Assembly: GCA_040904425.1 (NCBI GenBank)
Contig: JBBDTM010000076.1
Location: forward strand, 21,190 to 85,189
Direction: 5' to 3'
Length of the DNA: 64,000 nucleotides
From: Alkalispirochaeta sp.
Lineage (GTDB): Bacteria > Spirochaetota > Spirochaetia > DSM-27196 > Alkalispirochaetaceae
Positions within the stretch are counted from its first letter, which is position 1. Every line of letters begins with the position of its first letter. The notes under the pieces are model-generated. The model worked only from the letters and a program-made list of their open reading frames with translations, was not told the DNA's origin and did no database searches. Shown here piece by piece: positions 1-64,000 of the stretch. The translations under genes were made by a program, and so were the position numbers.

Positions 1-693
1 CTCCTCCACGGTGAGGCGACTAATGCGTCCCTCAGCAGTAGCCTCAATCTCCGGCGGGAGTTCAAGGTTATGCGCATTGAGTCCCATTCTGTCGGTAATG
101 AAGAACAGTTTTTCCGCCTCCAGCGAGACGGCGATGCGGAACGCCAGCTCCCGGGAGGAGATGTTGTACGGCTTGCCGGTTGCACTCCAACCGATACAGG
201 GGAAGATCGGAATCAGATCCTGCCGCAGGGTGGTGCGAAGCAGATCCAGTTGTACGCGTTCCACAACGCCGGCGTGCTCATAATCTACACCATCCACCAC
301 GCCGATGCCGCGGGCACGAACCCAGTTTCCTACAACAGCGTTGGTATTGTGGGCGCTCAGGAGCGTCATGAACCGGTTGGTCACGTCGAACGCGGCCATC
401 TTGATAAAGGGAATCGCGTCCGCTCCGGCGATACGCACTCCGTTCTGCCGGCGCCACTGCACATGGTACAGCTCAAGCACTTCATCAATGCGTTGGCGCG
501 CCCCAGGAACCAGTACGATACGAATTCCCGCCTGGTGGAGTAACACGATGTCCTGCACCAGGGCGGTAACCCGGGTATCATCCACCGCGGCGTGATCCAC
601 GTGAATGACGAACGTCTTGCCCCGAAAGCGATGAGCGTACGAGAATACCTGGCGGATGAGGTCGACTTGGTCGATGATTTGCGCACTTTTCAC
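1..693 (-). CDS. argA: Amino-acid N-acetyltransferase / N-acetylglutamate synthase, N-terminal kinase-like domain (partial, runs off left edge)
   Basis: Not in ORF track; translated by hand from GTG at 693: MKSAQIIDQVDLIRQVFSYAHRFRGKTFVIHVD...LLHQAGIRIVLVPGARQRID...GVVDGVDYEHAGVV...IPIFPCIGWSATGKPYN, the ArgA AAK-domain pattern; open to base 1. Confidence 0.9.
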   Translation of the reverse strand, partial: MKSAQIIDQVDLIRQVFSYAHRFRGKTFVIHVDHAAVDDTRVTALVQDIVLLHQAGIRIVLVPGARQRIDEVLELYHVQWRRQNGVRIAGADAIPFIKMAAFDVTNRFMTLLSAHNTNAVVGNWVRARGIGVVDGVDYEHAGVVERVQLDLLRTTLRQDLIPIFPCIGWSATGKPYNISSRELAFRIAVSLEAEKLFFITDRMGLNAHNLELPPEIEATAEGRISRLTVEE

Positions 694-742
694 GGTGTAC
701 AGCCTACCAGAAACTGGGCGTTAGCTCGACTCCACCGGCGCT

Positions 743-2017
743 TTAGAAGCGCCCCCCAATGCCAAGGCCCACCCCGATCCACGAAAACAGCTCGTGTTCA
801 TAATCGTCCCACACCCCGAACCAGGAGGAGTGCAGCGAAAGACGCAGGTTTCGCCATATGCCGAAGCCGAACTCCACCACCCCTTCAAAGACGGGAAACA
901 GATCATCGAACTCCTGGGTGTACTCCGTACCATCCGAGTTTGGGAATGTTTCGGTGAATCGGGTGAGCGCCATTCCACCGCCGGCACGGACGATAAAATC
1001 CACGCCGGACACCGGCCCCACGCTCAGTCCCAGCACGCCCATCGCCGGCGTAGCGCTGAGCTCGTAGCTGTCCTCGCCGAACTCCGCATCGGTCCCGATG
1101 AAGTAGATGTGGCCGGCAGTTGCCCCCAGAACGAATCCGGGAATGACCACATCGTTGAAGAGCGCCGACGCGATCACCGCTCCCCCGCAGTCCATATCGA
1201 AAAAATCGAATCCTTCCAGCGGAATCAGGTAGCTTCCGCGAACGTCGAAAAGTGCCCTCCACCGCTCGTTGGGATCGGTGAGTCGCAGAAACCCGGGAAT
1301 AGGAGGCGGAGTTCTCGTGAGGGAGAAGCGAATCTCCAGATAGTCATCATCCTCCAGGCGCACCTCGCGGCGACCTACCACCTGCTCAAAGCCGTCGTCC
1401 CGCCGGCGCACTTCAATTTCATACGCCCCGACACGTAGCTCGATCTCATCGACATCGGTCCCGAGGAACGCGCCATCGACATACACATAGTAGGAAGCGG
1501 AATACCCGTCATTGGAAAAGCGCACCCGCCCGAATCCCGGAAAAAGGGATTCCACGCCGTCGGTCACGGCATTCGCCACATCGTCGACAGCGGAGAAACG
1601 GCTGCGGTCGGTGGGAAGATCGAATACCTCAGACGCAGTGAACTCACTTCCATCCCAGATATCGGTCTCTACTCCTAAACGGCCGTCACGTCGGGGCGCG
1701 ACAGATACGAAGGCCGTCGGCCGTTTCCCGGGCTCCGGGAGGGCGCCGGCGAGGGTACGAGACAACCGATATCGGCGCTGACTACGAAACGCCCCTTCCA
1801 CAGCGGAGAACAGGAGCTCAGCGGCGCGCTGCTCAGGGTCGGAGAGCGATTCCATCTCGGCGACGAATACAAGATCCACCGCGGGTTGCAGCGGCGGCTC
1901 GTTGCCTGCGGTCTGTGCGCCGATCGTCACCACAACCGAGGCCCCTCCCAAGAGGAGAGCGAGGATCGTGAGACGAAGAGAATGACCCCGGGCATACCGG
2001 CTTTGAGGACGCACCAT
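743..2017 (-). CDS. Exported protein with PEGA-like domain and probable C-terminal outer-membrane beta-barrel
   Basis: Signal-peptide-like N-terminus from ATG 2017; YVYVDGAFLG...LRVGAYEIEV resembles PEGA; alternating hydrophobic strands ending in terminal Phe (GLGIGGRF). Confidence 0.6.
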   Translation of the reverse strand: MVRPQSRYARGHSLRLTILALLLGGASVVVTIGAQTAGNEPPLQPAVDLVFVAEMESLSDPEQRAAELLFSAVEGAFRSQRRYRLSRTLAGALPEPGKRPTAFVSVAPRRDGRLGVETDIWDGSEFTASEVFDLPTDRSRFSAVDDVANAVTDGVESLFPGFGRVRFSNDGYSASYYVYVDGAFLGTDVDEIELRVGAYEIEVRRRDDGFEQVVGRREVRLEDDDYLEIRFSLTRTPPPIPGFLRLTDPNERWRALFDVRGSYLIPLEGFDFFDMDCGGAVIASALFNDVVIPGFVLGATAGHIYFIGTDAEFGEDSYELSATPAMGVLGLSVGPVSGVDFIVRAGGGMALTRFTETFPNSDGTEYTQEFDDLFPVFEGVVEFGFGIWRNLRLSLHSSWFGVWDDYEHELFSWIGVGLGIGGRF

Positions 2018-2077
2018 CGGTCTAAATGTAACACAACCTGCCCCGGTTTGCATCGTTCACGTTGTTTTCTTTAGACT

Positions 2078-2698
2078 GTGCATAGAGTGAACATCCGTCG
2101 GTGGTTTTGGGCAATTTTGATACTCGTGCTCCTGGCCTCGGCGACGGTGGGAACCGTGGGCCTCCGTGACACGTGGCGCCGCGTGGATCACCGGCGTCTG
2201 GAAGCGGCGCGCGCCCATGTTCAACGCGTACAAACCCTGGTTACCACCCGCTACCGATACCGCGATGTGGTGTTCTTCGACCACCGTACCCGGGTACTGG
2301 GAATTCCCGCCGGTCAGCAGGAGATCTTGTTCTCGGTAGAAATGGAGGTCACCGCCGGGATCGATCTGTCGCATGGCGTCGAGATCACCCCAGACCGCGA
2401 GGATCGCCGCCGGGTCTTTGTAACGCTTCCCGCCCCGGAGGTGCTTCGGGTCGTTACCGATGAAAGCTCGATCCGACAATACCTGGTTCTCGAACGGTTC
2501 GGACGGCTGGACTGGCTGGATATTTCTGAAGAAATTCAGGTTGCCAAAACACGAAACCGCCGGGACGCGGTAGATAGGGGTATCCTCTCCCGCGCCCAAG
2601 CGCACACACGTGCCGTCGTCGGTAATCTGCTGCGGGCCGTCGGATATGACAGTGTGGAGATTCGCTTTCGCCCTGCCGCCGAGGAGCTCCGAGGATGA
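2078..2698 (+). CDS. DUF4230-family membrane-anchored protein (start may be GTG 2087)
   Basis: N-terminal TM helix; L.T..Y.Y.DV...V.AGIDLS...VTLPAPEVL..AQ....V..LL..VGY..VEI.F pattern recalled for DUF4230. Confidence 0.7.
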   Translation: MHRVNIRRWFWAILILVLLASATVGTVGLRDTWRRVDHRRLEAARAHVQRVQTLVTTRYRYRDVVFFDHRTRVLGIPAGQQEILFSVEMEVTAGIDLSHGVEITPDREDRRRVFVTLPAPEVLRVVTDESSIRQYLVLERFGRLDWLDISEEIQVAKTRNRRDAVDRGILSRAQAHTRAVVGNLLRAVGYDSVEIRFRPAAEELRG

Positions 2699-3417
2699 GA
2701 CGCGTTCCTTCGGTCGCGGTTACCGTGGTGGTGGTGGTGGCGGTAGCAGCGGGTTCGGTGTTTGTTGCCCGGGAACATCTGGCGGGATTCATTTTCAGAG
2801 AGACAACCTCCACCGGATCGGAATCACTCTTCCTCGACGCCCGGGACGTGGCGGAGCTGGAAACGTTCACCGTGGTGCACAAGACGGTCTTTCCTCACGA
2901 CTTTTTCATGGAGGAGACACATTTCTACGCCCTTCTCGATCGCGTTCGTCGCGCCGATGCCCCAGCCCGGGAGGTACTCACACCGGATGAACTGGACCAT
3001 TTTCAGGCGGTGAGTCTCTCGCAGCGTCTGGGCCTGGCCACGGGCCCCGGACAACCGGGGTATGTGGTTGTCACTACTACCCTCCGCTATGGGTATGATC
3101 TCTCTCGCCTCGAGGAACAGATTCGGTCCCGGATAGATCAGACCGCCGCCGATGGTTCCATCGAATCGGCAATCACTATTCCCCCGGCGCACCTGCTCTC
3201 CCAAGAGACGGAGGATCTCTCCCGGGAGGACTATCCGTACAGTCCCGTCTATCTCGACGCCGAGGGATGGCAGGCGGTAGCTACGTTTGTATCTGCGCGA
3301 CTCCTCAGAGGCGATCCCGATGAGGAGACGATCAGCCAGGCGACAGCAACCGGCATCGAACTCCTGGAGACCCTCACAACCCGTCGGTTTGAGGTGCGCG
3401 GTCCCGAAACAGATTGA
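2695..3417 (+). CDS. Membrane-anchored hypothetical protein, probable divergent DUF4230 paralogue
   Basis: ATGA overlap with previous gene; TM anchor; ELETF...YGYDLS...ITIPPAHLLS parallels the upstream gene's AGIDLS...VTLPAPEVL. Confidence 0.55.
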   Translation: MRRVPSVAVTVVVVVAVAAGSVFVAREHLAGFIFRETTSTGSESLFLDARDVAELETFTVVHKTVFPHDFFMEETHFYALLDRVRRADAPAREVLTPDELDHFQAVSLSQRLGLATGPGQPGYVVVTTTLRYGYDLSRLEEQIRSRIDQTAADGSIESAITIPPAHLLSQETEDLSREDYPYSPVYLDAEGWQAVATFVSARLLRGDPDEETISQATATGIELLETLTTRRFEVRGPETD

Positions 3418-3439
3418 ATCCGTCATCTGCATTCTACGG

Positions 3440-3468
3440 TTGCCTCGTTCTATATAATTAATTATCAT
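3440..3468 (+). promoter_or_regulatory. Sigma70-type promoter P1 upstream of trxA, overlapped by an AT-rich Fur/PerR-like box
   Basis: TTGCCT(3440-45)-17 nt-TATCAT(3463-68); ATAAT-TA-ATTAT inverted repeat and ATTATCATTAT within it. Confidence 0.45.
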
Positions 3469-3586
3469 TATATTACGCAATATGAATATGACACACATCG
3501 ATTCAGTGTTTTTCTCCGCGGTACACGATCGTTGTCCGGTGTGGCAGGCACTCCGGCGAGGTTGGGGTAAGAATCCCGCCTAGCAC

Positions 3587-3615
3587 TTGCCTTTCCCACA
3601 TCGCTGTGTTATCTT
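3587..3615 (+). promoter_or_regulatory. Sigma70-type promoter P2 of trxA (extended -10)
   Basis: TTGCCT(3587-92)-17 nt-TATCTT(3610-15), TG at 3607-08; GGGAG SD before ATG 3651. Confidence 0.5.
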
Positions 3616-3650
3616 ATATATATGAATTTTAATATTACGGGAGTATAACA

Positions 3651-4007
3651 ATGACCGAACATCTGACCAAAGACACCTTTTTGAATAAGGTTTTTAACTA
3701 CGAAGAGAACACAGAATGGAAGTATGAAGGCGACAAGCCGGCGATCATCGATTTTTATGCCGTTTGGTGCGGCCCGTGCAAAATGGTCGCGCCCGTGCTG
3801 GAAGAGCTTTCCGAGGAATACAGTGAAAAACTGAAGATCTATAAGATCGATACCGATGCGGAGCAGGAATTGGCCTCGGTCTTCAATATTCAGAGTGTTC
3901 CCTCGATGCTGTTTATCCCGGTTGATGATAAGCCGCAGATGGCGGTGGGAGCACTGCCCAAGGACAGCATTAAACAAGCGATGAAAGATGTCCTCTCAGT
4001 TGAGTAG
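3651..4007 (+). CDS. trxA: Thioredoxin
   Basis: IIDFYAVWCGPCKMVAPVLEEL active site; SVPS cis-Pro loop; 118 aa. Confidence 0.95.
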   Translation: MTEHLTKDTFLNKVFNYEENTEWKYEGDKPAIIDFYAVWCGPCKMVAPVLEELSEEYSEKLKIYKIDTDAEQELASVFNIQSVPSMLFIPVDDKPQMAVGALPKDSIKQAMKDVLSVE

Positions 4008-4029
4008 GGATCCCCCCACATCGCTTGCC

Positions 4030-4063
4030 GGCCGTCTCGAATCTTCGAGACGGCCTTTCTTTT
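4030..4063 (+). terminator. Rho-independent terminator after trxA
   Basis: GGCCGTCTCGAA / TTCGAGACGGCC perfect inverted repeat followed by TTTCTTTT. Confidence 0.85.
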
Positions 4064-4080
4064 GTTCGGGGCACACCAGG

Positions 4081-5328
4081 TTAATCATGCCGGGCTCGGG
4101 TTCGGCGAAACCGAACGGAGGCGATATAGCTCTGTCCCACAGCTTCGATCACGAATGAACCGAATCTGGTTTCCAGCACCTCATCCTTTTCCGGAATCCG
4201 GCCCATACTCCGGATGATAAATCCGGCGATCGTTTGAGCATCATCATCCGTGGGAAAATCTACATCGAGGTGGTCGTTAATCACGTGAATCGGGGCGTCC
4301 CCGGCGATGACATACTCATCGGGTCCAACTGTGAACAGTGGCTGTGCCTCCTCAATCTCGCCCTCATCATAGAGTTCACCGACGAACTCCTCCACCAGAT
4401 CCTCCACAGTGACGATACCCGCGACTCCGCCGTACTCGTCGAGGACGATCGCCATGTTTAACCGCTCTCGGCGCAATCGCGAGAGTACCGAGTGAAAACT
4501 CTTGGACTCCGGGACAAATACCGGTGGCACCACGATCTTGCTGATCGGCATATCGCTGTTTCCATCGGCGACAGCCTTGGCGACATCCTTCACGAGCAGG
4601 ATGCCCACGATCCGCTCCGGTTCATCATCGTAGACCGGTATCCGGGAGAACCCGGACTCCAGAATTGCGGGAAATACCTCCCGCACCGTTCTCCGCTTCT
4701 CCAGGCTGAACACCTTGGTCCGGTGCGTCATGATCGCTCCTACCCGGACCTCACGGGACCGAAAGACGTTCTTCAGGACCGCCGCGTTGAGCTGGTTAAA
4801 CAGGCCCTCGCTGCCTGCGTAGCGGACCAGGTGTTGGAGACCTTCGATCGTGACGCGCGGTCGTTTTGTGCTTCCGGTGAGACGAGTCAGGGCGTTACTG
4901 ATTGTGCGAATCAGCCAGATGAAGGGCGAAAAGATGGTGGAGAAGATCTGCAGAAACCGCGACAGCCCAAGAGTAACGCGCTCATTGTGCATAATGCCGA
5001 TCTGCTTTGGAGTTACCTCCCCGATTATCAACACCAGAATCGTCAGAACCAGCGTGGACGCGGTGAGCCACGTCTCTCCAAAGATGCGAATCGTGAACGC
5101 GGAAACCAGCGCGGAGGCCGCCAGGTTGGCCAAGTTATTACCGATCGTAATGGAGGTCAGGACTACGTCTAGGTGGTCGTAGAGATCGGCCACATGCCGT
5201 CCCCGGACACCCTTCTCTCGTTTCATTCGCTCGATCTGATCCACGGAGAGTGAGGTGAACGCCACCTCGGTGCCGGAAAACGCGCCGGAGATTAGCAGCA
5301 ACACAAAGACAACGGATATTTCGATCAC
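4081..5328 (-). CDS. Hemolysin-family / CorC-HlyC (CNNM + 2xCBS + CorC) Mg2+/Co2+ transporter-like protein
   Basis: FSGTEVAFTSL, ITIGNNLAN, GEVTPKQ (DUF21/CNNM); IMTHRTKV, GFSRIPVY, IVLDEYGGVAGIVTVEDLVEEFVGEL (CBS pair); C-terminal CorC domain. Confidence 0.92.
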   Translation of the reverse strand: MIEISVVFVLLLISGAFSGTEVAFTSLSVDQIERMKREKGVRGRHVADLYDHLDVVLTSITIGNNLANLAASALVSAFTIRIFGETWLTASTLVLTILVLIIGEVTPKQIGIMHNERVTLGLSRFLQIFSTIFSPFIWLIRTISNALTRLTGSTKRPRVTIEGLQHLVRYAGSEGLFNQLNAAVLKNVFRSREVRVGAIMTHRTKVFSLEKRRTVREVFPAILESGFSRIPVYDDEPERIVGILLVKDVAKAVADGNSDMPISKIVVPPVFVPESKSFHSVLSRLRRERLNMAIVLDEYGGVAGIVTVEDLVEEFVGELYDEGEIEEAQPLFTVGPDEYVIAGDAPIHVINDHLDVDFPTDDDAQTIAGFIIRSMGRIPEKDEVLETRFGSFVIEAVGQSYIASVRFRRTRARHD

Positions 5329-5410
5329 GATACCATCATCTCACGATCACGGCGTCGAGGCAATTCTACCCAAATTGCGGGAAAAAACAGCTAGATTAAT
5401 CGTTTGCATA

Positions 5411-5439
5411 TTGCAATTCATACCCAGAGGTGGTAATTT
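5411..5439 (+). promoter_or_regulatory. Sigma70-type promoter pointing into an intergenic region with no plus-strand CDS
   Basis: TTGCAA(5411-16)-17 nt-TAATTT(5434-39) with TG extension (5431-32); TTGCA-TAT-TGCAA inverted repeat at 5404-5416. Confidence 0.5.
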
Positions 5440-5445
5440 TCCGGT

Positions 5446-5558
5446 GCGTCGGAGCATGTCTATGCACCACTCGTATCGTTCCGACATAGTCATCTTTGGT
5501 CTTTTGGTTTTTGAGACCCTCTCAGGTTTTACCTCCTTTCCTGAGAGGGTCTTTCTTT
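5446..5558 (+). ncRNA. Candidate trans-acting small RNA with anti-Shine-Dalgarno loop (undescribed; no family recognised)
   Basis: Upstream promoter; 5' stem 5448-57/5475-85; G/U-rich strand 5493-5512; perfect 13-bp stem 5514-26/5540-52 with loop TTTTACCTCCTTT; U-tail TTTCTTT. Confidence 0.5.
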
Positions 5559-5585
5559 ATCCTCGCACCGGCGCGGGTACCAACA

Positions 5586-6113
5586 CTACTCTCCTCCGCG
5601 GGGAAAGGCAAAGTTGATCCCCGTGGACAGGCGCGTGCTGGTATTGATCCAGTCATTGCCGCCGATCAGCAGATCCTGCTGCGCCTCGAGAAACCAGCTC
5701 ATAATCGGGTGCACTTTCACGCGCATCGCCGCCTTCACGTAGGGCCCCATGAGAAAACGGAACTCCGTCTCCGTGTCGGGATTGAAGTTGAACACCGGAG
5801 ATAACCCGGTTCCGAATAGAAACATCACCCGTTCCTGGGGAAACGTAAAGTTGAGCCCCACGTTTACCGGAATCAGAAAGCTCGGGACGGTATCGCCGTC
5901 ACTATTCTTATCGGTGGTAATACCAAACTCACTTCCGAGATTCAGCTCCAGACCGTCTTGCAGTTCGTGGAGATACGTGGCGGATAGCGCCGTGAGATAG
6001 GTCGTATCGTACCGATAGAAGTTGGTTCCAATACCTGCTGAGAAGGAATTATCGGCGGCGGCGGTGGCGGTGATCACCGTTACCGCACATAGTACAAGAA
6101 ATGCTCTGCGCAT
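5586..6113 (-). CDS. Small exported protein, probable outer-membrane beta-barrel
   Basis: True start ATG 6113 with AAGGAG SD; signal peptide MRRAFLVLCAVTVITATAAA; amphipathic strands ending GINFAF. Confidence 0.65.
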   Translation of the reverse strand: MRRAFLVLCAVTVITATAAADNSFSAGIGTNFYRYDTTYLTALSATYLHELQDGLELNLGSEFGITTDKNSDGDTVPSFLIPVNVGLNFTFPQERVMFLFGTGLSPVFNFNPDTETEFRFLMGPYVKAAMRVKVHPIMSWFLEAQQDLLIGGNDWINTSTRLSTGINFAFPRGGE

Positions 6114-6123
6114 CAACGTCTCC

Positions 6124-7107
6124 TTAGACAAAAACTCCGTATAACTGGTGACCGCACTGGGGACACGCTCCATGATCGGTGTAGTCCCGGACCGGCGGTC
6201 GATGGTCCACACAGACGGTACCACATTGGGGACAGTTCGTCCGATGATAATCTGATTGTCGGCTATTTCCGGCAAAGATAAACGGTGGACGTTCCCGCTT
6301 CGAGAGGTAGTCCAACGTCTCCCGGAGGTCGTCCTCGGTGGTGGCCGGTTCGTCGGCCATTCTCCAGGCGGGGAAGAACCGGCTCAGGTGCCACACCTGT
6401 ACCCCGGCGTCCACAAGCTCCGTTCTCAGCAGGTCGATCGTTTCCCGAGTATGGCGCGAACTCATAAGCATCGTGGTCACTTCCAGGTGTCGTTCCGGTG
6501 CAATGCGGCGAATCGCCTCAAGCACCGGCTCGCTGCGGCCCTTGCACAACTTTCGATAGAACTGCTCGTCTCCCTTAAGGTCAATATTGAACGCATCCAC
6601 CACCGGTATCAGCCGATCCATCGTCTCCTCGGTGAAGAACCCGTTGGTCACCATCACCACCCGGCCGCCGTCGGCACGAATCCGGGGAGCTGAATCAAGA
6701 ATAAAGTCCTGCCACACGGTGGGCTCGCTGTAGGTGTACGCGATGGAAGGGGTGCCGGACCGCTTCCACTGGCGATACACCTCTTCCGCGGACCATTGGG
6801 CTTGAGGCTGGGGAAACCGCTCCGGAAACGCGATGGCCGCGTTCTGACAGAAACTGCACCGAAAATTGCATCCCGCCAACGCCACGGAGAACACGTGAGA
6901 TCCAGGGAGAAAGTGGTACAGCGGCTTTTTTTCGATCGGGTCGATCCCGGCAGACTGAATCTCGCCATAGACGGTTGTCCGAAGCGCACCGCCGTCGTTG
7001 GTGCGGACCCCGCAGAGGCCTACTTCTCCCAGGGCGATCGAGCACCGGTGTGCACAGAAATCACACGTGACGGTTCCCTCCCGGCGGGAACTGCTTTCAC
7101 CGCCCAT
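6124..7107 (-). CDS. amrS: AmmeMemoRadiSam system radical SAM enzyme
   Basis: CDFCAHRC...GLCGVR, IDPIEKKPLYHFLPG, GCNFRCSFCQN (CxxxCxxC), YTYSEPT, C-terminal CPQCG x2. Confidence 0.93.
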   Translation of the reverse strand: MGGESSSRREGTVTCDFCAHRCSIALGEVGLCGVRTNDGGALRTTVYGEIQSAGIDPIEKKPLYHFLPGSHVFSVALAGCNFRCSFCQNAAIAFPERFPQPQAQWSAEEVYRQWKRSGTPSIAYTYSEPTVWQDFILDSAPRIRADGGRVVMVTNGFFTEETMDRLIPVVDAFNIDLKGDEQFYRKLCKGRSEPVLEAIRRIAPERHLEVTTMLMSSRHTRETIDLLRTELVDAGVQVWHLSRFFPAWRMADEPATTEDDLRETLDYLSKRERPPFIFAGNSRQSDYHRTNCPQCGTVCVDHRPPVRDYTDHGACPQCGHQLYGVFV

Positions 7108-7681
7108 TTACACACTCCTCTTCGGTGTAGTGCACCGTCTCGAACACTTCGAACCGCGCATCCTCACCGCGCCACGCATCGGAGGACAATCCCGCTTTTC
7201 GAGCGAGGTGGGAGAGCGTCGTCGACAGGTCCCATCCCTGCTCCCGGGAAACCTCCGGCAGAAAGAGCGCCCGCTTTCCCGCCACGGAGAGAATGATCCC
7301 GTCGCTACCGAGATTGATCTCTCCTATTCCCTCGACTTCCCGAGGAACGGTGAGAATCGAGTGTTCGATCACACACAACTGGATTTCGTCGTCCGTGACC
7401 GGATCAAACCGAGGATCCTCCAGCGCCGCCTCCAGGGTAACGCGGCGCAGGGTAGAGCGAAGCGGCTGCGAGGTACGAATCGTTCCGATGCATCCGCGGA
7501 GTTCTCCATATTTGCGAAGCGTCACGAAGAGGCCGGGGGTTTCATCGAGAATCGGGTCTTCCAGGGTCAGGTGCGGCTCCTGGCCGTGACGATACCGGGA
7601 GCCCAGCCGCCAGCCCAGAAGCGCCCGGGAATAGCCCAACAGGGCGCATCGCGTTGCAGCGGAAAGGTTCCAAGGAGTCAT
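7097..7681 (-). CDS. amrA: AmmeMemoRadiSam system protein A (AMMECR1 family)
   Basis: GLFVTLRKYGELRGCIG, AALEDPRF, ALFLPEV..EQGWD...L.HL.RKAG. Confidence 0.93.
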   Translation of the reverse strand: MTPWNLSAATRCALLGYSRALLGWRLGSRYRHGQEPHLTLEDPILDETPGLFVTLRKYGELRGCIGTIRTSQPLRSTLRRVTLEAALEDPRFDPVTDDEIQLCVIEHSILTVPREVEGIGEINLGSDGIILSVAGKRALFLPEVSREQGWDLSTTLSHLARKAGLSSDAWRGEDARFEVFETVHYTEEECVNGR

Positions 7682-8595
7682 CGCATACCTCCGGTAATCT
7701 CAGCGGTCAGATAGCACACGAACTGCCGTGCCGTGTCATCATCTTCCGCGGATGAATAATAGTCGAGAATCGCCGCGTCACCCCGCTCCACGGTACCGGC
7801 CGCTTCCTGCTCCAGGATCGCCGCCGTGGCCAGCCCCAGGGCGTACCGTCCGCACACCGTGCTCTCCCGGGCCAGGTACTCCCAGTAGGTGCTGAGGTCT
7901 CCGGCGAGCGCCGGGCGGACCATGGCGGTATCGTCGGCGTGGAGCTGGTGGTGAAGTTCGCCCCAGGATCGATCACCGTACGGCTCCCACCGGAACGTCC
8001 GCCCGTAATGGGTGGCATCGGAACTCACGAGCCACAACACGCGGCGGTTCCCCACCCGATCCAGCAGCCGCCGGGCGGTGGCGCGGGCGCTTTCCGGTGT
8101 GGTCAGGTTACCCACCAGTACCGCTGCTACGGGAAGCTCCCGCCCGAGATAGCGGGCGATTCCGGGAAGCAGGAGCTCGACGGCGTGCTCGCCCTCAACC
8201 GTGGCCGGATTCTCGCGATCGCCAAGACCGGTGGTCTCCTCGGCGGACCCCCTGTCGGCTACGGCTCCGGGAATCTCCCCGTACGGGGTGGCGTGGGCGG
8301 AAAACGCCGCACCCACGGTGGTATCCGCCGGAATCGGCACGTAATGTGAAGGCGCCACCACTACGATCAGGTCCACCGTCTCCCGTAGCGTCTCGCGGTG
8401 AAGGGCCGCGCGGTCCCAGAACACACCCTGCCCGCGCGCGGTGTAGATCAACGCGGCGTGGGGAAGCATCCCCAGAAGAGGAGGCGCAGTGGTAACCGCC
8501 TGCGGTCGATCTTGTGTGTGAGATTGAAAGAGGCCGTCCACCACTTCGGCACGGTCAGGGTACCAGCGGCCGACGAATCGCATGTCATTTACCAT
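7678..8595 (-). CDS. amrB: AmmeMemoRadiSam system protein B (MEMO1 family)
   Basis: Start ATG 8595 with AAAGGAGGT SD; GRWYP, PHA, APSH, EHAVELLLP, SSDATHYG, TVCG motifs. Confidence 0.88.
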   Translation of the reverse strand: MVNDMRFVGRWYPDRAEVVDGLFQSHTQDRPQAVTTAPPLLGMLPHAALIYTARGQGVFWDRAALHRETLRETVDLIVVVAPSHYVPIPADTTVGAAFSAHATPYGEIPGAVADRGSAEETTGLGDRENPATVEGEHAVELLLPGIARYLGRELPVAAVLVGNLTTPESARATARRLLDRVGNRRVLWLVSSDATHYGRTFRWEPYGDRSWGELHHQLHADDTAMVRPALAGDLSTYWEYLARESTVCGRYALGLATAAILEQEAAGTVERGDAAILDYYSSAEDDDTARQFVCYLTAEITGGMR

Positions 8596-8638
8596 TGATC
8601 CACCTCCTTTGAGGCGTGCATTCCTATTGTAGGCGCGA

Positions 8639-8668
8639 TTGACGGTGCTGTGAACCATTGGGTACCAT
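8639..8668 (+). promoter_or_regulatory. leuS promoter, leaderless arrangement
   Basis: TTGACG(8639-44)-18 nt-TACCAT(8663-68)-7 nt-ATG 8676; no SD. Confidence 0.6.
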
Positions 8669-8675
8669 GCCGACC

Positions 8676-11153
8676 ATGAAGAAATATCCATTCCGCGAGA
8701 TTGAGCCCAAGTGGCAGCGGTACTGGGACGAAAACAAGACGTTCCGGGCGACGGAAGATCCCTCAGTTCCCGCCGACAAGCGGCGCTACGTTCTTGATAT
8801 GTTTCCGTATCCCTCCGCGGCGGGCCTCCATGTGGGACACCCTGAGGGGTACACCGCCACCGACATCTATTGCCGCTATCTACGCATGAATGGATACAAC
8901 GTGCTCCACCCGATGGGGTTTGACAGCTTCGGGTTGCCGGCGGAGAACTATGCGGTGCAGACCGGGACCCATCCCAAGGCGACTACCGAGGCCAACATCG
9001 ATCGCTTTCGGGAGCAGATCAAGAGTCTTGGGTTTTCGTATGACTGGGACCGGGAGGTGAGCACGCACCGCGCGAACTACTATAAGTGGACGCAGTGGAT
9101 CTTCCTGAAACTGTGGGAGCAGGGATTGGCGTATGTAGCGGAAATACCCATGTGGTACTGCGAAGCGCTGGGAACGGTTCTGGCCAACGAAGAGGTGCTG
9201 GCAACGCCGGAAGGACCTCGGAGTGAGCGCGGCAACCACCCGGTGGAGCGCCGTCCCCTGCGGCAATGGATGCTCAAGATCACGGAGTACGCCGACCGTC
9301 TCCTGGAGGGGCTGGACACGCTGGACTGGCCGGATTCGATTAAGGCGATGCAGCGCAACTGGATCGGCCGTTCCGAGGGCGCCAACGTGATCTTCCTGCT
9401 CGCCGAGGACTCCGCGGCCCGGGCCACGGCCGCCGGTCTCGGCCCGGATGAGCAGCACATCGAGGTGTACACCACCCGGCCGGACACGCTCTTCGGGGCG
9501 ACGTACATGGTGATGGCGCCGGAGCACGCCATGGTACCGGCGCTTACCACTACGGAGCAGTCGCAGGCAGTCCGGGAGTACGTGAACGCCACTAAGCTCA
9601 AGAGTGACTTGGAGCGGACCGAGTTATCCAAGGAAAAAACGGGGGTCTTCACCGGCTCCTACGCGATCAACCCCGTGAGCGGCGCAAAGATCCCCATTTG
9701 GATCAGCGACTACATATTGGCCAGCTACGGCACGGGAGCAATCATGGCGGTCCCCGCACACGACGAGCGGGACTGGGAGTTTGCCACCGCCTTTGAGCTG
9801 CCCATCGTGAAAGTGGTGGCGCGCCCGGACGAAACCGATCCCACCGCGCCGCTCACGGAGGCGGCGGCGGAATACGGCGTGGCGGTAAACAGCGGGCAAT
9901 TCGACGGCAAACCCACGGAACAGGTAAAGACCGAGATAATCGCCTGGCTTGAAGAACGAGGTCGCGGGGCCCGGGCGATTAACTACAAGCTGCGGGACTG
10001 GATCTTCAGCCGACAGCGCTACTGGGGCGAGCCGATTCCCCTGGTGGAGTGCGACGGCACCTACTACCCCGTTCCCGAAGACCAACTACCGGTGACCCTT
10101 CCGGAGGTCGAGAGTTACAAGCCCACCGGCACCGGCGAGAGCCCGTTGGCGGCGGTGCCGGAGTGGGTGGGATGCGAGTGTCCCGACGGCAGTGGCCGCA
10201 CCGGCCGCCGCGAGACGAATACGATGCCCCAGTGGGCGGGGAGCTGCTGGTACTACCTGCGCTATCTGGATCCCAGCAATGACCGGGCGTTTGCCGACCT
10301 GAAAAAGATCGAATACTGGATGCCGGTGGATCTGTACGTGGGGGGCGCGGAACACGCGGTTCTTCATCTTCTGTACGCCCGTTTCTGGCACAAGGTGCTC
10401 TACGACATCGGCGTGGTAAACACGGACGAGCCGTTCACGCGCTTGGTAAACCAGGGGATGATTCTGGGAGAGAACGGGGTAAAGATGTCCAAGAGCCTGG
10501 GCAACGTGATTAACCCCGACGACATCATCTCCGAGTTCGGCGCGGACTCCATGCGCGTCTACGAGATGTTTATGGGGCCGTTGCAACAGGAAAAGCCCTG
10601 GTCCACGCAGGGGCTGGTGGGGGTTCACCGCTTCCTGGATCGGGTGTGGCGCCTGACTGATCGGCCCGTTGCCGACGAAGCGCCTGATGAGGAGCTCCTG
10701 CGCACCCTGCACAAGTCCATTAAGAAGGTGGGCGAGGATACCAACAAGCTGGCGTTCAACACCGCCATCAGTCAGATGATGATCCTGGTGAACGAGATCT
10801 ACAAGCGCGATACGCTCTCCAAGGAAGTCTGGCAGGCGCTAATCCGCATGCTTGCACCCTACGCCCCCCATCTGGCGGAGGAGCTCTGGGAGATGCAGGG
10901 GAATCGGTCACCGGTCTCCCTGGCACCGTGGCCGGAGTATCGCGAGGAGCTCACCAAGGACGATCAGGTGGAAGTGGTGCTTCAGGTGAACGGCAAGATT
11001 CGTTCCCGAATGACCGTGGCCGCCGGAACCGATAAGGACGCACTCCAGGAACAGGCGATGCGGGAAGAGCGAATCGCGGAACTCATCGCCGGCAAGGAGG
11101 TGGTCAAGGTGGTCGCCGTTCCGGACAAGCTCGTCAATATGGTGGTGAAGTAA
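8676..11153 (+). CDS. leuS: Leucine--tRNA ligase
   Basis: [14 protein letters not shown] (HIGH), [21 protein letters not shown] editing domain, KMSKS. Confidence 0.98.
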
Positions 11154-11184
11154 GCCTCGCGGTGAGGTAGGCGGCGCGCCTCCG

Positions 11185-12111
11185 TTACGCCCCGGGCACG
11201 CCCGGCACCTCCTTGATGAACCAGAACGCGTGGCCGTTCCGGTCGCGCCCCACCGTGAGGAGACGGATCCAAGAGGTCCCCGCCGGGGGATCGGCCACGC
11301 CGTTCGCCGAGCCCGGTGTGGCCGCCGCAGTGGACACGCCGTTCGTCGAGCCCAGCGTAGCCGCCGCGCCGGCCCCCGCCGGCAGCCACTGCCATAGGTG
11401 CCGCACTTCCCCTTCCGCCACCGGGACGATCCAGTGGCAGCGGTCCCCCGCCCACACCCCCTCGATCGTTTCCTCGGTGGTGTCATGGCTGATCCATACG
11501 TCGTCCACGGGAGCGGGAAGCGATACCTCACACCCCGGCCGAGCACGACGGCGGATCGCGTACCGGTTCATTTCACCGGTACCGAGAGCCTCCACCAACC
11601 GCTGGTGATCCAGAATCTCCGGCTGGTCTCCACATTCTTCACCCACAGTACGGTGCAATCGTTTCAGGTTGATCAGGGCCGGGTCGAGCCCGCGTCGCGC
11701 CACCTGGAGCACCGACCCCGCCACCCGACCGAAGTCGGGCTCCAACGTGAATCGGGAACTCGGCGGAGCACCCCACGCTCCCAGCGGTGCCAGCGCTCCC
11801 CCGCTCGCCGGGTGGGCTGCGGCGCGAACGACCACTACCTCCGCCCCATGCTGGGAGAGCGGTAGCGTTGCCGTCACAGGGTCCGCCGCACTTCGCTCCA
11901 GGAGAACCTCACTCTTCACCGCTGCTCCGTCCCACCAGGTGATTTTCCAGACTACCCGCATCGGCGCATACACCTCCGGGATGTCGGAGATCTCCACCGT
12001 GATCGCCTGCGCGCCACGCGCCGCGTCTCCGGGATGCGCACACGAGCTCCAAAGCCCGGAAAGAGCTGCGAAGAGCAGGAGAACTGTGCCACCAGACGAA
12101 ATTCTTCGCAT
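11185..12111 (-). CDS. Hypothetical lipoprotein
   Basis: ATG 12111 with GGGAGGG SD; MRRISSGGTVLLLFAALSGLWSS-C spirochaete-style lipobox; 13-aa near-duplication ATLGSTNGVSTAA/ATPGSANGVADPP. Confidence 0.6.
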   Translation of the reverse strand: MRRISSGGTVLLLFAALSGLWSSCAHPGDAARGAQAITVEISDIPEVYAPMRVVWKITWWDGAAVKSEVLLERSAADPVTATLPLSQHGAEVVVVRAAAHPASGGALAPLGAWGAPPSSRFTLEPDFGRVAGSVLQVARRGLDPALINLKRLHRTVGEECGDQPEILDHQRLVEALGTGEMNRYAIRRRARPGCEVSLPAPVDDVWISHDTTEETIEGVWAGDRCHWIVPVAEGEVRHLWQWLPAGAGAAATLGSTNGVSTAAATPGSANGVADPPAGTSWIRLLTVGRDRNGHAFWFIKEVPGVPGA

Positions 12112-12196
12112 ATCCCTCCCTACTGCCGTTTCCGGCACGGTGCTTGCCGGAGGCGGTTGCTTGCCGGAGGAAGGTCCTTGCCGTATCATGGGGTTC

Positions 12197-13612
12197 ATGG
12201 CTGGGTTTGAAAGCTTTGAGGCGGAACTTGAGTCGCATCTGGAAGCTCGACGTGCGGAGATCCGGGAACACGACCTGGACACATTGAAACGACAGTTTCG
12301 ACAGATGCAGTCGAGCTTTGAGGCGCTTCACAAGCTATTCAAGAAAAAGGGACTGATCAAGGAAGATCCCTACAATTACGAAGAGCGTATCTCGGAGCTG
12401 GACGTACCTTCGGATGCGCCATACCTCGACAGCGAGCGTGACACCCAACTCAGCATCCGTCTCGGCAAATACGAGAGCCGCCTCTCCTTCCTTACCGACT
12501 ATTTTGATTGTTCTCTGGAGAATCTCTCGTTGCGCCGGATTAAACAGGTGGTGAAATTCCTGAAGTACATCAACTGGTCCAACGTCTCCGATACCGCAAC
12601 GCAACCGACCACCCGCGGTCTCGGAGAACAGATAGTCAAAGTGAAACGCGGCAGTGATACGCTCTCGGCCAACATCGTCACCGACGCGCAGGATCAGTTG
12701 AGTCGCGCCTCACGGCAAGCGTTGTCGATTCTGAAACGCATCACTCAGCTGCAGCGTGAACAGTACAAACTCGATCTGCGCCGTTCGGTGCTCACCGATT
12801 CGAGAGTTCCGGAAACTCCATCGGAGGACCAGCGAGAGAAGGCGCTGCAGGCGGTGAAGTCGGTTTTGCCCACGCATCTGCCGGGGCAGCCCTTCGCACG
12901 GGACCTGGTGTTGGAGATCTTTGCCGAGAACAGTCCCGACGGAGGAGAAGCGATTCGTCGAACCCTGTTGAGCGATCTGGCCACGTCCAGCAAGCCGGCG
13001 GAAACCAAGAAACCGGAAGATGATCTGAAACAGGTATTGCTGGAATCTGCTCGGACCCTGGCCGCCGCCAGTCGACCTCTGGAAGAGGCCGGCCGGAAGC
13101 TTGGAGACAACGTCCTGGTGCTGGAAAGCCGCAAACTCTCCTTCGGAGAGATGCTCAAGCAAATCTGGGCCAGAATGCGAGGCAGAGACTCGGAGGAACG
13201 CATCTTCACGATCGATTATGTGGACAAATCCACCGGCGCTCACAAAACGGAGGATATCAACTTCGATTCGTTCCTGGAGGCACTCCGTCGCCGGTCTCGG
13301 GTGTACAGCAGTCTCATGGCGCGGTCCGGAACCGCGTGGACGAAGCTGCAGAACTCCGATGAGGATATGCTGCTCCAGTTCGTCACGAAAGACGTCCAGG
13401 AAGTGTCTGACGTGGTGCGGCGTTTGGAAGGTTTGGAGACGTTCTTCAAGACGGAAGTCAGTCGTGATCAGCGTTCGCAACTCCGATCAGTCAATATGGA
13501 GATCACGGCGATTAACGACCACCTCGACCGCGGCCGCAAAAAAGTGCGGCAGTACGTAGCCAAGACGGAAGAGCGGGAGCAATTGCGGAAACTGGGTATC
13601 ACAGACGCGTAA
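12197..13612 (+). CDS. Hypothetical helical cytoplasmic protein (471 aa)
   Basis: Long ORF with genome-like codon use; TTGCCG(12161-66)-17-TATCAT(12184-89)-7-ATG 12197 defines the start; upstream extension overlaps the lipoprotein gene. Confidence 0.7.
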   Translation: MAGFESFEAELESHLEARRAEIREHDLDTLKRQFRQMQSSFEALHKLFKKKGLIKEDPYNYEERISELDVPSDAPYLDSERDTQLSIRLGKYESRLSFLTDYFDCSLENLSLRRIKQVVKFLKYINWSNVSDTATQPTTRGLGEQIVKVKRGSDTLSANIVTDAQDQLSRASRQALSILKRITQLQREQYKLDLRRSVLTDSRVPETPSEDQREKALQAVKSVLPTHLPGQPFARDLVLEIFAENSPDGGEAIRRTLLSDLATSSKPAETKKPEDDLKQVLLESARTLAAASRPLEEAGRKLGDNVLVLESRKLSFGEMLKQIWARMRGRDSEERIFTIDYVDKSTGAHKTEDINFDSFLEALRRRSRVYSSLMARSGTAWTKLQNSDEDMLLQFVTKDVQEVSDVVRRLEGLETFFKTEVSRDQRSQLRSVNMEITAINDHLDRGRKKVRQYVAKTEEREQLRKLGITDA

Positions 13613-13656
13613 TGCCGGGGGCGCCGGCCGCCCCGCCTTAGCTGCGTGCCGGCCGC

Positions 13657-15594
13657 CTACGACCGATCGAACCCTCGGGAACTGCGAAACGTTCCCAACA
13701 GGTGCACGTCCCGTGCAGCCTGTTCCAGTTCGGAATAGGCACGCTTAAAATCATCCCGGTTCTCCGGAAGCTGCACATCCACGTAAAACATGTACTTCCA
13801 CGGCTCTCCCAGAATCGGACGGGACTCGAGTTTTTTCAGGTTGATTTTCCGTTCGGCCAGGACCCGCATACACTCGTAGAGGGCTCCCGGCGTGTCCGGA
13901 GTAGAAAACACGAGCGTTGCCATATCTGGATCCCGGGCTTCGGCGTTCTCCTCTCGTGTGAGAATCGCAAAGCGCGTGTAGTTACGGGCGTTGGTTTCGA
14001 TGCTTTCCCTGAGCACCTTCATACCATAGTAGTCGGCGGTCCGGGCGTGGGCGATCGCGGCCACGCTATCATCGTTGCCCTCCCGTACCTGCGCAACGGC
14101 ACCGGCGGTGTCGTAAAACGGAACTACCTTCCATTCGGGATGGCGGTTCAGAAAATCACGGCACTGCTCGATTCCGGGTGTCTGCGACATCACCGTTTTC
14201 ACCGACTCCAGAGTGGCGTTCTGCGTACCGATCAGGCTGTGCTGGATCCGGATATGTGTCTCCCCCACGATGCGGATGTCCGGGTATTGCAGCAGCAGGT
14301 CGTAGTTCTCGTGAATCGAACCCATGAGGGAGTTCTCCAGCGGAACCACTCCGAAAGGAACCTCGTTCTTCAGGACCGCTTCAAAGACGTCCCGGAAGTG
14401 CTCGGTACTAATCGGCTCGACTTCTCGGCCCACCTGATCAAAGTACCGGAGCAGTGCGATCTCACTGTACGCACCACGCGCCCCCTGAAACGCCACCCGC
14501 AAGTTCGTCGATGCCCCGTCCGTAGCAGGAACGTCGGCCACGGTGGCCCGGCCCGGGGCGATCCGAGCGCGATGGGGAAGCCGAGCCACCTCGCGGCCCA
14601 CCACCGGAGACAGCGCTTCAATGTCGCGCATGAGCTTCTCAAACTGCTCCGGATAAAGGCTCTGTGGTCCGTCGGATAGCGCTTGATCAGGATCGGGGTG
14701 AACCTCCACGATCAGTCCATCCGCTCCAGCGGCGATCGCCGCCAGCCCGACGGGCTGAACCTTCTCGCGAATGCCCGTGGCGTGACTGGGATCGACAAAC
14801 ACCGGCAGGTGGCTGAGTTTCTTCACCACGGGGATGGAAGAAATGTCCAGACTGTTCCGCGTGTAGGTCTCGAAGGTGCGAATCCCACGTTCACAGAGGA
14901 TCACGTCTTCGGCACCGTGGGCAAGCAGGTACTCCGCGGCCATGAGCCACTCTTCGATCGTTGCCGCGAGGCCCCGCTTGAGCATGACCGGCATCGACTC
15001 GGCGCCAACCATCTTCAGGAGCTCAAAATTCTGCATATTCCGGGCGCCGATCTGGAGCACATCGACATACTCCCGCATGCGATCAACCTGGAGCGGCGAG
15101 ACGATCTCCGAAATCACCGGCATGCCGTACCGTTCACCGGCCTCTTTAAGATACCCCAGCCCTTCCTCACCGAGACCCTGAAAGGAATACGGCGAGGTTC
15201 GCGGCTTATACGCGCCGCCTCTGAGCATGACCCCCCCAGAAGAGGCCACGATTTCGGCGGTCTCCATGATCTGATCCCGGCTCTCGATCGCACAGGGACC
15301 GGCGATCATTACCAGCCGATTTCCGCCGATTTTCACCGGCCCCACGGAGAATACTGAGTCCGCATGCTTGAGTTCGCGGGAGGCCAGTTTGTACGGCTTG
15401 GAAATCGGCACGACCTTGGCCACGCCGGGACGCATTTCAACCTCACGCAGGTCGATCTGCGTGCTCCCCACCGCTCCGAAGATCGTTTCCGTTTCGCCGG
15501 TGACTTCCCGGACCTTGAATCCACGATGCTCCAAAAACTCCCGAAGAGCGCGTTTATCCTGCTCCCGGATTCCCTGTTCGAGTACGACAACCAT
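13657..15594 (-). CDS. aroF: DAHP synthase (type I-beta) fused to prephenate dehydratase + ACT domain
   Basis: IAGPCAIES, LRGGAYKPRTSPYSFQGLG, QIGARNMQN, LCERGIRT, DPSHATG; then VAFQGARGAYS, PLENSLMGS, NYTRF, KLESRP (PDT/ACT). Confidence 0.93.
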   Translation of the reverse strand: MVVVLEQGIREQDKRALREFLEHRGFKVREVTGETETIFGAVGSTQIDLREVEMRPGVAKVVPISKPYKLASRELKHADSVFSVGPVKIGGNRLVMIAGPCAIESRDQIMETAEIVASSGGVMLRGGAYKPRTSPYSFQGLGEEGLGYLKEAGERYGMPVISEIVSPLQVDRMREYVDVLQIGARNMQNFELLKMVGAESMPVMLKRGLAATIEEWLMAAEYLLAHGAEDVILCERGIRTFETYTRNSLDISSIPVVKKLSHLPVFVDPSHATGIREKVQPVGLAAIAAGADGLIVEVHPDPDQALSDGPQSLYPEQFEKLMRDIEALSPVVGREVARLPHRARIAPGRATVADVPATDGASTNLRVAFQGARGAYSEIALLRYFDQVGREVEPISTEHFRDVFEAVLKNEVPFGVVPLENSLMGSIHENYDLLLQYPDIRIVGETHIRIQHSLIGTQNATLESVKTVMSQTPGIEQCRDFLNRHPEWKVVPFYDTAGAVAQVREGNDDSVAAIAHARTADYYGMKVLRESIETNARNYTRFAILTREENAEARDPDMATLVFSTPDTPGALYECMRVLAERKINLKKLESRPILGEPWKYMFYVDVQLPENRDDFKRAYSELEQAARDVHLLGTFRSSRGFDRS

Positions 15595-15611
15595 AAGGTG
15601 TTACTGTATCA

Positions 15612-16301
15612 TCAGGTGCTATGGGAGGGGAACTCTCTCAGGATGTATGCTCGAAAGCGGTTCTCGATCCGGGTCCGGAACTGACCGATTCGATCGACGT
15701 AGACACGTGTAGACTGCGGGGTTCGACCCGCCCGGACGCGGGTAAGGCCGGCGTTATAGCACGCTACCGCCTCCATGTCCGAGGAGGTGTGTTCCATGCA
15801 CCAGGTCAGGTACTGGGTGCCGTGTCGGGCGTTCACGTCGGGGTGAAAGAAGTCATCTTCGGAAAGGTTGCGAAATGTGCGGGAGTTCAACTGGAAGAGC
15901 CCTCGGTCTACCGACGTGGAATTATAGTTTACCGCACCCGGAGAGTAACGACTCTCCACCCAGGCCAGGGAGAATACCAACGATAGGGACAGGTTCTCCC
16001 GGTTCGCATAGTAGAGTATAGGCAGGGCTATCTCTTCGGAACCGGCGAGCTCCACGAAGAAATCCACCACCGCCTGGTGCGTTACATCTTCCCGATACAG
16101 GGCGAGCATCGGTCGCTCGTCCTCAAGCAGATTCAGGACGTTTGCGTAGTCATCGGGACTAAGCGGCCCGTTTTCGCCCGTATCCCAGGAGAAATTGAAG
16201 CTGGTCGATTGGTCATTGTCGGAAAAAGTCCCCCCTACTGCGGTGGTACTACACCCCAGTACAGCCGTGATGCCGGCGAGGAGAAGAAATCGGTTCGTCA
16301 T
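15612..16301 (-). CDS. Lytic transglycosylase (SLT domain), probable lipoprotein
   Basis: LAWVESRY (catalytic Glu), DRGLFQLN, N...G..YL, AVACYNAG; lipobox VLG-C. Confidence 0.85.
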   Translation of the reverse strand: MTNRFLLLAGITAVLGCSTTAVGGTFSDNDQSTSFNFSWDTGENGPLSPDDYANVLNLLEDERPMLALYREDVTHQAVVDFFVELAGSEEIALPILYYANRENLSLSLVFSLAWVESRYSPGAVNYNSTSVDRGLFQLNSRTFRNLSEDDFFHPDVNARHGTQYLTWCMEHTSSDMEAVACYNAGLTRVRAGRTPQSTRVYVDRIGQFRTRIENRFRAYILREFPSHST

Positions 16302-17017
16302 GGTTCGTATTGCCTCTCACGAGTGTGGGTTATCACGACCACCGCATGCCCATTTACGTTGGCAATGACGCACATGTCGTCTCTTGCCCGTAATTCGTGA
16401 ACGAGACTGGTGACACCCTCGCAACCGGAAAAGCCGTAGTCGTCAAATACAATGATCCCTCCAGGAGGGACGCGGGGTAACACCCAGTCAAAAACGCCCT
16501 GCGCCGAGTCATACACATCAACGTCGATATGGCACAAAGCGATCGTTTCGTCACGCACGTGGTGCGCCGTCTCATCCGGGAAAAGCCCGGAGAGCAGCCG
16601 GAAATCCAGCAAGTCCAAACTATGAAGAAATGCGGACACCGTGTCAAGGTCGGTATCGGCGTGTTCGCCCCCACGATAATAGGGATCCCGGGGTCCAGCC
16701 TTGGCTACTCCCGCGAAGGTGTCGGCAACTATGAGCGAACGGTGGGCATTCAAGTGTTTCAGCCGCAGCCCCATGAGGGCAGCGCTTCCACCCCGCCAGG
16801 TTCCGACCTCAAGAATCGCTCCGTTAACCTTGGTCGCTTGTTGCGTGAGTTCCCAGAGCTCATAGAGCCTGGGTTGATCCAGCATCGTGTGGTCGCGTAC
16901 CGCGGTCCACGCCCGAAGAAAATCGTGATCGCCGTGCCACGGCCGATAGTCCGCCGTCAACGGGGTATGTCCGTAACCTGGAGGATATACGCGCACCTCC
17001 GGCTTCTGTGGTGCCAT
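16298..17017 (-). CDS. TylF/MycF-family O-methyltransferase
   Basis: GAILEVGTWRGGS, DTFAG, GLFPDET, LCHIDVDVYDS, VPPGGIIVFDDYG. Confidence 0.88.
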   Translation of the reverse strand: MAPQKPEVRVYPPGYGHTPLTADYRPWHGDHDFLRAWTAVRDHTMLDQPRLYELWELTQQATKVNGAILEVGTWRGGSAALMGLRLKHLNAHRSLIVADTFAGVAKAGPRDPYYRGGEHADTDLDTVSAFLHSLDLLDFRLLSGLFPDETAHHVRDETIALCHIDVDVYDSAQGVFDWVLPRVPPGGIIVFDDYGFSGCEGVTSLVHELRARDDMCVIANVNGHAVVVITHTRERQYEP

Positions 17018-17066
17018 GGGAAGAAAATACTACGCGAACTCCGTCAACGGCTATCGGTGCCGCACC

Positions 17067-18485
17067 TTACCGGCGCCGCACCTCAAGGTCTGAGAACTCC
17101 CCCTCTCCCAGGGCACGCAGCGCCACTTCCAATCCCGCCCCTTGGGGAAGGTTGAGGCGATAGCGGAACTGCTCAACTCCGTCAATGGCAACGGTGAGTA
17201 TTCCAGCGCCGGGATCCATGAGAACTTCCAGAGCGCTCGTGACGCTCAGATCGGAGTCGAGGGCGCTCTGCGCCACCCGGTTCATCGTGAAATCGTCGTA
17301 GGAGATGTAGACCTCAAGGAAGGTTGTCTCTTGGCCGTAGGCCTGCACGTCGCGCGTGAGCCACACCAGAATACTGCGCCCGTAGCCATATCCCGCCGGT
17401 AGCTCCACGTCGCTGACACTGAGATGGAGGCCTACCCCAGCCCAACCCTCGCCGGGGGCGCGGGTCACCACCCGATACAGCCGCGGCCGGCTGTCCTGGC
17501 GGTACGGAAGGATAAGCTTCGCAAAACGCGCGTCGGGATCGATCTGGGAGACGTTGTCGGTATCTGCCGCACGCCAGCTGCCGGAAACCGGAATCCCCGC
17601 GCTGAGATCAAGAATATCCGTCGTGGCCATCTCCGCCCGTGCCCGCGAGAGGGAAAGAGTCGGAGCGATATCATCGACGGCCGGCGCGGAACCACCGGAG
17701 CCGGAGGACGCTGCAGTTACCCGGCTCATGAGCTCAGTTACCGCGGCACCACCGTCGGTCACAGCGGCGTCTACCCGATTTATGAGCCGAGTCACGGCGG
17801 CCCCCCCGTCGGCCATGGCGGCGTCCAGCCGATGTGCGAGCTCATCGATGCGCGTCTCCAGTCTGTCGAGGCGTTCGGCGCCCCGTGCCGCATATTCGTC
17901 AAGGCGCTGAATGACGGGGTCCTGTGGAGAAGTTGTCTCCCCGGAGGACGCCACGGAGGTTTCCCCGGAACGATTCCCGGAGGCCTCCCCGGAGGACGCG
18001 GGCGCATCGTACATGTCGGCCAATTGGCGTAATAGCGCGCTCTGGGACGGGGCCGGTTGCGGCGTTGAGGAGAACTCGTACGCCTCGACCTGCCGGTACG
18101 ATCGATTGAAAGCAACCGTACCGGAGTAGAATCGGCCGTCGAGATAGATGTTTTCGATGCGAAGCTCACCCGTTCCGCGCGTGGACAATTCGGCCATATC
18201 GAGAATGACATCCTTGGGAAGCGCGCGGCGATCGATTGGCTCCACGGAGGTCACGAGCCACCGACCATCATCGTCGGCGGAGAGGTAGATCGCGTATTGC
18301 TCGCCACCGATCACGACGCCGTCGAGGAACAGCATGTCGGGACCAGCTACATGCATACGAGCGTCACCGGTCGAGATATCGCGTGTCGGCGAGCTTGCTT
18401 GAGCCGATATCAAACCGACCGGCGCGAGAAGAACCGTCGCCGCCATGAGCAACACGGGCCACCGTCGACGTTCCTGATGAGTCAT
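17067..18485 (-). CDS. Exported hypothetical protein with central helical repeats
   Basis: Signal peptide; GGGGAG SD; 18-aa repeats RLDAAMADGGAAVTRLIN/RVDAAVTDGGAAVTELMS; beta-rich C-terminal domain. Confidence 0.7.
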   Translation of the reverse strand: MTHQERRRWPVLLMAATVLLAPVGLISAQASSPTRDISTGDARMHVAGPDMLFLDGVVIGGEQYAIYLSADDDGRWLVTSVEPIDRRALPKDVILDMAELSTRGTGELRIENIYLDGRFYSGTVAFNRSYRQVEAYEFSSTPQPAPSQSALLRQLADMYDAPASSGEASGNRSGETSVASSGETTSPQDPVIQRLDEYAARGAERLDRLETRIDELAHRLDAAMADGGAAVTRLINRVDAAVTDGGAAVTELMSRVTAASSGSGGSAPAVDDIAPTLSLSRARAEMATTDILDLSAGIPVSGSWRAADTDNVSQIDPDARFAKLILPYRQDSRPRLYRVVTRAPGEGWAGVGLHLSVSDVELPAGYGYGRSILVWLTRDVQAYGQETTFLEVYISYDDFTMNRVAQSALDSDLSVTSALEVLMDPGAGILTVAIDGVEQFRYRLNLPQGAGLEVALRALGEGEFSDLEVRRR

Positions 18486-18558
18486 AGGTTACACTCCCCC
18501 ATTATGGTATCGGTTAGTTCTTGTCATTTCTTGACCGTCCGGGGCAGAATTCTTCGGT

Positions 18559-19237
18559 ATGAGTAATCCGGCGCTTGGTACGTGGTTTCTTGACAAAAGC
18601 GCGTGGCCCGCGATCGATACGGCGAGAGCAAAAGCTCTTCTCAGCCACGCCTGGGATCGCGGCTTTCGGCATTTCGATACCGCGGAAGCTTACGGCAATG
18701 GTCGGGCGGAGCAGCTGGTGGGGCAAGCGCTGCGCCGTCAGGTGCGGGAACGACGAAGTGAACTCCATGTGGCGACGAAGTCCGTTGTTCGTCCCCCGCA
18801 ATCCCTGCGCACCCATCTTGAGCGCTCGCTCCGTCGGATGGGACTCGACTTCGTCGACACGTACTACATCCATTGGCCCCGACAGGGAATCGATCTCGCC
18901 GCAGCGGTGGAAGAGCTGGCCCGCCGGCGGGATCAGGGCCTACTCCGACGGATCGGTCTGTGTAAGTGTGACACCGGAGCAGGTTCGGGAGGCGGAACGG
19001 GGAGCGGCGGTGGCGATCCTGTGGGCCACGGATCGAGTTGACGGGACGGTGGCGGGAGCACGCTCGATCGCGCAGCTCGACTCACTGGTCGACGGATTGG
19101 AGACCGCTCGGAAGCGCCCTGATGACCTGAATCGATTGCTGGAAGCGGTCACTCGCGCCTCCACCAATCTGCAACGGGCCCTGCCGGAGCTACCAAATAT
19201 GTTCGGATATGTGCCTACTCCTTGTCGGAGCTGCTGA
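18559..19237 (+). pseudogene. Aldo/keto reductase, frameshifted and internally deleted
   Basis: FDTAEAYG, ATK, YYIHWP in the first frame; removing G18966 gives GLCNVT and joins AVAILW...VAGARSIAQL in the second frame; roughly 90 aa of the usual AKR middle is absent. Confidence 0.7.
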
Positions 19238-19256
19238 TTCTCGGTATATCCAAGGT

Positions 19257-20849
19257 ATGGCACGTCGTCTTTTTCAAGTTGTGGTGTTTCTCGCGCTCCT
19301 CGCGCACGGCGGTCTCACGGTGACCGCCCAGGATGCCTCTCAGTCACGGGAGTTCGTCGTTTCTTTTCCTCAAGGAAACGCGCAACTCAATCCGATCTAC
19401 AGCTTCACGTCCAGTGAGGCGCAAATCTACAGCGGCCTCTATGAGGGCCTCGTCAGCTACCATCCTTTGACGATGGAACCGGAGGCGGCGGTTGCCGAAC
19501 GGTGGGACGTGAGCGAAGACCGAAAGGAATACACCTTCCACTTACGCGAAAGCGCCCGCTATTGGAACGGAGATGCGGTGACCGCCGATCATTTCCGCGA
19601 CACCTGGCTAAAACTTGTCGACCCGGAGACGGATGCCGCCTACAATTTCCTCTTCGATATCATTGCAGGCGTTCGTGAATATCGTACCGGTGAGATCGAA
19701 GATGCCGATCAAGTCGGAATTACCGCCGTGGATGACGGGACTCTCCGCGTGACGCTACGTCGACCGGCTACCCATTTTCTGCGGATCCTCAGCCACCACG
19801 CCTTCGTACCAGTTCACCCATCGATCCGCGACCAACGGGACTGGTCACAGCTCTCCGAGGTACTCGGTAATGGGCCGTACCGGCTGATAGAACGGGGGAA
19901 CGACGAGCTGGTAATGGATCGCAATGCGGAATACTGGGACGCAGACCAGGTGGAGATTCCGCGGATACGGGTGGTCTTTACGGACGACGACACCGTGACG
20001 GATCGCTTCAACCGAGGTGAAATCGATTGGGTCACCTCCGGCATGAATCTTTCGGAGGTTCAGTTTCCGGAAAACATCGTGGTGAACCCGCTCTTCGCCA
20101 CTACCTACTATTTCCTGCGGGCCGACATAGAACCGTTTTCCGACGACCGCGTGCGCCGCGCACTGGCCCTGCTTCTTCCCTGGGACGAGATCCGTGATCC
20201 CGAGATTCAATTCATCCCAACGGACACTCTCGTACCGGAGATCCCCTATTACCCTGACGTTGTCGGCATCCGCGACCGCAACGAGGAAGAGGCGCTGGAG
20301 CTCCTCCAGGAGGCCGGATACCGCCAGGGCGTTCGACTGCCTACGATAACCGTTCATATCCCCGAGGGACAGGAGTCGCTGCGGGTGGCGGAACTCATGG
20401 AAGAGGCGTGGGAACGGTCACTGGAGGTGAGTGTGGAAATCCGCGTCACGCCCTATCCGGAATACTTTGAAACGGTGAGCGACGGCGAGTTCACGGTGGG
20501 CACGGTAAGCTGGATCGGCGATTTCGCCGATCCTCTCACCTTTCTACAGATGTGGATCAGCGACAGCAACGTGAACGACGCGGGATTCAGCAACACCGAC
20601 TACGATGAGCTCCTTGATGATTCGATGCTTCAGCGGGGCACGGACCGCTATGAGATTCTCGGCGAGGCGGAAGAGATCCTGTTACAGACGGGGACGGTGT
20701 TGCCGGTGAGTCATTCTCCGTCGATCAATCTAATCGATCTCACCGCGATAGATGGCTGGTTTCCCAATCCCCTGGATGTGCACCCCTTTCGATACCTTCG
20801 CTTCACTGACCAGGAACCGGCCCCAGGAGTGATTAACTACCGGCCGTAA
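19257..20849 (+). CDS. oppA: Peptide ABC transporter substrate-binding protein (OppA-like), orphan
   Basis: LYEGLV, AERWDVSED..EYTFHLR..A.Y.NGD.VTADHF, GNGPYRL, N.EYWD, WIGDFADPLTFL. Confidence 0.88.
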   Translation: MARRLFQVVVFLALLAHGGLTVTAQDASQSREFVVSFPQGNAQLNPIYSFTSSEAQIYSGLYEGLVSYHPLTMEPEAAVAERWDVSEDRKEYTFHLRESARYWNGDAVTADHFRDTWLKLVDPETDAAYNFLFDIIAGVREYRTGEIEDADQVGITAVDDGTLRVTLRRPATHFLRILSHHAFVPVHPSIRDQRDWSQLSEVLGNGPYRLIERGNDELVMDRNAEYWDADQVEIPRIRVVFTDDDTVTDRFNRGEIDWVTSGMNLSEVQFPENIVVNPLFATTYYFLRADIEPFSDDRVRRALALLLPWDEIRDPEIQFIPTDTLVPEIPYYPDVVGIRDRNEEEALELLQEAGYRQGVRLPTITVHIPEGQESLRVAELMEEAWERSLEVSVEIRVTPYPEYFETVSDGEFTVGTVSWIGDFADPLTFLQMWISDSNVNDAGFSNTDYDELLDDSMLQRGTDRYEILGEAEEILLQTGTVLPVSHSPSINLIDLTAIDGWFPNPLDVHPFRYLRFTDQEPAPGVINYRP

Positions 20850-20885
20850 CGCGTCATAACACGCTATCACAGGTGTTGGCCCTCT

Positions 20886-20915
20886 TTGACCCGAACGCCT
20901 ACTTACCGGTATACT
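20886..20915 (+). promoter_or_regulatory. carD promoter, leaderless arrangement
   Basis: TTGACC(20886-91)-18 nt-TATACT(20910-15)-7 nt-ATG 20923; no SD. Confidence 0.6.
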
Positions 20916-20922
20916 GGGCGGA

Positions 20923-21510
20923 ATGAGCAGTAGTGCCAAGGAAAAATCCACGACGTTTCAGAAAGAGCAGCAGGTTGTGTATCCGTTGCAAGGCGTCGGA
21001 CAGATTCAGGAAATCATTGAAATCGACTTCAAGGGTAAAAAGACCCTGTACTATGTGATCTACCTGCCGGTTTCCGACATGACCGTCAAGATTCCTGTGG
21101 ATCGGGCGGAGGAACACGGAATTCGCGCGATCGTTCCCAAGGATGAGGCTGAAAAGGCACTGGATCTTTTCTCGCAGGAATTTGAACCGGTTCCGGCAGA
21201 TTGGAAGATGCGCTACCAGATGAATCTAGATCTCCTGAAGAAGGGATCGATCATGGATATCGCGTCGGTGGTGCGTACGCTTTATGCCCGCAAGAAGGTG
21301 AAAGAGCTCCCCATCATGGAGCGCAAACTCTATGACAGCGCGCTGCAATTGCTCGTGGACGAGGTCTCTTTCTCGATGGACGTCTCCAAGAAGGAAGTTG
21401 AAGAACTCGTCTTCCAGAAGCTTGAAGTTGACACCGGTACTGATGACGCCGACGGCGGTGATATACTCCCGGATGACGAAGACCTGGAAGGTGACGACGA
21501 CGACAGCTGA
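20923..21510 (+). CDS. carD: CarD/CdnL-family RNA polymerase-binding factor
   Basis: VVYPLQGVGQI, YYVI, KIPV..A...GIR, WKMRY, A.VVRTL, ERKLYDSA..LL..E; acidic tail. Confidence 0.9.
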   Translation: MSSSAKEKSTTFQKEQQVVYPLQGVGQIQEIIEIDFKGKKTLYYVIYLPVSDMTVKIPVDRAEEHGIRAIVPKDEAEKALDLFSQEFEPVPADWKMRYQMNLDLLKKGSIMDIASVVRTLYARKKVKELPIMERKLYDSALQLLVDEVSFSMDVSKKEVEELVFQKLEVDTGTDDADGGDILPDDEDLEGDDDDS

Positions 21511-22180
21511 TGAAGCGGTCTCCAACCCGTGGGAACGGCCGCTGCACCTTATCGCCGATGCGATCGGCACAGATTTTCAGGCGGGTGTGAACCAGATCGC
21601 CCCTGAAGCGGACGGTATCGATGCCCCGTTTCGCGTACTCGTTTCCACCGTGATCAGCTTGCGTACTCGCGACGAAGTAACCGTATCCGCCGGCCGACGG
21701 CTCCTGGCGGAAGCGCCCGATCCCGACACTCTATCACGCCTGTCCGAGGCGCGAATCCAGAAACTAATCTACCCCGCAGGCTTCTACAAGAACAAGGCGA
21801 AGAATCTCAAGGAAATCGGTCGGCTGATTTCCGAAGAGTGTGGCGGAGCAGTTCCGGATACGCGCGAAAGACTCACGGCGCTCCCCGGTGTGGGCCCCAA
21901 GACGGCGAACCTCGTGCTGGGTCTCGGGTTCGGGATCGATGCGATCTGCGTTGACACGCACGTCCACCGCATTCCCAACCGACTGGGTTGGATTTCCACA
22001 GAGACTCCGGAAGCGTCGGAGCGTGAGCTGATGGAATTGCTTCCGCGGAGATACTGGATTTCGATCAACCAGCTCTTGGTGGGATTCGGCCGGCAAGTCT
22101 GCACTCCCGTGAGCCCCCGGTGCAGCATCTGCCCGCTATCGTATCAGTGTCCCAAGAACGGCGTTGAACGACACCGATAG
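21491..22180 (+). CDS. nth: Endonuclease III (start approximate)
   Basis: PFRVLVSTVISLRT, HhH LPGVGPKTAN, VDTHVHR, [4Fe-4S] CTPVSPRCSICPLSYQC. Confidence 0.93.
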   Translation: MTTTTADEAVSNPWERPLHLIADAIGTDFQAGVNQIAPEADGIDAPFRVLVSTVISLRTRDEVTVSAGRRLLAEAPDPDTLSRLSEARIQKLIYPAGFYKNKAKNLKEIGRLISEECGGAVPDTRERLTALPGVGPKTANLVLGLGFGIDAICVDTHVHRIPNRLGWISTETPEASERELMELLPRRYWISINQLLVGFGRQVCTPVSPRCSICPLSYQCPKNGVERHR

Positions 22181-22257
22181 TGGACGCCCGCCCCCCCCGT
22201 TGCGGGCCGGCGCTTCGATGCGTTTCGTTCTCAGTTCTCAGTTCTTTCGTCTGTTGG

Positions 22258-22965
22258 CTACTGTCCTTCTTTAATGAGCAGCGTCTTCGGATCAAGCTGC
22301 AGGTGGAGATCCTCTTCACGATACTCTTCATGGTCCTTCACCAGCCGAAGCTTCAAATGGTCCCCCTCCGGTGCCAGGGTAATCAGAACCGTAATTTGAT
22401 CTTCGAACCGCTGCAATGATGCCGGGATTCCGTGCTCATTCAGTGTGGGATCGTCGCGGTGGATCGATGCCGTAAACCAGACGGTCAGCTGGTGCTCCGC
22501 CGCAAACTCACGGAGCGCGCTGAGCGTCTCTACCTCACCTTTTTCGAAGTCATATCCATCGATAACGATCACGTCCGCCCGGAAATTTCCGTCCTCTACC
22601 AGAGCGCGAATGCTGCGAAGCAGCTGCTCCCGCGTGACGCCTTCCTGACTGAAATTCATGACCACGCGGTTCTTGATCAGTTCGTCGTGGATATCCATCG
22701 CGTTCTCCAGGTGCCGTTTTTTGGCAATCTCCCCGAAGATATCCTCATACCAACTAATGATATGATCGGTTCGTCCAGAAAAAGAAACGTGAACGACGTG
22801 TTTTTGCTGAAAAAGCTGATCCGTAGCAATATGTACGAGACATGCCGTCTTTCCGGTGCCTTTGCGCGCGGCGATAACACCCACGTTTCCAGCTCCGACG
22901 CCGCCGTGAATCGATTGTTCCAACAGCCGCAGGGGACTGCGCTTAATGAGCTCTTCTCTGACCAT
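22258..22965 (-). CDS. RecA/KaiC-like P-loop ATPase of unknown function
   Basis: ARKGTGKT Walker A, VIVIDG Walker B; 11 bp downstream of fusA. Confidence 0.65.
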   Translation of the reverse strand: MVREELIKRSPLRLLEQSIHGGVGAGNVGVIAARKGTGKTACLVHIATDQLFQQKHVVHVSFSGRTDHIISWYEDIFGEIAKKRHLENAMDIHDELIKNRVVMNFSQEGVTREQLLRSIRALVEDGNFRADVIVIDGYDFEKGEVETLSALREFAAEHQLTVWFTASIHRDDPTLNEHGIPASLQRFEDQITVLITLAPEGDHLKLRLVKDHEEYREEDLHLQLDPKTLLIKEGQ

Positions 22966-22976
22966 ACGGCGCCTCC

Positions 22977-25064
22977 TTATTTATTGCCTTCCTGCTTGGC
23001 TTTGAGGTACTTCTGACGAAGCTCCTCTGCAATACTTTGCGGTACTTTCCCGTACTTCGCAAATTCCATCGAGTATTCCGCCTTTCCTTGCGTCAAGGAG
23101 CGCAACACCGTGGAGAAGCCAAACATCTCGGCCAGCGGGACTTCCGCTTCCACGATACTAAAAAGCCCATCTTCATTGGACGCTACAATGAGTCCCCGGC
23201 GCTGGTTGAGAACGCCGAAGATGTTGCCCTGGTACTCAGTGGGGCCTTCAACCACAACTTTCATGATCGGCTCCAAGGCGATCGGCTTGGCCTTCTCGTA
23301 CACACTGCGGAACGCTGCCAGGGCAGCGGTCTGAAACGCCTGGTCCGAGGAGTCCACCGGGTGTGTGGCGCCGTCATTAACCACCGCCCGAACGTTGATA
23401 ATCGGGTAGCCGATGTAGGTTCCCCGATCCAAGGCGCTACGGAACCCTTTGTCCACCGACGGGATGTACTCCTGCGGAATCACACCACCTTTGATCTGGT
23501 TAATAAACTCGTAGTTCTCTTCTTCGTTGGGCTCGATATAGCCGGCAACGCGGCCGAACTGCCCACTACCACCGGTCTGTTTCTTGTGGGTATAGTCGTA
23601 CTCCGCACGTTGGCTGATCGCTTCGCGATACGCCACCTCGGGCCTACCCGTTTCCACCTCGGCCTTGTACTCGCGCTTCATGCGCTCCACGTACACGTCC
23701 AGATGCAACTCTCCCATGCCCTGAATAATCGTCTCGTTGCTCTCCTCGTCCACATAGGACCGGAAGGTGGGATCTTCTTTTACGAAGCGTCCAATCGCCT
23801 TACCCATGCGGTCGGCGGCGGCCTTATCCTTCGGTTTGATCGAAAGCGAGATCACCGGCTGCGGAATAAACATAGATGTCATTGACACGTTCATCTCGGG
23901 ACTGCAGAAGGTATCTCCCGAGGCGCAGTCGATTCCAAAGAGTGCGACAATGTCGCCGCTGCCGGCCTCGTTGATATCTTCCATGTGGTTGGCGTGCATT
24001 CGTACGAGCCGTCCCACTTTGAACTTCTTTCGAGTCCGCACGTTGAAGAGCTCCGTGCCCTTCTTCGCCATTCCCTGATATATTCGGATGTACGTAAGCT
24101 GCCCGTACTGACCGTCTTCGAGTTTGAACGCCAGAGCGATGCTCGGTTTCTCATCATCGGAGATGGTGATGAACTCTTCCTCGTTGTTGTTGAGGTCCAG
24201 CGCCTTGTTGGTGATATCCAACGGTGAGGGCAAATACTTCACCACGGCGTTGAGCACCGTCTGGACACCCTTATTCTTGTAGGCGCTTCCCACATATACG
24301 GGACAGAGTTCATTAGCGATAACCGCTTGACGGATGGCGTTGTCGATCTGTTCAATAGTGGCCGTCCCCTCCAGGGCGGCCTCCATCAGCTCTTCATCAA
24401 ACATTGATGCCGCATCGAGGAGCTTCTCGCGATACTCCTCGGCCTGGTCCTTCAGGTCGGCGGGAATCTCATCCTCGCGAATAATCTCGCCGAAATCACC
24501 CTCAAAATAGTTGGCCTTCATCGTGACCAGATCGACCATTCCCACGTGCTTGTCTTCGAGGCCGATCGGAAGCTGCGCCATCACCGCGTTCAAGCCAAGC
24601 TTATCCTCGAGCTGCTGCCGGACTTTGAGCGGATCGGCTCCAGCGCGGTCACATTTGTTGACAAACGCCAACCGGGGCACCTCATAGCGCTTCAGTTGAC
24701 GGTCGACCGTGATCGACTGAGACTGTACTCCTGCTACGGAGTCCAGAATCAGGATCGCTCCGTCAAGGACGCGAAGCGCCCGTTCCACCTCGATGGTGAA
24801 GTCAACGTGTCCGGGAGTATCGATGATGTTGATGGGATATCCCTTCCATTCAACGTTGGTAGCGGCGGACTGGATGGTGATGCCACGTTCCCGCTCGAGT
24901 TCCATCGAATCCATCGTGGCGCCGACGCCGTCTTTACCGCGAACTTCATGAATCGCATGAATCTTATCGCTGTAGAACAGTATTCGCTCGGTGAGCGTCG
25001 TCTTGCCACTGTCAATGTGCGCAGAAATACCAATATTGCGCATTTTTGCCAGTTTGTCACTCAT
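22977..25064 (-). CDS. fusA: Elongation factor G (spirochaete/mitochondrial EF-G1 type)
   Basis: [69 protein letters not shown]. Confidence 0.98.
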
Positions 25065-25115
25065 GAAAAATCTTCCTTAACAAATTTATCTGTGTTTGCC
25101 TGCGTGCGTCGTGCA

Positions 25116-25145
25116 ACTATATAGACGGCATTGATTTCCATCAAT
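25116..25145 (-). promoter_or_regulatory. fusA promoter with inverted repeat over the -35
   Basis: Minus strand TTGATG(25144-39)-17 nt-TATAGT(25121-16); ATTGAT-N4-ATCAAT at 25130-25145. Confidence 0.5.
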
Positions 25146-25192
25146 ACCTGAGTGCGAGTATGAAGTAAACGTCTGCCGGCACGAGTCTCTGG

Positions 25193-26437
25193 TTACTCGT
25201 ACTGGTTGAAGTACAGCGCGTAGATCGCCTGAATGTGCCTATTGTGCAACGGTTCGGCGTCGTCCGGCAAGTCCGCGTTGACCCGTTCCTGAACCTCATC
25301 CTGGGTAATCTGCGGATTCGCGGCGCGGATCTGAACCACCTGAAGGAGAGCTTCGGGGTCAACATCCCGGAGATTCCCAAAAAGGGTCCGACCGGCAAGG
25401 ATAATCGAGCCTCGGCGAAGCGCTTCAAACTCCGTCTGCAGTTCGGCCTTTTCCTCTCGAACCGCCTGCAGTTGCGCCTCAAACTGCTCAGCCATTTCGG
25501 CCATAAGGTGCGCTTGCTGCTCGGCAAGCTGAGAGATCTGCGCCTCCAGCCGGTTTACCGCCTGTTCACCGCTCTCTTGCAGCCGGTTTACCGCCTGTTC
25601 ACCGCTCTCTTGCAGCCGGTTTACCGCTTGTTCACCGCTCTCTTGCAACCGGTTTACCGCTTGTTCACCGCTCTCTTGCAGCCGGTTGAGCGCTTGTTCA
25701 TTTCTCTCTTGCAGCCGGTTTACCGCTTGTTCATTTTTTTCAGTGACCGCAGTGATTGCGTTTTCACTCTCACGACGCAAGCTCTCCACCCGGGACAGAA
25801 TACTCTCGTCACGGTTGTTCTGCTCTATATCAACCGCCACCCGCCGCTCCATACGCTGCCGAAGATCTACGATCTGCTGGGCGAGATACTGTGGGTCCTG
25901 GCTCTGAATATAGTTGGCCGGATTCTCTACGGCTCGCTGAATTCGGTCCAGGAACTGCGCTTCTGAGAGGAACTGTCCATTCATTCGGACGGCGAGATTA
26001 TCAACCAGCAGGCGAAAGTCAAAACGTACGGCGTCGTCAAACTCAAATTGCATACCTGATGGCATATACTGAACATAGTCGGCACCATCTATGAGGAACT
26101 CCGAGGGAATTACCACCGCATCCGCACGGTCCGATTCGAAGACGTACCGGAGACGGTCGATCTCAAGACCATCGATCTCGTAAATCACTTCCCGCATCGC
26201 GTCGAGCGCCTCCGCATGAGCTGACGAGAATCGTCCCATGACACTTACGCTAAAGCGGCGATCCTGGCTATCGCTGAGTCGCCACGACGGAACCCCGCCG
26301 TCGGAGTATTCCTCACGCACCGTGTACCCTTCATCTTCAAGAGCATTGGTTACGTCACTTCGACTCTGCGCCGGCGCGGTGACGAGTCCCATCGTCAACA
26401 GGGCCACCGCAATTCCGTATACTATTCTCCGTTGCAT
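25193..26437 (-). CDS. Exported hypothetical protein with 11-residue coiled-coil repeats
   Basis: ATG 26437 with GGGGGAG SD; signal peptide; beta-rich N-domain then EQAVNRLQESG repeats. Confidence 0.75.
   Translation of the reverse strand: MQRRIVYGIAVALLTMGLVTAPAQSRSDVTNALEDEGYTVREEYSDGGVPSWRLSDSQDRRFSVSVMGRFSSAHAEALDAMREVIYEIDGLEIDRLRYVFESDRADAVVIPSEFLIDGADYVQYMPSGMQFEFDDAVRFDFRLLVDNLAVRMNGQFLSEAQFLDRIQRAVENPANYIQSQDPQYLAQQIVDLRQRMERRVAVDIEQNNRDESILSRVESLRRESENAITAVTEKNEQAVNRLQERNEQALNRLQESGEQAVNRLQESGEQAVNRLQESGEQAVNRLQESGEQAVNRLEAQISQLAEQQAHLMAEMAEQFEAQLQAVREEKAELQTEFEALRRGSIILAGRTLFGNLRDVDPEALLQVVQIRAANPQITQDEVQERVNADLPDDAEPLHNRHIQAIYALYFNQYE
25547..25735. repeat. 33-bp in-frame tandem repeat, about 5.7 copies
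   Basis: Unit CAGCCGGTTTACCGCCTGTTCACCGCTCTCTTG, contiguous, no spacers. Confidence 0.92.
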
Positions 26438-26453
26438 CTCATCTCCCCCGCCT

Positions 26454-27971
26454 CTACTGTACGTCAATCAAGACTTTGTCGAACGCCCGCAACTGCATGT
26501 CTTCGGCGGTATCCACCAACCGAGCCGTGACGCGACCATTACGATCCTCGAATCGGACGGTCCCTACGAATTCATCATCGCGCCGGAATACGTACCCGAT
26601 CGACCCGATCGAAACGTTTCGGATTCGATTGATGTACACCACGATATTGTCTTCGTCCCGTGGATCCAGAATATAACCGGTATCTCCGTTCACACGGGCA
26701 AACTGGTCGAGAGCAAAGAAGAACTCAGCGATTCTCGAATCCCGCTGGGAGATCGTCTCTTCCCGATCTGCGATCGTCGCCTCCCGGTCGTCGATCACCT
26801 CATCCCTGCTGATCACCGTTTCCTCCAAGCCCTCGCGAATCGCTTCATACTGAGCCAGCAGATCCCGGATTCGCCATTCGATCTGGGTAAGCGCACCGGG
26901 GACGGAGTTCTCGTAGGGTACCTGCTGCAACCGTCCGATCAGCTCCTGTACGTGGGCATATTGCTCTTCGAGCTTCGTGAATGCACCGCGGGAGATGACT
27001 CTCTCCTGAGACAAAAGCGAGCTGTAGGGACCCACCGAGGCGAACCCGGCGGCGGCATCCGTTTCGGGAACACCCAGAAGCTTAGCTACGGGTTCATCCC
27101 CAAAGGTCGGATTGTACAGACGGACCAGTCGGGCGATTTCATTGGCGTGACGTTGACGGATCGACTGTTCGAACTCGGCCTGGTACTGCTCGAGCTCGGA
27201 GATCTCCCGTTCGTAGGACTGGGTCAGGGATTCAATCTCCGCCTCATACTCTTCCCTGAGTTCCTGCATCTCCAGTTCATGGACGCGATTCTGATTGTCC
27301 AGCACCTCCTGTTGCTCTCGGGCCTGTTCCAACTGGCGACTGTCGTATTCCGCGATGCGCTCTTGAAGGTCGGTGATACGCTCCTGAATCTCTTCGATGC
27401 GGGGCTGGTATTCTTGGTTGAGTGCGGCAATTCCCGCCTCAGCTTCATCTTCAAACTGGGCAATCCGATTGTTCAACTGCGCCTGGGAGAGTTCCTGCTC
27501 CCGGGCAAGCTGGATGTTCCGGTCTCGCGCACGTTCAATCTGACCGATACGATTCTCCAGATCCCCTCGGACCTGGTCTAACTCTCGCCGCGCGGATTCC
27601 AGTTCGTTCTGCAGTCGTTCCGCCTCATCCAGGATGTCACGCAGATTCACATCGGCGAAGTCCTGAATATCAACCTCAATGGCCCGACTGGAACGTTGGA
27701 TATACTGGGTAACGGCTATCACCACTACCGAGAACACCACGATAAGTCCCACAATGACCAACGGCACCATAATACTGCGATTTCTACGCGTCTTGGCAAA
27801 CTCGACGCCCACATCGTATTGCTGCTGCTTGCGCCGGAACTCATTGACGATCTCCCGCAAGAAGACCTGTTTACTGCGCTCTACCAGATCTGTAGACTTC
27901 GAGCTACCGTTCTGGTTCCGGGAGTTCTGGTTCTGATTCATTTTTCCGTCATTGTCCATACGCCGTTCCAA
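26454..27971 (-). CDS. Single-pass membrane protein with long coiled coil and small C-terminal beta domain
   Basis: TM IMVPLVIVGLIVVFSVVVIAV; about 250 aa of E/Q/R-rich heptads; overlaps the cyclase stop. Confidence 0.75.
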   Translation of the reverse strand: MERRMDNDGKMNQNQNSRNQNGSSKSTDLVERSKQVFLREIVNEFRRKQQQYDVGVEFAKTRRNRSIMVPLVIVGLIVVFSVVVIAVTQYIQRSSRAIEVDIQDFADVNLRDILDEAERLQNELESARRELDQVRGDLENRIGQIERARDRNIQLAREQELSQAQLNNRIAQFEDEAEAGIAALNQEYQPRIEEIQERITDLQERIAEYDSRQLEQAREQQEVLDNQNRVHELEMQELREEYEAEIESLTQSYEREISELEQYQAEFEQSIRQRHANEIARLVRLYNPTFGDEPVAKLLGVPETDAAAGFASVGPYSSLLSQERVISRGAFTKLEEQYAHVQELIGRLQQVPYENSVPGALTQIEWRIRDLLAQYEAIREGLEETVISRDEVIDDREATIADREETISQRDSRIAEFFFALDQFARVNGDTGYILDPRDEDNIVVYINRIRNVSIGSIGYVFRRDDEFVGTVRFEDRNGRVTARLVDTAEDMQLRAFDKVLIDVQ

Positions 27972-29638
27972 TTCTCCGGTGCTTGCTTACCGGCAATGCG
28001 GTCACGAAACGTTTGAGAGACCGTCAATGAGCTCTGCTCGAAGTAGGGGACCGCTTCGGGCCAATCCCCCCGATAGTACCGGTGAAGTCCCTCGCTAAAG
28101 GTGTGTATGTCATGGCTCAGTTCGTCATCCATTTTGTCCACCGGGATCGGCCAAAAAATCTTCTTGCCCTGCGTTTTGCCCTTTACCTGCACCATGTCTA
28201 ACTCGCAAAAAGTAAACTCGTCGGTGTGGTGCAGAACCTCATCTTTCACGTACTCGGAGCAGATAACCGGAGTCTTGTAGAAGCGGGTCAACCCCTCGAG
28301 CCGGGCCGAACTGTTCACGTTGTCCCCAATGACGGTGTTCACCATACGCTCATAACTTCCGATGTTGCCGTAGAAGACTTGCCCACCGTCAAGACCGACA
28401 CCAATATCGAGGAGTACCGCGCGATACACGTTTTCTTCCTCTTCCGTGAGGCTTCCGCGCTGTTCCAGAATAAGCTCACGTCGAGCGTGCATCTCTTTGC
28501 GAACTTCCGCCGCCACGTCGTGCAGACGGTAGGCCGCCCGCAGGGACTGAACGCTCTTGTTCTCTACATCGGTCTCTACCGTACCAAAAACCGCCAACAG
28601 GGCGTCACCAATGATCGAGCCGATATCCCCGCCGTGCTCATGGATATATCGAATCGCCTTGTCGTAGTGCAGGTTCAATAGTTTGATGATATCCGTACCC
28701 AGCGTCTCGGTCATAAAGGTAAAACTTCGGATGTCGGTAAACAGGATCGTCAGTTCCCGTTTGGTTCCCTCCAGACGAATCTCCCGCTCTTGGTACGCTT
28801 TGGCCGCTACGTCCCGGGCGACAAACTTCTTGAAAATCCCCATCAGATTGTCGATCGTGCTGGCCAGTGAATTGAAGGCAACCCCTAGATACGTGACATC
28901 ATCGTTCGGCGCGCCGTCCAAGTGCATCAACTCCAAGGACTGGTCTGCCTGCATGCGCATAATACTGTCGGTAATCACCCGCACGAAGCGCAGAATAAAG
29001 CGTAGCAGCAACACCCCTACCAGGGCGAAAATCACCGTAATTACGATGATAATCAGAGAAACCTGGCGGAAGATCCGTTCTGAGTCCGCGTAGAACTCGC
29101 CGATCTCTTCACCGCGCACCTGAAAAATGTCCCAACTGTTGTTGTACTTGTAGACGCCGAAGTAATCGTACCCCTGGAAGGTGAAATTGAGCGTTCCCTC
29201 CTCCTCTCCCCGGGAGACGCTCTGGATCATCTCCTGAAGCGCGTCTTCGTCGGTGAATCTGGCCTGATCTTCAAGCTCACTGGCCTGGAAGAACAGCTCC
29301 CCGGATTCCTTGACACCCAGCGAGACCGACCGCGACCCGCGGTGATTCCGGGCGGCGGCGTTTTCGATGTTCTCGATAGCCGCTTCTTCGTCGGGGTTGA
29401 AGTTGACGATTTGCCGCTGGTTGTTGACGAAGACGTGCAGCTCTTTGAGATCCTTTACCAGCAGTTGGTTGAGCAGCCGGATCTGCTCACCCCGGTTCAA
29501 CATCAGATTAATATAATTTGTGGTGAAGTTGGAGATGAGCAGAAAGATGGTAAAAATGACCGTGATCTTCACGATCATGGGTACCACGCGGGTACCGTTC
29601 ACTTTCTGTCCAAGGACCTTTTTTAGTAGATCAGCCAT
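27938..29638 (-). CDS. Membrane-bound class III nucleotide (adenylate/guanylate) cyclase with HAMP domain
   Basis: Start ATG 29638 with GAGGGAG SD; 2 TM, HAMP; ILFTDIRSFT, SIIGDAL, GNIGS..RM..TVIGDNVNSSARLEG; WNGVWTMTEK tail. Confidence 0.9.
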   Translation of the reverse strand: MADLLKKVLGQKVNGTRVVPMIVKITVIFTIFLLISNFTTNYINLMLNRGEQIRLLNQLLVKDLKELHVFVNNQRQIVNFNPDEEAAIENIENAAARNHRGSRSVSLGVKESGELFFQASELEDQARFTDEDALQEMIQSVSRGEEEGTLNFTFQGYDYFGVYKYNNSWDIFQVRGEEIGEFYADSERIFRQVSLIIIVITVIFALVGVLLLRFILRFVRVITDSIMRMQADQSLELMHLDGAPNDDVTYLGVAFNSLASTIDNLMGIFKKFVARDVAAKAYQEREIRLEGTKRELTILFTDIRSFTFMTETLGTDIIKLLNLHYDKAIRYIHEHGGDIGSIIGDALLAVFGTVETDVENKSVQSLRAAYRLHDVAAEVRKEMHARRELILEQRGSLTEEEENVYRAVLLDIGVGLDGGQVFYGNIGSYERMVNTVIGDNVNSSARLEGLTRFYKTPVICSEYVKDEVLHHTDEFTFCELDMVQVKGKTQGKKIFWPIPVDKMDDELSHDIHTFSEGLHRYYRGDWPEAVPYFEQSSLTVSQTFRDRIAGKQAPENWNGVWTMTEK

Positions 29639-29758
29639 GGCTCCCTCTACTGTACCCCAAAATATCCGTACCTGTAAGGCCGTATTGGAAAAAGACGACA
29701 AAAACCGGCGGGTTTTCGGGTTACCTCGGCGGCCCATCGCCACCGAGGCAGCATCTCG

Positions 29759-30409
29759 CTACGTTTCGCGTATGTCAATTACTTCCTGAATGTGTTTCTC
29801 CACGGAACTAATGAAAGAGTCCTTATCCATACCGGAGACTTTTATTATGCACACCGCATTGGTTGGCTTGTCTCCCGGCCAGGTCCCGATGGAAATGATG
29901 TTTCCACCGTGATCCGCCACGTCCGCTCCCAACTTGGCAAGCTCTCCCGGCTCCTCCGGGATCCGAAGCGTGGCTCGCAGTCCCTTCTCCCGCGTGCCGA
30001 AAAGATCTATGAACAGACGAAACATATCCGATTCGGTGACGATCCCCACGGGAAGGTCATCATCATCTACCACCGGCAGACAGCCGATATCGTTGTCTAC
30101 CATCTTCCGGGCGGCGTCTTCTACAAGGTCTTTGGGATGCGCGGTAAGGACCTTCTTGGTCATCACCTTAGAGACCACCAGCTTCGACAGAAGGCGCGTC
30201 ATCTCGTACACATCCAGGGTAGACGCCGGCGAAGGAGAAGCGTAGAGCAGATCCTTTTCACTGACGATGCCGATGATCTTCTTGGTGTGGTCATTGACCA
30301 CCGGCAGATGGTGCAAGTGCTCTCGGCGCATCAGATCCTGGGCATCGGTAACCGGAGTGTCCGCGTGTACCGTGTAAAGGTTGTCGCTCATGATTTTGTG
30401 AACAAGCAT
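29759..30409 (-). CDS. acuB: CBS-CBS-ACT protein (AcuB-like)
   Basis: HHLPVV, GIVSEKDL, IGCLPVV, GIVTESD, C-terminal PGELAKL ACT domain; follows livF. Confidence 0.8.
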   Translation of the reverse strand: MLVHKIMSDNLYTVHADTPVTDAQDLMRREHLHHLPVVNDHTKKIIGIVSEKDLLYASPSPASTLDVYEMTRLLSKLVVSKVMTKKVLTAHPKDLVEDAARKMVDNDIGCLPVVDDDDLPVGIVTESDMFRLFIDLFGTREKGLRATLRIPEEPGELAKLGADVADHGGNIISIGTWPGDKPTNAVCIIKVSGMDKDSFISSVEKHIQEVIDIRET

Positions 30410-30430
30410 TACGGATTCCTCCCGCGCTCA

Positions 30431-31138
30431 TTATACGCCCAAATAGGCCGATTTGATCTCATCATTCGCCAACAAATTCGGTCCGGTATCCGCCATCGTA
30501 ACGCGGCCGGTCTCCATTACGTAACCGCGGTGGGCCACTTGAAGAGCCAGGTTGGCGTTCTGCTCGACCAGAAATATAGTCGTCCCGTTCTCACGGTTTA
30601 TCTGGGAGATGATCTCAAAGATTTGCTGTACGATGAGTGGCGCCAGCCCGAGGCTGGGTTCGTCGAGCAGAAGAAGCTTGGGCCGCGCCATGAGCGCCCG
30701 GGATATCGCCAGCATCTGCTGCTCACCGCCGGAAAGCGTGCCGCCGGCCTGCCCCTTCCGCTCCGCCAAGATCGGGAACAGCGAAAACACGTAGTCCAGG
30801 TCTCGCCGTATTCCGTCCCGATCCTTACGGAGGAGCGCACCCATATCCAAGTTTTCACGCACCGTTAGATGGGGAAAAATGTGGCGCCCCTCGGGAACCT
30901 GCGAGATACCCAACGCCACGATGCGATCCGGATCGCGGCCGACCACCGATTCCCCCTCGAATAGAATTTCGCCATGGCGGGGAGGCACGACCCCGGAGAT
31001 CGACATAAGCGTGGTAGATTTTCCGGCACCGTTGGCACCGATCAGGGTGATAATCTCGCCGCGCTCAACCAGGAGGTCGACACCTTTGAGTGCTTCGATA
31101 TTGCCGTAGTAGGTATGGACCGATTTCAGTTCAAGCAC
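30431..31138 (-). CDS. livF: Branched-chain amino acid ABC transporter ATP-binding protein
   Basis: GANGAGKST, VPEGRHIF, LSGGEQQMLA, LLLDEPSLGLAP, VEQNA. Confidence 0.95.
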   Translation of the reverse strand: MLELKSVHTYYGNIEALKGVDLLVERGEIITLIGANGAGKSTTLMSISGVVPPRHGEILFEGESVVGRDPDRIVALGISQVPEGRHIFPHLTVRENLDMGALLRKDRDGIRRDLDYVFSLFPILAERKGQAGGTLSGGEQQMLAISRALMARPKLLLLDEPSLGLAPLIVQQIFEIISQINRENGTTIFLVEQNANLALQVAHRGYVMETGRVTMADTGPNLLANDEIKSAYLGV

Positions 31139-31922
31139 TGACTTCCTCCCCGAGATACGCCTTGATCACTTCCGGATTGTTCTTGACCTCGTAAGGTGTG
31201 CCGGTGGCGATTAACTTCCCGTAGTCCATTACGTAGATCCGCTCCGACAGGGACATGACCAGGCTCATATCGTGCTCAATCAGGAAGATCGATACGTCTT
31301 CGGTATCCCGAATTCGCTTGATGAGGCTCTCCAGGTTCTTTGTCTCCTGGGGGTTCATACCCGCCGCCGGCTCGTCCAAAAGGAGCAAAAACGGATCAGT
31401 GGCAAGAGCTCGGGCGATCTCCAGCCGCCGTTGTGCACCGTAGGGAAGATTACTAGCCAAGTCGTTTACGTACTGGTCAAGCTCCATCCGCTTCAGAATC
31501 GCATAACTGTCATGAATGACCTGTTCCTCTTCTTCCATCGTCTTTCGCGTCCGGAAAATCGCCCCCAGGATGCCGGCCTGCAGGCGCGTATGTCGGCCGA
31601 TCATGACGTTTTCCAGGACGGTCATGTTTCCGAAAAGTCGAATGTTCTGAAACGTGCGCGCCAACCCCCGCGCGGCGATCGTGCTGGGTTTCAGACCCTT
31701 GATGGAACGCTGCGATTCGGCGGGTGGCTGAATCAGAATGTCACCGGTGGTCGGCGTGTATACCCCAGTGACACAGTTGAAAAAGGTGGTTTTTCCCGCG
31801 CCATTGGGACCGATCAGCGCGATAATCTCTCCCTGATCCATCGCAATGTCCACGTGATTCACCGCCCGCAGCCCACCAAAATCCATCGTCATGTCATAAA
31901 CGTTAAGTATTTGCTGACTCAT
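31131..31922 (-). CDS. livG: Branched-chain amino acid ABC transporter ATP-binding protein
   Basis: FGGLRAV, GPNGAGKTT, RTFQNIRLF, LPYGAQRRLEIARALA, IEHDM, VIKAYLG. Confidence 0.95.
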   Translation of the reverse strand: MSQQILNVYDMTMDFGGLRAVNHVDIAMDQGEIIALIGPNGAGKTTFFNCVTGVYTPTTGDILIQPPAESQRSIKGLKPSTIAARGLARTFQNIRLFGNMTVLENVMIGRHTRLQAGILGAIFRTRKTMEEEEQVIHDSYAILKRMELDQYVNDLASNLPYGAQRRLEIARALATDPFLLLLDEPAAGMNPQETKNLESLIKRIRDTEDVSIFLIEHDMSLVMSLSERIYVMDYGKLIATGTPYEVKNNPEVIKAYLGEEVSA

Positions 31923-33190
31923 GACGTACGCTCCTCTTCCACGGGAAAGGTATACGCTTTCCGTTTCTTCTGAATGAGCCCTCCCGGACGAAAGACCATC
32001 ATCGTTACCAGAATTGCGCCGAACATGAGCATCCGGTAATCCGAGAACGCCCGCAGGTACTCAGGAATCAGGATGAGTCCCAGAGCGCCAACTATGACCC
32101 CGGGGATAGACCCCATACCTCCCAGAACGACACAGGAGAGCACGATCACCGACTGCCACACGGTGAAACTGGCAGGATTAATGAAAGTGGTCCGCGACGC
32201 AAAGATGACGCCTCCCATACCGGCCCACAGCGAACCCAGGGCGAAGGCGATTACCTTAATCCGGGTGATATCGATTCCCATTGATTCGGCCGCGATATCG
32301 TCTTCCCCCATCGCTACGAGTGCCCGGCCGAGTCGCGAGTTATAAAAGCGCCACACCACGAATATCGTCAACGCCACCGCGGCAACAATAATGTAGTAGG
32401 TATAGGTGGTGGCCATGGAAAGATTCATCTCGATGCCGAAGAGCCCCGGCCGGGGGATACCTCCGATACCCTGCGGACCTCCGGTGAGTGAGTTCCAGTT
32501 GTTGAATACGATACGCACGATCTCGGCAAATCCCAGCGTCACAATCGCCAGATAATCACCTCTCAGCCGAATCACCGGCAACGCCAGGAGCACTCCGGCG
32601 ACCGTCGCAAAGAACGCCCCCAGAGGAAGTGCCAGCCAGAAGCCGATTCCAAAGAAGTGGTTCAGAATGCCATAGGTATACGCGCCGACAGCGAAAAAGG
32701 CGATGTATCCGAGATGGAGCATCCCCCCAAGGCCGATGACGATGTTCAGTCCCAGGGCGAGCATCACGTAGATCAAAGCGGTGGTCATGATGCTCGTCTG
32801 GTAGAGTGAATTAACCAAAGGAAAGACGACCAGCAGAACCGCAAATGCGATGTAGATACCCCGGCGAAACTTCTGCTGCGTCACAAACGCCCATAGCGCG
32901 GCAAGCCGTTGCTTGAGCGACGCGCCCGTGCCGGCGACCGCCTCAAGTGAGACGTGCTCGTCCTCAGATACGACCTTAGGAATAGCCTTCCCGGGGGTCT
33001 TTCTCCGACTCAAAGCAAATCGCCACAGAAGTCCACCGACGAACGTACCGACGCCAACATAGATCATGTTTTCCCAGCGCCAGTCGATCGTCATGTCCAC
33101 CTGGCGGACCTGTATGACCATGATTGGAAACGTGAGGAATACGAACCACAGCGCCACGCCCAGGGTGCGTTTTATTTCCTGAAAGTTCAT
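31919..33190 (-). CDS. livM: Branched-chain amino acid ABC transporter permease
   Basis: LGLNIVIG..G.L.LGYIAFFAVGAY, RLRGDYLAIVTLGFAEI, VVLGGMGS. Confidence 0.95.
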   Translation of the reverse strand: MNFQEIKRTLGVALWFVFLTFPIMVIQVRQVDMTIDWRWENMIYVGVGTFVGGLLWRFALSRRKTPGKAIPKVVSEDEHVSLEAVAGTGASLKQRLAALWAFVTQQKFRRGIYIAFAVLLVVFPLVNSLYQTSIMTTALIYVMLALGLNIVIGLGGMLHLGYIAFFAVGAYTYGILNHFFGIGFWLALPLGAFFATVAGVLLALPVIRLRGDYLAIVTLGFAEIVRIVFNNWNSLTGGPQGIGGIPRPGLFGIEMNLSMATTYTYYIIVAAVALTIFVVWRFYNSRLGRALVAMGEDDIAAESMGIDITRIKVIAFALGSLWAGMGGVIFASRTTFINPASFTVWQSVIVLSCVVLGGMGSIPGVIVGALGLILIPEYLRAFSDYRMLMFGAILVTMMVFRPGGLIQKKRKAYTFPVEEERTS

Positions 33191-33203
33191 AGGTAGCGCC
33201 CCC

Positions 33204-34112
33204 TCAGACTTTCTGTACTTCCGGCTTGCCCAGCAGCCCGGAAGGTTTAAAGATCAGGATGAACACCAGGATTACGAATGCGAAGACATCTTCGTACTGG
33301 CTGGATATGTACCCCGCGGCATACGCCTCGGCCATTCCCAAGACCAAGCTTCCCAAAACCGCCCCGGGGACGCTGCCGATACCACCCAGGACCGCGGCGA
33401 CAAACGCCTTAATTCCCGCGATAAACCCGATATAGAAGTTGATCTGGCCAATAAAGGAACTGATCAGTATTCCGCCGAGGGCGGCGGTGAAACTACCGAT
33501 GATGAACGTCCAACTGATTACGCGGTTCACATTGATTCCCACCAGGGTAGCCATGGTTCGGTCCTGGCTTGTGGCGCGCATCGACTTCCCCATCTTCGTG
33601 AACTTGATAAGCACCGTGAGGATCACCATAACCACTGCAGTGGTTATGAAGATCACCAGTTGCGAGGAATTCATAAGACCCCGAAACGGCCCGGGGATGG
33701 GCAGCGTCGGCAACATTGCCGGAAAGGGAAGGAAATTGGAAGTCTGCGAGAGCAGTACATAGTTCTGCAGAAACAGAGACATACCGATTGCGCCGATGAG
33801 AACGGAGAGACGCGGTGCGCGCCGTAGCGGCTTGTATGCGAGTTTCTCAACGGTATAGCCGTAGGCGGATGAGTAAACCACCGCCACGAGACTCGCCAGT
33901 ACCAGAATCGCGAGAGTAGGCATTCCCATGATCGAAAAGACCCCGGACATGATCAACGCGATGAAGGCACCGATCATATAGATCTCGCCGTGGGCAAAGT
34001 TGATCAATTTGATGATTCCGTAAACCATCGTATATCCGAGAGCCAGAAGCGCGTAAATACTCCCTCTCGTGAGTCCGCTAAAGAACAGCCTGAAAAAATA
34101 TTCTGTATCCAT
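33204..34112 (-). CDS. livH: Branched-chain amino acid ABC transporter permease
   Basis: GSIYALLALGYTMVYGIIKLINFAHGE, GIKAFVAAVLGGIGS; start ATG 34112. Confidence 0.95.
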   Translation of the reverse strand: MDTEYFFRLFFSGLTRGSIYALLALGYTMVYGIIKLINFAHGEIYMIGAFIALIMSGVFSIMGMPTLAILVLASLVAVVYSSAYGYTVEKLAYKPLRRAPRLSVLIGAIGMSLFLQNYVLLSQTSNFLPFPAMLPTLPIPGPFRGLMNSSQLVIFITTAVVMVILTVLIKFTKMGKSMRATSQDRTMATLVGINVNRVISWTFIIGSFTAALGGILISSFIGQINFYIGFIAGIKAFVAAVLGGIGSVPGAVLGSLVLGMAEAYAAGYISSQYEDVFAFVILVFILIFKPSGLLGKPEVQKV

Positions 34113-34136
34113 GTTGTCCTCAGTCCGCGCAGAACG

Positions 34137-34171
34137 GAAACAGGCGGATGACATCGTCACCCGCCTGTTTC
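34137..34171. terminator. Intercistronic stem-loop between livK and livH (terminator or mRNA stabiliser)
   Basis: GAAACAGGCGGATGAC-ATC-GTCACCCGCCTGTTTC, 15 of 16 pairs. Confidence 0.6.
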
Positions 34172-34193
34172 ACTTGTCTACCTGAAATGCGGG

Positions 34194-35318
34194 TCAGAGT
34201 TCGACGTATACGCCGTCCTGAACCTGATAGATGGCAAAGCCGACGCCCTCTGCATCACCACGGTCATCGAACTTGATATCGCCCACGGGGGTGGATACCA
34301 CCTCGGTATGGAGCGCATCAACGATCGCCTGGTACTCCGTGGAACCGGCCGCCTCGATCGCGTTCACGATCGCTTGAGCCGCAGCGTAGGCGTTCATGAA
34401 GAACGGACCCGGCTCCTCGCCGTACTCGTCAACGTGCGCCTGGCGCGCCTGCTGCGCCACGGGATTATCCGCTGTGTCCATGGGACCGGTAGCGTATACG
34501 CCTTCCGCGTCTTCTCCGGCAACATCGATAAACGACTCGTCTTTCACTCCATCACCGGAAATGAAGGGTACCGCGATACCCTGAGAGCGCATCTGACCGA
34601 CGATCTTGGAAGCCTCCGGATGGTAGCCACCGAAGATCACCGCCTCGGCTCCGGACGAGGCTACACGGTTGACGATGGCACTGTAGTCCACCGCTCCCAC
34701 CGTGACTCCCTCAGCGAGGACAACCTCGACTTCCGGATAGTCCTCCTCAAGCGAAGTCTGGGAGAACTGTGCGAGGCCCTGTCCGTAGTCACCGCCGTCG
34801 TGCAGAATCGCCACGCTACTCACGCCAAGTTCTTCAGCAACAAACTGAGCCTGCATCTGACCCTGGGCATCGTCCGGCGCAATTGTCCGGAAGAACACCG
34901 GGAACTCACCGCTCTGGGTGAGGCCAGGACTGGTAGCGGAGGGAGAAATCGTGATGATCTCTTCTCCGGTATAGATTCCCAGCGCTGCGCGCGTGGCACC
35001 GGAGCAGATATGCCCGATTACCGCCACAACGCCGTCTCCCACGAGTTTAGCTGCGGTGTTAGTTGCAACCTCCGGCTGACACACATCATCCTCGATAATC
35101 AGTTCGATCTGTCGCCCCAGAACCCCGCCGTTGGCGTTGGCCTCTGCTACTACCAGCTCCGCCGCGTTCACCGTGGGCAAGCCGTAGGATGCTAGGTCGC
35201 CACTATGAGCTCCCGCTACCCCGATCTTGATTGGTCCACCTTCCTGCTGTCCCCCCGCAAACACGAGAGTCGTAAGCAGAACCATGGCCACGAAAACTAC
35301 ACTAAATTTGTTTCGCAT
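34194..35318 (-). CDS. livK: Branched-chain amino acid ABC transporter substrate-binding protein
   Basis: AGGQQE spirochaete-style N-terminus, GGVLGRQIEL..EDD.CQP, GH.CSG, FFRT..PDD.QG. Confidence 0.92.
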   Translation of the reverse strand: MRNKFSVVFVAMVLLTTLVFAGGQQEGGPIKIGVAGAHSGDLASYGLPTVNAAELVVAEANANGGVLGRQIELIIEDDVCQPEVATNTAAKLVGDGVVAVIGHICSGATRAALGIYTGEEIITISPSATSPGLTQSGEFPVFFRTIAPDDAQGQMQAQFVAEELGVSSVAILHDGGDYGQGLAQFSQTSLEEDYPEVEVVLAEGVTVGAVDYSAIVNRVASSGAEAVIFGGYHPEASKIVGQMRSQGIAVPFISGDGVKDESFIDVAGEDAEGVYATGPMDTADNPVAQQARQAHVDEYGEEPGPFFMNAYAAAQAIVNAIEAAGSTEYQAIVDALHTEVVSTPVGDIKFDDRGDAEGVGFAIYQVQDGVYVEL

Positions 35319-35345
35319 GCCGTTCCTCCTTTAAAATTTTGTGGC

Positions 35346-35375
35346 ATTATGCTGTAGACAGCCCCGCTCGTGCAA
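35346..35375 (-). promoter_or_regulatory. liv operon promoter
   Basis: Minus strand TTGCAC-18 nt-CATAAT; AAAGGAGG SD before ATG 35318. Confidence 0.55.
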
Positions 35376-35447
35376 GGACTGTTGCAATCTTGCGTATAAA
35401 TATACGGACGCATTCGCGCGACCGGCTATCTTCAGTGGCGCTCCGGG

Positions 35448-36239
35448 CTAGCTGAGCCTCGCCTCATCACTTTCCAGCTCCCGCCGGCGAATGCGGTGGA
35501 ACCGGTCCACCAGCCCTTCCACCGTTAAGCTGGATTTCTCATTTCCTGACACGTCGAGGATGATCTCGCCCTTGTCCATCATCAGCAGCCGGTTGCCGTA
35601 GTCGATGGCGTGCTGCATGTTGTGGGTTATCATCATTGTGGTGAGTTGGTACTCCTCCACATACTTCCGGCTGAGCTCCAACACCATAGCTGCGTTTTTG
35701 GGGTCCAGAGCGGCGGTATGCTCGTCCAGGAGGATAAGCGCCGGACGACTGAGAACCATCATAAGCAGCGTCAACGCCTGGCGCTGGCCGCCGGAGAGCA
35801 ACTTCACGTTGTCCTTCATGCGTCGTTCCAGGCCCATACCCAGATCGATCAGCTGCTCCTGAAAAAACTCCCTTCGCCGTCGGTTGAGACTGATCTTCAG
35901 TCCCTTGAACCCCTTGCGGTAGCAGATCATCATGTTGTCTTCCAGTGTCATGGACCCGGCGGTTCCGAGCATCGGGTTCTGGAAGATTCTTCCGATGTAT
36001 GCGGCGCGGCGGTATTCCGGTTCGCGGGTGACGTCCCGATCGTTAATCCGAATCACCCCGCTACTGGGAGGGTACGCCCCGGCCACCAGATTGAAGAGCG
36101 TACTCTTGCCGGCGCCGTTACTCCCGATGATCGTGATAAAATCTCCTTCGCGGACCTCGAGATCGGTAGAACGAAGAGCAGAGACCTCGTTCACCGTCCC
36201 CGGGTGAAACGTCTTACTTACCTGCTGCAGATGAATCAT
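35448..36239 (-). CDS. ABC transporter ATP-binding protein (putative aromatic amino acid uptake family)
   Basis: KTFHPGTVNE..AL, GSNGAGKSTL, FQNPMLGTA, LSGGQRQAL, LDEHTAALDP, THNMQHA. Confidence 0.88.
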   Translation of the reverse strand: MIHLQQVSKTFHPGTVNEVSALRSTDLEVREGDFITIIGSNGAGKSTLFNLVAGAYPPSSGVIRINDRDVTREPEYRRAAYIGRIFQNPMLGTAGSMTLEDNMMICYRKGFKGLKISLNRRRREFFQEQLIDLGMGLERRMKDNVKLLSGGQRQALTLLMMVLSRPALILLDEHTAALDPKNAAMVLELSRKYVEEYQLTTMMITHNMQHAIDYGNRLLMMDKGEIILDVSGNEKSSLTVEGLVDRFHRIRRRELESDEARLS

Positions 36240-37156
36240 GGCGCCCCCGCCCGCAGACTTTTTCGAAGACGAGCAGATTCGCTCCTACCGCTGCGATAAC
36301 GGCTCACCATGAGCGCTCCGATAATGAGGAGCCCCGTGATCAATCTCAGATCATTGGGAGTCAGATTGATGTGATAGCCGTAGTAGCGCCCGAGAAACAT
36401 TATTCCCCGATACACGATCGAACCGAGCAAAACCCGCACCGTAAGCAAGCCGATGCGGTTGGAATTCAGCAGGAACTCGCCGATCATCACCGAAGCAAGC
36501 CCCGCGATAATGATGCTTTGTCCCATATTAACGTCGGCAAAGCCCTGGTACTGCGCCGCAAAGGCACCCGAGAGCGCCACCAATCCGTTGGAGAGACCTA
36601 CTCCGATCAGCTTGAGCCACTCCGGATTCACACCTTGACTCACCACCATCTGCTGGTTATCACCCATCGCTCCGAGGGTCAGTCCAAGATCGGTGTGAAA
36701 AAACACGTCCAGCAGTACCTTAATGGCAAGCGCAACACCGATAAAGAACACCAACACCGCCCACTCCGGCGCGAGAATCGGCTCAAGGAGCGCGACGACT
36801 TCGCTTAATATTGTGTCCTGCCGGAGGAGCGGCAGATTCGCCCGGTTTCCCAAAATTCGGATGTTGATGGACCAGAGCATCGTCATTGTGAGAATTCCGG
36901 CGAGAAGATTGGGTACTTTCAGTTTATTGTGGATCGTCGCGGTAACCGCACCCGCCGCCAGACCGCCGCCGAAGGACAGGAGTAGTGCCACTGCCAGGGG
37001 AACGCCGTTGACCACCGATACGGCCATGATCACCGCCCCCAGGGGAAATGAGCCATCCACCGACAGGTCCGGAAAATCGAGAATGCGGAATGTAATGAAA
37101 ACGCCGAGGGCCATAATGCCGTACAGCAGGCCCTCGACCAGGATTCCTTCTACCAT
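36236..37156 (-). CDS. ABC transporter permease (putative aromatic amino acid uptake family)
   Basis: FRILDFPDLSVDGSFPLG, LLAGILTM, QYQGFADVNMG. Confidence 0.88.
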   Translation of the reverse strand: MVEGILVEGLLYGIMALGVFITFRILDFPDLSVDGSFPLGAVIMAVSVVNGVPLAVALLLSFGGGLAAGAVTATIHNKLKVPNLLAGILTMTMLWSINIRILGNRANLPLLRQDTILSEVVALLEPILAPEWAVLVFFIGVALAIKVLLDVFFHTDLGLTLGAMGDNQQMVVSQGVNPEWLKLIGVGLSNGLVALSGAFAAQYQGFADVNMGQSIIIAGLASVMIGEFLLNSNRIGLLTVRVLLGSIVYRGIMFLGRYYGYHINLTPNDLRLITGLLIIGALMVSRYRSGRSESARLRKSLRAGAP

Positions 37157-37171
37157 AGCGCCTACGCGGTG

Positions 37172-38182
37172 TTATCTGACCGCGCCGTCTTCAATCACGA
37201 TCGACGCCTCACTCAGAACCGACTCCGGCACCGTTATCCCCAGATCCTTGGCAACATCGAGATTGATGAGCAGGTCCAGGTCGGAGGGAGCCTCGAGAAA
37301 CAGGGTGGGAATATCAGCAGGATCCGCGCCCTCGAGGATATCCGCGATGAGCCGTCCCGTGGCGCGTCCGAACTTGTAGTAGTTGAACCCCAGAGCCGCC
37401 AGAACACCCCCGGGTTCCGCAGAGGTTGTATCGGCACTGATCACGGGAACTCCGGCTGCCGCGGCGACCTCCGTGAGCGCCGAGAGCGCACTTACTACGG
37501 TATTGTCGTTACTGACATAGATCGCATCCACCCTATCGATAATCGACTGGGTTGCGGATCGAACCTCGCTAGAATTGACCACGGTTGATTCTACAAACTC
37601 TATTCCACGATTTGCAGCGGCTTCCCGGGCGAGCTCGGCGAGAGCCACAGCGTTGGATTCACCACCGGCGTAGATGTGTCCCAGCGTTTCTACCTCGACA
37701 AGACTCTCCATCAGATCAAACTGCCCTTCCACCGGCGTCAGGTCGGATGAGCCGGTTATGTTACCCTGCCCTGCGTCCGTACTGTCTATGAGGCCCGCTC
37801 CCACCGGATCGGTAACCGCCGCGAACACCACCGGAATATCACTAATCGCATTGACCAACGCCTGGGCGGTGGGAGTTGCAATACCAACCGCAAGACGCAC
37901 GCGATCGGTGCGAAATTTGGAAGCGATACTTGCGGCAGTGGACATGTCGCCGTTGGCGTTCTGCAGATCATATTCCAGGTCGGTGAATCCGAGCTCCGTC
38001 AGTTCATCGATGATTCCCTGCTCCACGTCATCCAGCGCGGGATGCGCCACAATCTTCGAGATACCGATCACATTACTTTCGGTCTCCGCTGACTCCGGCA
38101 CACCCGAGGCCGGCACCGAGACCGCCATGGCACCAATCACTGCCAGAACCACGATTACCCTTGCTACTCGAGACACATGCAT
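37172..38182 (-). CDS. ABC transporter substrate-binding protein (TrpX-like)
   Basis: HPALD...G, NANGD, IATPTAQAL, PVVFAAVTDP, DNTVVSA; AAAGGAGGT SD. Confidence 0.88.
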   Translation of the reverse strand: MHVSRVARVIVVLAVIGAMAVSVPASGVPESAETESNVIGISKIVAHPALDDVEQGIIDELTELGFTDLEYDLQNANGDMSTAASIASKFRTDRVRLAVGIATPTAQALVNAISDIPVVFAAVTDPVGAGLIDSTDAGQGNITGSSDLTPVEGQFDLMESLVEVETLGHIYAGGESNAVALAELAREAAANRGIEFVESTVVNSSEVRSATQSIIDRVDAIYVSNDNTVVSALSALTEVAAAAGVPVISADTTSAEPGGVLAALGFNYYKFGRATGRLIADILEGADPADIPTLFLEAPSDLDLLINLDVAKDLGITVPESVLSEASIVIEDGAVR

Positions 38183-38252
38183 ATCCAGACCTCCTTTGTC
38201 GAAAGCCGAAGGGTAGCGAAAAGCCCTTCATCTGTCCATTGCGCGTTCGGGC

Positions 38253-38283
38253 AAAAAAAACCCGCCGTCTGCGTGACGGCGGG
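38253..38283 (-). terminator. Rho-independent terminator after proW
   Basis: Minus strand CCCGCCGTC-ACGCA-GACGGCGGG followed by 8 T. Confidence 0.88.
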
Positions 38284-38315
38284 CGTGATGAGCGGCCGAA
38301 GGCCGCCAAGTTTGA

Positions 38316-39161
38316 CTACTGCTTCTGAGTGTTATCGCCGAGGGCTTGGGTGACGCGGTCAAGGAAAATTGCCAGAATAACGATCGCAATTCCACTTTCG
38401 AAACCGACATCGATTCTCAACTGCGTGATTCCTCGGAGCACCTCGTTTCCGAGGCCACCGGCACCAATCATTCCCGCGATGACCACCATAGAAAGCGCCA
38501 ACATAATCGTCTGGTTGACACCGGCCATGATCGTACCAAGCGCAACGGGAAGCTCGGCCTTAAGCAGCATCTGTCGATTGGTTGCGCCGAAAGACAGAGC
38601 CGCTTCTTTGATCTCTTTGGGCACCTGGCGAATACCTAAGTTGGTAAGACGCACCGCCGGCGGCAGCGAAAAGATCAGCGTTGCGATAACGCCGGGAACC
38701 GCACCCAACCGGAAGAACAGAACCGCCGGAATCAGATATACGAACGCCGGCAGCGTCTGCATAAAGTCCAGAATTGGTCTGACCACGTTCCAGACCACGT
38801 CGTTCTTGGACGCCCAGATTCCGATCGGAATTCCAATAAGAAGCGAAATCAGGACAGAGGTAATCACTAGTGAAAGCGTGCTCATGGTAAGCGTCCACAG
38901 ACCCATATACCAGATGAGCGTAAACCCGATGAGGGTGAAGATTCCAACTCCGCGAGAAGCTATCCACCACGCCAGCGCTGCAAACAGCAGGATCATTACC
39001 GGCTCCGGCAGGAAGTTGAATCCCGCTCGAATACCGGAGAGCACCGTATCTACCGTCTCCGTGACACCGGAAAAGAACCATCTGAGATTAGTTTGAAGCC
39101 AATCAACGATCGCCTCAAACCCTCCACCGATATCCACGTATTGTCGAATCGTATCCATCAT
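38316..39161 (-). CDS. proW: Glycine betaine/proline ABC transporter permease
   Basis: GIPIGIW, PILDFMQTLPAFVYLIP, VRLTNLGIRQVP, GVNQTIMLALSMVVIA.MIGAGGLG. Confidence 0.93.
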   Translation of the reverse strand: MMDTIRQYVDIGGGFEAIVDWLQTNLRWFFSGVTETVDTVLSGIRAGFNFLPEPVMILLFAALAWWIASRGVGIFTLIGFTLIWYMGLWTLTMSTLSLVITSVLISLLIGIPIGIWASKNDVVWNVVRPILDFMQTLPAFVYLIPAVLFFRLGAVPGVIATLIFSLPPAVRLTNLGIRQVPKEIKEAALSFGATNRQMLLKAELPVALGTIMAGVNQTIMLALSMVVIAGMIGAGGLGNEVLRGITQLRIDVGFESGIAIVILAIFLDRVTQALGDNTQKQ

Positions 39162-40414
39162 TGTTCTGTGCCCTCCCTATCGGACAGCTCTTCGTGTAGC
39201 TGCTGCAACGGAATCGGGCTTTCCGAATGATCGGTTCCCTTATTGACCTCCGCCATAATAGATGCCCTGCTCACTGCACCGCGAAACACACCGTCATCGT
39301 CCACCAGCGCAATCGGGTACCGCGTATGGATCGCGGTGGAAAGCAAGTCTGAAATCGACGTCGTCGGAGAGCTGGTGTAGATATCATCGATGATGATCGA
39401 CGAAATGTCTCTCTCACCCTTCTTCTGCAACGCGATCGCGTCATCAATGGTGACGATCCCCTTCAGGAGGCGGTCATTGTCCACCACGAACACCGAGGAT
39501 GTATTCTGTTTTTCCATTGCTCGCAACGCAGCTTGCAGGTCTTCACGGGGATAGGTGATAGCTGCGGCGTGAGCCATGATTGCGCTGGCCGTGATCACCT
39601 TTGTCCGATCTACGTTCTGCACGAAGTCTCTTACGTAATCATCGGCGGGTTCAGAGAGGATTTGCTCGGGAGAACCCAACTGGCGCACCCGTCCGTCGGG
39701 CCCGAGAATAGCGATCCGATCACCGATCTTCAGTGCTTCGTCCAAGTCGTGGGTAATAAAGACGATCGTCTTGTGCATCCGAGCCTGAAGCTCAAGAAGT
39801 TCATCCTGCATCTGAGTCCGAATAAGCGGATCCAAGGCGCTGAACGCCTCGTCCATCAGAAGTACTTCCGGATCGTTTGCCAGGGCGCGGGCGAGCCCGA
39901 CACGCTGCTGCATACCACCGCTAAGTTCCGAAGTCATGCTTCGTTCGTAGCCATCCAGGCCGACAAGCTGAATTGCATCCAGCGCTTTTTGATGACGTTC
40001 TTCTTTGTCCATGCCTCCGATTTCGAGGCCGAACTCTACGTTGTTCACAACGTTTCGGTGGGGCAGGAGTCCAAAGTTCTGGAAGACCATGGACATCTTG
40101 TACCGCCGAAACTCGCGAAGCTTCTCGTCATCCAGTTTCATCACGTCTGAGCCGTCGATAATGATCTCACCGTACGTAGGTTCGATGAGGCGATTGAGGC
40201 ACCGAATAAACGTTGACTTGCCGCTTCCTGAAAGCCCCATGACGACAAAGGTCTCTTTCTTTTCGACGTTGAACGTGGCCCCGTTAATCGCCACGGTACA
40301 ACCGGTTCGCTTGAGGATATCCGCCTTGGAGATCCCCTCTTTGATCATGGGAATCGCCCGTTTCGGGTTTGCCCCAAAGATCTTATACAGGTCTCTAACT
40401 TCTATTAATGACAT
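39158..40414 (-). CDS. proV: Glycine betaine/proline ABC transporter ATP-binding protein with CBS pair
   Basis: GLSGSGKST, LSGGMQQRVGLARAL, MDEAFSALDPLIR, THDLDEA; start ATG 40414. Confidence 0.93.
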   Translation of the reverse strand: MSLIEVRDLYKIFGANPKRAIPMIKEGISKADILKRTGCTVAINGATFNVEKKETFVVMGLSGSGKSTFIRCLNRLIEPTYGEIIIDGSDVMKLDDEKLREFRRYKMSMVFQNFGLLPHRNVVNNVEFGLEIGGMDKEERHQKALDAIQLVGLDGYERSMTSELSGGMQQRVGLARALANDPEVLLMDEAFSALDPLIRTQMQDELLELQARMHKTIVFITHDLDEALKIGDRIAILGPDGRVRQLGSPEQILSEPADDYVRDFVQNVDRTKVITASAIMAHAAAITYPREDLQAALRAMEKQNTSSVFVVDNDRLLKGIVTIDDAIALQKKGERDISSIIIDDIYTSSPTTSISDLLSTAIHTRYPIALVDDDGVFRGAVSRASIMAEVNKGTDHSESPIPLQQLHEELSDREGTEQ

Positions 40415-40527
40415 AATTCTTTCTTTCTTCTGTCCTACAGGCAATAGATGAGCGGGCGTCGTCGGAAGGGGAAAACATCACAAGCTGCGCATCTGTTCAA
40501 CGACCGACCCCACCACAACGGGAAAGT

Positions 40528-40575
40528 GGCAGGCAGGCCAACGGCCTGTCTGCCGTTTTCGAGCTCTAGAGCTCG
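40528..40575. terminator. Paired stem-loops between proX and proV
   Basis: GGCAGGCAGGCC-AAC-GGCCTGTCTGCC (40528-54) and perfect palindrome CGAGCTCTAGAGCTCG (40560-75). Confidence 0.5.
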
Positions 40576-40580
40576 GTTGG

Positions 40581-41489
40581 TTACATGGAAGGAACCCAGT
40601 CCGACCAGATGTCCGTGTTCTCGTTTTTCCATTCACGCGCGGCGTCGAGCGTATCCATATCCGACTCGGCGATGTGCACCATGAGAGCACCCATCTCGGC
40701 AGTGTTCATGCTCATGTTGCCCAAGAACTCCGCGAGCTCCGGCTTTTCCGATTTAAGACCGGTCCGTCCGAGAATGTGGATGTTATCCAAACCCCAGACT
40801 TCCTCTTCATCCTGCTCCAGAATCGCAAGATCGTAATATCCGAACATCGAGTGCGGCTGCCAGCCGAGAACGACAATCCACTCTTCGTTTTGGTAGGCAG
40901 CTTCAAGAGCGGCCATCATCGCGGGACCGGAAGACGGAACTAACTCGTACCCAGCCTCGTTCAGATCGTACGCGGGCATCGCCTCTTCCTCGGTGGTGAT
41001 CATAAGACCGGCGCCGGCGTCGATTCCGGTGATTTGCCCGTCAAGCTTTTCAACTACTTCCTCATCGCGTAGGTCGGAGAGGGCTTCAACGCCCGCGTCC
41101 ACCATGTACTGAGGAACCACGAGGCCGCTCACCGCGTCCTCATAGATCACGCCTAGATCAACAAGCGAATCACCGAGCTCATCAATGTATGACGCGTGCA
41201 AACCGGGAAGCCACGCTTCCATGTACGCATCCATGTCACCGGTAGCTACCGCCTGATAGGCAGGGCCCACGTCGGCAGCGACCGTTTCGACCTCGTAACC
41301 CATCTCATCTTCGAGAATGGCCTGGGCAAGGTGAGTATAGGCAACGCCCTCTTCCCAGTTTACGTAAGTCAGGCGAGCGGTCTTCTCCGCGCCACCGGAG
41401 GCGTCTTCCCCTTGACCGTTGGCAAATGCCATCGGCGCCAGCAGGGCGAGCGCCATCATTCCAATTAATAAACGTCGTACGTTATGCAT
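40581..41489 (-). CDS. proX: Glycine betaine ABC transporter substrate-binding protein
   Basis: YVNWEEG, AWLP..H..Y, ITGIDAGAG, SSGPAM, GWQPH; start ATG 41489 with GAGGAGG SD. Confidence 0.9.
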   Translation of the reverse strand: MHNVRRLLIGMMALALLAPMAFANGQGEDASGGAEKTARLTYVNWEEGVAYTHLAQAILEDEMGYEVETVAADVGPAYQAVATGDMDAYMEAWLPGLHASYIDELGDSLVDLGVIYEDAVSGLVVPQYMVDAGVEALSDLRDEEVVEKLDGQITGIDAGAGLMITTEEEAMPAYDLNEAGYELVPSSGPAMMAALEAAYQNEEWIVVLGWQPHSMFGYYDLAILEQDEEEVWGLDNIHILGRTGLKSEKPELAEFLGNMSMNTAEMGALMVHIAESDMDTLDAAREWKNENTDIWSDWVPSM

Positions 41490-41563
41490 GAATCCTCCTC
41501 TTAGGTGTGTAAGCACCCAAATACTTATACTCGAACCGGGCAATACGCCTCGGCTGACGAGCA

Positions 41564-41622
41564 GATTGCGCATGCACGCAATCATTAATCAACACGGTAA
41601 GGAATTTCCCACGGACCGTCAA
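41564..41622 (-). promoter_or_regulatory. proX promoter and downstream inverted repeat (candidate operator)
   Basis: Minus strand TTGACG(41622-17)-17 nt-TACCGT(41599-94); GATTGCG-N6-CGCAATC at 41564-41583. Confidence 0.5.
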
Positions 41623-41890
41623 CAACTATGTTGCACTCTATGTACTTTTCAGCCCGCAATTTCTTGAAAGAGCTTTATAAACGAAATATATTGGTATATA
41701 TAACCCAATTCTCTGCAATTCTAAGCAACCAACACTTGCCTGTTCAGACCAACGTACAGTTCTCGAAGCAAGAGAACGTACTGTTTAAGCTGCACTCTAA
41801 AGAATCGTACACGTTCAAAACACGACCCGACAAGTGAGGAATCTCACATGCTCTCTGGTATCGAACACGAGATTATGGTATGAACCGCCT

Positions 41891-42484
41891 ATGCGTGTAG
41901 CATGTTTGGACCTTGAAGGAGTACTAATACCGGAGATCTGGCAGGCGGTCGCCGCCAGCACCGGAATTGCCGAGTTGAACCTTACGACGCGGGATATTCC
42001 CGACTATCATGAATTGATGCACCGGCGGCTGCACCTGCTCGAGATCCACGACATCACCATCGATCAGATAACCTCGGTGATCGCAACCCTCAGCCCCCTC
42101 CCGGGAGCATCCGAATTCATGAGAGAGCTCAGAACCCAAGCCCAGGTCATTATTCTCTCCGATACGTACCAGGAGTTCGCGGCGCCTCTCATGGCTCAGC
42201 TCGACTGGCCCACATTGTTCTGCAACAACCTCTCCATCGACGGGGACGGACGAATCCGCGACTATCACCTACGGCAAGAACAGGGCAAGCTCCACGCCGT
42301 GCGGGCGTTCCAGAGCATGAATCTCATCGTCTATGCCGCGGGAGACTCGTACAACGATCTCACGATGATCCTCGAGGCCGATGCCGGCGCCTTTTTCAGG
42401 CCTCCTTCTTCTATCGTTGAGGAGAATCCCGAGGTTCCGGTGGTGACGGAGTATGACGGACTTCTGGAGTTTCTTGTCTCGTAG
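41891..42484 (+). CDS. thrH: Phosphoserine phosphatase / homoserine phosphotransferase (HAD family)
   Basis: CLDLEGVLIPEIW, TTRDIPDY..LM..RL, ILSDT, WPTLFCN, AAGDSYND.TM. Confidence 0.93.
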   Translation: MRVACLDLEGVLIPEIWQAVAASTGIAELNLTTRDIPDYHELMHRRLHLLEIHDITIDQITSVIATLSPLPGASEFMRELRTQAQVIILSDTYQEFAAPLMAQLDWPTLFCNNLSIDGDGRIRDYHLRQEQGKLHAVRAFQSMNLIVYAAGDSYNDLTMILEADAGAFFRPPSSIVEENPEVPVVTEYDGLLEFLVS

Positions 42485-42523
42485 CCGACGGAGTCTATGC
42501 CACGGAGGGGGAGGGCGTTGTGA

Positions 42524-43321
42524 TCAATCTGCGGCCGGATTCTCAGTAGGTGGTGCCCCCATATTGCGTATCTGCATCGCTACCTTGTAGTAGTCAAGCG
42601 CGCCCTCACTGCGCAGGTTGTGCTGAAAGATCGTGTGACCATTTCCCGGGGCCTCCGCCAAGGCGCGATTCTGGCGGATCGGATTGAGCACTACCTCCTC
42701 ACCGAGGCGTCGCCGCAACTCTTCCATCATCTGCTGAGAAAATGCTGCCCCCTGGTCATAGAAGGTGGGGATGATTCCGCGAACGCTGAGCTCCCGATTG
42801 TAGTGCCTTCGGGTCTGCTCCACCAGTTCGATGATCTCGATCATTCCCTCCATGGCAAGGAAGTGTGCCTGCATCGGCACAAACGCCTCAGCCCCAGCGA
42901 TCAGGGAGCCCAGCGTCAACAGCTGAGTAGTAGGGGGGGTATCGAACACGGTGAAGTCGTGACGCTGCATTTCGGGTTCCAACTGCTTTTTCATCCAGAA
43001 CCGCGCCTCCAAACTGTTGGCGTAGCGCCGCTCAAAATCGCTCAATCGCCGCGAAGACGGCAACACCTTGAGCCGCGGCACGTAGGAGTTGCGAAGGACA
43101 TCCGAGACGTGTACCCGCCCTTGTGCCACGTCGCTCACGTCACCGGTGAGTTCGGACTGGGAAATACCCAGCGACATGGTGGCGTGAGCTTGGGGATCGG
43201 TATCAACGAGGAGTACCGAAAACCCCATGTGTGCCAAGGCCGCGGCAATGTTTACGCTGGTGGTGGTCTTTCCGACCCCTCCTTTGCGATTCGTGAAAAC
43301 CAGGCGCCGAGGGCTGCTCAT
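42524..43321 (-). CDS. parA: ParA/Soj-family ATPase (orphan, no parB)
   Basis: NRKGGVGKTTT, LLVDTDPQAHAT, DTPP, LAEAP..G. Confidence 0.88.
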   Translation of the reverse strand: MSSPRRLVFTNRKGGVGKTTTSVNIAAALAHMGFSVLLVDTDPQAHATMSLGISQSELTGDVSDVAQGRVHVSDVLRNSYVPRLKVLPSSRRLSDFERRYANSLEARFWMKKQLEPEMQRHDFTVFDTPPTTQLLTLGSLIAGAEAFVPMQAHFLAMEGMIEIIELVEQTRRHYNRELSVRGIIPTFYDQGAAFSQQMMEELRRRLGEEVVLNPIRQNRALAEAPGNGHTIFQHNLRSEGALDYYKVAMQIRNMGAPPTENPAAD

Positions 43322-45369
43322 ACACGATCTCCTGCAATGATCTGATTAAGAATATGCCGCGTAATCGAGTACAGCGGCGGGACTCCCTCGGATGCGCGCA
43401 GCGGCGCCGCCAGGGTCGCACTCGTTTCCAGCGGTAGGTCCGACACGTAGTACAGGAATCGAAACTGTACCTCGGGACGAATGACGCCGAGCTGCCGGGA
43501 CTCCAGAATCTCACGATAGTAGTGGGTTCCCTCCATCTCAATTCCGATGACGTTCCAGATCTGCCGATAGAAGTTGAGCATCTGGCGATTCTGAAGGAGC
43601 GTACCGTCCACCGTCAGCATCGGACCGTGGTGTACCGCCGCCCCCTCGGGAACGATCTGATCCGGAAGCGGCTGAAAGAGATCACTGTACTGCTCGATGA
43701 ACGCGGTGGGAGCGAGAATATCACCGCGCCCACCCACAAGCGCCCCGGCCTTGCCCAGAAAGTTCACACTCCTGATGTTCTCCCCGTACAGCGTGAGCAG
43801 ACTGCGGATCACATACTCCGCCTGCTCACCGAAGGCGTAGTCTATATTTACCACAAGATCGTCCGCCGCGGTACTTCCGGCAAGAAGCGGTGAAACGCCG
43901 GGATCAATAGAGGTCCCCACCAGACGTGCCAGGTCGATCAGCTGCACCTGGATTCCGGTACTTACCGTCTGGGAAAGGGAGTGGTGCCCCACCGCGACGG
44001 CAGTGTTTCGTGCCTCCTCGGCGGCGTCGGGGTGAGCCACGAAGTAGTCCCGGGCGACGGCATACACCTGATCATGCTGGTACCACCACGTGTCCTGAAC
44101 GGCGGAGTGTTTCACCGATTCCGCCCACTGCAGGATTTCTCGGGCGTGGGTGCGATACCACGGATTCAGGCAGTTACTCACGGAGTGCGTGTTGCTGCTG
44201 ATGATGTGAATTCCGCGCTCAGCGGTGAGCTCGATCGGATCAACCCCGAGGAGCTCCGCGGTTACGCGAGCAACTTCGGAGGTCCACAGCTCACCACGGC
44301 GAGCATGATAGTTCCGTTGTTGTCGCCGAACGTCGATATTGAACATCTCCCGGTGACGAGTGATCTCGGAGATGCGCTGCACGGTGTCATCGGGCCAGAT
44401 CTGTACGAAGGCATCGACTTCGCGGGAGCTGAAGGAGAGCGTGTTCAGAAACGCTCTCCCCCGCTCCGCCGGCGTCATCTCACCGTCGGGGGTGGTGTCG
44501 GAATCGGTCTTCTGGAGATAGGCGTGAATCCTCGGCAAGCTTTCGTCGCGGACGACGCGCTCGCGAATCTTCCGTGCCTCCACCGCATAAAGACAGAGCC
44601 CGGTCACCAGGTCGATCAAATCGGAGTTGCCGGTGCGAAGGAGAACTAGGTCTTTTCCCGGGAGCACTTCCCAGATATCCCGCCGCCGGGCGGCTGTCCG
44701 GACCGGCGGGAAGAGGTGTTCCGATTCCGCCAGGGCCGCCGGCAATTCATCGACCAGCAAAAAGGCAAACGTGTGCGTGACGTTCTCCGGCAGCCGGCGC
44801 ACCGCGTAATGCAGCGCCGCCGTGTCGATCCGGGAACCCTCCGCGACGCCGCGGTGCAGCGCAGGTTGCAGCGCACGGTACATCGGTAGCAGCGCTTCAA
44901 TGCTAATGTGCCCGCGCCCGGCGCTTTGCAGCAAGTCAACCTTGAACCGATCGAACGCCGCGAAAATTCCCTGATTCTCCCGTAGAATCGTCCCGAATCC
45001 CTGGGCGAAGCCCGGTGAAGACTGCAAGGTGCTGCGAAACTGGTCACCGGAAATCGCGTAACACCGGCAATTGCTGCGCGCGCGAACACCGAACATGCGC
45101 GGTTCCTGAAAGATCGCCTCCCATTCACCAAAGAAGTGGTATTCCTGGATCACAGTGACCAGATCGTCATCATCGCGGCTCGGATCAAACACTTCCACAG
45201 TTCCCGACTCTATCAGGTACACCGACTGGTCCAGGTCATTGCGGCGAAAGACCGTTTCTCCCGCGGCAAACTCGTGCAACCGGAATTTCGGCACCAGTGA
45301 ATCCCGTTGGATTCCGCGGAGAAATCGAAATGGGTGCACCCGCCGCAAAAGCTCGATCAACTCCATCAT
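43318..45369 (-). CDS. Cyclic-nucleotide-binding domain fused to DUF6909-like (nucleoside phosphorylase-like) domain
   Basis: Start ATG 45369 or 45366; GETVF...VYLIESG.V...FFGE..AIF..PR (CRP-type cNMP domain); HIISSNTHS, DYAFGEQA, GKAG, GIEMEG, YVSD (recalled DUF6909 pattern). Confidence 0.75.
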   Translation of the reverse strand: MMELIELLRRVHPFRFLRGIQRDSLVPKFRLHEFAAGETVFRRNDLDQSVYLIESGTVEVFDPSRDDDDLVTVIQEYHFFGEWEAIFQEPRMFGVRARSNCRCYAISGDQFRSTLQSSPGFAQGFGTILRENQGIFAAFDRFKVDLLQSAGRGHISIEALLPMYRALQPALHRGVAEGSRIDTAALHYAVRRLPENVTHTFAFLLVDELPAALAESEHLFPPVRTAARRRDIWEVLPGKDLVLLRTGNSDLIDLVTGLCLYAVEARKIRERVVRDESLPRIHAYLQKTDSDTTPDGEMTPAERGRAFLNTLSFSSREVDAFVQIWPDDTVQRISEITRHREMFNIDVRRQQRNYHARRGELWTSEVARVTAELLGVDPIELTAERGIHIISSNTHSVSNCLNPWYRTHAREILQWAESVKHSAVQDTWWYQHDQVYAVARDYFVAHPDAAEEARNTAVAVGHHSLSQTVSTGIQVQLIDLARLVGTSIDPGVSPLLAGSTAADDLVVNIDYAFGEQAEYVIRSLLTLYGENIRSVNFLGKAGALVGGRGDILAPTAFIEQYSDLFQPLPDQIVPEGAAVHHGPMLTVDGTLLQNRQMLNFYRQIWNVIGIEMEGTHYYREILESRQLGVIRPEVQFRFLYYVSDLPLETSATLAAPLRASEGVPPLYSITRHILNQIIAGDRV

Positions 45370-45416
45370 CGCATGGTAGCATGAGGGAGAACTTGTTCGG
45401 AAGAGAGGTACCCGTC

Positions 45417-45926
45417 GTGGATCTGCTTGAGCGCCGCCGTCAACACGCTCTGGATACGCTATCATCGCGCTATGCCCAGGGGCTTCTGGACGACGCAGAA
45501 TTTGAATCCGCGCTCCGGGCAGTACGCACCGCACCATCGGAATCGGAGTTGTCCACCGCTCTGGACCGGTTCGCACCGCGCACGGAAGACCGATCGGCGA
45601 CTGTTCCCGGCCAGACGGTATACGCGATTCTCTCGGAGCGGCGGATGACGGGAAACTGGATTACCCATCGGTATGTCACAGCTACCACGGTCATGGGCGA
45701 AATGACGCTGGATCTGCGAGGTGTGGTCCTCACCGAAGATACTCAACTTCACGTGGTAACAATCATGGGCGAGGTTAAGATTCTCGTACCGCCGGAAATG
45801 TCGGTGGAGAACCATATCTCCGCGTTCCTGGCGGAGCACAATGACACGGTAGGAAACCGCCGCGGACAGGGGCCCACACTTCGCATCACCGGAACGGCAC
45901 TCTTGGCGGAGGTGTCCCTCCGATAG
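45417..45926 (+). CDS. DUF1707 (SHOCT-like) + LiaF/DUF2154-like protein (start approximate)
   Basis: R..ALDTLSSRYAQGLLD..EFE; TTVMGEMTLDLR...TIMGEVKILVPP. Confidence 0.7.
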   Translation: MDLLERRRQHALDTLSSRYAQGLLDDAEFESALRAVRTAPSESELSTALDRFAPRTEDRSATVPGQTVYAILSERRMTGNWITHRYVTATTVMGEMTLDLRGVVLTEDTQLHVVTIMGEVKILVPPEMSVENHISAFLAEHNDTVGNRRGQGPTLRITGTALLAEVSLR

Positions 45927-46875
45927 TCCCGGACGGAAATCGCGACTGCGCCTGAATTCGCCGGATAATGTGCAACGCGTCCTGGTAGCCGAATCCTTCA
46001 CAAAGATCCAGCAGGTTCTGATCTTTGGGGGCTTTTACGCCGAAATCGAATCGACAGATCGGATGTTCCACGAGTCCCTCCACGTCGGTCATGGAAAACC
46101 CGTGTTCCACGAGAAAGGTCGCAAACGACGACGACCGCATCCCCGCAGGACCACCCTCCGGCGTAAGTAGATAGTCCCGCGCATCCAGGAGCTGCTCGAA
46201 GGGACTGTGAGAAATATGCACCGCCCGGGCGATGGGCATTCCTTTCCGCAGTAGGCCGCGTTCTACCAGGGCGCTCTTCATTTGCATCGCCAGCTCGAAG
46301 AAATGAGGATATCCCTCCCGCGTGCGAAACGCCATTACCGCGATATCGGTGGCGGCGTTATTCTTGTGCAGCAGCGCCGGAATGTCGTAGTTCACGACCC
46401 AGATCCCCTGATACTGCTTAATAACCTGTCCGGCGATTCGGGTGACCGCCTGTTCGTCCACCCAGAGACCGAAAAGATCATCCGGGCTCCAGCGAAAGCG
46501 CCGCAGCGCGTCAAAGGCACCGATCACTTTCTTGGGATTGAAGTCGACGCCATAGAACTCTTCGAACTGTTCCTGCATGTCGGAGGAAAACGTAGCTCCC
46601 CCGTGAACCGCAAAAAAAAGCCGTAGGGAATAGTGGCGCTCCACAATCCTGCGACGTGCGATATAGCCTCCGGGGACGTTGGCCATATATACCAGCCGGA
46701 AATCGGAACTCCCCGTCTGGCACTCCTTGATTACCTTCATTACGGTGCTCTCAACCGCTACACCGTTGGTTTCCGGACGCAGGTACACAAATACGTCCAG
46801 CGCGCCCGGGTCGGAGTCGGCACCGACGTAGGGCACGAGAATTGATGGCCTATGTGGTCGCTCTGCCTCCGACAT
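45886..46875 (-). CDS. Hypothetical protein, possible remote nucleoside-diphosphate-kinase-like fold
   Basis: Start ATG 46875 overlapping pheT end; FVYLRPE, ERHY, VHISHSPFE echo NDK IKPD, xxHY and HGSD/HASASPFE motifs. Confidence 0.5.
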   Translation of the reverse strand: MSEAERPHRPSILVPYVGADSDPGALDVFVYLRPETNGVAVESTVMKVIKECQTGSSDFRLVYMANVPGGYIARRRIVERHYSLRLFFAVHGGATFSSDMQEQFEEFYGVDFNPKKVIGAFDALRRFRWSPDDLFGLWVDEQAVTRIAGQVIKQYQGIWVVNYDIPALLHKNNAATDIAVMAFRTREGYPHFFELAMQMKSALVERGLLRKGMPIARAVHISHSPFEQLLDARDYLLTPEGGPAGMRSSSFATFLVEHGFSMTDVEGLVEHPICRFDFGVKAPKDQNLLDLCEGFGYQDALHIIRRIQAQSRFPSGTIGGTPPPRVPFR

Positions 46876-48817
46876 TTTTACCCAACAATCCCTCAACGTC
46901 GAGTTCTCCGGCAGTACACGGAACCTGAACGCCCCACGCCTCCAATGCTCGCGGATGCAGTTCGCCGAAAACCCCAGCCACGGTTCCGCCGTTGAGGACA
47001 ATTTTTGCCGCTCGTCCGGGAATGAACCGTGGGTCTCGCGCTTCCTCCACGGTGTATTCCCTTCCTACATAGTACAGTATAGCGGAGATGTGCGAATTTA
47101 CCAGATTGAATCCCGCCGATCGATCCGCGGAAATAAAGCCCATCATCGTCCGGGTGCGAGTACCACTGACGTGGGACTCGTCGCGCTCGGCGGTGTTGCC
47201 GATCTCGAAGATATGGTGAGGATAGACCGCCTGCCCGCTCACCGATTCCGCCGAGAGCAGCGACGGCAGAATTGACAGACGCACGAACTCGTAGTTTTCG
47301 CTCATGGGGTTCGCGATCTGTACCGCCCGTTCCCGGGCGGCGGCCCACTCTTTCTCGGGATACATGCTTTCGATGTAGTCCGCAGCGGAGCCCAGGTAGT
47401 TAAAGATCATCTCCTGGAAACCGAGGCCCACCATGGTGAACTTGAGCCGCCGCGACATCTCTTCCACCGCGGTGAGGCGTCCCACGGTGAACTCCTGCGG
47501 CATCATCGGCTCAAAGCTGTCCATGCCACGCCCCATCATGACATCTTCCACGATGTCCACGGCGTGGAGGAAATCATTGCGGTACTCCGGGACGCGGACG
47601 ATGATTTCCCGGGAGCCGACGGTGGCGGTGATCCCGGGTGCGCGGGTGCTGCCGGGGGCGGCGCCTGAGGTTGCGGCGGCGCTGGTGCTGCCGGGGGCGG
47701 CGTCGCTCGTGCTTCCGGCGGCGCCTGAGGTTGCAGCAGCGCTCGGGCCGGTGGCGGTGCCCTCCGCTGCGCCGCCGGCTCCAGGGACAGTGGCGGTCCC
47801 CGATGCCGCGGCAGAGGCTGCACCCCGTGCAGCCATAACGGTGGCAACCACACCCATCCGGTTCAGCGCGGCGACGATTTCCTCCTCGGAAAGATCGGTT
47901 CCCAGGAGCTTGTTGATCTCTCCCACCGTTGCCGTCTGCGGTTTCTGGAAGTAGTAGGGCACGGTGATTTCCCGACCGTACGGCGTATCGTAGGGATACT
48001 CCACCTGCACCGGTTCAATCGTGTATCCGGCATCCGCCGCGTCACACGCCACGATAGCGGCTGTGAGCAGGAGCGAGTCCATGTCGCTACCGGTGAGCTC
48101 GATGAAGAGCGTCGTGTCTCCTTCCTGCACCGCCCCGATCTCCGCGCTGTTGATCACCGGCGGGAAACTGAGGACGTTGCCTCGGTCATCGGTGAGGAGC
48201 GGAAAGCGCGGAAGATCAGCCACGATATGGCCGAACTCAACGCCCTTGGGATGCTCTGACAGGATCTCCCGCATCGAGAGTTCTCGGTCCATCTGCAACG
48301 GCACGAACCGCGTGGCGTCGGGGTCTTCCGCGGAGTAGTGCACCGGATATGACATCAGATCCGACCGGTACACTCCCATCGCCACGGACCGCCGCTTGCG
48401 ACCGAAGTTCCAGGTGAGCTTCTCCTGCGTCTGAATCAGGTCCTTCAACACCGCCTCCCCGATCGGAGGTCCTGCCATGACGAATGCCACGACGTAGGGA
48501 CGGATATCCTGAACCGAAGGATCGACGACCACGCGTCGCTTGCCGTGCTCCCGACGCACGGTGGCATCGGAGAAGAACTGATAGTGGGGCAATTCTCCGC
48601 CCCGGGCGATCCGCACCTGACGCGCCAGCCCCGCGGTAGACCACAGGTCCGGGCGGTTGGTGTCGTTCAGTTCGATCTTCATGATTCCTTCGGCGTCGGC
48701 GGGCTCATCGAGCTCGGCCTTGGCCACCGGAAAGATCGCTTCCAGCTCGTCATCGGTTATCTTGGGGGCGTCGATCGCCCGGGTCAGGGCGTCTCGAAAT
48801 ACTTCAATTTTCGGCAT
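46850..48817 (-). CDS. pheT: Phenylalanine--tRNA ligase beta subunit (archaeal/spirochaete type)
   Basis: IELNDTNRPDLWS, QEKL..NFGRKR, FPPVINS, YRNDFLH.VD..ED, NPMSE. Confidence 0.95.
   Translation of the reverse strand: MPKIEVFRDALTRAIDAPKITDDELEAIFPVAKAELDEPADAEGIMKIELNDTNRPDLWSTAGLARQVRIARGGELPHYQFFSDATVRREHGKRRVVVDPSVQDIRPYVVAFVMAGPPIGEAVLKDLIQTQEKLTWNFGRKRRSVAMGVYRSDLMSYPVHYSAEDPDATRFVPLQMDRELSMREILSEHPKGVEFGHIVADLPRFPLLTDDRGNVLSFPPVINSAEIGAVQEGDTTLFIELTGSDMDSLLLTAAIVACDAADAGYTIEPVQVEYPYDTPYGREITVPYYFQKPQTATVGEINKLLGTDLSEEEIVAALNRMGVVATVMAARGAASAAASGTATVPGAGGAAEGTATGPSAAATSGAAGSTSDAAPGSTSAAATSGAAPGSTRAPGITATVGSREIIVRVPEYRNDFLHAVDIVEDVMMGRGMDSFEPMMPQEFTVGRLTAVEEMSRRLKFTMVGLGFQEMIFNYLGSAADYIESMYPEKEWAAARERAVQIANPMSENYEFVRLSILPSLLSAESVSGQAVYPHHIFEIGNTAERDESHVSGTRTRTMMGFISADRSAGFNLVNSHISAILYYVGREYTVEEARDPRFIPGRAAKIVLNGGTVAGVFGELHPRALEAWGVQVPCTAGELDVEGLLGKNVGGRATT
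47619..47845. repeat. 219-bp in-frame Ala/Gly/Ser/Thr-rich insertion in pheT with internal repeats
   Basis: ACGGTGGC direct repeat at 47619-26 and 47838-45; SAAATSGAA and AAPGST each occur twice. Confidence 0.8.
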
Positions 48818-48844
48818 ATGCAGTTTCTCCTCGGGTGGGTGGGA

Positions 48845-50404
48845 TCAGCCGGCGCGACGGCGAAGGCGCACGTTTTCGATGTCGGGGCTAAAGAGCTCCC
48901 GGAGATCGTTCAAACCGAGATGCATCAGCGCCATCCGGTCGATTCCCAGTCCCCAGGCGAGCACCGGTACATCGATCCCCATCGGTTTGGTCACCTCCGG
49001 TCGAAAGATGCCGGAGCCGCCCAGCTCAAACCACCCAAGCTTGGGATGCTTAATGTGAACTTCCACCGATGGCTCAGTGAACGGGAAGTAGCCGGGGACA
49101 TAACGAACATCGGTGGCACCGGCGAGCTCCTCGGCAAACATGCGAAGCATACCCAGGAGGCTGCGCAGATTCACGTCGTCTCCCAGGACGATTCCTTCCG
49201 TCTGGTAAAAATCGGAGAGGTGGGTAGCATCAACCTGGTCGTACCGGAAACAGCGCAGCACACCGAAGTACTTGCCGGGAATCTCTGCGGTATGCAGCGT
49301 CTTGGCCGACATGACGGTTCCCTGGCTTCGAAGTATCAGTCGCCGCGTGAAGTCACGGTCGAAGCCGTAGCCCCACCCGCGGCTGCCGGTCTCCCAGCCA
49401 TCTTCGTGGGTCGCCGCGATTCTCGAGAGGTAGGGCTCTTCGATCTCTTTCGCGTGACTCGGCGTCTTTACGTAATAGACATCGTGAATATCCCGGGCGG
49501 AATGAAACTGCGGCATGAACAGGGCATCGGAGTTCCAGAACTCCGTCTCCACCAGCGGGCCGTCGAACTGCTGGAACCCGAGAGAGACGAGCTTATCCTT
49601 TACGGAATCGAGATACTCTACGTAGGCGTTGCGTCGCCCCGGTAGCAGTCGGCTTGCCGGGGCGTTCACCGCGTACTCTCGGAAGGTGGCGTTCTTCCAT
49701 GTGCCGTCGCGGAGCATTTCCGGAGTGAGCTGCCCGATCTCTTCACCGGTGATCCCGGCATCGGCCAGGGCTTTACCCATCTGTGATCCGGCAGCCGTCA
49801 CCCGGTAGCGCACCTCATCCCGCTCCAGAATTCGAAACATCGCCGAAGCTGCACCCCGTTTCTTGGCGTGCGGCTGCAGCGCTGCTCGCTCTTCATCATT
49901 GAGCGTAGCGTCCTCTATCGCGCCCTGGGCGGCCCGCTCCAACAGTGTGCGAAGCACCGCGTCCGGGTTGGGAGCGGAGGAGAGGTCGACACCGTCCGCG
50001 GGGGAGACGCGCTTTTCGCCGTCCATGGCCAGAATTCTCTGTTTGGAAAGCGTCCCAAACGCCGAACCCACATCCTTCTTCTCCAGACCGGTCGCCTCGG
50101 CGATTTCAGGCATCGTCAGGGCGCCCCGCTCCACCACGGTGGCCACAATACGCTCCGTCGGGGTGCCTTTTGTCGCAAACTCGGCGCCAAGGTCGGTCCG
50201 CTCATACGCAACGGAAGCTAAACGTTCTGTTTCTTCGATTAGGTCCTTGGCCGCGAGCCAGCTGACAGCCTGGTTGCATTGTCCGAGAACCAGACCGAGG
50301 TCGAGTTGCATCGTTTCGGCGGTGAACGTATCGCCGGGACCATATTGGAGCAGCGTCTTCACCTCCAAGGGATGAAGGCTTTTGAGCGGTGTTTCGGAGG
50401 CCAT
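48845..50404 (-). CDS. pheS: Phenylalanine--tRNA ligase alpha subunit (long archaeal/spirochaete type)
   Basis: FWNSDALFMPQFHSARDIHD, FRYDQVDATH, FYQTEG, YFPFTEPS, GSGIFRPEV, GLGIDR; TATAAT-6 nt-ATG 50404. Confidence 0.96.
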   Translation of the reverse strand: MASETPLKSLHPLEVKTLLQYGPGDTFTAETMQLDLGLVLGQCNQAVSWLAAKDLIEETERLASVAYERTDLGAEFATKGTPTERIVATVVERGALTMPEIAEATGLEKKDVGSAFGTLSKQRILAMDGEKRVSPADGVDLSSAPNPDAVLRTLLERAAQGAIEDATLNDEERAALQPHAKKRGAASAMFRILERDEVRYRVTAAGSQMGKALADAGITGEEIGQLTPEMLRDGTWKNATFREYAVNAPASRLLPGRRNAYVEYLDSVKDKLVSLGFQQFDGPLVETEFWNSDALFMPQFHSARDIHDVYYVKTPSHAKEIEEPYLSRIAATHEDGWETGSRGWGYGFDRDFTRRLILRSQGTVMSAKTLHTAEIPGKYFGVLRCFRYDQVDATHLSDFYQTEGIVLGDDVNLRSLLGMLRMFAEELAGATDVRYVPGYFPFTEPSVEVHIKHPKLGWFELGGSGIFRPEVTKPMGIDVPVLAWGLGIDRMALMHLGLNDLRELFSPDIENVRLRRRAG

Positions 50405-50445
50405 GGCGCGATTATAGAGGAAAATCCCACCGCGCATCTACGCGG

Positions 50446-53400
50446 TCAGAGATTCTGAAGTCGGTCGCTGAGTCGGTGCGCCCGCTCGCTTAACTGCCCC
50501 CCAACTTCGGGATCCGGGTGATAACCGCTCAAGGACGAGAGATAGTCGAACGTTTCGGACAGGTGTGCAGGTTTCGCGGAGCGCGCCGAAGCGCTAGGGC
50601 TCTTCTCGGGAGCGCGTGCCGCGACCCTTTCACGGAGCGTGGTGCGCCCGCTGAGCCGCGCGTGGACGCCCATTAGCTTCAACCGTTCCTCGCTCTGCCG
50701 GTATTCCTGATCTCGCGTGGGAGGGAGGCTGCCGGCGAGTCCCATGAGGTACTCGAAGAGTTTGGCGTGCTGTGAAAGTCCCGTCTGCGGTTGTTCACCG
50801 GTGGGCTCCGGCTCAGGCCCAAGCTGGTCTCGCACGCGACCGATCATATCTTTGAGCTTTCGTCGCAGGGAGGGATCCGGTTGCGGGGCTTCTTCCTCCT
50901 CTTCGGGGGGAGCGTCCGGCTCCGGTGTGGGCTCAGGCGGGGGCGCCGCTTCGGCCTCCGCTCCCGGTTCGAGTTCGGGCTCCGGCGCGGCTTCGGCCTC
51001 CGCCCCCGGTTCGAGTTCGGGCTCCGGCGCCGCTTCGGCCTCCGCCCCCGGTTCGAGTTCGGGTTCCGGCGCCGCTTCGGGTGCGGCCTCCGGCTCAGGT
51101 TGCGGCGGCCGAGGTTGCTCAGGTTCAGGCTCAGCTGCCGCCCCCGGTTCGAGTTCGGGTTCCGGCGCGGCTTCGGGTGCGGCCTCCGGCTCAGGTTCGA
51201 GTTCGGGCTCCGGCGCGGCTTCGGGTGCGGCCTCCGGCTCAGGTTCGAGTTCGGGCTCCGGCGCGGCTTCGGCCTCCGCCCCCGGTTCGAGTTCGGGCTC
51301 AAACTCCGGCTCAGGTTCGGATGCAGACTCCGCGTCCTGATCCACCTGAGCCGCGGGCTCCGACTCGGCGACGATCGGTGATTCGGAGTCTACCTCCGGT
51401 GGAAGCTCTTCCTCGTCGTCCTGGGCGGTTCCCTGGTCCGGCTCCGCCTCCACTTCCGGTTCGGCTTCTTCCTCCGGCGCTACCGGCGGCACAGATGGTT
51501 CCGGTTGCGGCGGTGGTTGTGTGGGCACCGGCGTCGTTTCTTGAGAACTATCGGACTCTGCCCCTCCGAAATCCTCACTCGTATCGTCATCGGGTTCTTC
51601 CTCGGCAGAACCTCGTCCACCAAAAGGATCAGCCGCTTCTTCATGCTCAGGAAACGGCATTTCATCTTTTTCGTCCACGAGGTCCCTGAAATCGCCCTGA
51701 TCCGGGCCGCTCTCATCTGCCCCGAAACCGGCAGTAGCGGCGTCGGAACCTCCGCCACCGGCGGAAGACCCGCCCCCACCTCCGGAACCACCGCCTTCCG
51801 GGAGGTAGTACTCGTCTTCGATCTCGTCCGGTTCTTTCAGGTCTTCCGGCTCTTCTTCGGCCTCGCCCGCGGTGCCGCCGTTGAAGTTCAGCAGTGGAAT
51901 CGACTCCTCGTCGAAGCCTTCCGCTTCGGAAGTCTCCATGTCGGGAATTTCACCTTCAGCTCGACCGTGACGCGCAAGCCGCCCCAGCTTCTCCAGGTTG
52001 CGTTGCCAGCGATCGGCGTTTTCCTCTTCCCAGTCGTTCACCATTTGCTCGTAGAGCTCGAGACTCTGGTTGAGATTGCTCAGGTCATCCGAATTGCCAC
52101 GGGTCCCCTGCAACGAGACGAGTTCGTCCGCCGCCTCCAAGGCACCAGCCCGATCACCAAGAGAGCGGTTCACTCGCGCCCGAGAGGTGAACAACTCCGG
52201 GCTATTCTCGTCGATCGCTGCGGCGTCTTCGAGGGCGCTCTTGGCTTCCTCCGCTTTGCCCATATCGGCAAGGATTTCTGATCGTTTCAGCAACCCCGCC
52301 ATATCGGAGCGATCCGCGGAGATGGCGCGGTCCGCCATCTCCAGCGCTTCCTGGTGGAGTCCGTCCTCGTGCAGAATGCCCGCCAGGTCCGCCATGAAGG
52401 ACGTATCGCCCGGCTGTGCCTGGGAATAACGTTTGAGCGTCTCTTCCCCCGCTTCCCGGCGACCGGATCGATATTGGGTGAGCCCCAGTTCCCGCAACGA
52501 TCTACTGTCGGAAGGATCGTCGGATACGACCCGCTCCCATTCTTTAGAGGCTTGCTCATGGAGGCCGGACCGGGTGAGAACTTTTGCCAGGCTCCTCCGT
52601 AAACGGGTGTTGTCGGGATCTTGATCGAGCATGCGCTGTAGGATCCGTCGTGATTCACCGGAGTCGCTGGCTTGTTCCGCGACCTGTCCCAGGTTGGTTG
52701 CAGCCCGCGCGTATCGCGGTGAGGCGTCCAGGGCCGCCTGAAACTCGCGAATCGCGTCATCAACCCGTCCCGACCGGGCCAGCACCGTTCCCAGGTTGTT
52801 ACGAGCGGTGTAGTTTTCCGGCTCAATCTCGATCAGTTCCTGGAACGCTTCCTGCGCCTCATCGAGCTGGTCCATTCGTTCCAACACGATTCCCAGGTTA
52901 TTCAGGGCGTCGCCCCATCCGGGGCGACTCTTGCGAGCGGATTCATAACTCTGACGCGCTTCCGAGAGTCGCCCCACCGACTGGTAGCTATTTCCCAGGT
53001 TGTAATGCAGGGTGGGATGATTCGGATCACGCTTCAGGCCTTTCTGGAACGCACCGATCGCCTCCTCGTGGCGACCTTGCGCGTCGTAAAGCGTACCGAG
53101 GTTGTTGTACGCCACGGTGAGGTCCGGGTTCTGGTCGGTGGCGCGCTCATAGGCGGCGATCGCGTCATCGTAGTCGCCCAGATCTTTGTGAATGTTACCC
53201 AGATTGTAGAGGATCTCCGAGTTTGTCGGTTGCCGTTTCACCGCGCGCTGAACCATCTCCAGCGCCTTCTCCGTCTCACCGGTCTGCCGGTATATCACCG
53301 CCAGATTGTTCAGCGCTTCCGCGTTTTTCGGCTCCAACTCGATCGCGTAGTTGAACTCCTCAATGGCGGGGGCAAATCGCTTCTGCCGTCCGTAGATGGT

Positions 53401-53532
53401 ACCGAGCAGTACGTGACCCGCCGCCAGATCGGGAAACGCCTCCAGCAGTTGCGAGGTGAGCCGCTCGGCGACCTCGTAGTCGTTTACGCGGAACGCATTG
53501 ATTGCCCGTGTGAGAAGTTCCTGGTGCTTCAT
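50446..53532 (-). CDS. Large tetratricopeptide-repeat protein with acidic Pro/Glu-rich linker
   Basis: Numerous TPR units (ALNNLAVIY, AYNNLGTLY, LHYNLGNSY) in about 500 aa; E/P/A-rich repeats; helical C-terminus. Confidence 0.88.
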   Translation of the reverse strand: MKHQELLTRAINAFRVNDYEVAERLTSQLLEAFPDLAAGHVLLGTIYGRQKRFAPAIEEFNYAIELEPKNAEALNNLAVIYRQTGETEKALEMVQRAVKRQPTNSEILYNLGNIHKDLGDYDDAIAAYERATDQNPDLTVAYNNLGTLYDAQGRHEEAIGAFQKGLKRDPNHPTLHYNLGNSYQSVGRLSEARQSYESARKSRPGWGDALNNLGIVLERMDQLDEAQEAFQELIEIEPENYTARNNLGTVLARSGRVDDAIREFQAALDASPRYARAATNLGQVAEQASDSGESRRILQRMLDQDPDNTRLRRSLAKVLTRSGLHEQASKEWERVVSDDPSDSRSLRELGLTQYRSGRREAGEETLKRYSQAQPGDTSFMADLAGILHEDGLHQEALEMADRAISADRSDMAGLLKRSEILADMGKAEEAKSALEDAAAIDENSPELFTSRARVNRSLGDRAGALEAADELVSLQGTRGNSDDLSNLNQSLELYEQMVNDWEEENADRWQRNLEKLGRLARHGRAEGEIPDMETSEAEGFDEESIPLLNFNGGTAGEAEEEPEDLKEPDEIEDEYYLPEGGGSGGGGGSSAGGGGSDAATAGFGADESGPDQGDFRDLVDEKDEMPFPEHEEAADPFGGRGSAEEEPDDDTSEDFGGAESDSSQETTPVPTQPPPQPEPSVPPVAPEEEAEPEVEAEPDQGTAQDDEEELPPEVDSESPIVAESEPAAQVDQDAESASEPEPEFEPELEPGAEAEAAPEPELEPEPEAAPEAAPEPELEPEPEAAPEAAPEPELEPGAAAEPEPEQPRPPQPEPEAAPEAAPEPELEPGAEAEAAPEPELEPGAEAEAAPEPELEPGAEAEAAPPPEPTPEPDAPPEEEEEAPQPDPSLRRKLKDMIGRVRDQLGPEPEPTGEQPQTGLSQHAKLFEYLMGLAGSLPPTRDQEYRQSEERLKLMGVHARLSGRTTLRERVAARAPEKSPSASARSAKPAHLSETFDYLSSLSGYHPDPEVGGQLSERAHRLSDRLQNL
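50940..51320. repeat. Mixed 42-bp and 48-bp in-frame tandem repeats (EPELEPGAEAEAAP / EPELEPEPEAAPEAAP)
   Basis: GGTTCGAGTTCGGG recurs with GGCTCCGGCGCGGCTTCGG blocks, contiguous. Confidence 0.9.
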
Positions 53533-55046
53533 GGTTGTCCCCTTCCCGCTCGAACCTGGATCTCCCGCGCCGTTCCGCTGGCCTCACCGTATTCGTCATA
53601 GCTCTCGACGGTGAATACGTACGCTCGATCCGGTTGGAGCCCTTCCACGGTGAACTCCGTCTGATCACCTACATCGATAGGGCTGGTCACTCCTCCAGTA
53701 CCGAAATACCTACCGGGGCGCTCTCCAACGAAGACTCGATATCCGGCGAGCCCCTCGGTGAGCACGGGGTTCCAGGAGAGGGATACACCTGCCACCGTAC
53801 CCTCACCCGACAGACCTCGCGGAGCAGGTGGCGGCAGGTGCGGCCGGTATCGGACTTCGACGTGTTGCAGTCGAGGTGAATTCTCACCGGCGGCGTCGGC
53901 AAGCAGGTCGAAACGCATCTGAAGATACGTGCCCTGGGCGTTCATGGGAAGTCGTCCGTCCTCGGGAATCCGGCGCCATTCGGTGGGCAGCGCATCAGAG
54001 GCGGTGCGACTCACCACCACGTCCGCGGTTCGGTACCATCCACGAACCTCGGTTCGACCCGGCTCGTGCGTCCGCACATGAACTGATTCCACCCGGGCAC
54101 CGGATTCTCCCAGGATAATGGGAGCGGTATACGCGACGCCGGGCTCTCCGGAATACGATACCAGTCGTGGGTCCCGTTCGGCGTCCCGAGTAATGCGAAG
54201 CTCATCGATAAATCCGTAGAAACCGCGACCAAGGACCAGACCATCTCCAGTGTCCGCCCCGAAAAAGACGCTTGCCGGTGCTGATCCTTCACGGCCGTCT
54301 TCCGTGAGATAGGTAATCGCCTCGGGAACCCCGTTGACCCGGTAGCTGAGTTGCGAGGTCCGCCGATCGTAGCGCAGTTGGTGGTGTGACCAGCGTCGCG
54401 GCACGAGGCCCCGACGAGCCCCAAGGCTTTCACTCGAGAACTCTCGAGATCCGCCCTCAACCGCGTTCATCACCAGGTTTCCCAGCTTCCAGACGAGCCG
54501 GTTGTCCCGGATATCCAGTCGAAGCTCTTGAAGCACCGGGGTACCGGCGTTGATCAGGGCACCCCGCCAGCGGAGCACGGTGGCCCCTTCCGTCACGCGC
54601 AGCGGATACATCCACACGTCGATCGTAAACGCGGAGGGTTGGGTGTCGGGGGCCAGCAACGCGTCACTTCCCGCCCGATAGGTCACCGAGGCCTCACCAT
54701 TAAAGCCGGCAGCCCCCGCGCCGAAGCGGGCCTGCGCGGTACTGATCTGAACCCCTTCCTGGCTACTCCGGTACCGACCGGTCCGATCCTGGAAGGAGGT
54801 GTCAAACGGGACAAGCAGGTCCGTGGTACTGTCGATCTGCGATCCCCTATCGGTCAGCGTCAGATCGTCGCCACCTTGCCACCCGTCACGAAGCATCACG
54901 TTCTCCCGCGACGCTAAGAGTTCCCAGCCACTCCGTCCTCCGAGCTCGATCGTTTCCGCCGTGGTTTGAGCCTGTGCGGAAACGGCGGAGAAGAGCAGAA
55001 GAAGAATGGGAGGTATATGCCGATGGTAGATCGCCGAGATTCGCAT
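53529..55046 (-). CDS. Exported LamG-like jellyroll + fibronectin type III protein
   Basis: Signal peptide; FTIDVWMYP...WSHHQL...GFYGFIDELRI (LamG); PPAP.GL..V.LSW..GY.V..YVFTVESYD.YG (FN3). Confidence 0.8.
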   Translation of the reverse strand: MRISAIYHRHIPPILLLLFSAVSAQAQTTAETIELGGRSGWELLASRENVMLRDGWQGGDDLTLTDRGSQIDSTTDLLVPFDTSFQDRTGRYRSSQEGVQISTAQARFGAGAAGFNGEASVTYRAGSDALLAPDTQPSAFTIDVWMYPLRVTEGATVLRWRGALINAGTPVLQELRLDIRDNRLVWKLGNLVMNAVEGGSREFSSESLGARRGLVPRRWSHHQLRYDRRTSQLSYRVNGVPEAITYLTEDGREGSAPASVFFGADTGDGLVLGRGFYGFIDELRITRDAERDPRLVSYSGEPGVAYTAPIILGESGARVESVHVRTHEPGRTEVRGWYRTADVVVSRTASDALPTEWRRIPEDGRLPMNAQGTYLQMRFDLLADAAGENSPRLQHVEVRYRPHLPPPAPRGLSGEGTVAGVSLSWNPVLTEGLAGYRVFVGERPGRYFGTGGVTSPIDVGDQTEFTVEGLQPDRAYVFTVESYDEYGEASGTAREIQVRAGRGQP

Positions 55047-55069
55047 AATTTCGTATTCTTTTCATCGGC

Positions 55070-56869
55070 ATGTCCTACGACGAACTCAAAAATAGCATCC
55101 GAGAATTTCCGAATTCTTCAGGCGTGTACATCATGAAAGATGCCGAGGATCACGTAATCTACGTGGGAAAAGCCAAAGATCTACGGTCTCGGCTACGGTC
55201 GTACTTCTCGAATGACGTACCGATTAAGACGAAAGTGCTCATGTCACGGGTGACCCTGATCGACTATCTGCTCACCGGTAACGAGTACGAGGCGTTGTTG
55301 TTGGAGAACAACCTGATTAAGCGCCACAACCCCCGATACAATATCAACCTGAAGGACGGCAAGAGCTATCCGGTTATTCGGATTACCGCCGATGAGTATC
55401 CCCGCGTTTTCAGGACGCGACGAATCGTTCAGGACGGATCGTTGTACTTCGGACCGTACACGAGCATAAGCCGACTGGAGGCATACCTCGATCTGATCGA
55501 CCGCCTCTATCCCCTTCGGAAGTGTCGCACTCCACGCCTGAAGAAACGGTCTGCACCGTGCCTGTACTGGCACATCGGTCGCTGTGCCGGCGTGTGCGCC
55601 GGGAAGACGTCCCATAAGGAGTACATGGCGCGTATCGAAAAGATAAAATCGCTGCTCTCCGGAAAGACCGACGAACTACGGCGGGAACTCCGGGGAAAGA
55701 TGGACCGGGCCGCGGCGGAACTCCGTTTCGAAGAAGCTGCGGAAGTGCGGAACGCGCTAAGTGGGATCGAGCAGGTTGAGACGGAACAGAGAATCGTGGA
55801 TTTTGATCCGGAAGTCCGAGATTATGTCGGCTACGCCTCCCACGCCGAGCTGTCCACCTTCGTCGTGTTTCAGATGCGCTCGGGTACGCTGGTGGGGAGC
55901 AACGTCTTTCACGCTGAGCTCCCTGGTGACGAGGAAGAGAACCTCCTGGAGTTCGTGCTCCAGTTCTATAGCTCTTCCGGCACGCCACCGCGAGAACTGT
56001 ACACGTCGGCGGCATTGGGTGATCTGGAAGTCCTGAAGCGATTTTTCCGGGAAGAGCTTGACGCTGATGTGACGATTCGAACGCCCTCCGGCTCCCGTGA
56101 TGCGGCAGTGCTTCGTCTGTGTACGGAAAACGCCCGGCAGGAACTGGAAAAGCGACTCCGGGAACGGGGAGACCTGCCGGCACTGGAGGAACTGGCGGAA
56201 GCGTTGGGACTATCCCATCCACCGTTGCGGATCGAGGGATTCGATATCGCTCATGTGGGGGGGCGCAATACGGTCGCAGGCCTGGTGAGTTTCTCGAACG
56301 GAGTTCCCGACAAGAGCCAGTACAAACGATATCGGATACGAAATCTCAAGGAAGGTCAGGTTGACGACTTTGCTGCCATGCGGGAGGTTATCGCCCGAAG
56401 ATACACCCGTGTGAAGAATGAAAAACTGCCGCAACCGGACCTGATTTTGATTGACGGTGGCAAGGGGCAGGTTAACGCGGCCCATGAGATTCTGACGGCA
56501 CTGGACCTTTCGATTCCGGTAGTGGGCCTGGCGAAACGCAACGAAGAACTCTTTCTCCCCCATCGTGGTGACCCGATCATTCTTCCTGAGGCCGCCCCTC
56601 CCCTGCGAATTCTGCAGCACGTGCGCGATGAGTCGCATCGCTTCGCCACCACCTATCGTGCGGGACTCCAGAAACGGGATGTGATCACGCCGATCGTCCG
56701 AAAGGTGCCGGGGATCGGACCCAAACGGGCCACCCGGATCATGCGCTCCTTTCCACACGTGGAGAGTCTCCTGGAGACGCCGGTGGACATCATCGCCAAG
56801 AGCACCGGGATCACCGAATCGCAGGCGGCGGCAATTCAGGAACGAATTCGGCAAGAGATATACCAGTAG
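55070..56869 (+). CDS. uvrC: Excinuclease ABC subunit C
   Basis: GVYIM..VIYVGKAKDLRSRL (GIY-YIG), RIEGFDIAH, DDFAAMREV, PDLILIDGGKGQ, RDESHRFA, HhH PGIGPKR. Confidence 0.97.
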   Translation: MSYDELKNSIREFPNSSGVYIMKDAEDHVIYVGKAKDLRSRLRSYFSNDVPIKTKVLMSRVTLIDYLLTGNEYEALLLENNLIKRHNPRYNINLKDGKSYPVIRITADEYPRVFRTRRIVQDGSLYFGPYTSISRLEAYLDLIDRLYPLRKCRTPRLKKRSAPCLYWHIGRCAGVCAGKTSHKEYMARIEKIKSLLSGKTDELRRELRGKMDRAAAELRFEEAAEVRNALSGIEQVETEQRIVDFDPEVRDYVGYASHAELSTFVVFQMRSGTLVGSNVFHAELPGDEEENLLEFVLQFYSSSGTPPRELYTSAALGDLEVLKRFFREELDADVTIRTPSGSRDAAVLRLCTENARQELEKRLRERGDLPALEELAEALGLSHPPLRIEGFDIAHVGGRNTVAGLVSFSNGVPDKSQYKRYRIRNLKEGQVDDFAAMREVIARRYTRVKNEKLPQPDLILIDGGKGQVNAAHEILTALDLSIPVVGLAKRNEELFLPHRGDPIILPEAAPPLRILQHVRDESHRFATTYRAGLQKRDVITPIVRKVPGIGPKRATRIMRSFPHVESLLETPVDIIAKSTGITESQAAAIQERIRQEIYQ

Positions 56870-57907
56870 TCAATAGCCGGCGGGGAACTGCCACGGGTTT
56901 GCGGTGCGCCGCGATCCGGAGGGACTCCACGCCCCCCTTCGCGCGATCGTGGCGTACGTAAACTGCTCCAGAATTGAAGCGTGCAACGGTGTCGGAACGG
57001 TGCGCAGCAAGGCGTCGATCTCTCCGATGAGCTCCTTGATCGCGGCACACTCATACGGCGCGTATCGGCGGGTCGCGGCCATGAGGTTTTTCTGCACCCG
57101 CTTGCTGCTCACTCGCCGGCCGGTGACGCGGCCGAGCTCCTGAAAGAGGTTTTTCTCCACCACCCCGGCTTCACGGAGCGCCTGCAGGTGGTACAGGCGA
57201 TCGAATTGCCACGAGAGACCGATCACGATCTGAATCGCTTCCGTGCCGGCCAGCAGTTTGCCCAGTATATCCAGGGAGTGATCCAGGTCTTCCGCCATGA
57301 ACGCGTCAAACAAGGAGAAGATACTCTCTTCCCGGGCGTGATAGATGTACCGGTCGACATCATCGACCGTGATTCGCTCACCGACGAAGGCGATGAGCCG
57401 ATCCGCCTCCTGGCGCAGTTCGACGGTATTGTTCTGTACCAGCTCCAACATCAGTTCCACCGCATCCGGTTCTATAGACACTTTGCGGCGACGAAAATAC
57501 CCCTGCAGCCAGCCCATCTTCTGGTCGTCGAACATCTCCCAGAAGATGCGTTTGTTCCGCCCGCCCACCGCCTGCTCCAACCCTTTGGCAACGGAGACGT
57601 CCGGGCTCTCCAGGATAAGCACGGCTTCCGGGTTAGGTGATGTGCTATAGGATACCAGCGGTTCGATCTCATCTTTGCGTCGCAGATGCTCCACCGAGCG
57701 GTACCGTACCAAGGCTCCCGAGCCGAAAAGAGATCCGTTCCGGAGAAGGGTAACCACCTGATCTGCGGGGGTTTCAAACGCGTAAAAGGAATGCTCCTCC
57801 AAACCGTCGCCATGGTCGTTTCTGAGGGCCGCTCGGATCTCCTCTACGGCAGCGCGCTTTTCCCCCTCTTCCGGTCCCAAAAACAGGACCATGGGGACGC
57901 TACTCAT
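56870..57907 (-). CDS. holA: DNA polymerase III delta subunit
   Basis: LFLGPEEGEK, SLFG, A..L....E.DRL, SIFSLFDA; position after lexA. Confidence 0.85.
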   Translation of the reverse strand: MSSVPMVLFLGPEEGEKRAAVEEIRAALRNDHGDGLEEHSFYAFETPADQVVTLLRNGSLFGSGALVRYRSVEHLRRKDEIEPLVSYSTSPNPEAVLILESPDVSVAKGLEQAVGGRNKRIFWEMFDDQKMGWLQGYFRRRKVSIEPDAVELMLELVQNNTVELRQEADRLIAFVGERITVDDVDRYIYHAREESIFSLFDAFMAEDLDHSLDILGKLLAGTEAIQIVIGLSWQFDRLYHLQALREAGVVEKNLFQELGRVTGRRVSSKRVQKNLMAATRRYAPYECAAIKELIGEIDALLRTVPTPLHASILEQFTYATIARRGAWSPSGSRRTANPWQFPAGY

Positions 57908-58508
57908 AACTGCGCACGATATGTGCCAGGGTGCCGAGAATACGCGCATCGCGGGTGTAGATCGGCGGATAGGAAGGATTCTCCGATTTGAGCTGCACGC
58001 GGTTGTGCTCTTTGTAGAAGCGCTTCAGGGTGACGGCCTCGTCAACCATGGCCACCACGATCTCGCCGTTCTCCGCCACCGGCTGGTGCGCAATAATCGC
58101 CGTATCCCCATCCATGATGCCCACACCGATCATACTGTCTCCGCTCACACGTACCGCGAAGTAGCGCTTGTTTCCGAGAATCGCCCGCGGCACGGGGACG
58201 AAACCGTCGTGGTTCTCCTCAGCAAGCAGGGGCATTCCCGCCGCCACCGATCCGAGCAGAGGAACCTCGGCAACGTGTGATTCTTCACTGCGAGCGGTAT
58301 CCCCGAGAATCTCGATCGCTCGGGAACGGTTGGTGTCACACCGGATGCGTTCCTTTTTCTCAAGCGCTTTTACGTGATCGTAGGCTCCCTTCACCGAAAT
58401 GGTAAAGTGCTCCGATATCTCACGGATTGTGGGAGGATACTTGTTGCCGGAGATAAATCCTCGGATGAAATCGAGAACCTCTTCTTGCCGATCTGTCAAC
58501 GGTCTCAT
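57900..58508 (-). CDS. lexA: SOS repressor LexA
   Basis: LT.RQ.E.L.FI, PPTIREI, VPLLGSVAAG (Ala-Gly cleavage site), V.GDSM (Ser), TLKRF (Lys). Confidence 0.95.
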   Translation of the reverse strand: MRPLTDRQEEVLDFIRGFISGNKYPPTIREISEHFTISVKGAYDHVKALEKKERIRCDTNRSRAIEILGDTARSEESHVAEVPLLGSVAAGMPLLAEENHDGFVPVPRAILGNKRYFAVRVSGDSMIGVGIMDGDTAIIAHQPVAENGEIVVAMVDEAVTLKRFYKEHNRVQLKSENPSYPPIYTRDARILGTLAHIVRSYE

Positions 58509-59839
58509 CGTTCCACCTCTATGCCGAACTTTCGGATCTTAGCGTGAAGGTTGCTGGGATATACCCCCAACTCCTGTGCCGTCCGCGAAATGTTGAAGCC
58601 ATGTTCGCGGAGCTTTGCCGACAGGAACTGCCGTTCGAAACGATCCCGGGCCTCCGAGAGTCCCAGATTGAGGTATTCGCCGAGGGGTGACGATGCAACG
58701 GCAGCCGGTCGCCGACCAAGAAACTGGGCGACCTCGTCACGCGTAACGGTGCGACTTTCTGCCATTATGCTAACTCGCTCCGCGAAATTCTTCAACTCTC
58801 TTACGTTACCCGGCCAGGGGTGTTCCCGCAACGCCTCGAGAGCGTCACGATCAAACATGAGTTCCGGGTCAAACGCGCGCAGAAGCAGCGGAATATCATC
58901 CGCCCGTCGCCGCAGTGGCGGCATATGAATCGGAACCACATTCAGCCGGAAGAACAGGTCTTCCCGAAAGGAACCGCCGGTAATCGCTTCGGTGACATCC
59001 CGGTTCGTGGCTGCCAGAATCCGGACATCGACGGAGATCGACGACTCACTACCGACCCGCTCGAATCGCATCTCCTGCACTGCCCGCAGCACTTTCGATT
59101 GGGCGCTGAGGGACATATCCGCCACTTCATCCAGAAAGAGGGTGCCCGTGTGGGCCAGCTCAAACTTGCCTTTTCGTCCCCCGGCGGCACCGGTAAAGGC
59201 ACCCTTCTCGTGGCCGAAGAGCTCGCTTTCGATGAGAGTGTCCGGGATCGCCGCACAGTTTACCGCCACGAAGGGACCGTTCCGCCGCCGGCTCCGTTCG
59301 TGAATCTCCCGCGCCACGAGCTCCTTACCGGTACCGTTTTCGCCGGTAATCAGGACGCGAGCGTCACTGTCGGCGGTTTGGGCGATTATTTCCCGAATCC
59401 GGGCGATCGCCTCGCTCTGCCCCACCAGTTTCGGGTACGCGGGAACCTGGGTGCGGAGTGTATCGTTCTCCCGCCGGAGCTCCTCCAAGGTCAGCGCGTT
59501 TCTCACAACCGTCACCACCCGGTCCAGACTGAGCGGCTTTTCAAGGAAGTCGTAGGCGCCATGTTTCACCGCCTTCACCGCCACGTCGATCGTCCCGTGT
59601 CCACTGATCATGACGACCGGGACCCGAGGAAAGCGATCTCGAATCTCATCAAGCGCTTCGAGCCCCCCTTTTCCGGGAAGCCAGACATCCAGCAGTACGC
59701 AGTCCACAACCTCCCGCTCGAGTACACCCAGCCCCACCAGCCCGTCTTCAGCGGTAAGAACCGAGTATCCTTCATCGGTGAGGATATCAGTGAGTACGTC
59801 TCGAATACCTTCTTCGTCGTCGACTACGAGTATCATCAT
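58505..59839 (-). CDS. Sigma54-dependent response regulator (NtrX/NtrC family)
   Basis: ILVVDDE, LLDVWLPG, ITGENGTGKE, ELFGHEKGAFTGA, WPGNVREL, Fis-type HTH. Confidence 0.93.
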   Translation of the reverse strand: MMILVVDDEEGIRDVLTDILTDEGYSVLTAEDGLVGLGVLEREVVDCVLLDVWLPGKGGLEALDEIRDRFPRVPVVMISGHGTIDVAVKAVKHGAYDFLEKPLSLDRVVTVVRNALTLEELRRENDTLRTQVPAYPKLVGQSEAIARIREIIAQTADSDARVLITGENGTGKELVAREIHERSRRRNGPFVAVNCAAIPDTLIESELFGHEKGAFTGAAGGRKGKFELAHTGTLFLDEVADMSLSAQSKVLRAVQEMRFERVGSESSISVDVRILAATNRDVTEAITGGSFREDLFFRLNVVPIHMPPLRRRADDIPLLLRAFDPELMFDRDALEALREHPWPGNVRELKNFAERVSIMAESRTVTRDEVAQFLGRRPAAVASSPLGEYLNLGLSEARDRFERQFLSAKLREHGFNISRTAQELGVYPSNLHAKIRKFGIEVER

Positions 59840-61629
59840 AGGGGCTGCTCCACCGGCAGATCAATTACAAACGTTGTCCCGCTCCCGGGCGCGCTCTCAT
59901 AGGATATGCGGCCATCGTGGTCGAAGACAATGCGTTCCACGATCGCCAGACCGAGACCGGTGCCGCGATTCTTGCTGGTCACGTACGGTTCAAACAACGA
60001 TTCCCGCAAGTCCTCGGGAATGCCGGGGCCATCGTCTTCCACGCGTACCCGACAGATTGACTCACGGCCCCGTTGAACCTCATGAGCCGAAATGAGAATT
60101 GAAACCGTCCCTCCCGCCGCTTCCACGGCGTTGGTGATCAAGTTAACGAAGACCTGCCGAAGCTGACCCCGATCCGCCGGGATCGAGACATCCTCCGGCA
60201 CGCCTCCCAAAGAAATGGAGACCGCCGGATTATCGCGGTACACATCTGAGACGTGCCGCAGGAGCTCAGCGAGATGTACGGGCGCAAACTGCGGTTCCGG
60301 CATTCGGGAAAACGAGCGGAACTCGTTTAGCAATGCGGTGAGGGCGTCCACTTCACGCGTAATGGTAGAGACGGTGCGAGTAAGGACGTCTTCAAAGTCG
60401 GCGGCGTTCGCCTGGTAGCGCCGCTGCAGCCGTTCCGCCGCCAATTTGATCGGAGTCAACGGGTTCTTAACCTCATGAGCCAGACGCTGGGCGATTTCCT
60501 GCCACGCCTGCACCTTCTCCGCTTGTGCCATTCGCCGGCGAGCGCGATCGAGTTCCGTGACCATACGATTAAAGGAAACTACCAGAACCCCCAGGTCGTC
60601 GCCGGGACGGGTGAGAATACGCACGCTGTAGTCTCCTTCCGCCACGCGCCGGGTGGCATCCTCCAACGCTTCGATCGGTCTCATGATACGGTCGGACAAA
60701 AAGAATCCCGCAAGGATAGACAACAACAGGATAGGAGCGGCAAAGACGCCATACACGGCGATCAGAACGATCAGAAGCGGCGACCGCAACCGCTGGAAGC
60801 GGTCAAAGAGCTCCTGTGCTCCGGTGAGTGATCGAGCTGTCTGTTCCAGGCGCTCCGGAACCCTGGCGGTAACTACCGCCACCGAAGCAGGTTCCTCCGC
60901 GACGGGAGCCACGAGCTGTAGCGCGGAGACACCGGCGATCGTTCCGCGGGTTACGATAGGCTCGTTCCCAATTCCTCCCAGAGACGGCATCGAACGCCGG
61001 GCAAACTCTCGATTTCCCAGTACCAGAAGCTCGCCGCCGGTGCGGTCGAAGACTTGAACAGCTTCGGTGTGGGGAATCCTCCGGAGGATCTCCGGCCAGA
61101 TCTCTCGGGCCCCTTCTCCATCCCCGCCAAACGCCTCCGGAAGGTGACGAGCCAGAGCCTCATCGATCGTTCCGTCGTCTGCAAGAACGCGCAACTCACG
61201 AATACTGTTCTCGTAGTAGTCCAGCGTCACCGCCAGTCCGTCGCTGATCGCCTGAGAAGTCTCCGATCGAAAGATCACTTCAAAACCGGACGCGAGAAAA
61301 CTCACGGAGACGATGCCCTGCGGAACCGCCGCTAAGAAAACGATCAACGCGAAGAACCCGGTGAGACGCCCCTTGAAGCCACTTCCCGGTCGCCCGTTTT
61401 GTCGATCCCGGATGAGCCGCAGGAGGCTTACTACTACCGCCACAACCAGACCCAACGCGAAGAGCGCCCCAAAAACGACCAGCACCCAGGCGAAGCCCAA
61501 GTCGAAATCGGGAGGAGTCACCAGAATCCGATTGATCAGGACCACCGTCAGCACCACTACCAGGACGTAGAGCGCTCCCAGGCTGGCCAGAGTGGTTCGG
61601 GATGCGGACGCGTTCCGCAGGGCTCTCAT
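59836..61629 (-). CDS. Sensor histidine kinase (NtrY-like)
   Basis: 3 TM plus periplasmic domain, HAMP, AWQEIAQRLAHEVKNPLTPI, N box, DDGPG, GTGLGL. Confidence 0.92.
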   Translation of the reverse strand: MRALRNASASRTTLASLGALYVLVVVLTVVLINRILVTPPDFDLGFAWVLVVFGALFALGLVVAVVVSLLRLIRDRQNGRPGSGFKGRLTGFFALIVFLAAVPQGIVSVSFLASGFEVIFRSETSQAISDGLAVTLDYYENSIRELRVLADDGTIDEALARHLPEAFGGDGEGAREIWPEILRRIPHTEAVQVFDRTGGELLVLGNREFARRSMPSLGGIGNEPIVTRGTIAGVSALQLVAPVAEEPASVAVVTARVPERLEQTARSLTGAQELFDRFQRLRSPLLIVLIAVYGVFAAPILLLSILAGFFLSDRIMRPIEALEDATRRVAEGDYSVRILTRPGDDLGVLVVSFNRMVTELDRARRRMAQAEKVQAWQEIAQRLAHEVKNPLTPIKLAAERLQRRYQANAADFEDVLTRTVSTITREVDALTALLNEFRSFSRMPEPQFAPVHLAELLRHVSDVYRDNPAVSISLGGVPEDVSIPADRGQLRQVFVNLITNAVEAAGGTVSILISAHEVQRGRESICRVRVEDDGPGIPEDLRESLFEPYVTSKNRGTGLGLAIVERIVFDHDGRISYESAPGSGTTFVIDLPVEQPL

Positions 61630-61692
61630 GTCGAAAATTCCCCGCCGGGACTAAATCGGTGAGCCGGGGTGACGGATAATGTGACGGCGGGG

Positions 61693-61959
61693 CTAATCCT
61701 CTTCAAAACGGTTTTCGAATAGGCGTGCCAGACTGTTTACGGCGTCTTCTTCATCCTCTCCATCGGCGGAAATGGTTATGGAGGTATTGTATCCGGCGCC
61801 GAGGGTAATAATGCCCATGATTGACTTGGCGTTGATCGTCTCGTGTTCTTTCTTGAACTCGATTTGTGATGAATACTGCGATGCAGTCTGCACGATAAGT
61901 GCCGCCGGACGCGCGTGAATACCCGCACGATTCCGGACGGTCACCTCCTTTTCAGTCAT
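61693..61959 (-). CDS. ptsH: Phosphocarrier protein HPr
   Basis: GIHARPAA (His15), NAKSIMG (Ser46). Confidence 0.96.
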   Translation of the reverse strand: MTEKEVTVRNRAGIHARPAALIVQTASQYSSQIEFKKEHETINAKSIMGIITLGAGYNTSITISADGEDEEDAVNSLARLFENRFEED

Positions 61960-61968
61960 GGACGTTCC

Positions 61969-62955
61969 TCACGTTATGCCCTTCTTCTGCAAATACGCTT
62001 TTCGGGCGTTTTCGCTGTCCAGCCAGCGCATAATGTTCTGGTTGAACTCGCGGGCACTATAATACCCCATTTTTTTCAATCGTTCATTCATCGCTGCAGT
62101 TTCGATGATAATCGGGATATTGCGTCCAGGCTTTACGGGAATCTCCAGATAGGGGGTACCAACTCCGAGGATGTCGAGCTTGCGTTCATCCGCACCAATT
62201 CGGTCATAGGCCTTCTGAGAGTCCCACACCTCCAGCTGGCAGATCAGTTGGATCTGTTTGTCGTCTCGGATGGAGCCCACTCCAAAGAGATGAGTGATGT
62301 TAATAATTCCCAACCCCCGAATCTCCATGTGATGCCCCAGCGCCGGGTTTGCCCCCTGCCCTAGGAGGATGTTACCCGCCACGCGCCGAACCTCTACCGC
62401 GTCGTCCGCCACGAGGCGGTGTCCCCGCTCAATAAGCTCAAGCGCCGTCTCACTCTTGCCGACTCCGCTATCGCCAAGGATTAAGACGCCAATGCCGAAG
62501 ACCTCCACCAAGGTGGCATGAATCGTCTCCCGGGCGGCAAACACGTTTCCCAGAGCGCGGATGAGACGCATAACAAACTCGCTGGTGGCCAGCGGTGTCT
62601 GCAACACCGGACACCCGGAGGCCTCCGCAATGCGAATGAACTCCTCCGGTGGCTCCAGCCCATGGGTAAACACGCAGGCGGGAATCTCCCGATCGAACAG
62701 TTGTTTCACGTTGACCAGGTTCTGTTCCGCTGCGAGCTTCTCGACGAAGGCGTGCTCACCGCGCCCGAAAATCTGCACGCGATCCGAACCGAAGTTATCG
62801 AAGAATCCGTTTAACGCGAGGCCCGGCCGGTTGAGGTCCGGTGTGACGATCGGCCGCAACAATCCCGGACGACCGGCTAAGCACGTCAGGTCCAGATCAT
62901 TATGCTCCTTCAGGTCCAGATCGAGCAGGTCGAGAACGGTAAACTGCTGGTCCAT
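61969..62955 (-). CDS. hprK: HPr kinase/phosphorylase
   Basis: NRPGLAL, GDSGVGKSETALEL, LVADD, MEIRGLGII, PVKPGRN. Confidence 0.96.
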   Translation of the reverse strand: MDQQFTVLDLLDLDLKEHNDLDLTCLAGRPGLLRPIVTPDLNRPGLALNGFFDNFGSDRVQIFGRGEHAFVEKLAAEQNLVNVKQLFDREIPACVFTHGLEPPEEFIRIAEASGCPVLQTPLATSEFVMRLIRALGNVFAARETIHATLVEVFGIGVLILGDSGVGKSETALELIERGHRLVADDAVEVRRVAGNILLGQGANPALGHHMEIRGLGIINITHLFGVGSIRDDKQIQLICQLEVWDSQKAYDRIGADERKLDILGVGTPYLEIPVKPGRNIPIIIETAAMNERLKKMGYYSAREFNQNIMRWLDSENARKAYLQKKGIT

Positions 62956-62957
62956 TG

Positions 62958-63257
62958 TTAACTCTTGTGATCCTGAATTTTATCTACTTCTTTGCGGACT
63001 TTCTGGTCCACCTTGTCGATGAGCTCGTTAATCGCCTTGTGAAGCTCGTACCCACCGTTTTTTACGATGTCGCGTTGGCCCCACCGAAAATGTATCTTCG
63101 CCTCCAGGAGGTAGCTGTGGTCCTTCTCCTTGGTAAGGGTGAAGTCCAAATCATGGATCTTGTCGGCAGCAAACTCAAGCTTCTGTGTTCGCGTTTCAAT
63201 CAGTTCTTTGGTCAGGTCATCAGCATCGAAGTGTACCGATTTGATCGTCATGTTCAT
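62958..63257 (-). CDS. hpf: Ribosome hibernation promoting factor (short HPF/RaiA family)
   Basis: 99 aa after rpoN; I..VHF, KL, L..AI..L.DK...KVRK..DK pattern. Confidence 0.8.
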   Translation of the reverse strand: MNMTIKSVHFDADDLTKELIETRTQKLEFAADKIHDLDFTLTKEKDHSYLLEAKIHFRWGQRDIVKNGGYELHKAINELIDKVDQKVRKEVDKIQDHKS

Positions 63258-63283
63258 TCTCGTTCCTCCCGTCTGGCTCCGAA

Positions 63284-64000
63284 TCATCGCTCGTAGGACG
63301 AGTCGATTTTGAGTTCTTTGCGATACTTTGCAACGGTCCGTCGGGCTATCTTTATTCCCCGCTGCGCAAGCAGATCGGAGATTTTCTGATCTGAAAGGTG
63401 CGTGCCGGACTCACCCTCGGACTCCAGAATCTCCCGCACGATCTCTTTCACCCCCTCCTTGCTGTATTTGGAACCACCGGCAGCGGTTCCAGCCACGCTA
63501 TTCGAGAAGAAGTGTTTCAACTCGAAAATACCCCACTCCGTCTGCAGATACTTACCGGCCGTCACCCGCGACACGGTAGCTTCGCTGACATCAACTTCGT
63601 TCGCGATGTCCTTTAACGTCAATGGTACGAGGTGCTTCTTGCCCTTTAGAAAGAAGTCGCGCTGAAAATCGAGGATCGCCCGGGCAACTTTGAGAAGCGT
63701 CTGGTTCCGTTGCTCGATGCTGTGCATGAACCAACGCGCGTCTCGGACACTCTGGCCGGCAAACTTCCGGGCCGACTTGTCTCCGTTGTCGGCGACGCGG
63801 GCGAACGTTCGATTCACCCCCAACACGGGAATCTCCTCGTCATTGAGCACCAAAACAAACTGGCCATCCCGTTTGCGCAGTACCAGATCCGGAATCACGT
63901 ATCGGGACTGGTCGCTGGAGTACAACCGTCCGGGAAAGGGATTCAGGCCACGAATCACCTCTAACGCCTCAACCACATCCTGTTCATTGATGGAAAGCGC
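63284..64000 (-). CDS. rpoN: RNA polymerase sigma-54 factor (partial, C-terminal part)
   Basis: L.PLTLKDIA, E.TVSR...KY, FELKHFF, LSDQKI, RpoN box ARRTVAKYR; frame open to base 64000. Confidence 0.97.
   Translation of the reverse strand, partial: ALSINEQDVVEALEVIRGLNPFPGRLYSSDQSRYVIPDLVLRKRDGQFVLVLNDEEIPVLGVNRTFARVADNGDKSARKFAGQSVRDARWFMHSIEQRNQTLLKVARAILDFQRDFFLKGKKHLVPLTLKDIANEVDVSEATVSRVTAGKYLQTEWGIFELKHFFSNSVAGTAAGGSKYSKEGVKEIVREILESEGESGTHLSDQKISDLLAQRGIKIARRTVAKYRKELKIDSSYER

Follow-up and report, generated by a model that had tools for sequence, protein, structure and literature searches.

The 257-bp gap at positions 5329-5585 of the Alkalispirochaeta DNA analysed here (a stretch of 64,000 nucleotides from a sediment metagenome, referred to as the window) raises the question of whether a spacer between two minus-strand genes is itself a gene. 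A preliminary description, made from the letters of the window, had proposed that it encodes a plus-strand small RNA (sRNA) whose terminator loop copies the anti-Shine-Dalgarno (anti-SD) sequence of 16S rRNA, and direct reading bore out the coordinates given there for the gap. On one side lies a CNNM/CBS/CorC_HlyC transporter gene, whose nearest NCBIfam models are GldE, PaeA, and CorC (each below cut-off) and which is transcribed divergently from the sRNA; on the other lies a conserved hypothetical ORF at the end of an amrB-amrA-amrS cluster (Memo, AMMECR1, and radical SAM, respectively). The closest relatives by CNNM protein are Alkalispirochaeta metagenome-assembled genomes (MAGs) with 91-94% amino-acid identity. 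We conclude that the gap holds a real, previously unannotated plus-strand small RNA gene, as first proposed, and that its probable independence is backed by a conservation island, covarying stems, G-U pairs that form on the plus strand only, the strand of the T-tail, the lack of any Rfam match, and RNA contigs from homologues. As to its function, we put at about 0.55 the probability that window positions ~5446-5560 (+) encode a trans-acting regulatory sRNA of ~115 nt, with the anti-SD loop as its seed, from a previously undescribed family.

The plus-strand unit occupies positions 5393-5560 and consists of a promoter-like block, a 5' stem-loop (SL1), a G/U tract, a hairpin (SL2), and a U-rich tail (Table 1). 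Several details of the preliminary description were refined by direct reading. The 5' stem is present, with arms at 5448-5455 / 5478-5485 in place of 5448-57 / 5475-85; the perfect 13-bp stem was found as described (5514-5526 / 5540-5552, with 8 G-C pairs) and is extended by a G5513-U5553 wobble pair; the motif "ACCTCCTTTC" does lie at 5531-40, its last base being outside the loop because C5540 closes the stem; and the U-tail exists, as an interrupted rather than a continuous run in the window copy (TTTCTTTAT, that is, TTTCTTTA). The 13 loop letters are TTTTACCTCCTTT, and the G/U tract reads CTTTGGTCTTTTGGTTTTT on the plus strand. With a G+C-rich stem and a U-run directly 3' of it on the transcribed strand, SL2 has the features of an intrinsic (Rho-independent) terminator; a generic terminator scan of 4800-6300 made no call on it because the loop exceeds the 8-nt limit of that scan. 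Loops of clean terminators elsewhere in the window measure 3-5 nt, so the unusual 13-nt loop of SL2 has presumably been kept for function. Compared with shuffled sequence, the fold had z = -5.15 on the plus strand and z = -3.20 on the minus strand. A covariance model of the element, run on the 64-kb window, returned a single copy (83.8 bits) and no second one.

Table 1. Features of the sRNA locus, its neighbours, and the loop-complementary sites in the window (SBP, substrate-binding protein)
Feature	Positions	Strand	Basis or remark
CNNM/CBS/CorC_HlyC transporter gene (CorB/PaeA/GldE-like)	4081..5328	-	Pfam; NCBIfam below cut-offs
Palindrome GATTAATC, perfect, just upstream of the -35 hexamer	5394..5401	.	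Invariant in 7/7 group A sequences
Inverted repeat TTGCA-TAT-TGCAA containing the -35-like TTGCAA (5411-5416)	5404..5416	+	Conserved in group A
Extended -10-like TGgTAATTT, 17 nt after the -35 hexamer	5431..5439	+	GTGGTAWTTT in 7/7 group A sequences
Predicted sRNA transcript, about 115 nt, both ends inferred	5446..5560	+	Fold, consensus structure, conservation
5' stem-loop SL1, stem 5448-5455 / 5478-5485, apical part variable	5448..5485	+	Compensatory changes
Single-stranded linker holding the G/U tract CUUUGGUCUUUUGGUUUUU (5494-5512)	5486..5512	+	Near-invariance in group A
Terminator hairpin SL2, arms 5514-5526 / 5540-5552, basal G5513-U5553 wobble	5513..5553	+	Hairpin search, covariation
13-nt loop UUUUACCUCCUUU, core ACCUCCUUU anti-SD, 16S-tail-like, proposed seed	5527..5539	+	Invariance in homologues
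U-rich tail UUUCUUUA of the intrinsic terminator	5553..5560	+	Direct reading; homologues have T6-T8 on the same strand
Conserved hypothetical ORF, 175 aa, end of the amrB-amrA-amrS cluster	5586-6113	-	
amrB/Memo SD, AAAGGAGGT match	8602-8610		ATG at 8595
TrpX-like SBP gene SD, AAAGGAGGT match	38189-38197		ATG at 38182
Third AAAGGAGGT site	61943-61951		Inside codons 3-6 of an HPr-like ORF

Homologues were found in Alkalispirochaeta and in soda-lake or aquifer Spirochaetaceae, 17 distinct sequences in all, and the loop core ACCUCCUUU, whose conservation in relatives the preliminary description had named among its tests, is kept in every one of them (17/17). Variation in the loop is confined to the length of its 5' U-run (U5 in loci L006 and L016; a 3-nt insertion in one RNA contig). 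Five relatives (L001-L004 and L006) share with the window an island of conservation that runs from GATTAATC to the T-tail and ends there, and identity to four Alkalispirochaeta-like relatives amounts to 87-92% for the sRNA and 92-94% for the promoter block, compared to 80-81% for the CNNM coding sequence. The homologues include three groups of architecture. In group A, to which the window belongs, an SL1 of 8-9 bp is followed by a single strand of ~27 nt with the G/U tract, SL2, and the U-tail; the tract is near-invariant here (L034 has two substitutions, GGGTTAT for GGTTTTT), while elsewhere the corresponding sequence is merely U-rich. The 5' bodies of groups B and C are longer and different, and RNA bodies cannot be aligned between groups, yet the ACCUCCUUU core is unchanged. 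Also common to all three groups is UUUUUGAG before the terminator, which in groups B and C ends the U-rich stretch. Both group C loci (L018 and L026) carry a second, single-stranded ACCUCCUUU at the position of the group A G/U tract, and this supports ACCUCCUUU as the working motif; the tract of the window may be a decayed second anti-SD copy or a U-rich protein- or chaperone-binding module.

The distribution of the family is patchy, because the covariance model found no element near several CNNM genes (L005, L007-L011, L020-L022, and L029), and a hairpin scan of CNNM flanks likewise found none in the loci that lacked a covariance match. Relatives with closer CNNM proteins (63-69% identity; L005, L008-L010, and L029) are without the element within the flanks examined, and more distant Spirochaetaceae MAGs with 39-47% identical CNNM proteins have it (L012, L013, L015-L018, L023, and L026); in L014 and L019 the RNA body is present and the contigs end before the hairpin. 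A pattern scan of metagenomes, made independently of CNNM, returned 14 loci, 6 of which are true hairpin-plus-T-tail instances. The other eight were discarded, as none has a T-tailed hairpin on the ACCUCC strand and most are ordinary SDs lying on the opposite strand; one of these eight, L035, has the hairpin with its T-run on the opposite strand.

Conservation is also what supports the putative promoter of the window. The proposed TTGCAA-17-TG.TAATTT arrangement was read as such at 5411-5416 and 5434-5439, with the TG at 5431-5432, and these hexamers match the consensus at 4/6 and 3/6 positions. A generic sigma-70 consensus scan of 4800-6300 yielded 0 sites, the window promoter being missed because its -10 hexamer scores 3/6. 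Within group A the -35-like hexamer is TTGCAW (TTGTCA in L006), and both group C loci (2/2) have an 11/12 sigma-70 promoter on the sRNA strand. The palindrome GATTAATC may serve as a site for a regulator or belong to an UP-like region; a regulon search with both promoter palindromes found no further copies in the window, where GATTAATC occurs once and TTGCA-TAT-TGCAA has its sole exact copy. TGTAAC, which groups B and C conserve, was weighed as a possible -35 or ECF-type element and dismissed, as no consistent -10 follows it and the RNA contigs begin 5' of it; more probably it belongs to the RNA itself.

The comparison of homologues further identified the level at which selection acts and the strand concerned. 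Covarying stems in relatives, a check suggested in the preliminary description, were found for both SL1 and SL2. Over the 17 sequences, 89% of the cells of the SL2 stem are paired and four pairs show double changes (19 cells); none of 500 shuffles (0/500) reached the observed covariation score, which collapses when the partners are slid by one to three columns. The 5' arm of SL2 occurs as AGACCCUCUCAGG, GCCCCCUCAGG, ACCCCUCAGG, and UCCCCCGGG, each with a matching 3' arm, and SL1 shows compensatory changes from G-C to A-U and from A-U to G-C. A U-A to U-G change in SL1 of L004 and L034 pairs on the plus strand only, and the basal pair of SL2 is G-U in 11 of the 16 scored sequences; as these pairs would be C-A mismatches on the minus strand, they point to the plus strand as the functional one. 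All homologues have a T-run after the hairpin, invariably on the ACCUCC strand (T6-T8 in groups B and C). Read on the minus strand, the hairpin leads into CAAAAACC and has no U-tail, so the minus-strand-only terminator that the preliminary description had allowed for did not materialize.

No conserved ORF was found on either strand in relatives. The 48-aa ORF at 5347-5493 (-) was rejected as coding on account of an early stop in L001 and frame-breaking indels; the plus-strand FGLLVF frame through the G/U tract was rejected because it lacks a conserved start, indels shift it in L002 and L006, it is not the same in the different groups, and it reads through the terminator. The conserved core has no synonymous-site variation, which together with the broken ORFs indicates that the constraint acts on RNA. 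Its helices covary, its unpaired seed is conserved, and it has no coding potential: this is a gene selected at the RNA level, and its loop is under the strongest constraint.

Evidence of expression comes from metatranscriptome contigs, which are unstranded and derive from relatives of the window's organism. The group C locus L026 is represented in three aquifer or sediment metatranscriptomes by contigs at 4224-4520, 4299-4471, and 4378-4528, the first of these being 297 nt long with 100% identity and a depth of 15.3. In the same runs, coverage is zero over the CNNM ORF (3188-4223) and the downstream DNA (4574-5400), a pattern that fits a separately accumulating RNA ending at the hairpin and not DNA contamination. 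One contig (X21) begins 41 nt before the start site predicted for the L026 RNA, and therefore read-through or processing from the CNNM mRNA is possible. An alkali-sediment metatranscriptome contains group-B-like contigs with depths of 18 and 14.4. Overall, the sRNA family is probably expressed.

The genomic company of the element is constant as well. A CNNM/CBS/CorC gene adjoins it in 13/13 genome loci and in all five testable metagenome loci (5/5) from the CNNM-independent scan, a strict linkage that the preliminary description had overlooked. This holds in two arrangements: the element lies upstream of and divergent from the CNNM gene, as in the window, or downstream and co-directional (200-330 nt after the CNNM stop on the same strand in L012, L013, L015-L018, L023, and L026). 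The CNNM gene was examined as an anti-SD target and rejected: its ribosome-binding site (RBS) has no GGAGG in any group, so there is no complement to the loop, and duplexes between cognate sRNAs and CNNM translation initiation regions are no better than with shuffled sequence (z from -0.8 to +1.6). The linkage is therefore not that of a simple regulator-target pair; its persistence across rearrangement hints that the two have a regulatory signal in common, which might be Mg2+ or ionic stress.

Which sequences might the loop recognize instead? Its core matches the typical 3' tail of bacterial 16S rRNA in general (GAUCACCUCCUUUCU); an Rfam search found no rRNA gene in the window. Nine loop bases match this typical tail, ten with the closing C, and the GAUC found upstream in the 16S tail is absent from the element. 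The complement AAAGGAGGT occurs at four sites in the window versus 0.40 expected, and 0/100 shuffles reach four. The preliminary description had named the RBSs of amrB and the TrpX-like SBP gene as complementary to the loop, and both proved to be true SDs (both AAAGGAGGU), the third match being intragenic in an HPr-like ORF. Complementarity to the loop extends beyond 9 nt at no window site, none matches the extended 14-nt loop complement with fewer than two mismatches, and only the self-antisense match stood out when the loop and the G/U tract were each scanned for duplexes across the window, which yielded no convincing C/A-rich target for the tract. A seed of bare CCUCC would find matches in a very large number of mRNAs. 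The conserved U4 and U3 that flank it in the loop exceed the needs of simple SD pairing. The data support the loop sequence as the feature under selection; most likely the RNA would repress translation through RBS pairing, and the sparing of leaderless mRNAs and a GcvB-like role of the G/U tract as a second seed are conjectures.

Mechanistically, the transcript ends, the action in trans, the targeting of SDs, the repression, and any functional tie to the CNNM gene are inferences, and the mode of action that we propose is the following. The sRNA would be transcribed from its own promoter, whose overlapping conserved palindromes could bind a regulator. The 13-nt terminator loop would then display ACCUCCUUU unpaired and pair with the SD and A-rich spacer (…AAAGGAGGU…) of selected mRNAs, where AAAGGAGGU plus the spacer would match up to 13 nt. 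Such pairing would block 30S binding and thereby repress translation, and the U-rich tract together with the U-tail may serve as a chaperone-binding module or as a second seed.

Other readings of the same features have to be weighed against a trans-acting sRNA. That ten tail-matching bases are invariant while the bodies diverge is more constraint than a seed of 5-6 nt needs, and would suit an RNA that mimics or decoys the 16S 3' tail, either for a tail-reading factor (with Era, bS21/bS1, or a nuclease of the YbeY kind that serves maturation or quality control as candidates) or as a bulk SD competitor. Co-inheritance of the CNNM gene would on this account reflect a common role in ribosome and Mg2+ homeostasis; in E. 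coli, CorC/YbeX is tied to ribosome metabolism. The linkage to CNNM, which survives the switch from divergent-upstream to co-directional-downstream with an RBS that the loop cannot pair with, agrees with such a role. The resemblance to 16S rRNA, however, stops at the loop, no protein partner has come to light, and the linear, single-stranded duplication of the motif in group C fits a base-pairing seed as well or better. We regard a mimic or decoy as unlikely, and somewhat more doubtful still is its specific form, a dedicated 16S-tail mimic co-inherited with a CNNM/CorB-type Mg2+ exporter that acts as a global SD competitor or tail-factor decoy. If true, it would couple Mg2+/ribosome homeostasis to translation initiation in alkaliphilic spirochaetes. 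The element could also belong in cis to the CNNM transcript, as a 3'UTR or terminator in groups B and C and as a cis-antisense RNA to amr read-through in group A. In groups B, C, and others it follows the CNNM stop at a distance of 25-330 nt on the same strand, no clean terminator was seen by eye between the two, and the X21 RNA contig starts 13 nt inside the end of the CNNM ORF. The amr operon and CNNM of the window are both on the minus strand, where the hairpin has no U-tail, and read-through RNA complementary to the sRNA is therefore plausible. However, the group A element is divergent from CNNM and carries a conserved promoter block itself, no single cis mechanism fits both arrangements, over 1 kb of zero coverage separates the element RNA from the 5' part of CNNM, and the CNNM RBS has no GGAGG for the loop to pair with. 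A cis role is thus improbable.

The two remaining readings deny the loop, or the plus strand, its importance. Rich in G+C and strong, the SL2 hairpin lies 33 nt beyond the stop codon of ORF 5586-6113 (-), as would be expected of a mere terminator, possibly bidirectional, for the convergent amr operon, with an incidental loop. This is very hard to reconcile with a loop that is invariant in 17 sequences while its stem covaries and that is atypically long beside the clean terminators of the window; with the likewise conserved promoter block and ~70 nt preceding the hairpin; with neighbours other than CNNM that differ in most homologues; and with a minus strand that continues into CAAAAACC without U's. 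We find it more improbable still that the minus strand is functional, with GAAAGGAGGUAAAA as an SD or a CsrA-type GGA loop, or that the 48-aa ORF or the FGLLVF peptide is coding. It is true that AAAGGAGGU is a perfect SD, that ATG and GTG alternate at 5493 across relatives, and that the plus frame through the G/U tract is open in 5/7 group A sequences; this SD would, however, be 37 nt from the start at 5493, both frames are disrupted as described above over a core without synonymous-site variation, and the T-tails and G-U pairs point to the plus strand. A trans-acting sRNA with an anti-SD seed remains the reading we prefer.

How does such an sRNA relate to known systems? The Rfam search proposed in the preliminary description, which had reckoned with a known cis-element, gave 0 matches at gathering threshold in Rfam 15, with GcvB, AbcR, RsaE, and CcsR/ar14 among the families covered, for the whole window and seven homologous loci. 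With E values up to 10, the sole match at 5250-5700 was a chance miRNA precursor on the minus strand, at 19.7 bits where the threshold is 70. No spirochaete sRNA of this kind emerged from the literature searched; to our knowledge, the regulatory RNA repertoire of free-living Spirochaetaceae has hardly been charted. New sRNA families are often found, and what distinguishes this one is clear comparative support together with a defined motif, which makes the element directly testable in cultured Alkalispirochaeta.

Functional parallels exist in several phyla. RsaE/RoxS of Firmicutes and AbcR1/2 of Rhizobiales have C-rich unpaired motifs that pair with SD regions and repress translation, the targets of AbcR being mRNAs of ABC substrate-binding proteins, and one of the exact SD matches in the window is that of the TrpX-like SBP gene. 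Unlike in these sRNAs, the candidate seed of the element is a 9-10-nt stretch of the 16S tail (theirs is CCC(C)), and there is no covariance similarity to them in Rfam. In RepG of Helicobacter pylori, a C/U-rich terminator loop pairs with a G-repeat in the tlpB leader; the terminator loop as the proposed pairing site is a shared feature, but the RepG target is not an SD and there is no homology. The conserved unpaired G/U-rich tract before the terminator resembles the G/U-rich R1 seed of enterobacterial GcvB, although Rfam gave no GcvB match and the tract of the element is invariant in group A alone. The hairpin at the 3' end of the CNNM unit in groups B and C recalls the icaR-type 3'UTR anti-SD elements of S. 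aureus; unlike there, the CNNM RBS lacks a complementary SD, and the window element is divergent and upstream.

The closest likeness is to the cuckoo/CcsR sRNAs of Alphaproteobacteria (RSs0680, SmelC397/NfeR1-type), with which the element shares a fixed anti-SD loop motif, compensating stems, and a conserved neighbourhood. The only conserved sequence of the cuckoo/CcsR sRNAs is an anti-SD-like C/U-rich motif, CCUCCUCCC, in hairpin loops; their stems vary by compensation, which makes homologues hard to align, the motif can be present in more than one copy, and the neighbourhood is conserved (PMC4615179). By definition, CCUCCUCCC stands in each of two to four adjacent hairpin loops, such motif duplication being typical of anti-SD sRNA families, and the RSs0680a-d cluster is co-transcribed with the upstream hypothetical gene RSP_6037 (PMC4615179). 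The element differs in its motif, which is ACCUCCUUU and not CCUCCUCCC (the window copy contains no CCUCCUCCC), and in having one motif-bearing hairpin, the terminator, whose loop itself holds the motif, as a rule in a single copy (group C has two); its hosts are Spirochaetaceae, and its neighbour is a CNNM/CorC-type gene, not a DUF1127 gene. Taken together, our analysis suggests an sRNA family that is new to the databases searched, has a mechanism of the anti-SD sRNA kind, and is a member of none of the families compared. It would be a further, independent instance, from a distant phylum, of anti-SD sRNAs whose loops are conserved and whose stems float freely, following the logic of cuckoo/CcsR and RsaE, and therefore suggests convergent evolution of this design.

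The conserved pair of palindromes at the promoter of the predicted plus-strand sRNA (see table) is situated in the region common to the sRNA and the divergent CNNM/CBS/CorC transporter (CNNM) gene, and may serve as an operator for a regulator common to both. No further copy of either palindrome occurs elsewhere within the 64-kb window. The CNNM gene itself starts with GTG, and in the window (5329-5345, minus strand) and in homologues a conserved GATCGTGAGATGAT block, rather than a GGAGG Shine-Dalgarno (SD) sequence, stands in front of it; CATGAGAGACC-type sequences take this position in remoter homologues. Among the distant loci of group B, where the element lies downstream of CNNM, a -10-like CATAGTA box is found about 10 nt 5' of the CNNM ATG, so the leader there may be short or absent.

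Features at and next to the sRNA locus (window coordinates)
Feature	Position	Strand	Remark
Palindromes GATTAATC and TTGCA-TAT-TGCAA, conserved	5394-5416		Adjoin or overlap the sRNA promoter at its -35 hexamer
175-aa ORF	5586-6113	-	Convergent with the sRNA; the public assembly calls it as a gene

The 175-aa ORF gave zero matches in Pfam and NCBIfam, and its C-terminus (…PRGSTLPFP…) is kept among relatives. At the gathering threshold, Rfam returned zero families over window positions 1-64000 (i.e., no tRNA, rRNA, riboswitch, or known sRNA). For the Memo/AmrB gene (8593-8691, minus strand), the longest ORF begins at 8691. The true start is put at ATG 8595, both by an SD at 8602-8610 and by the 305-aa public gene call. 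The AAAGGAGGT at 61943-61951 (minus strand) is no SD; within an HPr-like (PtsH) ORF whose ATG is at 61959, it supplies the codons for E-K-E-V (residues 3-6). If paired, this sequence would still lie inside the ribosome footprint.

Two metatranscriptome contigs differ at the terminator hairpin. In X20 (547 nt, depth 18), the two U-tracts flanking the hairpin are directly joined (L045:5469-5513; also the L017:4441-4446 region), with exactly 45 nt missing and a microhomology of 7 nt. This gap could reflect slippage of the reverse transcriptase where read-through RNA forms a stable hairpin, or X20 could represent a natural hairpin-less variant. The second contig (714 nt, depth 14.4) retains the hairpin, in another sequence context, and carries a 3-nt insertion within the U-run of the loop.

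A look-alike was observed at L035:13670-13731, on an unrelated metagenome contig of about 50% GC, as a 10-bp hairpin with the same loop as the spirochaete sRNA (GG-TTTTACCTCCTTT-CC) that scored 33.8 bits with R1, the covariance model of the sRNA family. Its T8 terminator and TATAAT-like box are both on the strand opposite to the loop motif, so the predicted RNA would expose GAAAGGAGGUAAAA, which is exactly complementary to the loop in the spirochaetes; no start codon is present at SD distance from this GAAAGGAGGUAAAA hairpin.

Groups B and C (L012, L013, L015, L017, L018, and L026) share a conserved TGTAAC(C/G)T motif upstream of the RNA body, about 45-110 nt 5' of the structured part. No consistent -10 partner was found for it at these loci, and in L026 the RNA contigs start upstream of the motif. 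The motif itself resembles an ECF-type -35 element.
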